DNA of 63,597 nucleotides, the filler included, from Octopus bimaculoides (taxonomy: Eukaryota), in assembly GCF_001194135.2 (NCBI RefSeq). It is 6 parts of 5 records of this genome, joined end to end, with 100 filler letters (N's around TTAATTAATTAA, not from the genome) between each part and the next. Parts side by side here need not be neighbours in the genome. Positions count along the whole stretch, not along the records: positions 7,394 to 25,732 come from NC_068994.1; 5 more parts are not named here. The stretch is one strand, 5' to 3'. How positions within the stretch are numbered: the first letter of the stretch is position 1; each line of letters opens with the position of its first letter. Below, one piece after another: positions 1 to 63,597 of the stretch. Position numbers and translations under genes: made by a program. The notes beneath the pieces are model-generated. The model did not search any database. It was not told the origin of the DNA and saw only the letters and a list, made by a program, of their open reading frames with translations.

Positions 1-11640: not shown

Positions 11641-13268
11641 GCATGTGGCAGATGCTCAGTAGCAATAAATGCTGAAAATGTGCAGAGAACAACTTCTGCC
11701 ACATTCCAGGGAGAAAAACTACAAGTAGTTGACATCTTCCGTTACCTAGGTCAGGGGTTTTCAAACTTTTTGACTTGCGGACCCCTTTATATTTCAGGCT
11801 TAGGGACCCCCTTATAAACGCTTATGAAATTTATACATAAATATTTACTTAAAATAACATATATTTTTACATTTATTTATTTAACAGTATTTAACAAATA
11901 GGTTTATTGTCAATTAAAAGATTTCGATTAAAAACATATATAAAATCAAATTGCCCATAAAAAGTATTTGCTGTCCACGGACCCCCTGTCTTGTCCTTGC
12001 GGACCCCCTGTGGTCCGCGGACCACAGTTTGAAAACCCCTGACCTAGGTGACCAAGTCAGTAGCTCTGAAAGTGTAGCTGCTAGAATAAGAATAGCCTGG
12101 GCAAAGTTCTGAGAGCTCCTACCTCTGCCGGTGACAAAGGGCCTCTTGCTCAGAGTAAACAGTAGACTAGTATGACGCATGTGTACGAACAGCCATGCTA
12201 CATGGCAGTGAAATATGGGCCGTGACTGCTGAGGACATGCGTAAGCTTGCAAGGAATGAAGCCAGGATGCTCCGCTGGATGTGTAGTGTCAATGTGCATA
12301 CATGACAGAGTGTAAGTGCCTTGAGAGAAAAGTTGGACCTAAGAAGCATCAGATGTGGTGTGCAAGAGAGACGACTGCGCTGGTATGGTCATGTGGTTAG
12401 AATGGATGAGGATAGTTGTGTGAAAAAGTGTCCCACCCTAGCGGTTGAGGGAACCTGTGGAAGAGGTAGACCCAGGAAGACCTGGGATGAGGTAGTGAAG
12501 CATGACCTTTGAACATTGCCTCATCGAGGCAATGACTAGTGACTGAGACCTTTGGAAATATGCTGTGCTTGAGAAAACCTGGCAAGCCAAGTGAGACCAT
12601 AACCTGTGGCCTATGCCAGTGGTGTANNNNNNNNNNGTGCTTGAGAAAACCTGGCAAGCCAAGTGAGACCATAACCTGTGGCCTATGCCAGTGGTGTAAC
12701 CAGCCCACTTATGCGTACCTTTCTTTCATTGGACACTAAACTCTGTTTGCGAAGACTTGTTGAGGCAAGTGAAATCAAAATTAAATTCGCTGACATGGCT
12801 GATGACAGCACCGCATGGCTGGCATCTGTGCTAGTGGAACGCTAAGAGCACCATCCGAGCGTGATTGTTGCCAGGGCCGCTGACTGGCTCCCATGCTGGC
12901 GGCACGTAAAAAGCACCATTCAAGCATGATCATTACCACTGTTGCCTAACTGGCATGTGAAAAACAATATTCAAGCGAGGCTGTTACCAGTGCCACTAGA
13001 CTGGTTCCTGTGCAGGTGGCACAAAAAAACCCCACCATTTTGAGCATGGCCGTTGCCAGTACTGCCTGACTGGCCCTCATGCTGGTGGCACGTAAAAGCA
13101 TCCACTACACTCTTGGACTGGTTGGTGTTAGGAAGAGCATCCAGCTGTAGAAACTTTGCCAGATCAGATTGGAGCCTTGTGCAGCCATCTGACTCGCCAG
13201 TCCTCAGTCAAACCGTCCAAACCATGCCAGCATGGAAAGCAGATGTTAAACGATGATGATGATGATGA
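11640..13268 (+). mobile_element. 5'-truncated RTE (BovB-like) LINE relic with 3' UTR, ~60-bp subrepeats and (GAT)n tail
   Basis: VVDIFRYLG|DQV..VAARIRIAWAKF rejoins across the MITE, then LREKL..QERRLRWYGHVVRM..VEG..GRGRPRKTW. The 3' UTR has repeated GGCACGTAAAA(A)GCA units and ends GTTAAACGATGATGATG. Confidence 0.88.
11752..12041. mobile_element. hAT (Buster/Charlie-like) MITE, 290 bp, with 8-bp TSD
   Basis: TIRs CAGGGGTTTTTCAAACT and AGTTTGAAAACCCCTG. TSD ACCTAGGT at 11744-11751 and 12042-12049. Subterminal palindrome CTGTGGTCCGCGGACCACAG. Confidence 0.93.
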
Positions 13269-13462
13269 TGTATATATATATATATATGTATACATATATA
13301 GATAAATATTTATATATATTTATGTATATGTATATATATATATGTACATATATATTTATATGTGTGTATATATGTATGTATGTATATATGTATATATATA
13401 TATATGTGTGTGTGTGTGTATGTGTGTATGTATATATTATATATGTATGCATATATATAATG

Positions 13463-13630
13463 TGACTGCGACCATGCTGGAACACTACCTTTTGTCAAAG
13501 GAATTGACCCCAGGATTTATTCTTTGCAAGCCTAGTACTTATTCTCTCGCAGTGTTTTGCCAAACAGCAAAGTTACGGGGACGTAAACACAGCAACATCA
13601 GTTGTGAAGCAATGGTGGCGGTACAAACAG
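13463..13630 (-). mobile_element. Family A SINE 3' half; further family A pieces on + at 13690-13835 and 13925-13990
   Basis: GACTGCGACCATGCTGGAACAC..GACCCCAGGA.TTATTCTTTG.AAGCCTAGTACTTATTCT is the reverse complement of the family A tail. Confidence 0.75.
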
Positions 13631-13890
13631 ACATACACACACACATATATATACTTGTATACATATATGTGTGTGTGAGAGTGTTTTTGTAACCCCACCA
13701 TTGCTTGATGACAAATGTTGCTGTTTTTATGTCCCTGTAACTTAGCCGTTTGGCTAAACTTGCTAATAGAATATGTACTACGCTGGCAAAGAATAAATCC
13801 TGGCGTTGATTTATAACCGAAACAAGTAAAACAATAAAAAACTACACAATTTTAATCCTAAATAACGCCTGGTATCTCTGATATATTCAT

Positions 13891-13921
<31 letters not shown>

Positions 13922-14034
13922 CTTAACAACCACATGGTTCCGGGTTCATTCCCACAGCGTGGCACCTTGGGCAAGTGTCTTCTACTATAGAAAAAATATA
14001 TGTATGAGGAGTGTTAATTAAAGATTAATTTAAT

Positions 14035-14120
14035 GTCAGTCAGAAAAGATATGCAGTTATAAACACCTGGAAAATACTGGAAAGACTTCTACCAAACTTT
14101 GGTATTGAAAACTATTCAAT
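14035..14120 (+). mobile_element. Short LINE (CR1/L2-like) ORF2 C-terminal fragment
   Basis: QKRYAVINTWKILERLLPNFGI resembles the ERYxIIYxWKILExLVPN motif. Confidence 0.5.
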
Positions 14121-14338
14121 AGCAACATTTTCCTTTTATGCACCTAATTCAATGAAATTAGGTTACTCTGATTACTATGCATAAAAGACAAAATAATTTT
14201 ATTTATTCGTAGATTAGGTAGGCATAATTTGCTCCTGGTTTTCAATCTCAGTATTTAAGCTACACACAGTACTACTGTGGTACACGTGTTTCATACACTT
14301 CTACAGTACCCTTTTCTTTACGTGCTATAAAAAGAGAG

Positions 14339-14575
14339 TGGAGGCTCAATGGCCCAGTGGTCAGGGCAGCGGACTCGCGGTCATAGGATCACGGTTTCGA
14401 TTCCCAGGCCGGGCGTTGTGAGTGTTTATCGAGCGAAAACACCTAAAGCCCCACGAGGCTCCGGCGGGGGATGGTGGCGAACCCTGCTGTACTCTTTCAC
14501 CACAACTTTCTCTCACTCTTACTTCCTGTTTCTGTTGTGCCTGTAATTCAAAGGGTCAGCCTTGTCACACTGTCA
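14339..14575 (+). mobile_element. Family C SINE, truncated by N-gap, upstream of paralog 1
   Basis: High similarity to 5314-5702. It shares diagnostic variants (GCTCAATGG, GTGGTCAGGG, GCCCCACGAGG) with the copy at 17860. Confidence 0.92.
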
Positions 14576-15025
14576 NNNNNNNNNNNNNNNNNNNNNNNNN
14601 NNNNNNNNNNNNNNNNNNNNNNNNNNNNNNNNNNNNNNNNNNNNNNNNNNNNNNNNNNNNNNNNNNNNNNNNNNNNNNNNNNNNNNNNNNNNNNNNNNNN
14701 NNNNNNNNNNNNNNNNNNNNNNNNNNNNNNNNNNNNNNNNNNNNNNNNNNNNNNNNNNNNNNNNNNNNNNNNNNNNNNNNNNNNNNNNNNNNNNNNNNNN
14801 NNNNNNNNNNNNNNNNNNNNNNNNNNNNNNNNNNNNNNNNNNNNNNNNNNNNNNNNNNNNNNNNNNNNNNNNNNNNNNNNNNNNNNNNNNNNNNNNNNNN
14901 NNNNNNNNNNNNNNNNNNNNNNNNNNNNNNNNNNNNNNNNNNNNNNNNNNNNNNNNNNNNNNNNNNNNNNNNNNNNNNNNNNNNNNNNNNNNNNNNNNNN
15001 NNNNNNNNNNNNNNNNNNNNNNNTT

Positions 15026-16138
15026 GATGAAAGCAGGAAGTTAATGGAGATGGTGAGTTATTACGGCGATCAATTGCAAACTTTTTTGGACATTTTAAAT
15101 GAAACAGGCAACAAAAAGCTAGCAAAATGTATAAGTGAGAAAAAAAACGAATTTGTTTTCATGATCAAAAGTAAACAATACCTGAATCCCGAAGGAAGAC
15201 AGAATCATTGCTCGTTGTTACCTCGCAGTATACCAACGCAGTTTATTTACGAATCTAATGTTGAAGATGTCATAGATAAAGTAAAAGAGAAATATAAATG
15301 CCGCAAGCCCATAGCCGATAGATTGTATGTAGTCATCGTCTGTAAAGAAACGAACGGAGATTCTATCTTTTATACTGATGACGACAACATTTTAATTCGC
15401 AAGTTCATTGAAGATATTTATGACATCTTCGATAAAAATGAAGAAATAAAAATAATTGCCATCGTTGATGCCAATGACGAAGAGAAAGACAGAGTAAAGA
15501 CTGAGAAAGACTATTTATTTACATGTTCAATAGCAGAAAGTACAGAAATGTATATCATTGAAAAAAAAAGGAATGAGGACCTGAAAGACTTCAAGTATTG
15601 TGAGAATGTGATGGATTTGTTAAAAAAGATTCCCGATGAGAAAATGAATCTCTACTACAATTATATCTATATTATCATGATGCAGAACAGCGATAGAAAA
15701 ATACAAAAAGCATTGAATAATAAAATAAAACGTATTAAAATAGAATCTAAAAAAATGAACAAACTACAAAAAGTAGAAAATTTTGTTCAGGAAATAAAGC
15801 CTTATTTGAAGCCTGAAATGAAAAAATTCATAATATTCTTCGTAGAAAACTACTGGAAGGTTGAAGTGGCCCTTGATTATATCAAAAAATTATTTACAAA
15901 CCTCTCTGATTTGAAGAAAGAAATTGATATAGTGATACGAAAAACTGATAAACTTACAATTCCAAAAAATATTTCAGTAAAAAAGTCCGACTGGGATAAG
16001 ACAAAATATGTGAGCTTCTATGTGATGGACGAAGAGAAGTGGGTAACAATTTTGGAATCCTCAACGGAAAAACAGATCTCTGTAGATGGCTTTCTAAGAG
16101 AATACTGTTCTAAGATCGAATATGTGGAAGAAAAATAA
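15026..16138 (+). CDS. Intronless ORF (370 visible codons, 5' end in gap): CARD-like death fold plus putative catalytically inactive caspase-like region
   Basis: 1.1 kb stop-free in AT-rich DNA, with a homologous paralog at 18755-19902. ESRKLMEMVSYYGDQLQTFLDILNETGNKKLAKCI fits CARD helices 4-6. Downstream strand/helix motifs resemble the caspase fold by eye only. Confidence 0.75.
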   Translation, partial: DESRKLMEMVSYYGDQLQTFLDILNETGNKKLAKCISEKKNEFVFMIKSKQYLNPEGRQNHCSLLPRSIPTQFIYESNVEDVIDKVKEKYKCRKPIADRLYVVIVCKETNGDSIFYTDDDNILIRKFIEDIYDIFDKNEEIKIIAIVDANDEEKDRVKTEKDYLFTCSIAESTEMYIIEKKRNEDLKDFKYCENVMDLLKKIPDEKMNLYYNYIYIIMMQNSDRKIQKALNNKIKRIKIESKKMNKLQKVENFVQEIKPYLKPEMKKFIIFFVENYWKVEVALDYIKKLFTNLSDLKKEIDIVIRKTDKLTIPKNISVKKSDWDKTKYVSFYVMDEEKWVTILESSTEKQISVDGFLREYCSKIEYVEEK

Positions 16139-17530
16139 GGACTTGTAGGAATTTCATGATTTATATATCTCGAATAAGCAAAATACAGTGATTAGCTTGC
16201 TCCCCACTTCAAGTGTGTCTGAAGCATATTTGGACTGATAATAACATTCCAATCATATATCTTCATTCCAGCTTGAATCATAAAAGTACAGATGTTCTTA
16301 TCACTGTGGAATAACTCCCTGCTTCCAAGGCCTGTTTTTCCATAATGATCTTAAAAATTTATGTTTTTAATGAAATGTAGTTATACATTTTAGAGATGGT
16401 GTTTATTATGATAATATTGGAGACAGGAGAATTGAATATGAAATTGTTTGAAGGAACATTCCACTCTTCACTGACATTGTTAAAATTATGTTTTTGAATG
16501 AAATTTTCTAGAGATATGTTTTTGAGGTCCTAGATTATGATTATCTTGATTAAAGTTAGGAAAAACAAAAATACAAGTTTCAAGTGGTTCCATATCATTG
16601 CCAAAAATAAAGAGGCACTCATAAGTTCCTGTATTGTGTGAAACCTGTGGTCATTTTCCACTTTAATTTGCTCAAGAGAATTCTTTGAAAGAAATATTTT
16701 CGAACAAGTTTGAGTAGAATGCTAACACTTCATTTATTGAATACATATTTCTTTCATTCAAAGGGTTGAAGGAAAATTGAACATGTTTTTCAAGTTTTAT
16801 CATGAAAATCATACTCTATACGCTTAAAAATGTATCTCTGAAAAACTTTAGTAAAAAAAAGTAAGCATTTTAAAGAAAGTTATGAGGAAAGAAAATACTG
16901 ACGATGGGGTAAAATTTTGTAGTTACACCAAAAACGTTTTGTTATATTAAAGATTTTTATTTCATTCCATAGTTAAAGTTTTGGAGAGCATAACATTTGA
17001 AAGAGTGACATGATATTAAAGCATACAGTTATATAGTTTACTTCAGTTAAAGGGAATTATTTGGTATTTTTCAGTGGAGATTATTATAAAGTGCCTTTAA
17101 TTTTGGTGGAAAACCATTTCATTTTATTCACACTGTTGATGTGCTTGTTTTATGCATAAGCATTAAGCCTCCATATACTGCTGAAATTTCCGAGATGCTT
17201 TGCTTAATGAAAAGAAACTAAGAGCAAAAATTAATCAGACTTCAAAGTCTTGCTTTTTAAAGTTGTTTTTGTTTCTTTTCTTTGTTTCTTTTCTGTTTTC
17301 TCTTAGTTCTACAGATTTTAATGATTGAAAAAGATTTTCAAATACTAAATTCAATAAAGTATTAAACTGCTCTTTGATATGCCAGCTGTTCATGTCCTTT
17401 TTTTGTATGCCACGTCTATGGGCAAGTAAATTTATCTTCATTAAGGTCTTTGATAAATTACCTTGAGAAATATATTTGGGATTATTGCGTTGTAAGTTCA
17501 GTTTTCACTGAGGTCAAATTTGCCTATCGC
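16139..17530. repeat. 3' flank of paralog 1, duplicated at 19903-20445 and 21020-22185
   Basis: Shared blocks such as TAAGGACTTGTAGGAATTTCATGATTTATAT, GAAATTGTTTGAAGGAACATTCC (three copies, ~16440, ~20225, ~21028) and TTTTCACTGAGGTCAA. Confidence 0.85.
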
Positions 17531-17859
17531 TGCAAAGAACGGTGACAATGGTATTAGACGTAAACACGTGGACCATCATATCACTTGTTTGGCATTGTGC
17601 TTATTCACAACCATCGGAGGGCGACACGCTCCTCACGGACGCAAGTTCTGCGTCGGATCCAGAGTTATGAACATAAAATGCACATGTACACACTGAATTC
17701 ATAAAACCGAAGAGAGGGATAAAAACAAGTTGTTATCTTCAAGTTTAGGGAGGTAAAAAGTAAATAAAAATATACAAGGGAAATAACTCAACATCTTACT
17801 AGTATTATCCGTACTAATCTGAAATGTTTTCTTTTTTAGCTGTTTATAAATAAATCACA

Positions 17860-18249
17860 GTGGATGCTCAATGGCCCAGTGGTCAGGGCAGCGGACTCGC
17901 GGTCATAGGATCGCGGTTTCGATTCCCAGATCGGGCGTTGTGAGTGTTTATTGAGCGAAAACACCTAAAGCCCCACGAGGCTCCGGCGGGGGATGGTGGC
18001 GAACCCTGCTGTACTCTTCCACCACAACTTTCTCTCACTCTTACTTCCTGTTTCTGTTGTGCCTGTAATTCAAAGAGTCAGCCTTGTCACATTGTGTCAC
18101 GCTGAATATCCTCGAGAACTACGTTAAGGGTACACGTGTCTGTGGAGTGCTCAGCCACTTGCACGTTAATTTCACGAGCAGGCTGTTCCGTTGATCAGAT
18201 CAACTGGAACCCTCGACGTCGTAAGCGACAGAGTGCTAACAACAACAAT
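17860..18249 (+). mobile_element. Family C SINE, full length, upstream of paralog 2
   Basis: Complete head to (AAC)n tail, with the same diagnostic variants as the 14339 copy. Confidence 0.92.
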
Positions 18250-18754
18250 NNNNNNNNNNNNNNNNNNNNNNNNNNNNNNNNNNNNNNNNNNNNNNNNNNN
18301 NNNNNNNNNNNNNNNNNNNNNNNNNNNNNNNNNNNNNNNNNNNNNNNNNNNNNNNNNNNNNNNNNNNNNNNNNNNNNNNNNNNNNNNNNNNNNNNNNNNN
18401 NNNNNNNNNNNNNNNNNNNNNNNNNNNNNNNNNNNNNNNNNNNNNNNNNNNNNNNNNNNNNNNNNNNNNNNNNNNNNNNNNNNNNNNNNNNNNNNNNNNN
18501 NNNNNNNNNNNNNNNNNNNNNNNNNNNNNNNNNNNNNNNNNNNNNNNNNNNNNNNNNNNNNNNNNNNNNNNNNNNNNNNNNNNNNNNNNNNNNNNNNNNN
18601 NNNNNNNNNNNNNNNNNNNNNNNNNNNNNNNNNNNNNNNNNNNNNNNNNNNNNNNNNNNNNNNNNNNNNNNNNNNNNNNNNNNNNNNNNNNNNNNNNNNN
18701 NNNNNNNNNNNNNNNNNNNNNNNNNNNNNNNNNNNNNNNNNNNNNNNNNNNNNA

Positions 18755-19902
18755 TCTGAATGTTTAAAAGACATCGACCGAGTTATTGATTTGGCACGCA
18801 AGAAGGAAATTTTGAATGAACACGAAAAAAATTATGTGAATGAAAGCAGGAAGTTAATAGAGATGGTGAGTTATTACGGCGATCAATTGCAAACTTTTTT
18901 GGACATTTTAAATGAAACAGGCAACAAAAAGCTAGCAAAATGTATAAGTGAGAAAAAAAACGAATTTGTTTTCATGATCAAAAGTAAACAATACCTGAAT
19001 CCCGAAGGAAGACAGAATCATTGCTCGTTGTTACCTCGCAGTATACCAACGCAGTTTATTTACGAATCTAATGTTGAAGATGTCATAGATAAAGTAAAAG
19101 AGAAATATAAATGCCGCAAACCCATAGCCGATAGATTGTATGTAGTTATTGCCTGTAAAGATCTTTCCGAAATATTTACTAAGGGTTATGAGGAAGATGA
19201 AATGAGCCGTTTACTCATACATATGTATAATATATTCGGTGAAAGTAAAGAAATAAAAGTAATTGTCAACCTTGCTTCAATCACCGGAAAGGAAAATTGC
19301 TATTTTTTGCCATCCTCAATGATGGGAAACATAGAGATGTATATCATTAAAAGTAAAAAGGATGAGGAACTGAAAGACTTGAAAGTTTGTACGAGTGTTG
19401 CAGATACGTTAAAAAAAAGATTACAGTAGCAAAATAACTTTCACCGAGAGTTATACGTATCTTCTTGCGACGAATTCCAATAAGAGTGATAGAAACTAAG
19501 TTGTGTTCTGTTAACATGGTCAGTTTAAGACGACGTTCATTAAGTGATTGTGCAAAAATCGCTCAAGAAAATATAAATAAGAAACAAGACAAAATCAGGG
19601 GCGTTGAACTAAGGTCCAAGATCAAACGAATCATAATAATTTTTGTAGAAGCATTCTGTGACAGTGAAGAGGTTACTAATTTGTTTGAAACGTGCTACAA
19701 ATTGGAGAAAAGAATTGATATAGTAATTAAAAACGGCGAAGAAGGATATAAACTGAAAGACTCTGAGTGGAAGAAGAAACATAATGTGTTCATTTATGAC
19801 CAGGACAAAATTGTGAAGATAAAATCCTTGAAAGAAAAGATCTCTGTAGATAATTTTCTTAGAGAATACTGTACCAAGATCGGTGATGAGAATGAACAAT
19901 AA
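18755..19902 (+). pseudogene. Paralog of the CARD-like ORF, disrupted by frameshifts (or sequencing errors) around 19400-19500
   Basis: Frame 18755-19429 aligns to paralog 1 and stops just after an A8 run (A6 in paralog 1). The C-terminal homology (IIIFVEAF..IDIVIK..ISVDNFLREYCTKI) resumes in another frame and ends at a stop homologous to that of paralog 1. Confidence 0.72.
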
Positions 19903-20446
19903 GGACTTGTAGGAATTTCATGATTTATATGTCTTCAACAAGCGAGATATATTCTCGGTGACAAAACGCAGTGATTAACTTTTTCCCCAGTTTGAGCATA
20001 TTCGGATTTATAATAACATTGCAATTATATACCTTCAGTCAATTCTGAATCAGAAAAGTACAGATGTTTATAAGACTTTACAATAACTACAGTCGTTTTT
20101 TACTCTCTTCTCGTTAGGCCTGTTTGTCGATAACGTTCTTAAAAGCTTGTTTTTAATGAAATGGAGTGATACATTTTAGATGGTGTATATTACGATAATA
20201 TTGGAAGCAGAATATTTGAAAACGAAATTGTTTGAAGGAACATTCCGTTCTTCACTGACTTTGTAAAATACATAAAATTTTTCTAGAGATATGTCTTTGA
20301 AGCACTAGATTATGATTATCTTGATAAAAGTTGGAATCCCCGCACAGAAAAAAGCAAGTTTCAATAATTCCATGTCATTGCTAGAAATAGAGGCACGCAT
20401 AGGTTCCTAGTTTGTGTGAATCCTGTTGTCAACTTTGCTTATCATT

Positions 20447-21010
20447 TTTCTAGGGCTCGAGAAATAAAAATGGTGGATTGGTAGAATCCCCAGAGAGTTT
20501 GACGAGATGACATACAATGTTTATTCCATCTTTTTGTATTCCGATTTTAAATCGTGCAATGGCTTTTATAGGTTGAAGACTCGATCCTATTTAACAACAC
20601 TACCCTGGGTGCTTTAGTGGAGCCCACACAATTGCAAGCAAGCAAGCAATCAAGCAAGCAAGCAATCAAGCAAGCAATCAATCAAGCAAGCAAGCAAGCA
20701 AGCAAGCATTGAGACCATATATCTGGTTTGAGGATACGTTCTACAAACTGTTTTGCAGGACCCAGTATGAGGTTGTCTCCAAAAGTTTTGTGTATTGTAC
20801 GGGAGATAATTGCGTGCAATTTAATGAGATTTATCTCCCCGTGATAGTATTGGAATTATTTTTGCCTGACCTCACATTCACTGCTTCAGTTTTGAAGGCA
20901 ATTCTGTAGGGAGAATGAGAGGAAGGCTACATGGTCTCATTAACATTCATGGCTGTGTTGTTAAGAAGTATGCTTTGCAACCACTTTGTTTTTGAATACA
21001 TCCCAGTGTG
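20447..21010. repeat. ~0.5-kb duplicated block, second copy at 22184-22700
   Basis: Both begin TTTTTC(T/C)AGGGCTCGAGAAATAAAAATGG and end TTTGAATACATCCCAGTGTG. They differ by an (AAGC/AATC)n expansion and a 15-bp indel. Confidence 0.88.
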
Positions 21011-22974
21011 TATAGTGTCATGAAAATGAAATTGTTTGAAGGAACATTCCGCTCTTCACTGACATTGTTAAATACATACGTTTTAATGAAAATTTCTAGA
21101 GATACGTCTTTGAGGCCCTAGATTATGAATATAGAGATTAAAGTGGACCCCCTACGAAAAAACAAAACAAAAAACAATAACATAAATTTCGAGTAATTCC
21201 ATGTCATTGCCAGAAATAAAGAGGTACTCATAAGTTCCTGTTGTCGCTTTTCTCTTTAATTTGCTCAAGAAAATTCTTCGAAACAATATTTTTGAAAATG
21301 CGGAGTAGAATGCTAACACTCCATGTATTGAGTACATGTCTCTTTCATTCAAAATGTTGATAGATAGAAATATAAATAAAAAAATTGGACAGCGGATAAT
21401 GGAAGGATTTTTAAACGCTTCTCACCGGAAAAATCAATATTTTTTTTCAAGTTTTATCACACTAATCATATTCTATACACTTAAAATCGAATCTCTGAAG
21501 AACTTCAATAAAAAACAGTAAGCATTTTAAAGAAAGTTACAAGGACAGAAATTGCAGACGATGGGACACAATTTTGTAGTCATACCAAAAATGTTTTCTT
21601 TTATTAAAGATTTTCGTATTATTCCATAATCAAAGTTATTGAAAGCGTAAGATTTGAAGTTGTAACATGATATTAAAGCTTGTATTTAAATATTTTACTT
21701 CAGCTAAAAGGGATAATTTGGCATTTTTTAATAGAGACTATAATAAAGTGCCTTCAATTTCGGTAGCAAACTGTTTCATTTTATTCATACTGCTGATGTG
21801 CTTGTTTTATGCTCTAACATTAAACTTACATGTACTCATGAAATTTCCGAGATGCTTTGCTTAATGAAATTAAACCTCAAACGTCTTATTTTTTTTAAAA
21901 ACTTGCTTGTCTTCGTGTCTTTCTTTGTTTTTTTTTTTCTCTCTCTCTTTGTTCTACAGATTTTAATCATTGTAAAGGTTTTTGAAATGCGGAGTTAAAT
22001 AAAATATTGAACTACTAATTGAAGTGCCAGCTGTTCATATACTTTTTCATTGTACGGCACCTTTTCTATGGGCATGTAAATTTATCCTCATTAGGGTTTT
22101 GGACGATATACTTTGAGTAATATATTTTGGTTCATTACGTTGTGTGTTCAATTTTCACTGAGGTCAACTTCGCTTATCATTTTTCCAGGGCTCGAGAAAT
22201 AAAAATGGAGGATTGGTAGAATCTCCAGAGAGTTTGACGAGATGACATACAATGTCTATTCCGTCTTTTTGTGCTCCGATTTCAAATCGTGCAATGGCTT
22301 TTATAGGTAGAAGACTTAATCCTATTTAACAACACCGTCTTTGGTGCTTTAGTGGAGCCCATACAATTGCAAGCAAGCAAGCATTCCGACCATATGTCTG
22401 GTTTGAGGATAAATTTTTGTAACAGTTTTAAAGGGCCCAGTATGGGGCTGTCTTCAAAGAGTAGCACCGAAATAGTATTGTGTAATGCACGGGAGATAAT
22501 TGCGTACAATTTAATGAGATTTATCTCCCCGTGATAGTATTGGAAATATTTTTGCCTGACGTCACAATGAACGCTTTAGTTTTGAAGACAATACTGTAGG
22601 GAGAATGAGAGGACGGCTACATGGTCTCATTAACATTCATGGGTGTGTTGTTAAGAAGTATGCTTTGCAACCACTTTGTTTTTGAATACATCCCAGTGTG
22701 CAGCATTGTGTATAAATGTTTTCTATTATAGTGTCCGGATCTTTTTTAAAACGGGGGCCACATTTTTCATTAACGAAACACTTTGAAACTTGGAACACTG
22801 GTAGAATGTGTCATATAAAACATCTTTTTCTCTTAGTCTTCTTAAAAAAAAAAGAAATCCATAAGTTATTCCATGTGAAAGTTGTCGTATTTCTGTAATT
22901 TCAACCAATCACTGACGTCCATTCAGTCGATATACATTAAGTGCCGACTACATAAACAAACGATTCTGAAACAA

Positions 22975-23014
22975 TTAACCCTAACCCTAACCCTAACGTT
23001 AGGGTTAGGGTTAA
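22975..23014. repeat. Interstitial telomere-like (CCCTAA)n-(TTAGGG)n palindrome; further (TTAGGG)6 at ~23470-23508
   Basis: Perfect 32-bp palindrome at 22982-23013 centred on AACGTT. Confidence 0.9.
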
Positions 23015-23699
23015 AGCAANNNNNNNNNNNNNNNNNNNNNNNNNNNNNNNNNNNNNNNNNNNNNNNNNNNNNNNNNNNNNNNNNNNNNNNNNNNNNNNNN
23101 NNNNNNNNNNNNNNNNNNNNNNNNNNNNNNNNNNNNNNNNNNNNNNNNNNNNNNNNNNNNNNNNNNNNNNNNNNNNNNNNNNNNNNNNNNNNNNNNNNNN
23201 NNNNNNNNNNNNNNNNNNNNNNNNNNNNNNNNNNNNNNNNNNNNNNNNNNNNNNNNNNNNNNNNNNNNNNNNNNNNNNNNNNNNNNNNNNNNNNNNNNNN
23301 NNNNNNNNNNNNNNNNNNNNNNNNNNNNNNNNNNNNNNNNNNNNNNNNNNNNNNNNNNNNNNNNNNNNNNNNNNNNNNNNNNNNNGTGTGTGCGTGCGTG
23401 TGCGTGCGTGTGCGCGCGAGTGTGTTTGTGCGTGTGTGCACGCGAGGTGTACTTGCGGTTTGCTAGAGGTTTAGGGTTAGGGTTAGGGTTAGGGTTAGGG
23501 TTAGGGTTACGCTCCTCAAAAAAATGAAGAGGTTTCTATTTTCATTCATATCCCCTTAAGGCAGATAATATGCGAAAAAAAAAAAAAGCCCTGTTGTCAT
23601 TGTTGCTATATGGGCGACTTAGAAATTTCTAGCTTTCTAAATATTCATCTCCTTTCTAACTTTTGCGGGTGACCAGTGATTTTCAGCGACGGGAAGTCT

Positions 23700-23975
23700 T
23701 TTGCATTGACCCTAGTGCTCAAACGGTACTTATTTTATTGTCCCGGAACAGATGAAAGCAAAGCCAAGCTCGGCAGAATCTAAATATTGGTACCAAATTT
23801 TGGCACAAGGCCAGCACTTTCGGGGAAGGGTGTAAATTGATTACATCGAGCTCAGGACTCAACTTGGTCCTTGTTTTATTGACGCTGAAACGATGAAAAG
23901 CAAAGTCGATCTTGGCAGAATTTGAACGCAGAACGTAAAGACGTCCGAAATGCTGTTAAACATTTTTTGCCAGCT
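23700..23975 (-). mobile_element. Family B SINE, two partial diverged copies
   Basis: GGCACAAGGCCAGCA..GATTACATCG..AAAGCAAAGTCGATCTTGGCAGAATTTGAAC.CAGAACGTAAAGACG. Confidence 0.72.
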
Positions 23976-24932
23976 CGGCGTCTTGAATTTGATTAAATAT
24001 CGCTAGGCGTTTTGTTCTGAATGTTCGGAAGCCTGTGATGGAAATGTTTCAACTGTATTAATGAGAGAAAATCTTTGTAAAAGTTCGGACACGATAAAGG
24101 CACTACATTTTAACCAATGGCTTCCAAATATAACCAGTGATGATCTCGGACAAACAATAATGACTATTGCCGAAGAACTTCAGGTGCTGCAATGGACTAT
24201 TAGACCTGCAGTGCACGAGGACATGCTTGCCCCACGTTCCATATTCGCATGAGCTTGCACCTTTTGAGTCCCTCCTGTTTCAGCCACGTTAAAAGTTAGT
24301 AAACGGACTGAACTTCAAATCTGAAAACGATGTAAAAATTTATTTACAAACGTTTTTTGCCAGTAAAGACAGGAAATTCTTTAAGCAGGGAATGATGAAT
24401 CTGTCCCCACATGATAGAAGGTACTGGAACGAAACTGTAATTACATATTTGATTGAATAAATTGTTTTGTGTTTAAAACCCGTGTCTTATTTTCGCTGAA
24501 AAAAAGCTTCAACATACTTTGTGGCAAACCTAATATGTACACACACACACACACACGCACGCACACACAAACGCACACACACACACACACACACNNNNNN
24601 NNNNNNNNNNNNNNNNNNNNNNNNNNNNNNNNNNNNNNNNNNNNNNNNNNNNNNNNNNNNNNNNNNNNNNNNNNNNNNNNNNNNNNNNNNNNNNNNNNNN
24701 NNNNNNNNNNNNNNNNNNNNNNNNNNNNNNNNNNNNNNNNNNNNNNNNNNNNNNNNNNNNNNNNNNNNNNNNNNNNNNNNNNNNNNNNNNNNNNNNNNNN
24801 NNNNNNNNNNNNNNNNNNNNNNNNNNNNNNNNNNNNNNNNNNNNNNNNNNNNNNNNNNNNNNNNNNNNNNNNNNNNNNNNNNNNNNNNNNNNNNNNNNNN
24901 NNNNNNNNNNNNNNNNNNNNNNNNNNNNNNNN

Positions 24933-24964
<32 letters not shown>

Positions 24965-25557
24965 TTCATTCACACACACACGCACACACACGCGCACGCA
25001 CAAGATTTAATGATATTTGCGAAAAACCTTGAAGTATGCTACTCAAAGTTCGTCGACAGTCATTAGCTACCAAATGTCATCATACTTTTGTCACTGGATA
25101 TAAATTTGGAAATCTATATTATCCATAGAGTTTATGTAAAGGTACAAGGAAGTGAAAATGGATTGAACGACATTATTTATTTCATATTAATACAATTGTT
25201 TCCATTAATTGTCACATCTATAGCACATCGGTGAGATGGTATAATTATTATCTTACGTAATTACTATTACCTATCAAAGGTGTATAGTGTGTTTCTTCAG
25301 ATGAGCATTTTGAATAAGTCCTGAGTAAGACCAGGCTGTCATTGCATTCTGTACAAGAATGAAAACTCAAGAAAACTACCCCAATAGCGAACAGTAGAAA
25401 AAAGAGATGTTTCTATTTATATTACTTCGATTACACATATTATTAGTTAACTGTGGATAGCTATGTATAATTATATAAAACTATCTAAATCTAAGCAAGC
25501 AGACTCTCGTGTTTCAATGTTGTTGTAGACTTCCGTTGTTGGCAGATTTAAAACTCA

Positions 25558-25702
25558 ACGTAGTTGCTGAAAAGTTCCTGGCTTTAAGAGTATTGCGAAA
25601 GGCCTGGCTTGATGCCCAAACTTCCGGGTTCTTTGACAGGGCTTAGAAAAACTGAAGGACCACTGCAATAAGTGTGTGAATCTGAGATGGTAATATGTTG
25701 AA
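25558..25702 (+). mobile_element. Short mariner-derived non-autonomous fragment
   Basis: TIR-like ACGTAGTTGCTGAAAAGTTCCTGGCTTT, followed by HCNKCVNLR..YVE resembling the mariner transposase C-terminus (W.KCV..G.YVE). Confidence 0.5.
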
Positions 25703-27489
25703 CTTTTCAGCGCCCCTCGTACACACACACACNNNNNNNNNNNNNNNNNNNNNNNNNNNNNNNNNNNNNNNNNNNNTTAATTAATTAANNNNNNNNNNNN
25801 NNNNNNNNNNNNNNNNNNNNNNNNNNNNNNNNTATATATATATATAACATACATCCATACGCCTGTGTGTGTGCGCGGGCCCATTTATGTGTACGTTGAG
25901 GACGAGATTGGTGGGAAGCTGGAATTAAAGTATTAGTGTAATAATGAAGAACCAATAGAATTGACAGAATTGAAGTTAGAAATGTGTGTGTGTTCAGTGC
26001 GTAATCAAAGGTGGATAACTTGTTTCTCTGTGTAGGTTGTGAAATATAGACGTATTTGAAAGAAATCTTGTAATGGCTTACGCAAAAGAATAGATGGCAT
26101 TTATATATGACATTATTTTCTTCCCGAAATTTCCAAGTTAACATTCCTTCTGAAAAGATAAATATTTAATAAAATTTTACTATTGTGTTTTTCGTTCAGC
26201 TAATGGTTTAAGGTTTGATATACATACATGCATACATACATACATTCATACATACAAACAAACATACATACATACATACATAGATACAAACATACATACA
26301 TACATACATACATACATCCATACTCACTCACACATATACATACATACATGTGTGTGTGTAAATGCTGATATTCTTGTGGGAGATGTGAACATCCAATGTT
26401 TTATAAGTATTCGCATTTCTTTTCGGATGTATACTTCTATATATCTTTTTAAACATCGTTCCATTATTTTAATACTTTCGATTACAGTGTTAGACATCTG
26501 CGCATGATTACAGCTGAGTACTGGGAGATATTTCATTATCTTTGCAGATGGCGGCTGAATATATTTTTTCTTCCATCGCTAATTTCGTTGAAAGTTTCAG
26601 AAGTGAGCTGTTTTTAATATCCTATATTTGATGCATGGTTAAAACAAACATGACATAGTAAAATCTTCATTAAAGTTGTTCAAAAGGTGACAAGAACAAT
26701 TATACATCTTCCTGCATGGGTGAAAGTATTCCATGTATCACTACTGTATGTTAGAAACACCAAATATAGCCAAAAACATAAGCACCGCTGTGTAGGTTAA
26801 TCACGACCGCAATAGATTCCGTGATCCACCACATAATTTACCAGCCGTCATTACTTGACCAATAAAAGAACACAATCACTCATCAAATATTACCCGACAG
26901 AATTCATTCGTTTCTGTTAAATAAGGTTAAGATGGCTATATTTGTAGAAACTATGACCTCTGATTTATGGAATCTGTTATTCATTTTTCTGTTAACTTCT
27001 GTTAACACCTCAGCGATGTTAAGTCCACTAAATTTTCCAGTATACCGATATATAAAATTTGAATTTGATTAGTGACGAAGAATTTGATTTGTGAAAAAAG
27101 ACTGACAGAGAATAACGGATAAATTAACGTTAAGTAAGAAAAACAGGTTTTATCGGTAATGTGAACGACTGGAAACTTACCAATGATGATCTTACTTGCC
27201 TGTCATTGCTGAGTGCTTAAATATATGTTATCATGTAGATGTGTAACCTAGCCATTAATTGTCGCACCCATACACAGTCAATCTCTATCTCTTTCTCTAT
27301 CTCTCTCTCCCTCACACACACACACGCACGCACATAGTTTAAAGATCCACGCATCAAAGAAATTCTACTGTATCCATTGAGAGATGGATATCAATTTAAT
27401 ACATGCTCTTATGATACTTCAATAGCCATATTTATAAAATATGCCATGTATCCTAAAGCAATGTTTCAGGCTCCGTTTATAAGTTATAT

Positions 27490-28110
27490 ATATATATTAA
27501 AAACAAGGACGCTGGACAGTAATGTTAAGACAAACGTAGGTAAGAAATTCCAGTCTTTTTTAGATAAACGTTTTCCAATACATCATAAATACAGGAATAT
27601 TTTTAACACTTCGTAAAAATATCATACATTTACAATAGTAAGAACATTATAACTCTCAAATATTATCAAGAGACTACTCCTGGTTGTGGATGTCGAGAAA
27701 CCTCAAGCTTGCTCACATGACAAGGCGTGTATAATAAACTCTGCCATATACGAGGCTGAGGCTACACTAACACTCCATGACAAACGAATAGAAAAGAAGT
27801 ATATCCGGTTATATCAACGCGAATTCAAGAAATGTTATGCAAAGCTCCTGTCTTCTTTCTGGCACATCGATAAAAGTAATGCATCTAAGTTGGCTAGCCA
27901 CATGTGGAATTTGAAGAGCAGCTCCACATCACGTACAATTAAGTGAGGCATAGTGGAGAAATCCTACCCTTGTGTTAATAGATCTAAGAAATGCAAATTA
28001 TGCGTAGCAGAAAGATCTCATATACTTCTTCAATTCAGAAATTCCAACATACTGCTTAATTCGAGATCTGAAATGTTTAGCACGTGTAGACACATGAACA
28101 AGTGTCTTTT
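27490..28110 (+). mobile_element. Penelope-like element relic (RT C-terminus plus GIY-YIG endonuclease)
   Basis: VKTNVGKKFQSFLDKRFPIHHKYRNIFN; CGCR; SAIYEA..KKYI..FKK; ASKLASHMWNLK; KKCKLCVAE; LLNSRSEMFSTCRHMNK. Stops and frameshifts are present. Confidence 0.88.
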
Positions 28111-28814
28111 ATCGAATTAGGTGGCTCCACCCGCTCCGCATTCAGTTGATGTCTCGTTGAATTTGACATATTTTCTGTTATTTTTTCTAAACCAGTTGTA
28201 TTTAATAAGCTTTCTGAAATCAGGGAGGGTGAGTATCTTAGTTTTCTTAATTTCATTTCTTTTTGTCGTTCCATTTTGTACACCAAGATTCGTCTCATTT
28301 TTTCCATTATTTTTTCTTATTTTTTGTACTGTCCAGCGTCTTGGTTTTTTAGAATATGCATAATGCATAAACAGAGTCTGAAAAATTGCTTTAAGATACA
28401 AGAGTATTCTATAAATATGGCTGTTCAAGTGTCATAAAATCATGAAATCATTGGTAGCTCCTTCGATTGTGTATGTAAATTATATTCACGGTCTTGCAGA
28501 TGAATTGAGACCAATCGCAAGCAGTTAATTTAGTGAGTTTCAGTTTTTGACAAAGCCTAGATTCCTTGAAAATCTAATCCTCCTCTTTATATTTCAGGTA
28601 AATAAAGAACTGATTCGACAATAGAAAGTCATAAAACAACGCTATTGTTGTCCTAGCGTGATAGAAATAAACACAAGGCTTGAAATGAAGCCAAAACATT
28701 CACATACATGTCATCTTTTGAAAAAAAAAATGCAATAAGTCCCTTTCCACAGTGTTTAGAGCTTTGAACAAGAACATTGGCAAGACTAGCTACGTTCCTA
28801 ATGTGCAGAAAAAA

Positions 28815-29385
28815 CTCACGTGTTTGTGAAAGAGACGAAATTCAATATGGGCACTAAGGTGAATCGAAGAAATTCTCGAATGATTGTATGCAAATCTTCT
28901 GACGTCTCCAACTGTGTTTGAGACAAAGAATCCTGCTCCTGAAATAGTATTTCGAACCGTGGTGAGTGATGCAAATGTCATGGATCCATACTTCATTGAG
29001 TCTGGCTTCAAGATTGGCAGAGTGGAGTATCTGGACAACCTGAAGAACCCTCTGTTACCTTCGATAGAGCAGAAGGTTCGGTTTGACAATATGGGGCTTA
29101 GCCAAGGTCCCGCACCCAGCCATGGGTCAAAAGCGACACAGGTTTTCCTTGGCGAGAAGGTACCAATTTTTGCGAAGGACAAAGTCTGGTCCAATTATAA
29201 CCGATATCTCAACCTTCTCGATTACTTTTTATGAGACAGTCTTCAACAAAGCACCAATGCTTTACCACACTCAAGCGTCAACAGTTTGTAAACCTGCAAC
29301 ACGTAATGAAAACGGTGGTAGCTGCAAAATAATTTTGTTCTCGTGTGAAGGCAATAATTTCAGAAAAAGACGTGCATATCCTCCA
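28815..29385 (+). mobile_element. Decayed DD37D (maT)-like Tc1/mariner transposase
   Basis: VFVKETKF..VNRRNSR; TKNPAP..VVSDANVMDPYF; KI..EY..LKNPLLP; SQGPAPSHGSKATQVFL; YLNLLDY; FCSRVKAII. This follows the motif order FSDEKxF/NxRNDR/QQDGAPAH/DLNPLDY. Confidence 0.75.
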
Positions 29386-30149
29386 CTAGATCTGGTACAA
29401 GAGATACACCTGTTCCTTTAGTTAAAATATGAAGTATCCCCCGTATTCCAACCTCCCCGTATACCTTTCCCCCAATTTTACCGGAGTAGTAAACATAATT
29501 GCACCCCACTCATCTTGTAATCCTGGATCCCAAATCTGCCCATCAAAATGCTCACCCATACTCCATGCTATTGTCGAGTAAATCCCTAAACCGGAATAGG
29601 CGGACCAGGACACGCAACGTTAACTGGTTCTCCCCAACTTTTCTCTTAATATTAAGACCATAGTCCCTAAGCTCTTCTTTACCCGACTTCCTTATGTCCA
29701 GTTCTCTCTAAACAATGATCAACCAGCAATCGAATAAGTTTTCTTACTACACAACTAACATTGTTAGTATATTCCTACGTCTGAACAGAAAGAAACTGAA
29801 GAATAAGAAACCAACAATTAATTAGCCTTAATCCCAGTAACACACCTCAGGCTAACCTCCAGTCCCCCTCCCACAAACCTATGATATCCTTAAACCTCTT
29901 TACAAATACCGACACTTACATGACCAACCCTAAATTCTATTATTCCTCCTAATACATTTATCCAAGTTTACGACTCCGTTATACCTACACCAAAATAAGC
30001 AGTGATATGACTATTATCATTACACACGAAAAATATTATAAGGTACATCCCCAGAGAACTCTGTCACCACCCTACAAGAATACCAAACCGAGCGTCGCGT
30101 CGGATAATGAACATAGCACCAGGTTAAACTTAGATAATTATAACCTCGT

Positions 30150-30510
30150 AAATTCCACTTTAGTACCTTATAGAATCCTATGCAGCTGTAGACACCCCGC
30201 CTCCTGTCCTTTAGATAGTAGATGCCTCACAAAAATACTGTATACAAATCCATGGTATCAGCTGAGAATTCCAGTTACGTATACATCGGCTCGTGCAGCA
30301 CCACCTTCAAGGATAGAGTTGGTAACCACTATTGTAGATCCTAATCCAAAGCAAGGACTTGCAGCACTTCCTCATCACACCTAATTCATGGCCAGAAACT
30401 AAACTCAATTCTATATAATTTGCAATGGTCCATAGTTACTCATACCAAACAGTTTAACTGTTATTACAACAAATGCGATCTATGCAGGTTATCTGTAATC
30501 TTTTATCGTT
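30150..30510 (+). mobile_element. Penelope-like GIY-YIG relic
   Basis: CSCRHPASCPLDSRCL; YVYIGSCSTTFKDRVGNH; LQWSIV..YNKCDLC. Confidence 0.8.
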
Positions 30511-31559
30511 TATGTATTTCAGCCATTAGACGTAGACACACACACGCACACGCACACGCGCACACAGACAGACAGACAGACACACACACACACATACACC
30601 CCCCCCCACACACACACACAAGACGGCGTCTTTTAGTTTTTGTCTGCCAAATGCATTCACTAGGCTTTGGTTGACCTGGAGCTGCAGAAGACACTTCACA
30701 AATTGCTTGGGAAGCAAGCTTCTTACTCCAAAGTACGCCTGCATTTATTAACAATATTCTCAACGTAAAGAGAGTATGATTAAATTAAGATTTTCAGATT
30801 TAGTTACCATGCCTTGTAAATGAATAGCGAAGGAAATATGTTTGAAAATACAGAAATACACGATTAACAAAAATACAGTCATGATATATCAGTTTTAGGC
30901 AAGCATCAACTAAAGACATATTTCTGAAAGCTTTTCAATTCATATTCTGTGTTCTTCGTCGCCGAAAAGGAAAATGAAAAATAGCACGAGATGAAATATA
31001 TCACTTATGTAATGTGGCGAAGGCAGATAAATCTTGTAGCTAGTGTATAAAACTTGTGTTTTTATGTATGCGTGTGAGAAAGTGCGTGATCCTGCGCGCA
31101 TGTGTGCTTTATGAATACTTCTTATCTAAAAGACGTTCATCTCTATATATGTGTATAGTAGTATGGAAATGTATCAATAACATTCATAGTATTCTTCAAC
31201 ATGTCCGTTTGTTAACATGTATGTTTCTTTGAGTCTATTTGATTAGTACTTAGTGGCAAGCCTTACCGAAATAATCAGAGTGTCCTTCTAGAAGAATGGT
31301 GGAACGATAGCTTGAGATTGGTGATTCTTCAGTGCGCACTGATATCAATCAGTTATTTCCGCGTTCCGGCGCTCTCATTGATTATCATCACGTATGCCAG
31401 TTAATCTATAAATGAGACTCTGACAGTACTACTAATCTGAGGCAAGGTAGAGCTAGGGAAAAATGTGGGAACAAGGTTGTCTCGAACCTTAGAAAAACAT
31501 GGAACTCCCGAAGCAGAATCCCACAACTGGAAGCAGTTTAAGAGTCATTCGCAGGACAA

Positions 31560-32340
31560 ACAAACAATCATAAAAAATGTCATCGCTGTATCACCTGCAG
31601 ATGAGACATAATATTGTAGCCAGGACAGCGTATAATTAAATCTTCCGTAGGGATCACCCTCAGGCCACAGAAATAAGAACCCACAGGATGGTAGAGTCCA
31701 CAGCTACTCATAATAAGGAGTACTGGTGGAATGTCTCAGTGAAAACCTGAATAAATACAAAATATAAACATAGACCCTGGCATAGTGATTTGGGACAAGA
31801 AGAAATATTGTGTACTGTTGTGCAAATCAAATGTCCAGCAGATGTTACCATAAAGCTAAAATCAGCGAAAATGAAAATACCTACGCTTAAGTAATGAGAA
31901 ATCTACAGTTACCCTATGTAGATAATGAGTTCAGGTTTTTACCTGTAATTATTGGGGCACTGGGATATATAACACAGTGCCTGGGTACCAATCTCCAGTA
32001 CTTAAGTTTTTCAAAACAAGAAAGGAGAAAGGTCATTCGGAGAATACAGATTCAAGCAATCACTTGAACTGTAAAAATTTGTAAAATTTTCCAGATATTT
32101 ATCATTGAAGTACATATGCGCATCACTAGACGTGCAAGTATATGCACGAAAACACCTATATAAAGCAAAACATACAATATGCACATGCACTGAAACCAAA
32201 TGTTGCACATATACTCACATACATAGAAACATACCCTGCTAGTGTTGTTGAAATTCTAGTGAAGGTGGCTTTGGATCTAGGTTAGAAACCGGCCCATTCT
32301 TAATTGGCTAGAAATCTTGAGGAAACTGAATAATGATATA
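31560..32340 (+). mobile_element. R4/Dong/CRE-type (restriction-like endonuclease) non-LTR retrotransposon 3' relic plus UTR
   Basis: MRHNIVAR; RP(G)IVIWDK; VQIKCPAD; FLPVIIGALG; RRIQIQAI..TVKICK. These match the RHN / PD..(D/E)xK..P.D / PVIIGALG signature of RLE domains. Confidence 0.8.
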
Positions 32341-33339
32341 CATATATACGTTCAAGCATGCATGCATATATACATACATTTATACACATATGATTGATAG
32401 ATTAAACTCATTTTCAAGGATTGAAGTGTGAGCCACTCTAAGTTTCATATAACGATAGAACTGTAAGTGGACGTGCTAGTATAAGAAACCGTTTACCATC
32501 TTCCAATATTCGAGGCTCCAGACATATTGCAGGATATTACACGGTACGCTATTATAGCTTGTACTATCAGAGCTTATAGTAAATCAAAATTGAATTCTGT
32601 GTTTATTAAATGACATTTATTTCTCGATGTGAGGGAGTACCTGGTTGTTGGTATTACCAATAACGCAACTGTCTCTGTCCTGTGGCCAGCGTGGTTGTAT
32701 CTGCAGCCACAAACGTGCAATAGCTGGAGGAATGATTTTCGTCGGTGTGGAATGACTTGTATGTTTCGTGAGGTCCTTAAAGCTTCATTAGCGATATAGA
32801 GTTACCAATTAAAAAATTCACTATATATACATACATATATATACATACATACATATATATATATACATACATATATATATNNNNNNNNNNNNNNNNNNNN
32901 NNNNNNNNNNNNNNNNNNNNNNNNNNNNNNNNNNNNNNNNNNNNNNNNNNNNNNNNNNNNNNNNNNNNNNNNNNNNNNNNNNNNNNNNNNNNNNNNNNNN
33001 NNNNNNNNNNNNNNNNNNNNNNNNNNNNNNNNNNNNNNNNNNNNNNNNNNNNNNNNNNNNNNNNNNNNNNNNNNNNNNNNNNNNNNNNNNNNNNNNNNNN
33101 NNNNNNNNNNNNNNNNNNNNNNNNNNNNNNNNNNNNNNNNNNNNNNNNNNNNNNNNNNNNNNNNNNNNNNNNNNNNNNNNNNNNNNNNNNNNNNNNNNNN
33201 NNNNNNNNNNNNNNNNNNNNNNNNNNNNNNNNNNNNNNNNNNNNNNNNNNNNNNNNNNNNNNNNNNNNNNNNNNNNNNNNNNNNNNNNNNNNNNNNNNNN
33301 NNNNNNNNNNNNNNNNNNNNNNNNNNNNNNNNNNNNNNN

Positions 33340-33385
<46 letters not shown>

Positions 33386-33771
33386 CTCAATGTAGATTCG
33401 AGTATATTCATCGGACGTTTGTATTTGGTGGCTATGCGGACGGAAATATATATGGTTGTACGTTTCAGCAATACCCAATATCAATAACAATATCAAATTC
33501 ATATGATAATTAGATTGGCTTTTTCACATAGCTGTTTGAGTGTTTGTAGCAATATCTTCAGACATCTGTGACGTCCTTGCTGATATCACTGCATCTTTTA
33601 CTTTTATTTTTTTCATATCCTGGAATTTCTGTGCACAATGATCAGTGAGCAAGTCAGAAAAGAATTTGATTCTATGAAACAAGTAAATCAACCGTAAAAA
33701 AAACACATAAATATAAAAATAAGTGTGTGTTTTAATCATCTGGAAACATAACTGCCACAAAATATCATGTT

Positions 33772-33809
<38 letters not shown>

Positions 33810-34093
33810 GTATATATATATATATATGTGTTTGTGCGGAGGCAGACACGTACACAAACACACATGTACAGATACTCTCTATCTCTCTCACACACACAGA
33901 CTCACACACACTCACACACACGCACACACACACACAAACCCAAACACATACACACATATACGTACATATGACTGTAACTCACACGAACATTCCATTCCTC
34001 TCTCAAGAATACATACATGCACACATACATACGTATATACATAAATACCCACATATGTGTGATGTGTGTGTAGATTCATATATATATATATAT

Positions 34094-34094
<1 letters not shown>

Positions 34095-34156
<62 letters not shown>
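34095..34156. repeat. (GATA)n microsatellite; (TATC)n at 35085-35220
   Basis: Directly visible. Confidence 0.95.
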
Positions 34157-34158
<2 letters not shown>

Positions 34159-35099
34159 CATACCGATACCGCCACATCCATATACGTTTTTATATGTATC
34201 TCCATAAACATATGCATCTGATTGTGCGCACGTGTATATATGTACGCCTATATGCGCATATATATATACATATGTGTTTGTGTGTGTGTGTGTGTTTGTG
34301 TGTATACGTGTGTGCGTGTATGGATGATTGTATGTATATATGCATGCATAGACTTATGTATACTTCAAAAGGAAGGTTCAGTAATAAATCACGCATATGT
34401 TTGTATTTCGGCTGTAATTATTCACTTATATTTACGTGGATTGTATGCTTATGTAAGTTATATGTATAAGTTATCTGGGAAACAAAAGTAACAAAGAGAA
34501 ACGGGGACAAAATATAACTACGAAAAAAGAAAAAAAGAAAAGAATCAAATACGCAAATACAAGAATAAAAATAAAACGAGAAAATAAATTCTGCAAACAA
34601 TATATACTAAAAACAAAATGAATACTTTTCAGATCGTTGTATTTCATTCTAATGGATACCTTCTGAATGGTTGAATTGAAAGCTGAAACGTAAAAGAATT
34701 AGCCATTAAAAGTTCAGTAAGCAAAACTACAATAATCAAACACAGAAAATAACTATAAATCATGAAAGATAATACAGTATAATTAAAATACATTAGCAGA
34801 ACTTATTATTAAAGAAGTTTAAGTTACTTAAATTTATCATTGCTCTCTTAAAGCCCAGCACGAGACATTTTTATTGATGTGACGTGATATAAAGAAACAA
34901 ATAATAAAAACTCACAATGATATAAATTTAAATATAGAAATATAACATAACAAATATACAACTGTGGCGTATTATCATGCGTTTCATTCTCAATGTGAGA
35001 ATTTAAATTTCACAAAATGAGTAGAAATTTAAAAACCGATAATATATCAATAGATAATTATCTGTATTATATAAGTCTGTTTCCTATCTATCTGTCTGC

Positions 35100-35219
<120 letters not shown>

Positions 35220-38200
35220 TAGTGTATCTATCACTATATATACAAATACAAATACACACACTCATATAAACTTATACATACATAAACGTATATGTATATC
35301 TGTGTGCATGCATACAAATATATAGTTATACGCGCATAATTATGCATATGTATGTTTATGCATATATATATAACTATATATATCTAAGCACACACATACC
35401 TATATATATATNNNNNNNNNNNNNNNNNNNNNNNNNNNNNNNNNNNNNNNNNNNNNNNNNNNNNNNNNNNNNNNNNNNNNNNNNNNNNNNNNNNNNNNNN
35501 NNNNNNNNNNNNNNNNNNNNNNNNNNNNNNNNNNNNNNNNNNNNNNNNNNNNNNNNNNNNNNNNNNNNNNNNNNNNNNNNNNNNNNNNNNNNNNNNNNNN
35601 NNNNNNNNNNNNNNNNNNNNNNNNNNNNNNNNNNNNNNNNNNNNNNNNNNNNNNNNNNNNNNNNNNNNNNNNNNNNNNNNNNNNNNNNNNNNNNNNNNNN
35701 NNNNNNNNNNNNNNNNNNNNNNNNNNNNNNNNNNNNNNNNNNNNNNNNNNNNNNNNNNNNNNNNNNNNNNNNNNNNNNNNNNNNNNNNNNNNNNNNNNNN
35801 NNNNNNNNNNNNNNNNNNNNNNNNNNNNNNNNNNNNNNNNNNNNNNNNNNNNNNNNNNNNNNNNNNNNNNNNNNNNNNNNNNNNNNNNNNNNNNNNNNNN
35901 NNNNNNNNNNNNNNNNNNNNNNNNNNNNNNNNNNNNNNNNNNNNNNNNNNNNNNNNNNNNNNNNNNNNNNNNNNNNNNNNNNNNNNNNNNNNNNNNNNNN
36001 NNNNNNNNNNNNNNNNNNNNNNNNNNNNNNNNNNNNNNNNNNNNNNNNNNNNNNNNNNNNNNNNNNNNNNNNNNNNNNNNNNNNNNNNNNNNNNNTATAT
36101 ATATATATATATATGCATGACGAATGTATATATACACAAAGCAAGAAAGAGATTTGGAAAGAGAGAAACAGAGGCAGAGATGGAAGGATAGAGAGAGGTA
36201 GAGAGAGAGAGAGAGAGAGGGGGGGAAGAGCGAATAAGACAGACAGAAAGACATATAGATAGATGCAGATATGATAAAAATCATTTTCTTACTCGTTACA
36301 TATACATATATGTCTGTACGTGTGTTTGTGCGTAAGCTTGTATATACATCAGTTTTCTCTGTGTAACATAAATAATCCTAGATTTCAAAAGATGTAGTGA
36401 AGTAAAAGCCATTAGCATCGTTGATCAATAGACTCACCTAATAACAAAAGGCCAAATGAAATGTCTATCCAGAAATTTACATATGAAATAATTGACAATT
36501 GAAATCATTTCCGCGGATATTTATAGCCGAGCTAGAAAGGACAAAATATACTCTCTTAGATTGCACTGAAGTACCTAAAAAATAATTTACCATTGTTATA
36601 CAATAAAATGAAAATAAGAACAAGTAAACAAACTACCAACGAAAAGATATAAAATAAAACATAATCATTTTAATTAACATAACTGATATGAATAACTATA
36701 ATTCACTCATTCCTGGATGTTATCTTTGATAGAAAAAAAATTTCATTAATTTGTTTCCGTTCTTTTAAAAAAGATTTTTGCTTTATTTTTTTGTCAAGTG
36801 AATTTTTGTTTTGTATTTTTCCTGAGTAAAAATATAAAAATAAAATTTTATATAATATTCAATACGCGTGAATATAGCTGTTGTTAATAAGTATAAAGAA
36901 TACAAAATATGACCATTTGTTAGAATGATTTCTTACTTTAACACAAGGCATCATATTTTTATGTGGGAAGCAGCTGTTATAAGCAATAAATTGAACTGGA
37001 GCGCGCTTATACAATTCGAAGTCAGGTACGACAAAATTTTAGGAATGAAATGTAGTTAGACATAGTAACTTCTCCAGCAACTTGCACGCCTCCAATGCTG
37101 ATCTAACTGTGAAAACGGAACAGCTGTAGCGTGCTTAAGGTAATTGTAGTGAAACAAGTGTAGCTGATCTTGACATAGCAATGACATTTGATAGTGACTG
37201 ACATGATAGTTTCTTTTACAAAATGAAACCATATGAAAGTGGAAAAATAATTATGTTATTTGAATATTATCTAAAATAACATAGCTTTAAAGATGTTTTA
37301 AGTGACTAGCACTCTTCTACTTCTCCATTTCATCTGGTGTTCTTCAAGGTTCTATTCTTTATCCTATCTTGTTATTAGTTCTCATTTACGATATGTGTAA
37401 TAATTTCATTTTCACCCTTGCTATCTGTGGGATGATAATTCGTCGAGGTTCGTAAAACAACATTGTCTCATCGGATTGGGTGAAAATGATTGGTTCACTG
37501 GAGTTTATCTTATATTCGATAACAAATTAGTGATCTCCGTGTTTGGTCGCATTTCAAACCTGAGCTATTTCCCATTAATCGATACTGGATCTTTTATGAC
37601 ATGCAAAATTCTATGCCTGATATGTCTCTCTGCAAGTATTATAGTCATCAGGTCTTATGCATGTCTACCTAACGAATTTCTAAATGTCGGAACTATAATG
37701 AATTATTGTGTCTTGAATGAATTATTGGGGCCACAATGAATTATTGGGTATTGATATCGAGCTCAACATTATCTTCTGTTGCTGTTCTGCTGCATTTACT
37801 CATTGTCATATCATTTTAAGATCTGTTCTGTCAACTAATATTTTCATTCTTGGTATCACCTCCTGAAAAATGTGTAATAGCGATGTGTATTTACTTGAAG
37901 ATCCAGATTATGAAATACTGATCTTTCTTCGTGTATCCCAAACAAATATTACTGTAACTCGTTTAAATCTTGCACGGATTGATATTGATATCTTTTTGTA
38001 TTGAGGCTTACATGCCGAATTCTTTAGTGAGTGATATATTAAAATAAAAGTAATTTTTCTCCATACCAATAGTACACATTTGTAGTGACCATGAAAACAT
38101 TTAGCCAAGGTAAATTATCCTAAGTACTATTTCATGGATTCACATAACTGTAAATTGCTTAAGTTATTTCCTTTGGTTCAGTTTGAGTTACAAGACAGTT

Positions 38201-39557
38201 AAGGTATGTATCATAAGAAAGCTATTTTCAATTCAACAAAAATAATTTATGTAACATTTTCGATATAAAATATTGTATGTTTGTTGAGTGCGTAGGCTCG
38301 CGATATCCATATTTTTCCGCTGTGACCTGATCAAATCGAAACGTGTACACTACTGTCATGCTCCCTATTAACAAAGATAAGATACTCCCTTAAGCATGAA
38401 AATTAATTTCTAAAACTAAATCTTAATTATCTATTTGTGGGTCAGTAACGATTCCCGATGGTATTTGTTTTCTATTTCAAGCTAAGAGCGAAATTTCACT
38501 TCATTAAAAATTGTTTTATTAGATCATTGTGTATATGCATAACATAAATACATACATACATACCCACGTGTACATACTTCCATGTGGTGTATCATATACT
38601 TTTATATGTGTGTGTGTATGTGTATTATAATTAATATGGCACGCGCACACGTGTCTGTAGATTTATATGTACGTGTGCGTCACCATAGACTCCGTTTTAT
38701 GTACGCATGCATATACATACACAAATATCGTACCATACTGTTTTAATTACAATCTCTTGCCCTTCGGCTTCCTTTCCATTATTGTCTCCTTCTTTGACTC
38801 TTTTCCCCCTTCTCACCCCGCCATCATTCCTCTCTTAATCTCTCTCCCTGTCTTCATTATGTAGTTAACGTATTTATTCATGTACTTGATGCTCATGCAT
38901 TATAACTCCCTCCTATAAGTGTCATTAATATTTCTCTCACTTTCTTATACTTGTATTTTCTAATTATACTTTTTCCCCTTCATACACTCTGAATTAAAAT
39001 TAATAGAGAAAGCGAAATTAAAAATAGCGAAAGAGAAAAAAAATCCCACATCAAACCATTGTTTATTGTCTACAATATATAAGTACATAATACATATATA
39101 NNNNNNNNNNNNNNNNNNNNNNNNNNNNNNNNNNNNNNNNNNNNNNNNNNNNNNNNNNNNNNNNNNNNNNNNNNNNNNNNNNNNNNNNNNNNNNNNNNNN
39201 NNNNNNNNNNNNNNNNNNNNNNNNNNNNNNNNNNNNNNNNNNNNNNNNNNNNNNNNNNNNNNNNNNNNNNNNNNNNNNNNNNNNNNNNNNNNNNNNNNNN
39301 NNNNNNNNNNNNNNNNNNNNNNNNNNNNNNNNNNNNNNNNNNNNNNNNNNNNNNNNNNNNNNNNNNNNNNNNNNNNNNNNNNNNNNNNNNNNNNNNNNNN
39401 NNNNNNNNNNNNNNNNNNNNNNNNNNNNNNNNNNNNNNNNNNNNNNNNNNNNNNNNNNNNNNNNNNNNNNNNNNNNNNNNNNNNNNNNNNNNNNNNNNNN
39501 NNNNNNNNNNNNNNNNNNNNNNNNNNNNNNNNNNNNNNNNNNNNNNNNNNNNNNNNN

Positions 39558-39597
<40 letters not shown>

Positions 39598-41934
39598 TAT
39601 ATTGCGTGCGCGTATGTATCGTGTGTATGGCTTTTTCAATGTATGTGTGTCGTAGTTCTAAAGTGAAAGTAATCAAATATTGTGAAATTGAAAAACTAAA
39701 AAAAAATTATAATAAAATAAAATAAAATAAAATAAACTAATAAGCAACTAGATTACAAAGGAAATTAATATTTTATCTTTTTAAACGAATCTATCTACAA
39801 AATTATTATTGGAAAATAACTATAAATATAAATGGTATCGAAAGCTCTTCAGGATCTCTGGACAGTTGGTGGGCCCCATAATACTCAGAGTATTAGGGAC
39901 GTCACTACGGCTTACTATTCACGAAACGTATAAAGGTCAATTAAAACGTAATGGAATATCCTTTTCATCCTTCAAATTTTAATCGTTTCTCCTTCTTATG
40001 AATTTCTTTCCTGTGACTACAATTATTTTCACTTTTTCTTGATTGTAGTGAGAGCAACAATTCTGATGAATAATGAAAGATGATAAAGATATCTCGTGTA
40101 CGCAAATATTTGAAATAGTTCAATAAACTGAAATTGTTTTGTTGCTGTTATTTAACCTGTAGGTTTGGTTCTGATGAATGAAATTTTGGTTAGAAGAATT
40201 TCAATTGTGATGTTGATGGTTTTATATTTCTGGGTTAGTCTATCTAGTACACCGTTATTCTGAACTGTCTCCATTTTCAAAAGTCTAGGTTGTGTTATGA
40301 GGCAGATTTTCTAGTTTATTATGTCGCACGTAGAAATAGCTCCACTCTGTCATTTACTTGATGCCTTACGCATTGATTATGCCCTTTGATCTGCATAGCC
40401 TCCATTCGCAATGTATGCCAATGTACGCGGAACTGTTCATGAAGAAAATAGGAGATTGAAAAAGATAATAACAAGTGGCAAAGCAGCTACGTTAGAATTA
40501 TAATTACAGCCGATCCATAGGTTCTGCTTATCTTTAATTGAACTTGATAGGAAAACAATGGTAAATATGCAATCCATGTGGACATCCTGCCCAATTTTAC
40601 AAGTCTTCGTAAACCCAAGATATCATTAATAGCTGTCAACCATCAGCTCCGCTCGATTAGTCCTAAACAACATGTATTGAAACTGAGGTTAACGCATAAT
40701 TATGTTGCTTCATTTTAAATCACCGTATGTTAGACAATATGCACTTGTTAGCTTATATTAGCAAGCCAAAAGATCGCAGAAGGATTCCGTCATATACAAA
40801 TAATTCCGCTCTGTTATATGTTAGGTGAGTGCAATCGCAACGAAAGCAGCTGAAATGGCAGGATAGCAACCCTAAATTGTACAGGTTATGATCTGTTACT
40901 ATATTAATTCAGACTTATTGAGCAGCAATTGGGAACGACCTGCTTTCACGAGTATGTCTCGTTAATCATGAAAAAGTAGATTTCTTCCTATGTACATCCT
41001 ATATTCAAATATGCTATAAATATTTAAAATGACATTAATATGTTAGTTTACAGTTTCTTATGAATTAACTTAATATTTATACTTTCATGTAGGAATAATT
41101 ATCCTAATTCTACTGACTATGCTGAAGACGGTGTGAAGGTAGACAACGCTGAAACGTTTAAGGACAGCGATTTTCCTCTTGGGACAATCTCTTCTCAACT
41201 TCTTCAGATATCTCTAATGGAGGAAATTATAGGTAGAGAGATGTGGGTGATACCACTCAATAAACTTTATGAAAAGTGGATGAGACTATAGAAATTAATA
41301 TACCTAAAGTGACCTACAATGACAATATAGCTATAGCTTGGAGTAAAAAAAAAAATAGAAGGCATGGGTATTTGATGCGCCTGAGGTAATTACTTTGGGT
41401 GATCTGGGAACACTAAGTCATCCTACGTCATATATACTCCACGATGGGAAAGCGTTTATTCCACTGTTTATTTCATTTATTACGACCTAATAATTGATGT
41501 GCAATATTATTATTGATATCTCCCTTTTCCCCGATGTAAATAAATCCCTCTACTCTTTCATGTTTGCTTCTTGTATTTGTTTTACTATGTTACCCTCATC
41601 AACGTCTTAGTAGTATCGTTGCCACAGAAATGAGAGAAAAGGGTTTGCAGTATTTGTTCTTTAGCTTCAGTTCTACGTGATACTTCTGTGAAGGCCAGCT
41701 TTACCTGTTACTCCCCCAAGCCGATAAAATCATATAGTAGTCAGGTCAGCGTTATCAGCCTCCACTCCCTTCAGAACTGCTGCGCCTGTGCCAGATTTTA
41801 AAACAATTATTATTAAAATTTTATTTTGCTTTTTAAGATTACGATCTGGCACTATCGTTAGCAAGCCGAGCAAAATATTTAGCGACGTTTTTTCCGGCTC
41901 AGTGGTCTGAGTTAAAAATGTTGCCGAAGGCGAC

Positions 41935-42050
41935 ACAGCCATTCATCCCTTAGGGTCGATTAAATAAGCAACACTCGAGCACTGGGATCGATGCAGTCCT
42001 CTAGTATGTCCATCCTAAATTGAAGCCCTGCGCCTGTATTAGAAAATTAT
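41935..42050 (+). mobile_element. Family B SINE fragment; opposite-strand copy at 42135-42290
   Basis: GCCATTCATCCCTTAGGGTCGATTAAATAAG on +. GGAACAAGGCCAGCAATT..GATTACACCGACCCC..CTCAGCGGAGTTTAAAC on -. Confidence 0.6.
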
Positions 42051-44131
42051 TATTATTATTTGTCATGGTAATCATAACAGTTATAATTCTTTCTAATTTT
42101 GGATCGCCCCCATTAAGCATTTTTATAACCTTGGAACAAGGCCAGCAATTATGAAGAGAGGGTCAATTTGATTACACCGACCCCATAGTCAATCCCTAAC
42201 GGATGACGGGCAAAACCGATCTCAGCGGAGTTTAAACCGAGAACGAAGAGGCGCGGCGGAAATGCGGCTGAGATGATTTATCGGAACAGATAGTGCATCA
42301 AATTATTTTCAAGATTGACCTTTAATGTCAGTTAATGTATACAGTTTTTGTCTGGTGTTTTGTACTTAATCCTAAACTGAAAGATTACTTGTATAAAAGC
42401 AAAAACTTCATTCATGTCATCATAATCCCCTAATGTTGTGAAGTCGACAATATTTATTTAAAAGATAGCTTGTAGTAGGTCGATACATTTAATTGCGGTA
42501 AGGAGTGGCGTGGCATTCATTTTGACTAGTTGAAATTTCACAAAAAAGTAGTCGTAGAAAATCCTGAACCTTTTGTTGGAAACGGTGTTTTCAATAAAAC
42601 ATCGCAAAAATAAATTGTCTATTTCTGCAGGTTTTCTTATATGCATTTTGAATAAAAAAAATTGATATTTAACGATTTATTGGAAAGCAAAAATTAAAAC
42701 TGTTCGTTATCACTTTCATCCTTACTAATTTCATGCCAGGTAGGATATGGTAGCATGCACCGCTGCATCCACTATTTGTTGGTGTCTGCTAAGGTCGATC
42801 AAAGCAACGGTCCGTGCAATGTCTTATTGAGTCCCCATCATTTTGAGATATTTGCTGGCGTGATAAAAAAAAAAATATGGCACCAAGGAAGTATTGGTAC
42901 ATTTATTCAGTATAGTTTTAATCAGTATAGATTTACTCAGTCTAGTTGTGGTAGTATTGGTAGATTTACTCAGAGTGACCTTGTGCTGTTACCGTAAAAC
43001 GAAAAGAGGATCTGAACATTTCAGGTATTAGAGAATAACAGAAATTTGGTTTGATGAAAAAAAAAAATTATAAATAAATAAATCGAAAACTACTGCAGAC
43101 CAATTTCTGTTCAACTGGAGATCGGAATCATGTACGGTGAACTAACATATTCATTTAAATCATCATGAAGTAAGGAAGATTCTAAAATCTTATAGTGTTA
43201 AATTTTGAAATGGTGTTTATATTTCATTTGGAAACAGCAACATTTTTACTCAACATTTATTTCCATCCTCACTGATAAAAGCCGACCAGCAAATCTCCAT
43301 GTGAACACCGGACGAGATCATGAAAAAAAAAAAAAAACAAAAAACATTATAGATTATTTTACGTAAGACGAAACTTTCACCCCAACAATGTATTTATAAG
43401 TATAAACAGGCACATTGTACGTTTTGCAGTAGACAAAATTGAGGCTAGTGATGGTACTTGTTGTATAGTCATTTAAAATTTAAAATTAAAACGAAGTTCT
43501 ATTCATGAATGTTTTTCTGTGTATCTCATTTCCCCCTTCGTTATTTAATTTTCTTCTCCTTTCCTAACCGATATTTACTTATAATGTTCAGTGTATAGAT
43601 ACATCCAGAGGTTTTTCATTAGGTAGATATGGCTTTGATCATTGTTTAGCAAACAAAACATAAGAGACACATCAAAGTGAGCAGAACGAAAGAAAAAATT
43701 GATAAGGATGTTTCGAGAATAGTTAAGTGGAAACATATTGTTAGTTAATGAAAGAAATATTCTCGAAACAAGTGGCAGTGTAATATATTGAATATATTAG
43801 CAATTTATGGTGTATACACTATATTGTACAATGAATACATTCAAGCTTATAATGTATATATTAAAATATATAGTGAATACACTAATGCTTATAATCTATA
43901 TATTAAACTGTTCAGTGAATATACTATAGTTATCGGAGGAAGTGTATATAACAGTGGGTTAAATATAGTAAACGCATAGTCTATGTAGTTAACATAATGA
44001 TATTTCAGGTATTATATGTAATATAATGTTATATTATATTATACATGTGTGAATATGTGTACGTGTGCGTGTGTGTGTGTTAGTGCGTGTGTGAGTACGT
44101 GCATGCGTGCGTGCTTCTATGTGTGCATGTG

Positions 44132-44172
<41 letters not shown>

Positions 44173-44463
44173 GCGTGCGCGCGCGTGTGTGTGAGACAGA
44201 ATTGCTGTGATTATTGGTAAATGAATGGCACACTTTGGGTTGTGTCTTATTTCCCCTTCATTTAATAAACCAGTCTTCCTCTGTACCACTTTGGTTGATC
44301 CATTTTCATGCTATTGAGCAGCTGGTATCATTTTCAATTGAAATATTCTCATAGCTGTTGATTGTGGACGTTATTCGTGATAGTATTTCAAATGTTTAAT
44401 CATTCTAAAAAATTAGTCTTTTGATTTACCTCATGAGAGTTGTGTCATTGCGAAACGTACATG

Positions 44464-45738
44464 TTTTGGGTTGGCAAGCAAGTAATTTCGTTTTTCGCAA
44501 ATACAGTTACGATTATTTTGACTGATTTTTCTCAATGACATGATTTTTTCGTTTTGGTATTTGATAGCCGTTACTTGTAGTTTACTTTAGAAATATATTG
44601 CTGTAATTTTGATTACAGCTGTTAGTTCAGTGTCAATTTTAATATGGAGTGCAAAAACGAACATTTTCGCCATATTTTGCTTTTTTATCTCCGTAAAGGC
44701 AACGAAGCTGCTGAGGCTCACAACTAGATATGTGAAGTTTATGGAGTTGATTGCTTAACAGAACGCACATGTCAGAAATGGTTTAAAAAATTCCGTTCTG
44801 GTCATTGTTCACTCAAAGGTGACCAACGTTCTGGTCAACCTACTAAAGTTGATGGTGAACGAATCAAAGCCATGAAAGAATCTGATTGACATGTGCGAGA
44901 GATTGCAGAGAGGTTAAATGTATCACTCAACAATTGCAAATCGCTTAAAATGTATTGGACTCGTAAAGGAGCTCGATTTTTGGGTTCCACATAAACTGAA
45001 AGAGATTCACTTAACACAACGGATCAGTATTTCCTATATGCATTTCAAACGCAATGAAATCGACATTGTTTTGAAACGAATCATCACTGGTGACGAATAA
45101 TGGTGTGTCTACAATAACATCAATCGAAAACGATAATGGTTCAAGCGTAATGAACCAGCACAAACCACATCGAAAACTGAATTGCATCAAAAAAGGCCAT
45201 GTTGTCGATTTCCTGGGATTACAAATGTATTGTGCATTTTGAACTGCTTCCAAGGAACGAATCGATGAATTCAGATGTTTGCGATCAATGACTAATGAAA
45301 CTGGAGGAAGCAATCAAAGAAAACGGCCAGGACTGGCAAATCGTAAAGAATCATTTTCCACCATGACAACGCCAGACCACATGTGTGTTTGCTAATTCCT
45401 CAAGAAATTTTGGAGTTTGGTCGAGAAGTGATGTGACATCTACCATATAGCCCTGTCCATACACCATCAGATTACCATTTATTCCGAACTTGTAAAATTC
45501 TTCGAATGGTAAACTTCCAATAATGATGAGGACCTGAAATCGCACTTGCTTCAGTTTTTGGCTGATGAAGACCAGGCGTTCTCTGAGTGAGGAATCATAA
45601 AGTTGCCTGAAAGATAGCAAAAGGTCATCGAACAACATAAAAAATATATAATTGATTAAAGTTCATTCCTTGTATGAAAACAAAATGACTTTTATTTTAT
45701 GCTAAAAAACCGGAATTACTTTCTTGGCAACCCAATAT
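44464..45738 (+). mobile_element. Full-length defective mariner (DD34D) transposon
   Basis: TIRs TTGGGTTGGCAAGCAAGTAATT and AATTACTTTCTTGGCAACCCAATA. ORF relic 44644-45659: MECKNEHFRHILLFY..WFKKFRSG..WVPHKL..ITGDE..HHDNARPH..PYSP..PSDYHLFR..YIID*. Confidence 0.93.
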
Positions 45739-47986
45739 TTATCCTATGAAGTTTTGTTTGAGCGTTTTTTTTTAACATGCGCTGGTGATAACGTTCTCAA
45801 ATTTTAACCAAGTTGCTCTGATTTCACAGGATACGGGAGTGAAAAGCAATCAATAAGTGACACAACTTTCATGCTCTCCAGTGAACACTGTTTGGATTGA
45901 TATTATTAAATGGGTGCACTAGTTTAAGTGTGACGTGTTTGCGTTTGGCATGATGGAAACTAAGATTGCAGTATACCAAGTAATAGGCAGAGAAAAGAAT
46001 TTATGTTTTCGACTGCAATCTTATAGACAGAGCTGTAGTGGTTTGTTAATATCAGGTCCATGTCATTTTTATATTATTTTGATTGAAACACAATTTGGGA
46101 TGGGCAAAATTCATCCAAAAGTTAAAAAAATCTGTAACTGTTTTATCGGATATGAAGATGTAGTTACTTGATTCGAATTTATTTGTGGGCCAGTCCTATT
46201 ATTAGTACCGTAGGTCACGACGCCAGTATAGCACACTACGGAAATGCCACAATGCATCAAACTGATATACAACACGATAACATTTACCAAAGCACGCCTT
46301 ATTCCGCGACATTATCTGCAAATGAAAAGGGTGAAAGCAGTAAAACATTTGCCAATGTTATGAAGATCTCAAATTGAAAACTACACTTTCACCCATGCGC
46401 AAAATGTAGCTACAAAGATTATAAATGTATAATCAAATTGAATCTGGCTAGACAAATACACTATATAAATTTAATGGGAAATATACACATATATATTGAA
46501 CTGAAAAGAAAATTATTTCGAAAACTATGTACCCTCTGGGTGCTCTGTAAAAGAGAAAAACAAGGTAATATTTACGTTTTTATAGATAAGTATTATGGGA
46601 TTTAACCATAATTACCTATAGTTGAATGTAGATTTGAATACAGACTGTAAAACACAGAATGTATCATTTTGTGTAGCAAGTGATTTACTGTTATTTCCCT
46701 TTCACGAAACCCATAACACTTGAAGAAATCTATTTATATCAAAGTAATACTATGTCGTTTAGGAAAAGTAGTTTATTATAGATCGGATATTGTTTAATTA
46801 TATGGGGATAGGAACATTCCATAAAAGACGATTTTTAGCGGGTGAAATCTACATCTACAATTTTAAAGTAAATTAATTAAGACGTACTACGGCACTTAGA
46901 GACACTGCTGAATTAGCACTGTACATCATAAATGTTGCCGACACTTGAATTAGGTTGTCCACACCTCAAGTAGACAAAAATAAACAATAATTACATAAAA
47001 TACGTGTTTATTAAATATGTAGTATATTGATTGCGAAAGTTAATTATAATAACGCAAGTCTAAATGAAATAGTCACAGTTTATAAAGCCATGGAAATATA
47101 CACGCACCAATAGCATCACCCGCAATAGACACTGTACAAGAAATAGTCAATAAATAGAAACTAATATGAATAAAGTATTTCAGCGTTTACCATTTTATAG
47201 TGTTTTGAGGTCAGAATATTTCCAGTAGATTAGTGTAATAGCAGTCAATATTTTATTACTGTCAGCATACAAATAATGACTTAAATCGAAATTCACCTCT
47301 GAATCTGTTAATAGGAATTCAAATACGACACGTGCAGATGCACATTTTGACTGAATACAAAAAGGAAAAGTCTAAATATATATATATATACTGATAGATA
47401 TATACACAAACATGTATGTACATATATATATATATATTATTAAGTATATAAGTGTAGTTATGAATACGTGAAAATATACAACAGAAAATAAGGTAGCCAT
47501 TTTGTTTTCTCTCCTCAGCATTTCATTTTCATTCCTCTCTGTCTCTTCTTTTGTAATTGGTTTCTATCGATTTTTGGACTAGAGTAATTAATATTTTGGC
47601 TAAACAATTCACTATTCAAAACGGAGACAAACGAATATCAAGCAATAACTCGCAACTATTGATTAATATATTGAATACTAAGAATGTAAAGTCATTGTAA
47701 ACCGTTGCTACTGATGTACTTCCATCAACAAAGAATTTGTCACTTTAGAACTTACTGTGATTTCTCAGTACTACCGTCCGAAGTATGAGAAAAAAGATTT
47801 TTAAACCTGAATATTATATTCGATTTGTGTGAAGACAAATCTTGCTTCTGACTTCATTTTAAAAGGACAGTAATAATACATCGAGTCAGACCTGGTATTA
47901 CATTTTGTAAATTTGTGCTGCGTCAGTTTTACAATTATCATAACTTCAAATGTAGTACTTTTGAAATTTTTAATTCTACAGAGGAT

Positions 47987-48035
<49 letters not shown>

Positions 48036-48660
48036 NNNNNNNNNNNNNNNNNNNNNNNNNNNNNNNNNNNNNNNNNNNNNNNNNNNNNNNNNNNNNNNNN
48101 NNNNNNNNNNNNNNNNNNNNNNNNNNNNNNNNNNNNNNNNNNNNNNNNNNNNNNNNNNNNNNNNNNNNNNNNNNNNNNNNNNNNNNNNNNNNNNNNNNNN
48201 NNNNNNNNNNNNNNNNNNNNNNNNNNNNNNNNNNNNNNNNNNNNNNNNNNNNNNNNNNNNNNNNNNNNNNNNNNNNNNNNNNNNNNNNNNNNNNNNNNNN
48301 NNNNNNNNNNNNNNNNNNNNNNNNNNNNNNNNNNNNNNNNNNNNNNNNNNNNNNNNNNNNNNNNNNNNNNNNNNNNNNNNNNNNNNNNNNNNNNNNNNNN
48401 NNNNNNNNNNNNNNNNNNNNNNNNNNNNNNNNNNNNNNNNNNNNNNNNNNNNNNNNNNNNNNNNNNNNNNNNNNNNNNNNNNNNNNNNNNNNNNNNNNNN
48501 NNNNNNNNNNNNNNNNNNNNNNNNNNNNNNNNNNNNNNNNNNNNNNNNNNNNNNNNNNNNNNNNNNNNNNNNNNNNNNNNNNNNNNNNNNNNNNNNNNNN
48601 NNNNNNNNNNNNNNNNNNNNNNNNNNNNNNNNNNNNATATATATATATATATATATATAT

Positions 48661-48800
48661 ACGACGGGCTACTTTCAGACTCCGCTGGCAAGGTTTTCGT
48701 CGGCCCGAGGCTATAGTGGAAGATACTTGCCCAAATTGCCACGCAATGGGGCTGAACTCAGAACCACGTGGTTGGTACGTAAGCTACTCACCACACATCC
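48661..48800 (-). mobile_element. Family A SINE 5' half
   Basis: ACGACGGGCT.CTTTCAG..GGCCCGAGGCTATAGT.GAAGA.ACTTGCCCAA..GAACCACGTGGTTGG is the reverse complement of the head/CORE. Confidence 0.75.
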
Positions 48801-49834
48801 ACTCCTAATATATGAAAAATGGCAGTAATATTCTAAGTTTTATCAAAGTAATTGTAAACCTTGTTAGGAATGCGGTTCACATTACATTCCTTTTATCTTC
48901 ATTCATTTCACCTTCAACTTACCTTAAGGTTGGTACTCTCATAAACTATATATTTACCTTTCCCAAAATTAGCTATATATATATATATATATATATATAT
49001 GTCTGTGTGTGTGTGTGTGTGTGTGTGCGTGTATGGCAGTGAGTGTGCCTACATGCGTGTGTGTCTTTACACACACAGAGAGGCGCTCGCACGTGAACAC
49101 GTATGTACACATTCGTATACATATGATGAACGTTCGATTGTATGATTAACGAACTGTTAAGGGTATGAAACAATAATTAATATTCATAACATAATTACAA
49201 GGTTAAAACCTATTTAGTTGCGTTGTTGATTAATACTATTGAGAATATATCCTGTTACGTGTTTAGCATCGGATCTAGTGGATTTTCAATTTCTGTGTTT
49301 ACGTGTAGCCCGTCAAATGTCTATCCTAAGGTAGCATTGCGCTACACGATTGTGTGCAACGGAATAATCCCCATTCTATATAGCCAAATATACACCAATT
49401 TATTTTGGAAGCTGACTCGCTGACAGAGCTGGCGTGATGTTACATTCATCAAAGCTAAATTTAATTCAATGAGTTTCATTCATGTTGTTATTAATATTCT
49501 TGTTTGTATTGATGCGTTTGTTTTAGTTGTTGTTTTTCTTCCTGGTGGCTACGCTGTTATGGTCGGGAACTAAATTAGCTCGAAAGTGTGAAGTAATAAA
49601 GCAAGAGGCTCTAACCATGGCAATCCCATATAGTTTCGGTACTGCATTATTTCGAACTTGTTGAGAGGTACATTAGCAGTTATTTCTAGCAGTCAAACCT
49701 ACACCATGATTAAGTCATTTGCTCTCCATGAATATCGTCTTATAATAAATTTAAAAGTATATATTTATAAAATAGACTACGAAATGCTCATCGTAGCTGT
49801 AGTCACTAGCGTGGTTGTATGTATAAGCAAGATT

Positions 49835-50275
49835 ATGTGTTAAGAAGTTTCCTTCTCAACAATAGGGTTCCAGTTTCAGCCCCATTTGGCGGCACCTTAC
49901 GTAGGTGTCTTCTTCTTTAGCTCTCAAGCAAACCAAACTAATTATACTAGATAGGCAGAAACTGAAAGAATCCCATCATATATATGTGTGTGTGTGCATG
50001 CGTGTATATGTGTTTATGTGAGTGTGCGTGTATATATTTATATATATATATATATATATGTGTTTTTGCATGTGTGTCAGTGTTTGTCCCCCACTAACGC
50101 TTGACAGCCGATGCTGGTGGGTTACGAGCCCGTAACTTAGAAGTGCGAGGAAAGGCTCCGAAAGAATACGTACTAAGCTTACAAAGAATAAGACTTGGGT
50201 TCGATTTCTTCGACTAAAAACATTGGAGGGCTGTTTCTTAGCATACTGGCACTCAAATGACTGCAACGAAGAATT
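49835..50275 (+). mobile_element. Family A SINE, diverged
   Basis: GGCACCTT, GAAACTGAAAGAATCCC, microsatellite, TGTTTGTCCCCCAC..GCTTGACAGCCGATGCTGG..AATGACTG. Confidence 0.7.
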
Positions 50276-50301
50276 GAATAACACATAAAATTATACATAT
50301 A

Positions 50302-50333
<32 letters not shown>

Positions 50334-51212
50334 NNNNNNNNNNNNNNNNNNNNNNNNNNNNNNNNNNNNNNNNNNNNNNNNNNNNNNNNNNNNNNNNNNN
50401 NNNNNNNNNNNNNNNNNNNNNNNNNNNNNNNNNNNNNNNNNNNNNNNNNNNNNNNNNNNNNNNNNNNNNNNNNNNNNNNNNNNNNNNNNNNNNNNNNNNN
50501 NNNNNNNNNNNNNNNNNNNNNNNNNNNNNNNNNNNNNNNNNNNNNNNNNNNNNNNNNNNNNNNNNNNNNNNNNNNNNNNNNNNNNNNNNNNNNNNNNNNN
50601 NNNNNNNNNNNNNNNNNNNNNNNNNNNNNNNNNNNNNNNNNNNNNNNNNNNNNNNNNNNNNNNNNNNNNNNNNNNNNNNNNNNNNNNNNNNNNNNNNNNN
50701 NNNNNNNNNNNNNNNNNNNNNNNNNNNNNNNNNNNNNNNNNNNNNNNNNNNNNNNNNNNNNNNNNNNNNNNNNNNNNNNNNNNNNNNNNNNNNNNNNNNN
50801 NNNNNNNNNNNNNNNNNNNNNNNNNNNNNNNNNNNNNNNNNNNNNNNNNNNNNNNNNNNNNNNNNNNNNNNNNNNNNNNNNNNNNNNNNNNNNNNNNNNN
50901 NNNNNNNNNNNNNNNNNNNNNNNNNNNNNNNNNNNNNNNNNNNNNNNNNNNNNNNNNNNNNNNNNNNNNNNNNNNNNNNNNNNNNNNNNNNNNNNNNNNN
51001 NNNNNNNNNNNNNNNNNNNNNNNNNNNNNNNNNNNNNNNNNNNNNNNNNNNNNNNNNNNNNNNNNNNNNNNNNNNNNNNNNNNNNNNNNNNNNNNNNNNN
51101 NNNNNNNNNNNNNNNNNNNNNNNNNNNNNNNNNNNNNNNNNNNNNNNNNNNNNNNNNNNNNNNNNNNNNNNNNNNNNNNNNNNNNNNNNNNNNNNNNNNN
51201 NNNNNNNNNNNN

Positions 51213-51253
<41 letters not shown>

Positions 51254-51993
51254 CACACCCACCATCACTTGGCAATTGGTGCCGACTTGTTTGTGAGCTG
51301 CATCTTACCAATTCGATTGAGGGAACGGGTGCAATATTTAGAAATAAAAAAAAAGTACGTGGATTGATTTTTTTGAAGAAACATTTCAAAGTGGTTCAAC
51401 AGCACGGCCGCCGTCCAGTGACTGAAACAAGTGAAACATTTTAGAAAAAAAAGACGATAAAATAAGTTGTAAACTGCCACACGTCACATGCGATTTAGGA
51501 GCAACCGGTTAAAATTCAAGAATATTGTAGATGGCGCTTCTGAATAATTAATGTCGGAAAAGGAAGCTCTTAGAGGATTAGCATATAGCTAGACCTGTGA
51601 ATAAAAGCTGACTTCTGAAGTGCTTGATCCATAACAGAAATATTCAGATGTATTGAAACCATGCATTACGGCACTCACTCGCAGACACACGCACAGGAAC
51701 ACACACACACACGCGCGCACAAGCACATACATTCACACCCATACAAGCATGCACGCATGCACATATTTATTCATAAAACATGTTTATATTTATTGTATAT
51801 ATATGTCTATATTGAAAGTAATAAATGTATACGTACATACACACACGCACACACGCATACATATGTATACAGAAATATAGATTTATATATATANNNNNNN
51901 NNNNNNNNNNNNNNNNNNNNNNNNNNNNNNNNNNNNNTTAATTAATTAANNNNNNNNNNNNNNNNNNNNNNNNNNNNNNNNNNNNNNNNNNNN

Positions 51994-52038
<45 letters not shown>

Positions 52039-52685
52039 GAGTGTGATAAGTGCATGTATGTTTGTATGAATGGAAGCACATATTAAAAACAAAATCAAAC
52101 ATAACAACAGCAAGAATAATAAAAGCAGAAGTATTTTACCTGAAATACTTTTAAAGCACTTGACAAACAGCCAACTTGATTCTTCAGTGACAACAATATG
52201 GAACCCACTTTTTCACGACTTGAACAACCTCTTCCATTTTCTGTTTCCTATTATTTAAAAGAACACACAAATTATATACTGCACATGTTTCGGTAGCAAA
52301 ATTTTATTTAGAACACAAGTACACAGTATAACTTGAGATCTAACAATATGCAACATCATTTAACATAATTTAAAGTCGTGTTTTCATAAAGAAGTGTCGT
52401 TTTATGAAAACACGATCTTACACTACGTTGCATGAAATTGCGTATTATAACATGCTAAATTACATAATTTATCTGTGTTCTAAATAAAATTCTGCTATGG
52501 AAACATATGTAGTAACGCCCAAAACACCCATGCATTTCATCCCTATCACTATAAATTTCACTGCGTCTAATGTATCAATTACTCTTTGGATACATACTTG
52601 AATTTTCAGGATGCCTGATACTGGTGCACCACCCTTTCAACCCGGCCTTCACGAATGATTTGAACGGTTAACTAGCTTGGAATTT

Positions 52686-52726
52686 TCGGATTAAACTATC
52701 GGATTAAACTATCGGATTAAACTATC
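52686..52726. repeat. 13-bp tandem repeat (TCGGATTAAACTA)x3
   Basis: Directly visible perfect copies. Confidence 0.9.
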
Positions 52727-53129
52727 TAGCCATAACACGCGTTGTGCTTCGCTGTTCATTTGCCTTGATCTAATTTAATCTAATATATGTAATCTAAAAC
52801 AGTTTGATTCGGCTCCATGGCTCCATGCCACTTAAAATTTCGTGAGCCTTTGACAGAAGCCCGTCTCTTTCAGGCTTCGGTAATCTAAGACTGAAAGAGG
52901 TCCGCAAAACTTGAAACGCATTGAGCCAAATCAAATTGTTTTAAATAATACATGTAACTCCCATTAAATGTGTTGAGTGCCTTTTTCTTTCGGTTGTGCA
53001 CTCACTCGTATGTATATATATACTTTCTTGTTGGAAATGGATGCGTGGCGTTTAATTAAATTATAATATAATTAATAAGCCTAACAACAGATAGAGGAAT
53101 TAGGATGTCCTCTGGTTCAACCCGATTTT

Positions 53130-53940
53130 CAGTTTGCATGTTTCAACCAAGATCGCTGGAAAATTTTTTGCTGCTTTGGACAAGTGTTTTTCTAAATCTA
53201 ATCGGTATCATGCTATTTTTAATCGACACACTGTGAAGGTATCCTACGTCAACTCTGATAATTTAGAGCAATTTTTGCATCGCATAAACAATAGCAAAAT
53301 GCTATTGGATCTAGCGAACATTTGCATCTAAATACCAACCAAGGAGATGTAAACCGCATTGATAAACACCAACTACGACCAATTTGTAGTAGTAGAAATA
53401 CTTATGATACAGCTAGCATGGTAACAACGCCGGTAAATGGAGTTAGGATTGCCTTATATACAAATAAATACAAGAAATGCTCATGCAGAGAAAAATCAAA
53501 ATGTCCTTTGATGAATCTCTGTATGAGTACAAATCTTATATATAAATGTACCGTGCACACAAGGGGAGGGCCATATGTTTTCATTGGTCAGAAGGCTGAT
53601 TCATTTAAGAATCGTTTTTGTAACCATGTTGCCAGCTTTAAGACAATCAATAAGAAACATTCAACATCTTTGGCAGATTTTGTACGGCGACTGAAGGAGG
53701 ATAAAATGAAGTACAGCATTAATCGGTCCATAGTAAGGTATGCGAAAATAGTAAGGTATTGGTCCATAGTAAGGTATTGGTCCATAGTAAGGTATTGGTC
53801 CATAGTAAGGTATAATTTCCAGGAAATGCCGTCTCTGTTCCAAGGAAACCCTGTCTATTCTGTAGACTAACGAGATAATCGAATTTCTGAACGACTCTCG
53901 AGATGCTTACACGCATATAAATGTACTTTTGCATAATGCA
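53130..53940 (+). mobile_element. Penelope-like element relic (RT C-terminus plus GIY-YIG)
   Basis: VSTKIAGKFF..LDKCF..IFNRHTVKVSY; CSCREKSKCPL..C..NLIYKCTV..VFIGQ..SFKNRFCNHVASF..HSTSLADFV; KKCRLC. It contains an internal 18-bp tandem repeat. Confidence 0.9.
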
Positions 53941-54283
53941 GTGAGTTTGAATTTTGAGTAGCCATTAATTTGACTTAATTTGCATTAAGGTATGATCATG
54001 AGTGCACCAAACCTCGCGTGTGCGTATGGTCACATTTTTGCGAATGCTTGTATGAGCGAGTGTACTCGCGCCAGACACCTTGCCCGAGGGCGTTTATAGA
54101 TCCATATCTGATAACGGTTATTTTTAATACTTTTCTCGCTGGATTGCGTGTTCGTTTCTATTTTTGCCGTCTGTAATTTTATTTTTGATCTTCTATATTA
54201 ATGAAAATATTTCCTCCGTCTGACTGCTTTTCTCACTACAAAACGGAAAGTTACATTGCGGAACAGTCATTTTAATGAGTTGT

Positions 54284-54408
54284 ATTTATTTATCACCTGA
54301 CGAGATACATCTACAGCACCGAATGCTCCTGAACCAGTTATTGAGAGTCCCACCCAAGAGAAATCGATACTAGATGTGTCGAAGCAATTGTCATGACTAA
54401 TAATAAAT
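54284..54408 (+). ncRNA. Type I hammerhead ribozyme-like motif with long stem-II insert (probable Penelope pLTR)
   Basis: CTGACGA 54297-54303; 10-bp stem II GATACATCTA/TAGATGTGTC; GAA(G); palindromic CAATTG; GTC cleavage triplet; stem I TCAC/ATGA plus ATTTATT/AATAAAT. Confidence 0.6.
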
Positions 54409-55559
54409 TCTTGCATATTTCATCTACCGTCTTTCATTTGCTATATATATATATATATATATATGGAATAATTACCATGAAGCATTGTGTAGAATTAATT
54501 TCAGCGTGGAAGGTGTTTATAAGCCATTTAAAAACGCACAAATACAGTTGGATTCACTTCAACATTTAAATTTAATTTGCCAAAATATTTCCGTCACTTT
54601 GAGACCACGACCTGATCACTGACAGGTCAGGTCACTTGCTATGCAAGTACATCTGCGTAATTGTGTAGAATATATTGTATAAAAGATCGTGGGTAAGGCC
54701 AAAACAATGCGAAGTATATGCAAGGTAAATCACAAGAAAACAAATATGTGAATTAATGTAGACTTACCCCTTGTATTCAATATTTCGGGGTTATGAACCT
54801 ATTTCAAGAAATTGACGAATGTTGCCGATGTGCACATCGGCAACATTAAACAACATGAAATACGAAAGCAATGAGTTAAATACGCAAATAACGAGAGAAA
54901 AAAAAGGACAAGTAATACAAAGATTACCCTTCATCAGTTGTCGGTTATCTCTCCACTCCCCATTTCGAGCAATCAAGGACAATATGAGTCTTCGAAGACA
55001 GTTGCTCCCATAAACGCCAAAATAAAATTTTGGATTTATGGAGAGTCAAAGTTAAGAAAAAAACAGGGTAGTGGAGACATACAGGAAAACCGAACGAAAA
55101 CAAACATAGAGGAGCGTTAGACTTGAACGAGGAGAAAATAGTAAACGCTGAGAGAAATATTTTCTTTGAAAAGAGAAAAGATAGGAGAGATAGGAGACGT
55201 CCAGTCCTTAAAACGTCCGTACAGGAAAGAAAGATGTTCACGTGAGGAAAAGAAAGGTGGACGATGGTCACGTGCGAGCAACGAGAGAGAGAGATAAAGA
55301 GAAAGAGAGGGGAGAGAGACAGACAGAAAACGGTGAAAGGGAGAAAAGGTGAATTAGAGAGGACAGGGGAGAAAACAGTATAGAGTAGAGGCGCATCAAA
55401 AAGGTTAAGATAAACTTATATTATATGGTGTCTGGGGAGAGTCATTCTGTTTTAATGCCTCGTTAATTAACGCACTCACTGGTTCGATTTCCACTCATTT
55501 ACTTTTTTTTTCTCAAATTTTCGTTGTTTCTTGCAACCTCTTCAATAGTCAACGAAATG

Positions 55560-55594
<35 letters not shown>

Positions 55595-55599
<5 letters not shown>

Positions 55600-56707
55600 A
55601 GAAGTAAATAGACACCGTTAATTTTCAAAATTTCTGATCTAAGCGTCTTAATATGTTTTCAGCGGTGTAGAATTTACAATGTAATTATTCGTTTTCATTC
55701 CAGATGCCATTATATTAAACATTTGCGAAGAGTAACCATACCACGCACAAAAAAATTCAGCAGAACTGTCAGATTTTCAAAGAGGTTGTATTGTTGGGCA
55801 ATCTGAGGCTGGTCTTAGCCAGTGAAAAATTGCCGAAAACCTTCAAATTCCTCTTGCTACTGTTAATAGAATTATAGTGCAATTCAAAAGCCAAGGAAAA
55901 GAATCAACAGATTCTCGTCCCGGTCGACCTGGGCCCTCGGAAAGGAAGCTTCGCTGTTTGAAGAGAATTGTGGAAAACGAACCCCGCTCGAAGGCTTCTG
56001 ACATTGCAAAACAGCTAGAAGTTAATCCAAGAACGTGTAACATATCTGCATAAGCTTGGATATTATGGACGAGCAGCTAGAAGAAAACCTCTCCTTCAAC
56101 CAATTAATATCATGAAAAGAAAGAAACGGACTAAGGAAACGTCAGACAAATCCAGTTCATTTTGGGATAGAGTGATTTTCTCAGATGAATCCAGATTTGC
56201 ATTATTTTCAGACAGTGGACGTGTTTGGGTCTGGAGACTTCCTAATCAAGAATTTGATTTGAAACGACTCCAACCAACTGTGAAACATGGCGGTAACTCT
56301 GTAATGGTATGGGGAGCTGTCACCAACAATGGTCGTTCTCAGCTGATAGAATGTGTTGGAACCATAAACTCTGAAAAATACATCGAAATACTTAAGCAAG
56401 GACTACTTCCGATGTATTCACACGATAGCATAACGAAAAATGAGATGAAACTCCATGCCACACAGCGAAAAGGGATCAACAATGGCTGACTGAAAATGGG
56501 ATCAAGAAGCTTCCTTGGCCGAGCCAATCTCCTGACATGAACCCAACTGAAAATCTTTGGAACATACTAGATAGAGCTATACGCAAAACTCAACAGAAAC
56601 CTAAATCTAAAGATGAATTGTTTCGATTGTTGCGTGAAAAGTGGGCAGAAATTCCACAAGCGACAATCACAAATTAAAGGCGCCTATTTACTTCCTGCAT
56701 TTCTGTG
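55595..56707 (+). mobile_element. Defective Tc1 (DD34E) transposon
   Basis: TIR ATACAAGAAGTAAATAGACACC and GGCGCCTATTTACTTCCTGCATTTCTGTG. Motifs [45 protein letters not shown]. There is a deletion around the second Asp. Confidence 0.92.
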
Positions 56708-56749
56708 CATACAGGGAGAGAGCGAGAGAGATACATACATATACATATA

Positions 56750-56829
<80 letters not shown>

Positions 56830-57355
56830 NNNNNNNNNNNNNNNNNNNNNNNNNNNNNNNNNNNNNNNNNNNNNNNNNNNNNNNNNNNNNNNNNNNNNNN
56901 NNNNNNNNNNNNNNNNNNNNNNNNNNNNNNNNNNNNNNNNNNNNNNNNNNNNNNNNNNNNNNNNNNNNNNNNNNNNNNNNNNNNNNNNNNNNNNNNNNNN
57001 NNNNNNNNNNNNNNNNNNNNNNNNNNNNNNNNNNNNNNNNNNNNNNNNNNNNNNNNNNNNNNNNNNNNNNNNNNNNNNNNNNNNNNNNNNNNNNNNNNNN
57101 NNNNNNNNNNNNNNNNNNNNNNNNNNNNNNNNNNNNNNNNNNNNNNNNNNNNNNNNNNNNNNNNNNNNNNNNNNNNNNNNNNNNNNNNNNNNNNNNNNNN
57201 NNNNNTATATATACAAACATACATACATACATACATACATACATACATGCATACATATGTATTCTTTTATTCTTTCACTGGTTTCAGCCAGAATCTGAGT
57301 CCATGCTGGAGCACCCTCTGTAAAAAATAAACGAGCATAGATACTGCCGAAACCC

Positions 57356-57750
57356 GGGCTGTGTAGTAAGTAGCTTGCTTACCAACCACATGGTTCCGGG
57401 TTCAGTCCCACTGCGTGGCACTTTGGGCAAGTGCCTTCTACTATAGCCTCGGGCCGACCAAACCCTTGTGAGTGGATTTGGTAGACGGAAACTGAAAGAA
57501 GCCCGTCGTATATATGTATATATATATATGTATGTGTGTTTGTGTGTCTGTGTTTGTCCCCCCACCATCGCTTGACAACCGATCGTGTTGTATTTACATC
57601 CCCGTAACTTAGCGGTTCGGCAAAAGAGACCGATAGAATAAGTACTAGGCTTCCAAAGAATAAGTCCTGGGGTCGATTTTCTCGACTAAAGGCGGTGCTC
57701 CAGCATGGCTGCAGTCAAATGACTGAAACAAGTAAAAGAGTAAAAGTAAG
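57356..57750 (+). mobile_element. Family A SINE, well-preserved full-length copy
   Basis: Complete head, GGCACTTTGGGCAAGTG CORE-like motif, short microsatellite, and tail CGACTAAAGGCGGTGCTCCAGCATGGCTGCAGTCAAATGACTGAAACAAGTAAAAGAG. Confidence 0.9.
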
Positions 57751-58100
57751 AGAGTATGAGTTAAACAAGATTTTTAATAACAGAAACTATGTATATTAAA
57801 ACATTACAAAGCATCGTTGTGAGTGAAATAAGAATGTGTATGCATTCTTTCTATGCTGCTGGTGCGCAGAAAAAAAAGAGGGACAAGTCCTCAAATGGAC
57901 GGTTTCATAGTTTGTTGATCGCTTCTCACAGAAGTACATTAAAAAAAAAATTCCCTGCAATATAACAAGCTTATCAATTAGCATTTTCAGAAAACTAAAA
58001 TAAAGTTATACATACAATTGATACGCTAACAATAGGCTTGTTAAAAGAAATTTAACTCTGACACCCCGAACTAAAAAGGTTCGCTATTATTGACCTAGCC

Positions 58101-58335
58101 CAGTGTTTCTCAACCATTTTGTACCTATGAACCCCTTTGGTACCTATTTTACTCGGATGAACACTCTTAACCATTTGATGTTTAAAAAAACTTTATATTT
58201 TTATAATTAAATATTATTAGAAACTGTATTTAAAAAACTGTTAAAACATTTTGTGTATTGTAGAAGTATAACCAATGTATTGCTCAGCAAAATCTTACAT
58301 GGACCCCCAAGCATCATATGGGTTGAGATCCACAC
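58101..58335. mobile_element. Diverged hAT MITE
   Basis: CAGTGTTTCTCAACC ... GGTTGAGA termini, imperfect TSD ACCTAGCC/ACCTAGAT, and GGACCCC subterminal motif as in the 11752 MITE. Confidence 0.55.
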
Positions 58336-58589
58336 ACCTAGATAATAAAACAAAGTTACGACCAAAAACCACATAGATATGCATGAGGCACGGTCAGTGA
58401 GCGCAACAAGCGCTAATGGACACAGTCCCTAATATTCCAATATCATATTTCAGTTATCCCCCAAATACTCAGCTACACCGCATACTTTCACAATACCACA
58501 AACCATCTCCTCGTAATATCTTAACACTCACAGCAATATCAAACCACGCATCACAATATTATATCACATCACACGTTCTCATACTGCCA

Positions 58590-59200
58590 GCTCAAACATC
58601 ACTACCACCATCATCACCATCACCACCACCATCACCACCATCATTATCACCACCATCATTATCACCACCATCACCATCACCATATTATCACTACTACTAC
58701 CAACATCACTTCTATCACCACCATCACTACATTTCGCCACCATCATCACCACCATGACTAACACCACCACCATCACCACCATCACCACCATCACCACCAC
58801 CATCACCATTACCACTGTCACGCGTAATAAACCAACGAATCACCACATTATGCCATGTGCAATGGCATAGCACCACTCAAAACAACATTATATCGGCCAG
58901 CAGGATACCATAACCAAACTATGATATTATACTATATCATACCATTACTGCATGACATCCTTACAACCTCCTCACTATACAACACATCACGTCATACCAT
59001 ACCAAACCATACGCTACACTGCTGCACGACACCACAAACCACGACACTACACCAATATCAATCGATATCAAACGATCAACTACGATACCATAACACATAT
59101 CAACATCACTACCACCACAACCACCATCACTACTACCACCACACCATATCACCCTCCACCATCCATATCACCCGCCGCCATGACTCCATAATGCCAATTA
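58590..59200. repeat. (CAC/CAT)n trinucleotide-rich low-complexity region
   Basis: Directly visible. It generates spurious Pro/His/Thr-rich ORFs. Confidence 0.9.
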
Positions 59201-60713
59201 CGACACAATACCGCCCAGCCACGTCATAAAACGCCTTCACCGCATCATGTCACCCATCACGATATCATTAAAGAAAATAAGACAAAAGGCGAAATTACTT
59301 TTTTTTTTTTTAAATGGGATATCAGCTAAATGTTCGATATCCTCAGCTGAACTTCTTCACAGCATATCGGCCACATCAATAATGATTCTCTATAGCTGAG
59401 CTATGCCATTGTTACGTGTACATATATATGTATATNNNNNNNNNNNNNNNNNNNNNNNNNNNNNNNNNNNNNNNNNNNNNNNNNNNNNNNNNNNNNNNNN
59501 NNNNNNNNNNNNNNNNNNNNNNNNNNNNNNNNNNNNNNNNNNNNNNNNNNNNNNNNNNNNNNNNNNNNNNNNNNNNNNNNNNNNNNNNNNNNNNNNNNNN
59601 NNNNNNNNNNNNNNNNNNNNNNNNNNNNNNNNNNNNNNNNNNNNNNNNNNNNNNNNNNNNNNNNNNNNNNNNNNNNNNNNNNNNNNNNNNNNNNNNNNNN
59701 NNNNNNNNNNNNNNNNNNNNNNNNNNNNNNNNNNNNNNNNNNNNNNNNNNNNNNNNNNNNNNNNNNNNNNNNNNNNNNNNNNNNNNNNNNNNNNNNNNNN
59801 NNNNNNNNNNNNNNNNNNNNNNNNNNNNNNNNNNNNNNNNNNNNNNNNNNNNNNNNNNNNNNNNNNNNNNNNNNNNNNNNNNNNNNNNNNNNNNNNNNNN
59901 NNNNNNNNNNNNNNNNNNNNNNNNNNNNNNNNNNNNNNNNNNNNNNNNNNNNNNNNNNNNNNNNNNNNNNNNNNNNNNNNNNNNNNNNNNNNNNNNNNNN
60001 NNNNNNNNNNNNNNNNNNNNNNNNNNNNNNNNNNNCACCACCGCCGCCACCACCACAACCACCGCACTGCCACAATCACCCACCATTGCCCATGACCAAC
60101 ACCATCATCCACCATTACTAAACTAATTGTCCTCTGTATTAAACGAAAGCTGCCAGATCAAATGTGACGTGAATGCTCCAACGTTCCATTCGGCCGTCCA
60201 GTTTTCCGATATTGTAATTCTGTAATTCTGTAATTCTGTAATTCATGAATACAAATTAAAGCTTCGCTCCACATCATTCCCACGCATACTCATTCCACCA
60301 CCTGTCATCTACTAGCCATCATACCACTATCACCATTACCATCACCATCATCTTCGCTATCACTATCACCGCTTTGCCTTCTCAACAGTCATTAGTCTGT
60401 CTGCCCGCCCCCTCTCTCTCACCCTCTATTTCTCTCTCACTCACTCTCTCTCTCTCACTTTTCCTCTCCTCCTCTCTGTATCATATCTTTCTTTTCACCT
60501 CTCTTTCACCCATTCTCTTCCACACTCATATGCGTACATATATACATAACACACATATATATACACATACATACATACACATGCATAGATATGAGTGCGT
60601 ATGTGTGCGTGCGTGTGTGTGTGTGTGTGCACACGCGGATGTGCATGTGGGTGTGCATGTTCTCGTTCTCTCGGCTTTTCCATTTCACTTCATGCCACAC
60701 ACATGTACACACA

Positions 60714-60751
<38 letters not shown>

Positions 60752-60975
60752 TACACATACACACATACAACCAACCAACCAACCAAGCATGAACATATAT
60801 ACACGCACAAGCACCCACAAATCCATTTTATACCCTATATCCTTGTTATAATATTATATATATATATACATATATNNNNNNNNNNNNNNNNNNNNNNNNN
60901 NNNNNNNNNNNNNNNNNNNTTAATTAATTAANNNNNNNNNNNNNNNNNNNNNNNNNNNNNNNNNNNNNNNNNNNN

Positions 60976-61075
60976 ATTATTATTATTATTATTATTCAGG
61001 TCACTACCTGGAATCGAGCTCGGAACCTTGGCGTTAAGAGCGTGCGTGGCCTACTAACCCCATGATTCCGCGTTC
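60976..61075 (-). mobile_element. Family D SINE head plus (AAT)n, with a locally inverted head fragment
   Basis: (ATT)n-CAGGTCACTACCTGGAATCGAGCTCGGAACCTTGG is the reverse complement of the 8172-8245 head. It is followed by forward-oriented GGCCTACTAACCCCATGATTCCG. Confidence 0.6.
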
Positions 61076-61354
61076 GCTTCCTTGCACCTCTGCTATGTTT
61101 CGGTGCAAGGAATTTTTGTCAGTTTGCATAAAGGAAAGTTCATTATAAAAAATGTCTCAGCGACTAAGCGGTTCAGTAAAAGGAACTGTTTTTCTTCTTT
61201 TTTTTTTGGCTGTACTGCTCACTCTGTAACAGAGAGATTATCTTTTGAATGAAACGCTCAGACAAGAAAAACATTCTGATACCTCTCCCGATATGCTCAA
61301 AATAGCTACAAATAATTAGAAAAGAATATAACCTCGCTTTTTAAAATGGGAAGA

Positions 61355-61930
61355 AAATTATATAATGTGGTACGATAGTACTTGAATAGAATGAGCGAGC
61401 GAAAAGTCATGACCTAGATGCTTTGATCCAAGGTCTGGCCGGTTAAGTATAATCAGCAACAACAATAATGATTCCAGTGAGGCAGTTAAAGGCGTCTCTG
61501 GAGATCTGGAGATAGGACGAGATCTGCAGAGAGATGAACTATAAATAAAGAAAATTAAATTATGTGGTACAGTCTTACATGAATAGAATGAAGAAAATGT
61601 CATGACCTCGATGCTTTCATCCAAGGTCCGGCCGGTTAAGTATAATCATCAACAACAATAATGATTCCAGTGAGGCAGTTAAAGGCGTCTATGGAGAGCT
61701 GGAGATAGGACGAGATCTGTAGGGCGATGAACTATAAATAAAGAAAATTAAATTATGTGGTACAGTCTTACATGAATAGAATGAGGAAAATGTCATGACC
61801 TCGATGCTTTCATCCAAGGTCTGGCCGGTTAAGTATAATCATCAACAACAATAATGATTCCAGTGAGGCAGTTAAAGGCGTCTATGGAGAGCTGGAGATA
61901 GGACGAGATCTGCAGAGAGATGAACCATAA
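61355..61930. repeat. 193-bp tandem repeat, ~3 copies
   Basis: GGTTAAGTATAATC at 61441, 61634 and 61827. The units are highly similar. Confidence 0.92.
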
Positions 61931-62644
61931 TTACTTCACTTGGATGTCAATAACGTGAACATCATTATACTACGGCCAGTCCTGTTGTACCAACAGACAT
62001 TGAGAATATGTAATAAAAAGGCTTCATTAATCTAATTTGTTAAGTTCTATTCTCCTCTGCAAATAGCTCAAAACTTGTTTTACAAGAAATAATCATGAAA
62101 TAGAAATAATTACACGAATCAACAGGCAATTTTATCCGTCTGTGTTTGCGTATGTGTTTTTCACTACTCTTTTCTATGTGGTATTGTATGATTTAGTGTT
62201 TGCATGAATCGTGTCTATGAATGCATGCTTGTCTTTTTGAATTTTTTGTTGCTTCCATTTCATTTGAATATATGAATGTGTTGAATGTGTGTATGTGTGT
62301 CTGTTTGAACGCGCGTCTGTGAGTGTTTCTGAAAGTGTGTCTGTGTGTGCGTAAGGATGTGCTGGTGTTTATATGTGAACATGTGTTTGCGTGAATATGT
62401 GAATGTNNNNNNNNNNNNNNNNNNNNNNNNNNNNNNNNNNNNNNNNNNNNTTAATTAATTAANNNNNNNNNNNNNNNNNNNNNNNNNNNNNNNNNNNNNN
62501 NNNNNNTTATTCTAGTGGTTGCGTGCGCCAAACCACTAAATAACGGAAACGGGAACAAACCAACACCGGCTTTCAAGCGGAGGGGTATCAAACACAAACA
62601 GAATGGGGCTTACCATCGATGCACACTGATGGCTAGTAACATGT

Positions 62645-62705
<61 letters not shown>

Positions 62706-62922
62706 GAAAAAATAATAATCAGGTACTCAGATGTCTGGATGGTTGTACATTTACAGATTTTTATTCATATGTCACATGTCTGATAAATTAACGCTTTCAC
62801 CTAGTCTTGTAGGGTCATCAAATTCTTGGGAAACATGGGTATTCTGCTCAACGCACACACACACATGTATACACATATTTATATTTACACATATGTATAT
62901 ATATATATATANNNNNNNNNNC

Positions 62923-63275
62923 CACCTTTAGTCGAACAAATCGATCCCAGGACTTATTCTTTGTAAGCCTAGTACGTATTCTATCAGCCTCTCGTGCCGA
63001 ACCGCTAAGTTACGAAAGCATAAACACACCAACATCAGTTGTCAAGCGATGTTGGGGCACAAACACAGACTCACAAACACATACATACATACACGTATAT
63101 GCATATATATATATATATATATATACGACGGGCTTCTTTCAGTTTCCGTCTACCAGATCCACTAACAAGGCTTTGGTCGGACCGAGGCTTTAGTAGGAGA
63201 CACTTGCCCACAGTGCCAAGCAGTGAAACTGATCCCGGAACCATGTAGTTGGTATGCAAGCTACTTACTTACCAT
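62923..63275 (-). mobile_element. Family A SINE, full length
   Basis: Reverse complement of the 57356-57750 architecture, with internal microsatellite. Confidence 0.88.
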
Positions 63276-63360
63276 ACACCCACTCCGGCGCCTTTAAAAA
63301 GAAAATGATTTGTTCAGTTGTTGTCGCTGGTTTTAAATTTTAAATTTCTTTTACAATTCA

Positions 63361-63538
63361 GTTCTATATTTAAGAGATGAGAATTATGTATATTATGTAC
63401 ATTATTTACATTCGACGAATATTTGTCCTCCTCTTGTTTGTTGTTAACACAACATTTCGGCTGATATACCCTCCAGCCTTCTTCAGGTGTCTGGGAGAAA
63501 TTTTTAACCTGGTTTCTCATTCCTAAGGTATTTCCAGA

Positions 63539-63597
<59 letters not shown>
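63361..63597 (-). mobile_element. Family D SINE (hammerhead-bearing) body plus (AAT)n; head beyond window end
   Basis: Reverse complement matches 8245-8433 (CCTTAGGAATGAGAA.CCAGGTT..AATAATGTACATAATT..CATCTCTTAAATA.AGAAC). Confidence 0.85.
63446..63491 (-). ncRNA. Minimal type I hammerhead ribozyme motif
   Basis: GACAC-CUGAAGA-A-GGCUGG(AGGGUAUA)UCAGCC-GAAA-U-GUU-GUGUU. Stem I is GACAC/GUGUU, stem II is 6 bp, and the loopless stem III implies a dimeric fold. Confidence 0.7.

What the first reader, a model, noticed from the sequence alone, without database searches (positions are those of the whole stretch)
15026..16138. Intronless CARD plus putative pseudo-caspase gene (possibly with tandem caspase-like units)
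Seen: a 370-codon stop-free frame in AT-rich DNA with a homologous paralog. Combined with paralog 2, the N-terminus reads LKDIDRVIDLARKKEILNEHEK..ESRKLIEMVSYYGDQLQTFLDILNETGNKKLAKCI. Knowledge: this fits the CARD pattern (ILDxL...ILTxEE...ARxLLDxL..G....FLxxLxE...LA). Inference by eye: downstream motifs fall in caspase-3 order. FVFMIKSKQY corresponds to LCIIINNKNF, RLYVVIVCKE to SFVCVLLSHG (His lost), EIKIIAIVDAND (15443-15478) to KPKLFIIQACRG (Cys lost), KDYLFTCSIAES to ADFLYAYSTAPG, and terminal VDGFLREYC to GSWFIQSLC. The C-terminal half (KFIIFFV..YIKKLF..EIDIVIR) could be a second degenerate unit. This would be a cFLIP-like decoy or adaptor of the cephalopod death/immune pathway, but CARD-led and intronless, hence possibly a retrogene.
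Basis: partly seen in the sequence, partly recalled or inferred. Interest (0 to 1): 0.82.

Follow-up and report, generated by a model that had tools for sequence, protein, structure and literature searches.

The report
Fast-evolving octopus CARD gene pair
This is a real, octopus-only pair of single-exon genes that carry a CARD (a docking domain of cell-death and immune signalling) fused to a very fast-evolving region of unknown fold; the proposed "dead caspase" identity of that region has only a weak structural hint behind it.

Summary
The 370-codon open frame at 15026-16138 is real and far beyond chance. A paralogue lies at 18755-19902. Gaps cut both 5' ends. Copy 2 also carries two frame-breaking indels.

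Only three other proteins in the public collections searched are related. Two are tandem single-exon Octopus vulgaris genes of 410 and 401 aa. One is a 259-aa Argonauta hians gene.

CARD is supported. Both O. vulgaris orthologues pass Pfam's CARD threshold, and AlphaFold models residues 10-85 as helices with pLDDT 80-86.

A caspase domain is not shown. There is no Pfam Peptidase_C14 hit. Profile-profile probability against caspases is 0.1-0.3%. No His/Cys dyad is conserved. Two low-confidence models (mean pLDDT 56) do retrieve caspases in Foldseek, but never at E <= 0.001, with TM 0.3-0.4, and in the domain-only search mixed with generic alpha/beta folds. The "second caspase unit" has no support.

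New here:
- The 5' module (CARD plus about 67 aa) is kept nearly identical between paralogues by gene conversion, with the same boundary codon in both species.
- The rest diverges at about twice the rate of flanking non-coding DNA, yet stays open.

Best reading: an octopod-specific CARD adaptor, decoy or sensor under diversifying selection.

The parts
15026..16138 (+). Copy 1: 370 codons plus TAA. Orthologue of O. vulgaris P0002 (64% aa identity). The 5' end, about 45 codons plus the start, is hidden in the gap.
14577..15023 (.). Assembly gap (N) that removes the start codon and the first about 45 codons (CARD helices 1-3) of copy 1.
15026..15136 (+). C-terminal part of the CARD of copy 1 (aligns to P0002 residues 46-82). 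Under purifying selection (omega 0.26).
15137..15700 (+). Middle alpha/beta region of about 185 aa. The first about 67 aa are conserved (EFVFxI, LPRxIxTQFIYE). The rest is fast-evolving. Fold unresolved, with a weak caspase-like hint and no catalytic dyad.
15701..16135 (+). C-terminal region of about 145 aa. Present in Octopus, absent from the Argonauta gene. No detectable relative. Ends in the conserved ISVDxFLxEYCxKI.
15027..15333 (+). Gene-conversion tract in copy 1. It differs from copy 2 (18840-19146) at 2 of 307 nt. The boundary at 15334-15349 falls at the same codon as in O. vulgaris.
18755..19429 (+). Copy 2, 5' part: CARD from residue 10, with a 24-nt in-frame deletion at 18839, plus the middle region. 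Orthologue of P0003. It ends at a premature TAG after a 1-nt insertion in the A8 run 19411-19418.
19419..19478 (+). Copy 2, short segment that matches P0003 residues 238-259 only in a second frame. A 2-nt deletion at about 19474 shifts the frame again.
19477..19902 (+). Copy 2, 3' part in the third frame: 141 codons to TAA (the full stop-free ORF is 145 codons, from 19465), still open. It differs from P0003 only by in-frame indels (12, 3, 12, 3, 9 nt).
18251..18753 (.). Assembly gap that removes the start and first 9 codons of copy 2.
16139..17353 (+). 3' flank of copy 1, colinear with O. vulgaris. Substitution distance 0.09, with indels that are not multiples of three. Used as the neutral yardstick.
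20982..22178 (+). Third copy of the 3' flank, with no gene. Similar to 16394-17528 and orthologous to L001 14434-16445.
14330..14573 (+). SINE-like repeat upstream of copy 1. It is 95% identical to 17852-18095 upstream of copy 2.

Best explanation
The locus holds two tandem paralogues of a small gene family found only in octopods, with an intronless coding sequence. Each protein begins with a CARD. An alpha/beta region of about 175-190 aa follows, and in Octopus a further region of about 145 aa. Neither region has a recognisable relative.

Shown:
- The genes are maintained as open reading frames across species.
- The CARD plus the first about 67 residues after it are under purifying selection.
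- That module is kept almost identical between the two paralogues within each species by gene conversion.
- The remainder differs strongly between paralogues. Between species it diverges at about twice the rate of flanking non-coding DNA at all three codon positions.

Inferred:
- The CARD docks the protein by homotypic CARD-CARD contact onto a CARD-bearing signalling partner. In molluscs the candidates are CARD-caspases (caspase-2 and caspase-Y), CRADD, BCL10/CARD-CC or RLR/MAVS-type proteins.
- The variable part is a recognition or decoy surface in an evolutionary conflict.
- The pair therefore acts as adaptor, decoy or sensor proteins that tune caspase or innate-immune activation.

It cannot be an active caspase, because no His/Cys pair is conserved. 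Whether the middle region is a degenerate caspase fold is open (my estimate is about one in three).

Copy 1 looks intact apart from the gap. Copy 2 is either recently disabled by two frameshifts or misassembled.
For: Real gene:
- The chance of 370 open codons is 1.5e-15.
- Substitution-only drift of the observed amount would create about 14 stops, and 0 of 20000 simulations stayed open.
- Indels in the copy 1 coding sequence against the orthologue are 12 and 3 nt. In the flank they are 19, 2, 2, 1, 17 and 2 nt.

Family size:
- Exhaustive phmmer over 1.84 billion representatives finds only P0003 and P0004.
- The word-index searches add only P0002 and the window's own protein.

CARD:
- Pfam is above the gathering score in P0002 and P0003.
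- pLDDT is 80-86 for helices within residues 16-83.
- Weak PDB hits go to MDA5 CARD2, CARD8 and CED-3.

Selection:
- Omega is 0.26 for the CARD tail, 0.64 for aa 38-105, 1.00 for aa 106-225 and 0.93 for aa 226-370.
- Codon-position distances for aa 106-370 are 0.27, 0.20 and 0.23. Non-coding distance is 0.105 pooled over 2621 sites and 0.09 in the 3' flank.

Gene conversion:
- Paralogue dS is 0-0.08 in the 5' module. Orthologue dS there is 0.14-0.31.
- Paralogue dS is 0.58-1.1 downstream.
- The boundary is abrupt and at the same codon in both species.

Not a transposon:
- Flanks are syntenic with O. vulgaris.
- There are two copies per genome.
- No transposon or viral match was found.
Against: - No expression data could be obtained.
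- The O. vulgaris and Argonauta models carry only 'hypothetical protein' names.
- The CARD is not detected by Pfam in the window's own truncated copies or in Argonauta P0004. It rests on the O. vulgaris orthologues, which are only 1.4-3 bits above threshold.
- dS (0.28-0.30) is raised together with dN in the fast region. Exchange with unsampled paralogues or a local mutation effect could therefore mimic part of the 'positive selection' signal.
- NG86 omega is about 1, not clearly above 1.
- The function is inferred only from domain logic and evolutionary pattern.
- Gene order is the reverse of O. vulgaris, which raises doubts about the local assembly.
Confidence: 0.6

Rival explanations
1. The middle region is a catalytically dead caspase domain derived from a mollusc CARD-caspase. 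The protein would be a CARD-led pseudo-caspase that acts like cFLIP, either heterodimerising with and regulating an initiator caspase or serving as bait for pathogen proteases.
For: - A CARD is followed directly by an alpha/beta domain. This is the architecture of CARD-caspases, which are diversified in molluscs, and the Octopus caspase-Y1/Y2 are notably divergent (PMC10959488).
- Foldseek of the full-length model lists caspase-1, -3, -6, -7, -8, -9 and Sf-caspase-1 with probabilities 0.84-0.99.
- The domain-only model again lists Sf-caspase-1, drICE, CED-3 and caspase-3, -6, -8.
- The predicted element order is strand, strand, helix, strand, helix, strand, long variable acidic loop, strand, helix, helix, strand hairpin. 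By my own knowledge of the caspase fold, this resembles beta1-beta4, L2 linker, beta5, alpha4, alpha5, beta6.
- The Argonauta protein ends right after the last strand, as caspases do.
Against: - No PF00656 hit at E <= 10 in any member.
- hhalign probability is 0.2% against a caspase-3 profile and 0.1% against a profile of seven human caspases plus three caspase-3 orthologues.
- Both models are poor: mean pLDDT 56, and 40-75 in this region.
- No Foldseek hit reaches E <= 0.001. TM is 0.24-0.36 per caspase, with rmsd 6-10 A.
- In the domain-only search, cobalamin-binding and SDR/FabI folds rank as high or higher.
- The region is about 175 aa against about 240 for a caspase, and lacks one helix.
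- No His or Cys is conserved at the predicted strand ends. The only invariant Cys (C233 of P0002) lies in a predicted helix.
- The two models share one 5-sequence alignment, so they are not independent.
Confidence: 0.3
2. The frames are decaying or non-functional DNA: a young pseudogene pair or an annotation artefact. The high divergence would simply reflect loss of constraint.
For: - Overall omega is 0.77-0.84, and about 1 over two thirds of the protein.
- Copy 2 has two frame-breaking indels and a premature stop.
- There is no expression evidence.
- Only 'hypothetical' annotations exist.
Against: - Three of four Octopus copies and the Argonauta copy are open.
- Neutral drift of this size predicts about 14 stops, and 0 of 20000 simulations stayed open.
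- All indels in the copy 1 coding sequence, and 7 of 9 in copy 2, are multiples of three. Flank indels are not.
- In the 5' module, second codon positions are conserved (0.029 against 0.114 and 0.152).
- The divergence of the variable part exceeds the non-coding rate. Loss of constraint alone cannot produce that.
Confidence: 0.05
3. The excess divergence of the 3' two thirds is not adaptive. It would come from repeated patchy gene conversion or unequal crossing-over with additional divergent paralogues that are unsampled or lost. In that case window copy 1 and P0002 are not strict orthologues in that segment.
For: - Synonymous distance is raised together with non-synonymous distance (dS 0.28-0.30 against non-coding 0.09-0.105).
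- The locus demonstrably undergoes gene conversion.
- Gene order differs between the species, and a third gene-less flank unit exists.
Against: - Copy 1 is still far closer to P0002 than to P0003 throughout: 64% against 48% aa identity.
- No further paralogue exists in the O. vulgaris 21-kb locus or among the public proteins searched.
- The elevated stretch is bounded exactly by the coding sequence.
Confidence: 0.15

Closest known systems
CARD-only and CARD-adaptor regulators of caspase activation (vertebrate CARD16/COP, CARD17/INCA, CARD18/ICEBERG; CRADD/RAIDD)
   Same: An N-terminal CARD is the only recognisable signalling domain. The proteins are small, arose by local tandem duplication and are lineage-restricted. 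The presumed mode of action is homotypic CARD contact. These properties of the comparators are stated from established knowledge and were not tested here.
   Different: Here the CARD is followed by about 320 aa of structured, fast-evolving sequence with no relative. There is no death domain as in CRADD. The family is not visibly derived from a neighbouring caspase gene, and none lies in the 21-kb O. vulgaris locus.
cFLIP-L (tandem DEDs plus a pseudo-caspase domain)
   Same: Both have a death-fold domain in front of an alpha/beta region that lacks a catalytic Cys/His. A decoy or regulator role is plausible for both.
   Different: By established knowledge, cFLIP's pseudo-caspase domain is readily recognised by sequence as Peptidase_C14. 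This region is not. This protein has a CARD rather than DEDs, the region is about 65 aa shorter, and the fold is unproven.
Mollusc CARD-caspases (caspase-2, caspase-Y; PMC10959488, PMC11463336)
   Same: Both have a CARD at the N-terminus followed directly by an alpha/beta domain. Both show lineage-specific diversification in molluscs. They are possible interaction partners or a possible evolutionary source.
   Different: Those proteins carry a detectable p20/p10 domain with the His/Cys dyad and were found by BLAST and InterPro. This family has neither.
RIG-I-like receptor / MDA5 second CARD
   Same: This is the best of the weak PDB sequence matches for the CARD profile, including the FLDxLxxTGNxxLA stretch.
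   Different: E-values are 0.05-0.5, so the match is not significant. This family has no helicase domain and a single CARD.

Membership tests
CARD (Pfam PF00619, death-fold superfamily) | Match to the family HMM at or above the curated gathering score | tested here: met
   P0002 scores 27.0 bits and P0003 25.3 bits against a cut-off of 23.9, over residues 8-82. It is not met by the window's own truncated copies or by Argonauta P0004. Those align to the same residues at 37-79% identity.
CARD (Pfam PF00619, death-fold superfamily) | Compact six-helix bundle of about 85-90 residues | tested here: inconclusive
   AlphaFold models five helices (16-25, 31-38, 45-55, 59-71, 75-83) with block pLDDT 68-86. 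The first helix is not modelled. The Greek-key topology could not be checked, because Foldseek output was dominated by the larger domains.
CARD (Pfam PF00619, death-fold superfamily) | Homotypic CARD-CARD binding or filament formation | not testable with these tools
   This needs pull-down or filament assays with octopus CARD proteins.
Caspase / Peptidase_C14 (Pfam PF00656) | Sequence match to the family profile | tested here: not met
   No PF00656 hit at E <= 10 in any member, nor at E <= 0.1 for P0004. hhalign probability is 0.2% and 0.1% against two caspase profiles. BLASTP against caspase-3 gives E 0.12. A PDB profile search finds no caspase at E <= 10.
Caspase / Peptidase_C14 (Pfam PF00656) | Catalytic His (SHG) and Cys (QACxG) at the ends of strands beta3 and beta4 | tested here: not met
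   The predicted strand ends read VIVCK(E/K/N), IACKD or LAQNQ for one strand, and IVDAN, VNVNS, VNLAS or LFVGI for the other. There is no invariant His. The only invariant Cys is C233 of P0002, in a predicted helix.
Caspase / Peptidase_C14 (Pfam PF00656) | Caspase/hemoglobinase fold: six-stranded sheet in order 2-1-3-4-5-6 with the last strand antiparallel | tested here: inconclusive
   Caspases recur among Foldseek hits. For the full model, E is 0.004-0.04, probability 0.84-0.99 and TM per target 0.29-0.36. For the domain model, E is 0.06-0.3, probability 0.35-0.75 and TM 0.23-0.34, mixed with Rossmann/flavodoxin-like folds. The models have mean pLDDT 56.
Pseudo-caspase of the cFLIP type | Recognisable caspase-like domain lacking catalytic residues, preceded by a death-fold domain | tested here: inconclusive
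   The death-fold domain is present and the catalytic residues are absent, but the caspase-like domain is not recognisable by sequence and only hinted at by structure.
   hhalign of the C-terminal region gives probability 0.4% against the middle region and 0.3% against each caspase profile. The PDB profile search finds nothing relevant. The Argonauta gene lacks this half altogether.
Retrogene | Intronless coding sequence | tested here: met
   The ORFs are continuous: 1233 and 1206 nt in O. vulgaris, 780 nt in Argonauta, and 1113 nt visible here.
Retrogene | Intron-bearing parent gene elsewhere, poly(A) remnant and target-site duplications | not tested
   No tool here searches cephalopod genomes. 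No obvious A-tract was seen when reading 16139-17900. In O. vulgaris, paralogue homology starts 48 nt upstream of the ATG, which is compatible with several origins.
Transposon-encoded protein | Transposase, integrase or RT domain, many dispersed copies, no synteny | tested here: not met
   No such Pfam hit was found. There are two copies per genome. The flanks are colinear with O. vulgaris. Foldseek against viral proteins gives only generic matches with TM below 0.25.

The most novel reading that the evidence does not exclude
An octopod-born family of CARD-led, catalytically dead caspase-fold proteins. A conserved signalling module (CARD plus the first strands) is homogenised by gene conversion. 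A hypervariable module, including the loop that corresponds to the caspase inter-subunit linker, evolves under an arms race. The proteins would act as baits or decoys for pathogen proteases, or as regulators of the mollusc-specific caspase-Y. This would be an invertebrate analogue of cFLIP or of the NLRP1/CARD8 'tripwire' logic, invented independently.
Probability: 0.2. Interest if true: 0.7.

Novelty: new variant of a known kind. Interest (0 to 1): 0.45.

Why it matters
Molluscs lack APAF-1, and recent surveys report CRADD as their only CARD-containing caspase activator (PMC11463336, PMC10959488). How their expanded CARD-caspases are controlled is therefore open.

This unannotated CARD family is confined to octopods. 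Its signalling module evolves in concert between paralogues, while the remainder changes faster than neutral DNA. That makes it a concrete candidate for a lineage-specific regulator or sensor in cephalopod cell death or innate immunity.

It is also a clean small example of modular evolution within one exon: purifying selection plus gene conversion on one side of a fixed codon, and accelerated divergence on the other.

If the middle region proves to be a caspase fold, it would be a pseudo-enzyme that sequence methods cannot see.

Tried and rejected
- Pfam on the window ORFs alone gave no CARD and no caspase. The CARD appears only in the full-length orthologues.
- PADLOC and NCBIfam scans gave only noise.
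- A scan of bacterial and archaeal genomes for relatives found none. This was an uninformative use of that scan, since the collection holds no eukaryotes.
- PDB sequence-profile searches were run with the full-length, middle, C-terminal and CARD alignments. Only weak CARD hits came up.
- hhalign was run against a caspase-3 profile and against a broader profile. Three caspase-3 orthologues were added. Probability was 0.1-0.3%.
- The internal-repeat test of the C-terminal region against the middle region was negative.
- A second AlphaFold job on the middle domain alone did not improve confidence. Its Foldseek result was less caspase-specific than that of the full model.
- Foldseek against viral proteins returned only generic alpha/beta matches.
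Expression and the copy 2 frameshifts therefore could not be checked.
- A look-up of the window's own annotated protein P0001 found no record.
- tRNA and Rfam scans of the piece found nothing.
- A TIR-like fold was considered and rejected. No TIR structure appears in the 50 listed hits of either Foldseek PDB search.
- Reading RLYVVIVCK as the QACRG strand, as the best BLASTP segment does, was considered. It was rejected because too few elements precede it and the Cys is absent in Argonauta.
Full report
**1. What is in the sequence**

The piece (7394-25732) is AT-rich animal DNA. It holds several N gaps, TG/TA and CA microsatellites and SINE-like repeats.

The frame named in the finding is real. 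From 15026 to the TAA at 16136-16138 there are 370 sense codons on the + strand. The frame opens directly at the gap 14577-15023, so its 5' end is missing rather than absent.

With the ORF's own composition a stop is expected every 11 codons. The chance of 370 open codons is about 1.5e-15. The longest open, N-free frame elsewhere in the piece is 128 codons.

A paralogue lies 3.8 kb downstream, at 18755-19429 and 19465-19902, again just after a gap (18251-18753).

**2. Relatives**

Three searches were run:
- a word-index search of 5.8 billion proteins;
- a profile repeat of that search;
- an exhaustive phmmer pass over 1.84 billion cluster representatives.

Besides the window's own annotated protein, they found only three relatives:
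- P0002, 410 aa, from Octopus vulgaris;
- P0003, 401 aa, from Octopus vulgaris;
- P0004, 259 aa, from Argonauta hians.

All three carry only 'hypothetical' names.

In O. vulgaris the two genes are tandem and 870 bp apart. Each is a continuous ORF. The Argonauta gene is also a continuous ORF. It ends after the middle region, with nothing resembling the C-terminal half downstream.

Copy 1 is the orthologue of P0002: 64% aa identity, and 84.7% nt identity over 2367 nt including the 3' flank. Copy 2 is the orthologue of P0003.

The downstream flank of the window is colinear with the O. vulgaris locus. This is a syntenic cellular locus, not a mobile element.

**3. CARD**

The window's truncated copies give no Pfam hit. 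Both full-length O. vulgaris orthologues pass the curated CARD threshold: 27.0 and 25.3 bits against 23.9, over residues 8-82.

AlphaFold models residues 16-83 as five helices, and this is the only well-modelled part of the protein (10-residue block means 68-86).

A CARD-only profile finds weak PDB hits to MDA5 CARD2, CARD8 and CED-3, with E 0.05-1. They lie among unrelated weak hits, including a designed helical repeat protein that ranks first.

I accept the CARD. Copy 1 keeps only its last 37 residues (15026-15136). Copy 2 keeps residues 10-85, with a 24-nt in-frame deletion.

**4. Caspase?**

Every sequence test is negative:
- There is no Peptidase_C14 hit at E <= 10.
- hhalign of the middle region gives probability 0.2% against a caspase-3 profile.
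- It gives 0.1% against a broader profile of seven human caspases plus three caspase-3 orthologues.
- No His is invariant in the family. The one invariant Cys sits in a predicted helix.

An active caspase is therefore excluded.

The structural evidence is a hint only. Both AlphaFold models were built on a 5-sequence alignment and have mean pLDDT 56. No Foldseek hit against the PDB reaches E <= 0.001.

In the full-length search, caspases take 18 of the 50 listed hits. Their probabilities are 0.84-0.99, but E is 0.004-0.04, TM per caspase is 0.29-0.36 and rmsd is 6-10 A.

In the domain-only search they take 11 of the 50, with probability 0.35-0.75. They are interleaved with cobalamin-binding, SDR and FabI folds.

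The predicted order of elements runs as follows: strand, strand, helix, strand, helix, strand, a roughly 20-residue indel-rich acidic loop, strand, two helices, then a final hairpin. By my own knowledge of the fold, this resembles a caspase lacking helix 1. The Argonauta protein stops right after the last strand.

The region is about 65 residues shorter than a caspase domain, and the two models are not independent. I put the pseudo-caspase reading at about 0.3.

The 'second unit' has no support.

**5. How the genes evolve**

This is the most informative result. Against O. vulgaris, copy 1 has omega values as follows:

| Region of copy 1 | omega |
|---|---|
| CARD tail | 0.26 |
| aa 38-105 | 0.64 |
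| aa 106-225 | 1.00 |
| aa 226-370 | 0.93 |

A sliding window of substitution distance gives:

| Window coordinates | Distance per site |
|---|---|
| 15025-15324 | 0.09-0.11 |
| 15475-16074 | 0.22-0.29 |
| 3' flank | 0.06-0.11, with 0.15 in the last, partial window |

Seven other non-coding segments, plus the first 90 nt of the copy 2 flank, pool to 0.105.

In aa 106-370 the three codon positions differ by 0.27, 0.20 and 0.23. In aa 1-105 they differ by 0.114, 0.029 and 0.152.

So two thirds of the protein change about twice as fast as nearby non-coding DNA, at replacement positions too. Yet the frame stays open. Substitution-only drift of this size would add about 14 stops, and 0 of 20000 simulations stayed open.

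Coding indels in copy 1 are 12 and 3 nt. Flank indels are 19, 2, 2, 1, 17 and 2 nt.

This is the pattern of a functional gene under diversifying selection. One caveat applies: dS is raised as well (0.28-0.30). Exchange with unsampled paralogues could therefore contribute.

**6. Concerted evolution**

Within the window the two copies differ at 2 of 307 nt (15027-15333). From 15349 onward they differ at about half of all positions.

In O. vulgaris the pair differs at 17 of 506 nt, from 48 nt upstream of the ATG to position 10458. The similarity then breaks at the same codon, 153 of P0002.

Paralogue dS in this module (0-0.08) is below orthologue dS (0.14-0.31). Downstream, paralogue dS is 0.58-1.1.

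The CARD and the first about 67 residues after it have therefore been homogenised independently in each species. The variable parts are old and orthologous across species.

**7. State of the two copies**

Copy 1 appears intact, apart from the gap that hides about 45 codons.

Relative to P0003, copy 2 carries a 1-nt insertion in an A8 run (19411-19418) and a 2-nt deletion near 19474. These do not compensate each other. They give a TAG at 19427-19429.

The downstream 145 codons are still open. They differ from P0003 only by in-frame indels. The breaks are therefore either recent or assembly errors. I could not check them with reads.

The truncated product would end 8 residues before the natural end of the Argonauta protein.

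**8. Mechanism**

Shown: a CARD, coding constraint, modular selection and gene conversion.

Inferred from the established role of CARDs as homotypic oligomerisation domains: the conserved module docks onto a CARD-bearing partner, and the hypervariable module is a recognition or decoy surface. In molluscs the candidate partners are caspase-2, caspase-Y and CRADD (PMC10959488, PMC11463336). BCL10/CARD-CC (bioRxiv 10.1101/046789) and RLR/MAVS-type proteins are also possible.

The pair would thus act as adaptors, decoys or sensors in cell death or innate immunity. The two paralogues would offer two specificities on one signalling module.

**9. Comparison and novelty**

The locus works most like CARD-only or CARD-adaptor regulators, or like cFLIP. 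It is a member only of the CARD family.

The roughly 320-residue remainder has no detectable relative in the public collections searched. I rate it a new variant of a known kind. It is of moderate interest (0.45), pending expression data and a confident fold.

Noticed in passing
window 15026-16138 and 18755-19902, against L001 7926-9131 and 10001-11233: Gene order is reversed relative to O. vulgaris. There the P0003-type gene lies upstream of the P0002-type gene. Here the P0002-type copy comes first. Both window copies start right after N gaps, so either a rearrangement by unequal crossing-over or a scaffolding error is possible.
   Followed up: partly
window 20982-22178 (also 20178-20367): This is a third copy of the 3' flank unit, with no gene. 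It is similar to 16394-17528 and orthologous to L001 14434-16445. tblastn finds no coding remnant there. It suggests an ancestral array of at least three units.
   Followed up: partly
window 14330-14573 and 17852-18095: A SINE-like repeat lies upstream of both copies. The two are 95% identical to each other and 86-87% identical to a copy at L001 19785-19995. Neither ARAGORN nor Rfam recognises it. The high identity suggests that the homogenised tract may extend upstream of the genes in this species.
   Followed up: partly
window 8581-8833, 11064-11260, 13022-13270: This is another dispersed repeat family, in direct and inverted orientation at 85-94% identity. It ends in a (GAT)n run and also occurs at L001 12475-12662.
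   Followed up: no
window 9252-9548 (-): A 98-codon ORF reads by eye like the C-terminal part of a mariner-type transposase (DNARPH ... PSDYYLF). This is a recollection only, because the Pfam scan gave no hit at E <= 0.1.
   Followed up: partly
window 18839: Copy 2 lacks 8 codons (KSFxHGSY in O. vulgaris) inside the CARD, between the second and third modelled helices. Whether copy 1 shares this deletion is hidden by the gap.
   Followed up: no
L001 9953-10000 and 7878-7925: In O. vulgaris the similarity between the two paralogues begins abruptly 48 nt upstream of the ATG (GAGTGCGAGGCGACTTCG...). This could mark the transcription start, a splice acceptor of a 5' UTR intron, or the edge of the conversion tract.
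   Followed up: no
L002 10001-10780: The Argonauta hians gene encodes only the CARD plus the middle region (259 aa). It carries extra insertions, of 8 and 13 residues, in the middle region. The C-terminal roughly 145-aa region of Octopus is therefore a separable module.
   Followed up: partly
window 10497-10726, 13222-13471, 24519-25011: These are long TG/TA and CA microsatellite tracts that border several of the assembly gaps.
   Followed up: no

What the first reader, a model, noticed from the sequence alone, without database searches (positions are those of the whole stretch)
15029..19902. Mosaic paralog pair: near-identical 5' tract, abrupt switch to a hypervariable coding region
Seen: 15029-15333 vs 18842-19146 differ at only 2 of 305 positions in my by-eye comparison. 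Immediately after ..DRLYVV the proteins drop to roughly one-third to 40% identity (estimate), with indels. The stop codon and first ~28 nt of the 3' UTR are identical again, and the noncoding 3' flanks look more similar than the coding middle. Inference: recent gene conversion homogenised the CARD end while the C-terminal region diversified, as expected of an immune or allorecognition-type locus under diversifying selection. Alternatively these are two highly divergent alleles assembled in tandem.
Basis: partly seen in the sequence, partly recalled or inferred. Interest (0 to 1): 0.72.

Follow-up and report, generated by a model that had tools for sequence, protein, structure and literature searches.

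The report
Octopus CARD gene pair, half-homogenised
Two neighbouring octopus genes for a CARD-domain protein keep their front halves almost identical by copying from one another, while their back halves are old, very different and fast-evolving. This is a clean but not unprecedented case of domain-limited gene conversion, in an uncharacterised octopus-only gene family.

Summary
15029-15333 and 18842-19146 differ at 2 of 305 bases. Identity then falls to 57% at DNA level and 32% at protein level. The stop codon plus 28 nt of 3' UTR are identical again, and the 3' flanks (77%) are more alike than the coding middle.

The piece is octopus DNA. Octopus vulgaris carries the same tandem, intronless pair (P0002, P0003), and both proteins pass Pfam's CARD threshold.

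A four-sequence comparison decides the question:
- In the 5' tract, 23 informative sites group the copies by species and 0 by paralog.
- After the switch, 107 group by paralog, 5 by species and 5 crosswise.
- Independent scans put the breakpoint at the same alignment column in both species.

So the 5' module (CARD plus about 65 residues) has been homogenised by gene conversion in both lineages since they split. The C-terminal divergence is older than the split. The "two alleles" and mis-assembly readings are excluded.

The C-terminal part evolves fast. dN/dS is 0.96-1.9 depending on method (ML 1.68, p=0.03). dN is about 2.8 times the neighbouring non-coding divergence, yet the ORFs stay open. 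That points to positive selection but does not prove it.

The gap at 18250-18753 hides B's first 9 codons and does not interrupt the compared segments.

The parts
14319..14575 (+). SINE-like repeat with a tRNA-like head upstream of copy A, cut off by the assembly gap
   Evidence: 96.6% identical to 17859-18095. About 87% identical to a copy at L001 19785-19995. Alignment. No ARAGORN or Rfam hit.
14576..15023 (.). Assembly gap hiding copy A's 5' UTR and about codons 1-45
   Evidence: N run. A's first readable codon aligns with residue 46 of P0002.
15026..16138 (+). Copy A (A-type CARD gene): partial intronless CDS of 370 codons plus the stop at 16136-16138. Orthologue of O. vulgaris P0002.
   Evidence: Open frame. 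64% amino-acid identity to P0002. 84.7% DNA identity over 2367 nt including the flank to L001 10135-12477.
15027..15348 (+). Homogenised (gene-converted) tract in copy A. Encodes the end of the CARD plus about 68 residues. The left end is cut by the gap.
   Evidence: 305/307 identical to B. The last species-type site is 15296 and the first paralog-type site is 15334. The max-chi2 breakpoint falls after 15348.
15349..16062 (+). Fast-evolving, paralog-specific coding region of copy A
   Evidence: 57% nucleotide and 32% amino-acid identity to B. 77% nucleotide and 57% amino-acid identity to the orthologue. dN/dS 0.96-1.86.
16063..16166 (+). Conserved C-terminal motif (ISVD.FL.EYC.KIG), stop codon and 28-nt 3' UTR block shared by both paralogs and both species
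   Evidence: 81-89% identity in all six pairwise comparisons. 28 nt after the stop are identical in A and B.
16139..17528 (+). 3' flank of copy A, paralogous to B's flank
   Evidence: 73.6-77.8% identical to 19832-20431, 21021-21360 and 21427-22178. 91% identical to the O. vulgaris A flank.
17841..18249 (+). SINE-like repeat upstream of copy B, running into the gap. The nature of 18096-18249 is unknown.
   Evidence: 18096-18249 has no match in L001, L002 or elsewhere in the piece.
18250..18753 (.). Assembly gap hiding copy B's ATG, codons 1-9 and 5' UTR
   Evidence: N run. 18755 aligns with residue 10 of P0003.
18755..19417 (+). Copy B (B-type), first reading-frame piece: CARD from residue 10, the homogenised tract 18840-19161, then B-type sequence
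   Evidence: 73% amino-acid identity to P0003 residues 10-239. Translation.
19411..19418 (+). A8 run carrying a +1 frameshift relative to O. vulgaris VB. Read straight through, the frame stops at 19427-19429.
   Evidence: Four-way DNA alignment and frame translations.
19419..19469 (+). Copy B, second frame piece (DYSSKITFTESYTYLLA), followed by a net 2-nt deletion near 19470
   Evidence: tblastn finds P0003 238-259 in a different frame. Alignment.
19474..19902 (+). Copy B, third frame piece running to the stop at 19900-19902
   Evidence: tblastn finds P0003 252-401 in a third frame. ORF 19465-19902.
19903..22178 (+). 3' flank of copy B. It contains an internal direct duplication (20428-21010 matches 22163-22700). 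The distal part is orthologous to L001 14434-16445.

Best explanation
This is a tandem pair of intronless genes of an octopod-restricted family. The encoded protein has an N-terminal CARD (caspase recruitment domain, a homotypic signalling adaptor) followed by about 320 residues of unclassified alpha/beta sequence.

The duplication that made the A-type and B-type copies predates the split between this octopus and O. vulgaris. Since that split, in each lineage separately, non-allelic gene conversion has repeatedly overwritten the first ~0.5 kb of one copy with the other. In O. vulgaris the tract runs from about 48 nt upstream of the ATG to codon ~150. In this window the last event is very recent: 0.65% divergence between the copies, against about 10% between the species.

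Conversion stops at the same place in both species. Beyond that point the two copies are too different (57% identity, with indels) to pair, so the boundary maintains itself. Selection against mixing the two C-terminal types may add to this; that part is inferred.

The C-terminal part changes amino acids as fast as or faster than neutral DNA changes, while its reading frame stays open in three of the four genes. The most likely reading is positive selection on a recognition or target surface, with the shared CARD module kept uniform so that both copies can feed the same CARD partner. This function is inferred, not shown.

In this window copy B carries two frameshifts and shows an accelerated substitution rate. 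It is most likely a young pseudogene that still exchanges sequence with the intact copy A.
For: Family and organism:
- Only three hits among 5.8 billion proteins: the window's own model and two O. vulgaris proteins.
- Both O. vulgaris proteins pass Pfam's CARD gathering score, 27.0 and 25.3 against 23.9, at residues 8-82.
- An exhaustive HMM search adds only an Argonauta hians protein and an unrelated multi-CARD protein.
- The O. vulgaris genes are tandem, on the same strand, and single-exon.

Concerted evolution:
- The 5' tract has 23 sites grouping by species and 0 by paralog. The middle has 107 by paralog, 5 by species and 5 crosswise.
- Within-species identity in the tract is 99.3% (window) and 97.7% (O. 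vulgaris), against 90-91.5% between species.
- Synonymous sites are homogenised too: dS is 0.035 within species against 0.18-0.20 between species.
- Independent max-chi2 scans choose the same alignment column in both species, with p=4e-53 and 9e-57.

Fast C-terminal evolution:
- Orthologue amino-acid identity is 57-62% in the C-terminal part, against 82-84% in the N-terminal part.
- dN/dS for the A-type is 0.96 (NG86), 1.32 (LWL85), 1.86 (YN00) and 1.62-1.68 (ML). The likelihood-ratio test against 1 gives p=0.032. The N-terminal part is at about 0.5.
- Non-coding orthologous divergence is p=0.09 in six segments totalling 3.2 kb. C-terminal pN is 0.229 (Fisher p=4e-10).
- Under neutral simulation at the observed divergence, the C-terminal ORF stays open in at most 0.5% of replicates per lineage. 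Three of the four genes are open.

Copy B broken:
- Frameshifts shown.
- The window-B lineage has 44 unique nucleotide changes against 24 in the O. vulgaris B-type gene, p=0.02.
Against: - Only two species, four sequences and one outgroup were available, so there are no site or branch models and no polymorphism data.
- The excess of dN/dS over 1 depends on method. NG86 gives 0.96 with a bootstrap interval of 0.65-1.46. The ML test uses my own GY94 implementation and is only nominally significant.
- Gene order differs between the species. The window has A then B; O. vulgaris has B then A. Strict orthology of the two B-type copies is therefore uncertain, and the window's order depends on scaffolding across gaps.
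- The two frameshifts in B, one of them in a homopolymer, could be errors of a gap-rich draft assembly. No other stop codon is present in the corrected B frame.
- The function of the C-terminal region is unknown: no Pfam or PDB match, and the AlphaFold model is at pLDDT 45.
- CARD is not detectable by Pfam in the window's own fragments.
Confidence: 0.85

Rival explanations
1. Assembly artefact. The contig end next to the gap in copy A was built from, or polished with, reads of copy B (a collapsed repeat), so the near-identity is not biological.
For: The identical tract begins exactly at the contig edge next to gap 14576-15023. The assembly is a gap-rich draft and shows at least one unmerged overlap at 12565-12626 and 12637-12698.
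Against: - The copies still differ at two sites, each of which is a private derived change relative to O. vulgaris.
- A gapless chromosome-level assembly of another species shows the same tract (97.7% identical) ending at the same alignment column.
- The tract carries 23 substitutions shared by both window copies against both O. vulgaris copies.
Confidence: 0.04
2. The two copies are divergent alleles (haplotigs) of one locus, wrongly scaffolded in tandem.
For: A gap separates the two units, so their adjacency rests on scaffolding.
Against: - O. vulgaris has both types side by side on one gapless chromosome record.
- Each window copy has its own orthologue: 107 sites group by paralog against 5 by species and 5 crosswise.
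- The flanks are 23% diverged and structurally different. That is far more than the 9% non-coding divergence between the two species.
Confidence: 0.01
3. There is no gene conversion. The 5' module is simply under very strong purifying selection while the rest drifts.
For: The N-terminal module is the only part alignable with Argonauta. Its dN/dS of about 0.5 is lower than that of the C-terminal part.
Against: - Purifying selection cannot create 23 substitutions shared by the paralogs within a species with none shared by orthologues.
- It cannot hold synonymous divergence within a species at 0.035 when it is 0.18-0.20 between species.
- The module is not especially conserved between species: 90% identity, the same as non-coding DNA.
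Confidence: 0.01
4. Gene conversion is real, but the C-terminal region is merely unconstrained (relaxed selection, a family on its way to decay) rather than positively selected. The breakpoint is purely mechanical, marking where homology ends.
For: - NG86 dN/dS is 0.96 and 0.87, with bootstrap intervals that include 1.
- B-type ML omega is 1.12 and not significant.
- One of the four genes is already broken.
- The family is tiny and lineage-restricted.
Against: - Three ORFs of 253-267 codons remain open in 30-34% GC sequence, where neutral evolution keeps them open in at most 0.5% of simulations per lineage.
- All A-type indels between the species are multiples of three.
- dN of 0.27-0.33 is about three times the neighbouring non-coding divergence of 0.10.
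- ML omega for the A-type is 1.68, p=0.03.
Confidence: 0.3

Closest known systems
Domain-limited interlocus gene conversion (concerted evolution) in tandem paralogs, e.g. primate Siglec-11/Siglec-16 and other paired immune receptors, RHD/RHCE, red/green opsins (from general knowledge, not tested here)
   Same: - One segment of two tandem paralogs groups by species while the rest groups by paralog.
- The tract boundary is sharp.
- Synonymous sites are homogenised.
- Conversion recurs independently in separate lineages.
- A pseudogene can be one of the partners.
   Different: - In paired receptors the homogenised part is usually the ligand-binding domain and the divergent part is the signalling tail. 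Here the signalling adaptor (CARD) end is homogenised and the putative recognition or effector end diverges.
- The genes are intronless, so the boundary is not an exon or intron edge. By the low-confidence secondary-structure prediction it falls inside an alpha/beta region.
CARD-domain proteins (Pfam PF00619), e.g. CARD adaptors and CARD-bearing sensors such as MDA5/RIG-I, NOD1/2, Apaf-1, initiator caspases
   Same: N-terminal CARD in the O. vulgaris orthologues above Pfam's gathering score. The best PDB sequence match is an MDA5 CARD, but only at E=0.47, which is not significant.
   Different: No NACHT, helicase, caspase, kinase or other known partner domain was detected. The remaining ~320 residues match nothing. 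The family is restricted to octopods in the databases searched.
Plant and animal NLR or other immune-gene clusters with birth-and-death evolution and fast-evolving recognition domains (from general knowledge)
   Same: - Tandem arrangement.
- One member is pseudogenised.
- Copy order differs between related species.
- The non-signalling part evolves at dN/dS of 1 or above.
   Different: - Only two copies per species.
- No LRR or other repeat domain.
- No nucleotide-binding domain.
- An immune role has not been tested.

Membership tests
Interlocus gene conversion / concerted evolution | Within the tract, paralogs of one species are closer to each other than to their orthologues | tested here: met
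   99.3% and 97.7% identity within species against 90-91.5% between species. 23 sites group by species and 0 by paralog.
Interlocus gene conversion / concerted evolution | Outside the tract, the same genes show orthologous (paralog-specific) relationships, so the duplication is older than the speciation | tested here: met
   107 paralog-grouping sites against 5 by species and 5 crosswise. A gene plus flank is 84.7% identical to L001 10135-12477, and the B gene is 80.2% identical to L001 7952-9220.
Interlocus gene conversion / concerted evolution | Homogenisation affects silent sites as well, so it is not explained by protein constraint | tested here: met
   dS is 0.035 within species against 0.18-0.20 between species in the tract.
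Interlocus gene conversion / concerted evolution | Discrete, statistically supported tract boundary | tested here: met
   Max-chi2 gives the same column in both species, with Fisher p=4e-53 and 9e-57. The 5' boundary in the window cannot be tested because of the gap.
CARD domain (PF00619) | Match to the Pfam CARD profile at or above the gathering score | tested here: inconclusive
   Met for the orthologues P0002 (27.0 bits) and P0003 (25.3 bits) against a cut-off of 23.9. Not met for the window's own fragments, where no CARD hit appears. A's CARD is mostly in the gap, and B lacks 9 codons plus an 8-codon deletion.
CARD domain (PF00619) | Six-helix death-fold bundle | tested here: inconclusive
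   The AlphaFold model predicts helices over residues 9-82, but pLDDT there is only 31-39.
Positively (diversifying) selected gene region | dN/dS significantly above 1 | tested here: inconclusive
   A-type C-terminal part: 0.96 (NG86; bootstrap 0.65-1.46), 1.32 (LWL85), 1.86 (YN00), 1.68 (GY94 ML; LRT p=0.032). B-type: 0.87-1.36, not significant.
Positively (diversifying) selected gene region | Excess of non-synonymous fixed differences relative to polymorphism, or high allelic diversity | not testable with these tools
   No population or read data were available.
Pseudogene (copy B) | Reading frame disrupted relative to intact orthologues | tested here: met
   +1 in the A8 run at 19411-19418 and a net -2 near 19470. 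Three tblastn pieces lie in three frames. The lineage is accelerated, 44 against 24 unique changes. Whether the lesions are real cannot be checked without reads.
NLR / RLR / caspase type CARD proteins | Presence of a NACHT, helicase or caspase catalytic domain next to the CARD | tested here: not met
   No such Pfam hit at E up to 1-10 on the window proteins or on the orthologues. The PDB profile search found only a CARD, at E=0.47.

The most novel reading that the evidence does not exclude
The pair could be an octopod-specific innate-immune or self/non-self sensor module. In that reading, gene conversion keeps a common CARD signalling handle interchangeable, while the C-terminal recognition halves are driven apart by an arms race or by balancing selection. 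The locus would then be highly polymorphic, with copy-number and order variation between species. That would be a cephalopod invention analogous in logic, but unrelated in sequence, to NLR and paired-receptor systems.
Probability: 0.2. Interest if true: 0.7.

Novelty: new member of a known kind. Interest (0 to 1): 0.45.

Why it matters
Cephalopod innate immunity is poorly understood at the molecular level, and lineage-restricted 'orphan' genes are usually left unannotated. Here such a family turns out to have three notable properties:
- a recognisable signalling domain (CARD);
- a recombination behaviour reproduced in two species, with the same breakpoint;
- a C-terminal half that evolves about three times faster than the surrounding non-coding DNA while staying open.

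That makes it a concrete candidate for a fast-evolving immune or recognition gene in octopus. It is also a compact natural example of how gene conversion and divergence partition a single-exon gene.

For genome annotation, the finding shows that the window's own model of copy A (362 aa) is truncated by an assembly gap, and that copy B is unannotated and probably a pseudogene.

Tried and rejected
- **Pfam on the window's own ORF pieces.** No significant hit and no CARD. The CARD call rests on the orthologues.
- **Structure prediction.** AlphaFold2 on a 5-row alignment gave mean pLDDT 45. Foldseek against the PDB returned KaiC and glutamate-receptor N-terminal domains at TM about 0.2 and rmsd about 22 Å. 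These are meaningless beyond 'alpha/beta'.
- **PDB sequence-profile search.** Only an MDA5 CARD at E=0.47.
- **Internal duplication of the C-terminal region.** No significant self-match.
- **More family members.** An exhaustive HMM search of 1.84 billion representatives found only Argonauta P0004 and an unrelated multi-CARD protein. A search with B's C-terminal part found only P0003.
- **Other assemblies of the window species.** Exact-protein look-ups for the A model and for B's last ORF found nothing. The frameshifts and gaps could therefore not be checked independently.
- **The upstream repeat.** ARAGORN and Rfam found no hit. I could not decide whether the two copies were co-converted or inserted independently. 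Their upstream flanks are not homologous, and 18096-18249 matches nothing available.
- **Literature.** Two searches found nothing on this family.
- **A possible intron in copy B.** A 98-nt GT..AG interval (19426-19523) would restore B's frame. Such pairs arise easily by chance and the interval is homologous to coding sequence in O. vulgaris, so I do not rely on it.
- **Hypotheses rejected.** Allele, mis-assembly and pure-purifying-selection readings are rejected (see the rival explanations).

Full report
**What the piece is**

The readable piece (7394-25732) is AT-rich animal DNA. It contains microsatellites, a SINE-like repeat and six assembly gaps. A self-comparison shows a tandem segmental duplication:
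- Unit A runs from 14337 to 17528 and unit B from 17859 to 22178.
- Each unit consists of a SINE-like repeat (96.6% identical between units), an assembly gap, an open reading frame and a 3' flank.
- The 3' flanks are 73.6-77.8% identical.

**Gap test (asked for first)**

The gap at 18250-18753 lies between the upstream repeat of unit B and the first readable codon of copy B.
- Base 18755 aligns with residue 10 of the two intronless O. vulgaris homologues. The gap therefore hides the ATG, nine codons and the 5' UTR.
- No reading frame runs across the gap. The 'ORFs' that run through N are artefacts.
- The gap at 14576-15023 likewise hides about codons 1-45 of copy A.
- Only the relative order and adjacency of the two units depend on scaffolding.

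**Check of the observation**

- 15029-15333 and 18842-19146 differ at 2 of 305 positions: 15046 G/A and 15307 G/A.
- Identity also covers 15027-15028 and is then cut by the gap, so the tract's left end is unknown.
- After the switch, nucleotide identity is 57% with many indels, and amino-acid identity is 77/241 = 32%.
- The last ~75 nt of coding sequence, the stop codon and 28 nt of 3' UTR are conserved again. The 28 nt are identical.
- The 3' flank is 77% identical, clearly more than the coding middle.
- A max-chi2 scan gives p=4e-53 for the breakpoint.
- One correction: copy B is not one frame. Relative to its O. vulgaris counterpart it has a +1 insertion in the A8 run at 19411-19418 and a net 2-nt deletion near 19470. 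Read straight through, it stops at 19427-19429.

**Identity of the genes**

A search of 5.8 billion proteins with copy A found only three hits:
- the window's own gene model, P0001. It has 362 aa and starts at the first Met after the gap, so it is truncated by the assembly.
- two Octopus vulgaris proteins, P0002 (410 aa, 64% identical) and P0003 (401 aa, 48% identical).

Both O. vulgaris proteins pass Pfam's CARD gathering score at residues 8-82. The window's own fragments do not.

An exhaustive profile search of 1.84 billion representatives added only a 259-aa Argonauta hians protein and an unrelated multi-CARD protein. The Argonauta protein is single-copy within its 20.8-kb locus. By BLAST it aligns with the Octopus proteins only over residues ~8-150.

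So this is a small octopod-restricted family with an N-terminal CARD and about 320 residues of unclassified alpha/beta sequence. Attempts to classify that part failed: the AlphaFold model has pLDDT 45, Foldseek TM scores are about 0.2, and no PDB or Pfam match was found.

**The decisive comparison**

The O. vulgaris locus (L001, a gapless chromosome record) carries P0003 at 7926-9131 and P0002 at 10001-11233. The two genes are tandem, on the same strand, and each is a single exon.

Copy A plus its flank is 84.7% identical over 2367 nt to the P0002 gene and flank. Copy B is 80.2% identical to the P0003 gene.

In a four-sequence DNA alignment:
- The 307-nt 5' tract has 23 sites where the two copies of a species agree against the other species, and none grouping by paralog.
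- The coding middle has 107 sites grouping by paralog, 5 by species and 5 crosswise.
- Within-species identity in the tract is 99.3% (window) and 97.7% (O. vulgaris). Between species it is 90-91.5%.
- Silent sites show the same pattern: dS is 0.035 within species and 0.18-0.20 between species.
- The last species-type site is 15296 and the first paralog-type site is 15334.
- Separate max-chi2 scans in each species choose the same alignment column: window 15348/19161, L001 10458/8383.
- In O. vulgaris the homologous tract starts 48 nt upstream of the ATG.

This pattern has one explanation. The duplication is older than the species split, and the 5' ~0.5 kb has been homogenised by gene conversion at least once in each lineage after the split. 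In the window the last event is recent: 0.65% divergence, with one private derived change in each copy.

Purifying selection alone, haplotype mis-scaffolding and a contig-end artefact are all excluded by this test (see the rival explanations).

**Evolution of the C-terminal part**

- Orthologues are only 57% (A-type) and 62% (B-type) identical in amino acids here, against 82-84% in the N-terminal module.
- Non-coding orthologous DNA in the same locus differs by p=0.09 in six segments totalling about 3.2 kb.
- The proportion of non-synonymous differences in the A-type C-terminal part is 0.229 (dN 0.27-0.33). That is about 2.8 times the non-coding value (Fisher p=4e-10).
- dN/dS depends on method: 0.96 (NG86, bootstrap 0.65-1.46), 1.32 (LWL85), 1.86 (YN00) and 1.68 (my GY94 F3x4 ML implementation). 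The likelihood-ratio test of the ML estimate against omega=1 gives 2dlnL=4.61, p=0.032.
- The B-type gives 0.87-1.36, not significant. The N-terminal module gives about 0.5.
- The region is not simply decaying. In 30-34% GC sequence, neutral substitution at the observed divergence leaves a 253-267-codon frame open in at most 0.5% of simulations per lineage. Yet three of the four genes are open.
- All indels between the A-type orthologues are multiples of three.

I read this as probable positive selection on part of the C-terminal region. It is suggestive, not proven.

**Copy B**

With the two frame corrections there is no other stop codon in 381 codons. The lineage has accumulated more unique nucleotide changes than its O. 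vulgaris counterpart (44 against 24, p=0.02).

It is most likely a young pseudogene that still takes part in conversion with copy A. Errors in a draft assembly cannot be excluded. No annotated protein for copy B exists in the databases searched.

**Mechanism proposed**

Shown:
- recurrent conversion of the 5' module in two lineages;
- a breakpoint at the same place in both;
- ancient and fast-evolving 3' parts.

Inferred:
- The boundary persists because the copies are too diverged beyond it to form heteroduplex DNA. Selection against mixing the two C-terminal types may add to this.
- The uniform CARD module lets both proteins dock on the same CARD partner, while the variable halves recognise or are targeted by something that changes quickly.
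- An immune role is a reasonable guess from the CARD and the evolutionary mode, but it was not tested.

**Comparison with known systems**

Domain-limited concerted evolution of tandem paralogs is well known (paired immune receptors, RH, opsins; from general knowledge). This is a new example, in a family that has not been described; two literature searches found nothing.

It differs from the paired-receptor pattern in that the signalling end is the homogenised part. It is not an NLR, an RLR or a caspase, because no such domain is present.

**Verdict**

The gene-conversion interpretation is supported. Diversifying selection is suggestive. The allele and artefact alternatives are refuted. This is a new member of a known kind of phenomenon and is of moderate interest.

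Noticed in passing
window 15026-19902 versus L001 7926-11233: Gene order differs between the species. The window has A-type then B-type; O. vulgaris has B-type then A-type, only 870 bp apart.
- Window B is contiguous with DNA orthologous to L001 14434-19070, which lies downstream of the O. vulgaris A flank.
- Window 13472-13990 matches L001 9441-9749, the spacer between the two O. vulgaris genes.

This suggests a three-copy ancestor or a rearrangement, so strict orthology of the two B-type genes is uncertain.
   Followed up: partly
window 14319-14575 and 17841-18249: A SINE-like repeat with a tRNA-like head sits upstream of both copies in the same orientation. The two copies are 96.6% identical, and each is followed by an assembly gap. 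It is absent upstream of the O. vulgaris genes, where one copy lies at L001 19785-19995. The DNA upstream of the two repeats is not homologous. I could not decide between co-conversion and independent insertion.
   Followed up: partly
window 12565-12626 and 12637-12698: 62 nt are 100% identical on both sides of a 10-N gap. This is most likely an unmerged contig overlap, i.e. an assembly artefact.
   Followed up: no
window 9252-9548 (- strand): A 98-aa ORF carries the motifs HQDNARPHT and P.DYYLF, which look like the C-terminal part of a mariner/Tc1-type transposase. That identification is from my own knowledge; Pfam gave no hit at E<=0.01.
   Followed up: partly
window 20428-21010 and 22163-22700: A direct duplication of about 0.55 kb (86-91% identical) lies inside copy B's 3' flank. 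Both copies also match L001 13409-13998 and 16118-17134, so this is a local repeat family.
   Followed up: no
window 18830-18840 versus L001 8033-8056 and 10108-10131: Copy B in the window lacks 8 codons (KSF.HGSY) inside the CARD that both O. vulgaris genes have. Whether copy A shares the deletion is hidden by the gap. This may be why Pfam does not detect a CARD in the window fragment.
   Followed up: partly
window 19426-19523: A GT..AG interval of 98 nt would join B's first and third frames in phase and skip both frameshifts. It could let B make a shorter protein, but it may be chance. RNA data are needed (read).
   Followed up: no
window 13507-13806; 10570-10714; 13246-13485; 24539-25002: There is a 300-nt self-inverted repeat (80% identical) and long TA/CA-rich microsatellite blocks. 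Several of these border assembly gaps.
   Followed up: no
L002 10001-10780 (Argonauta hians): The Argonauta homologue is single-copy within the 20.8-kb locus fetched and is only 259 aa long. By eye it keeps a C[DE]NVM..LK motif near its end that resembles the A-type CENVMDLLKK. This hints that the A-type is closer to the ancestral form.
   Followed up: partly
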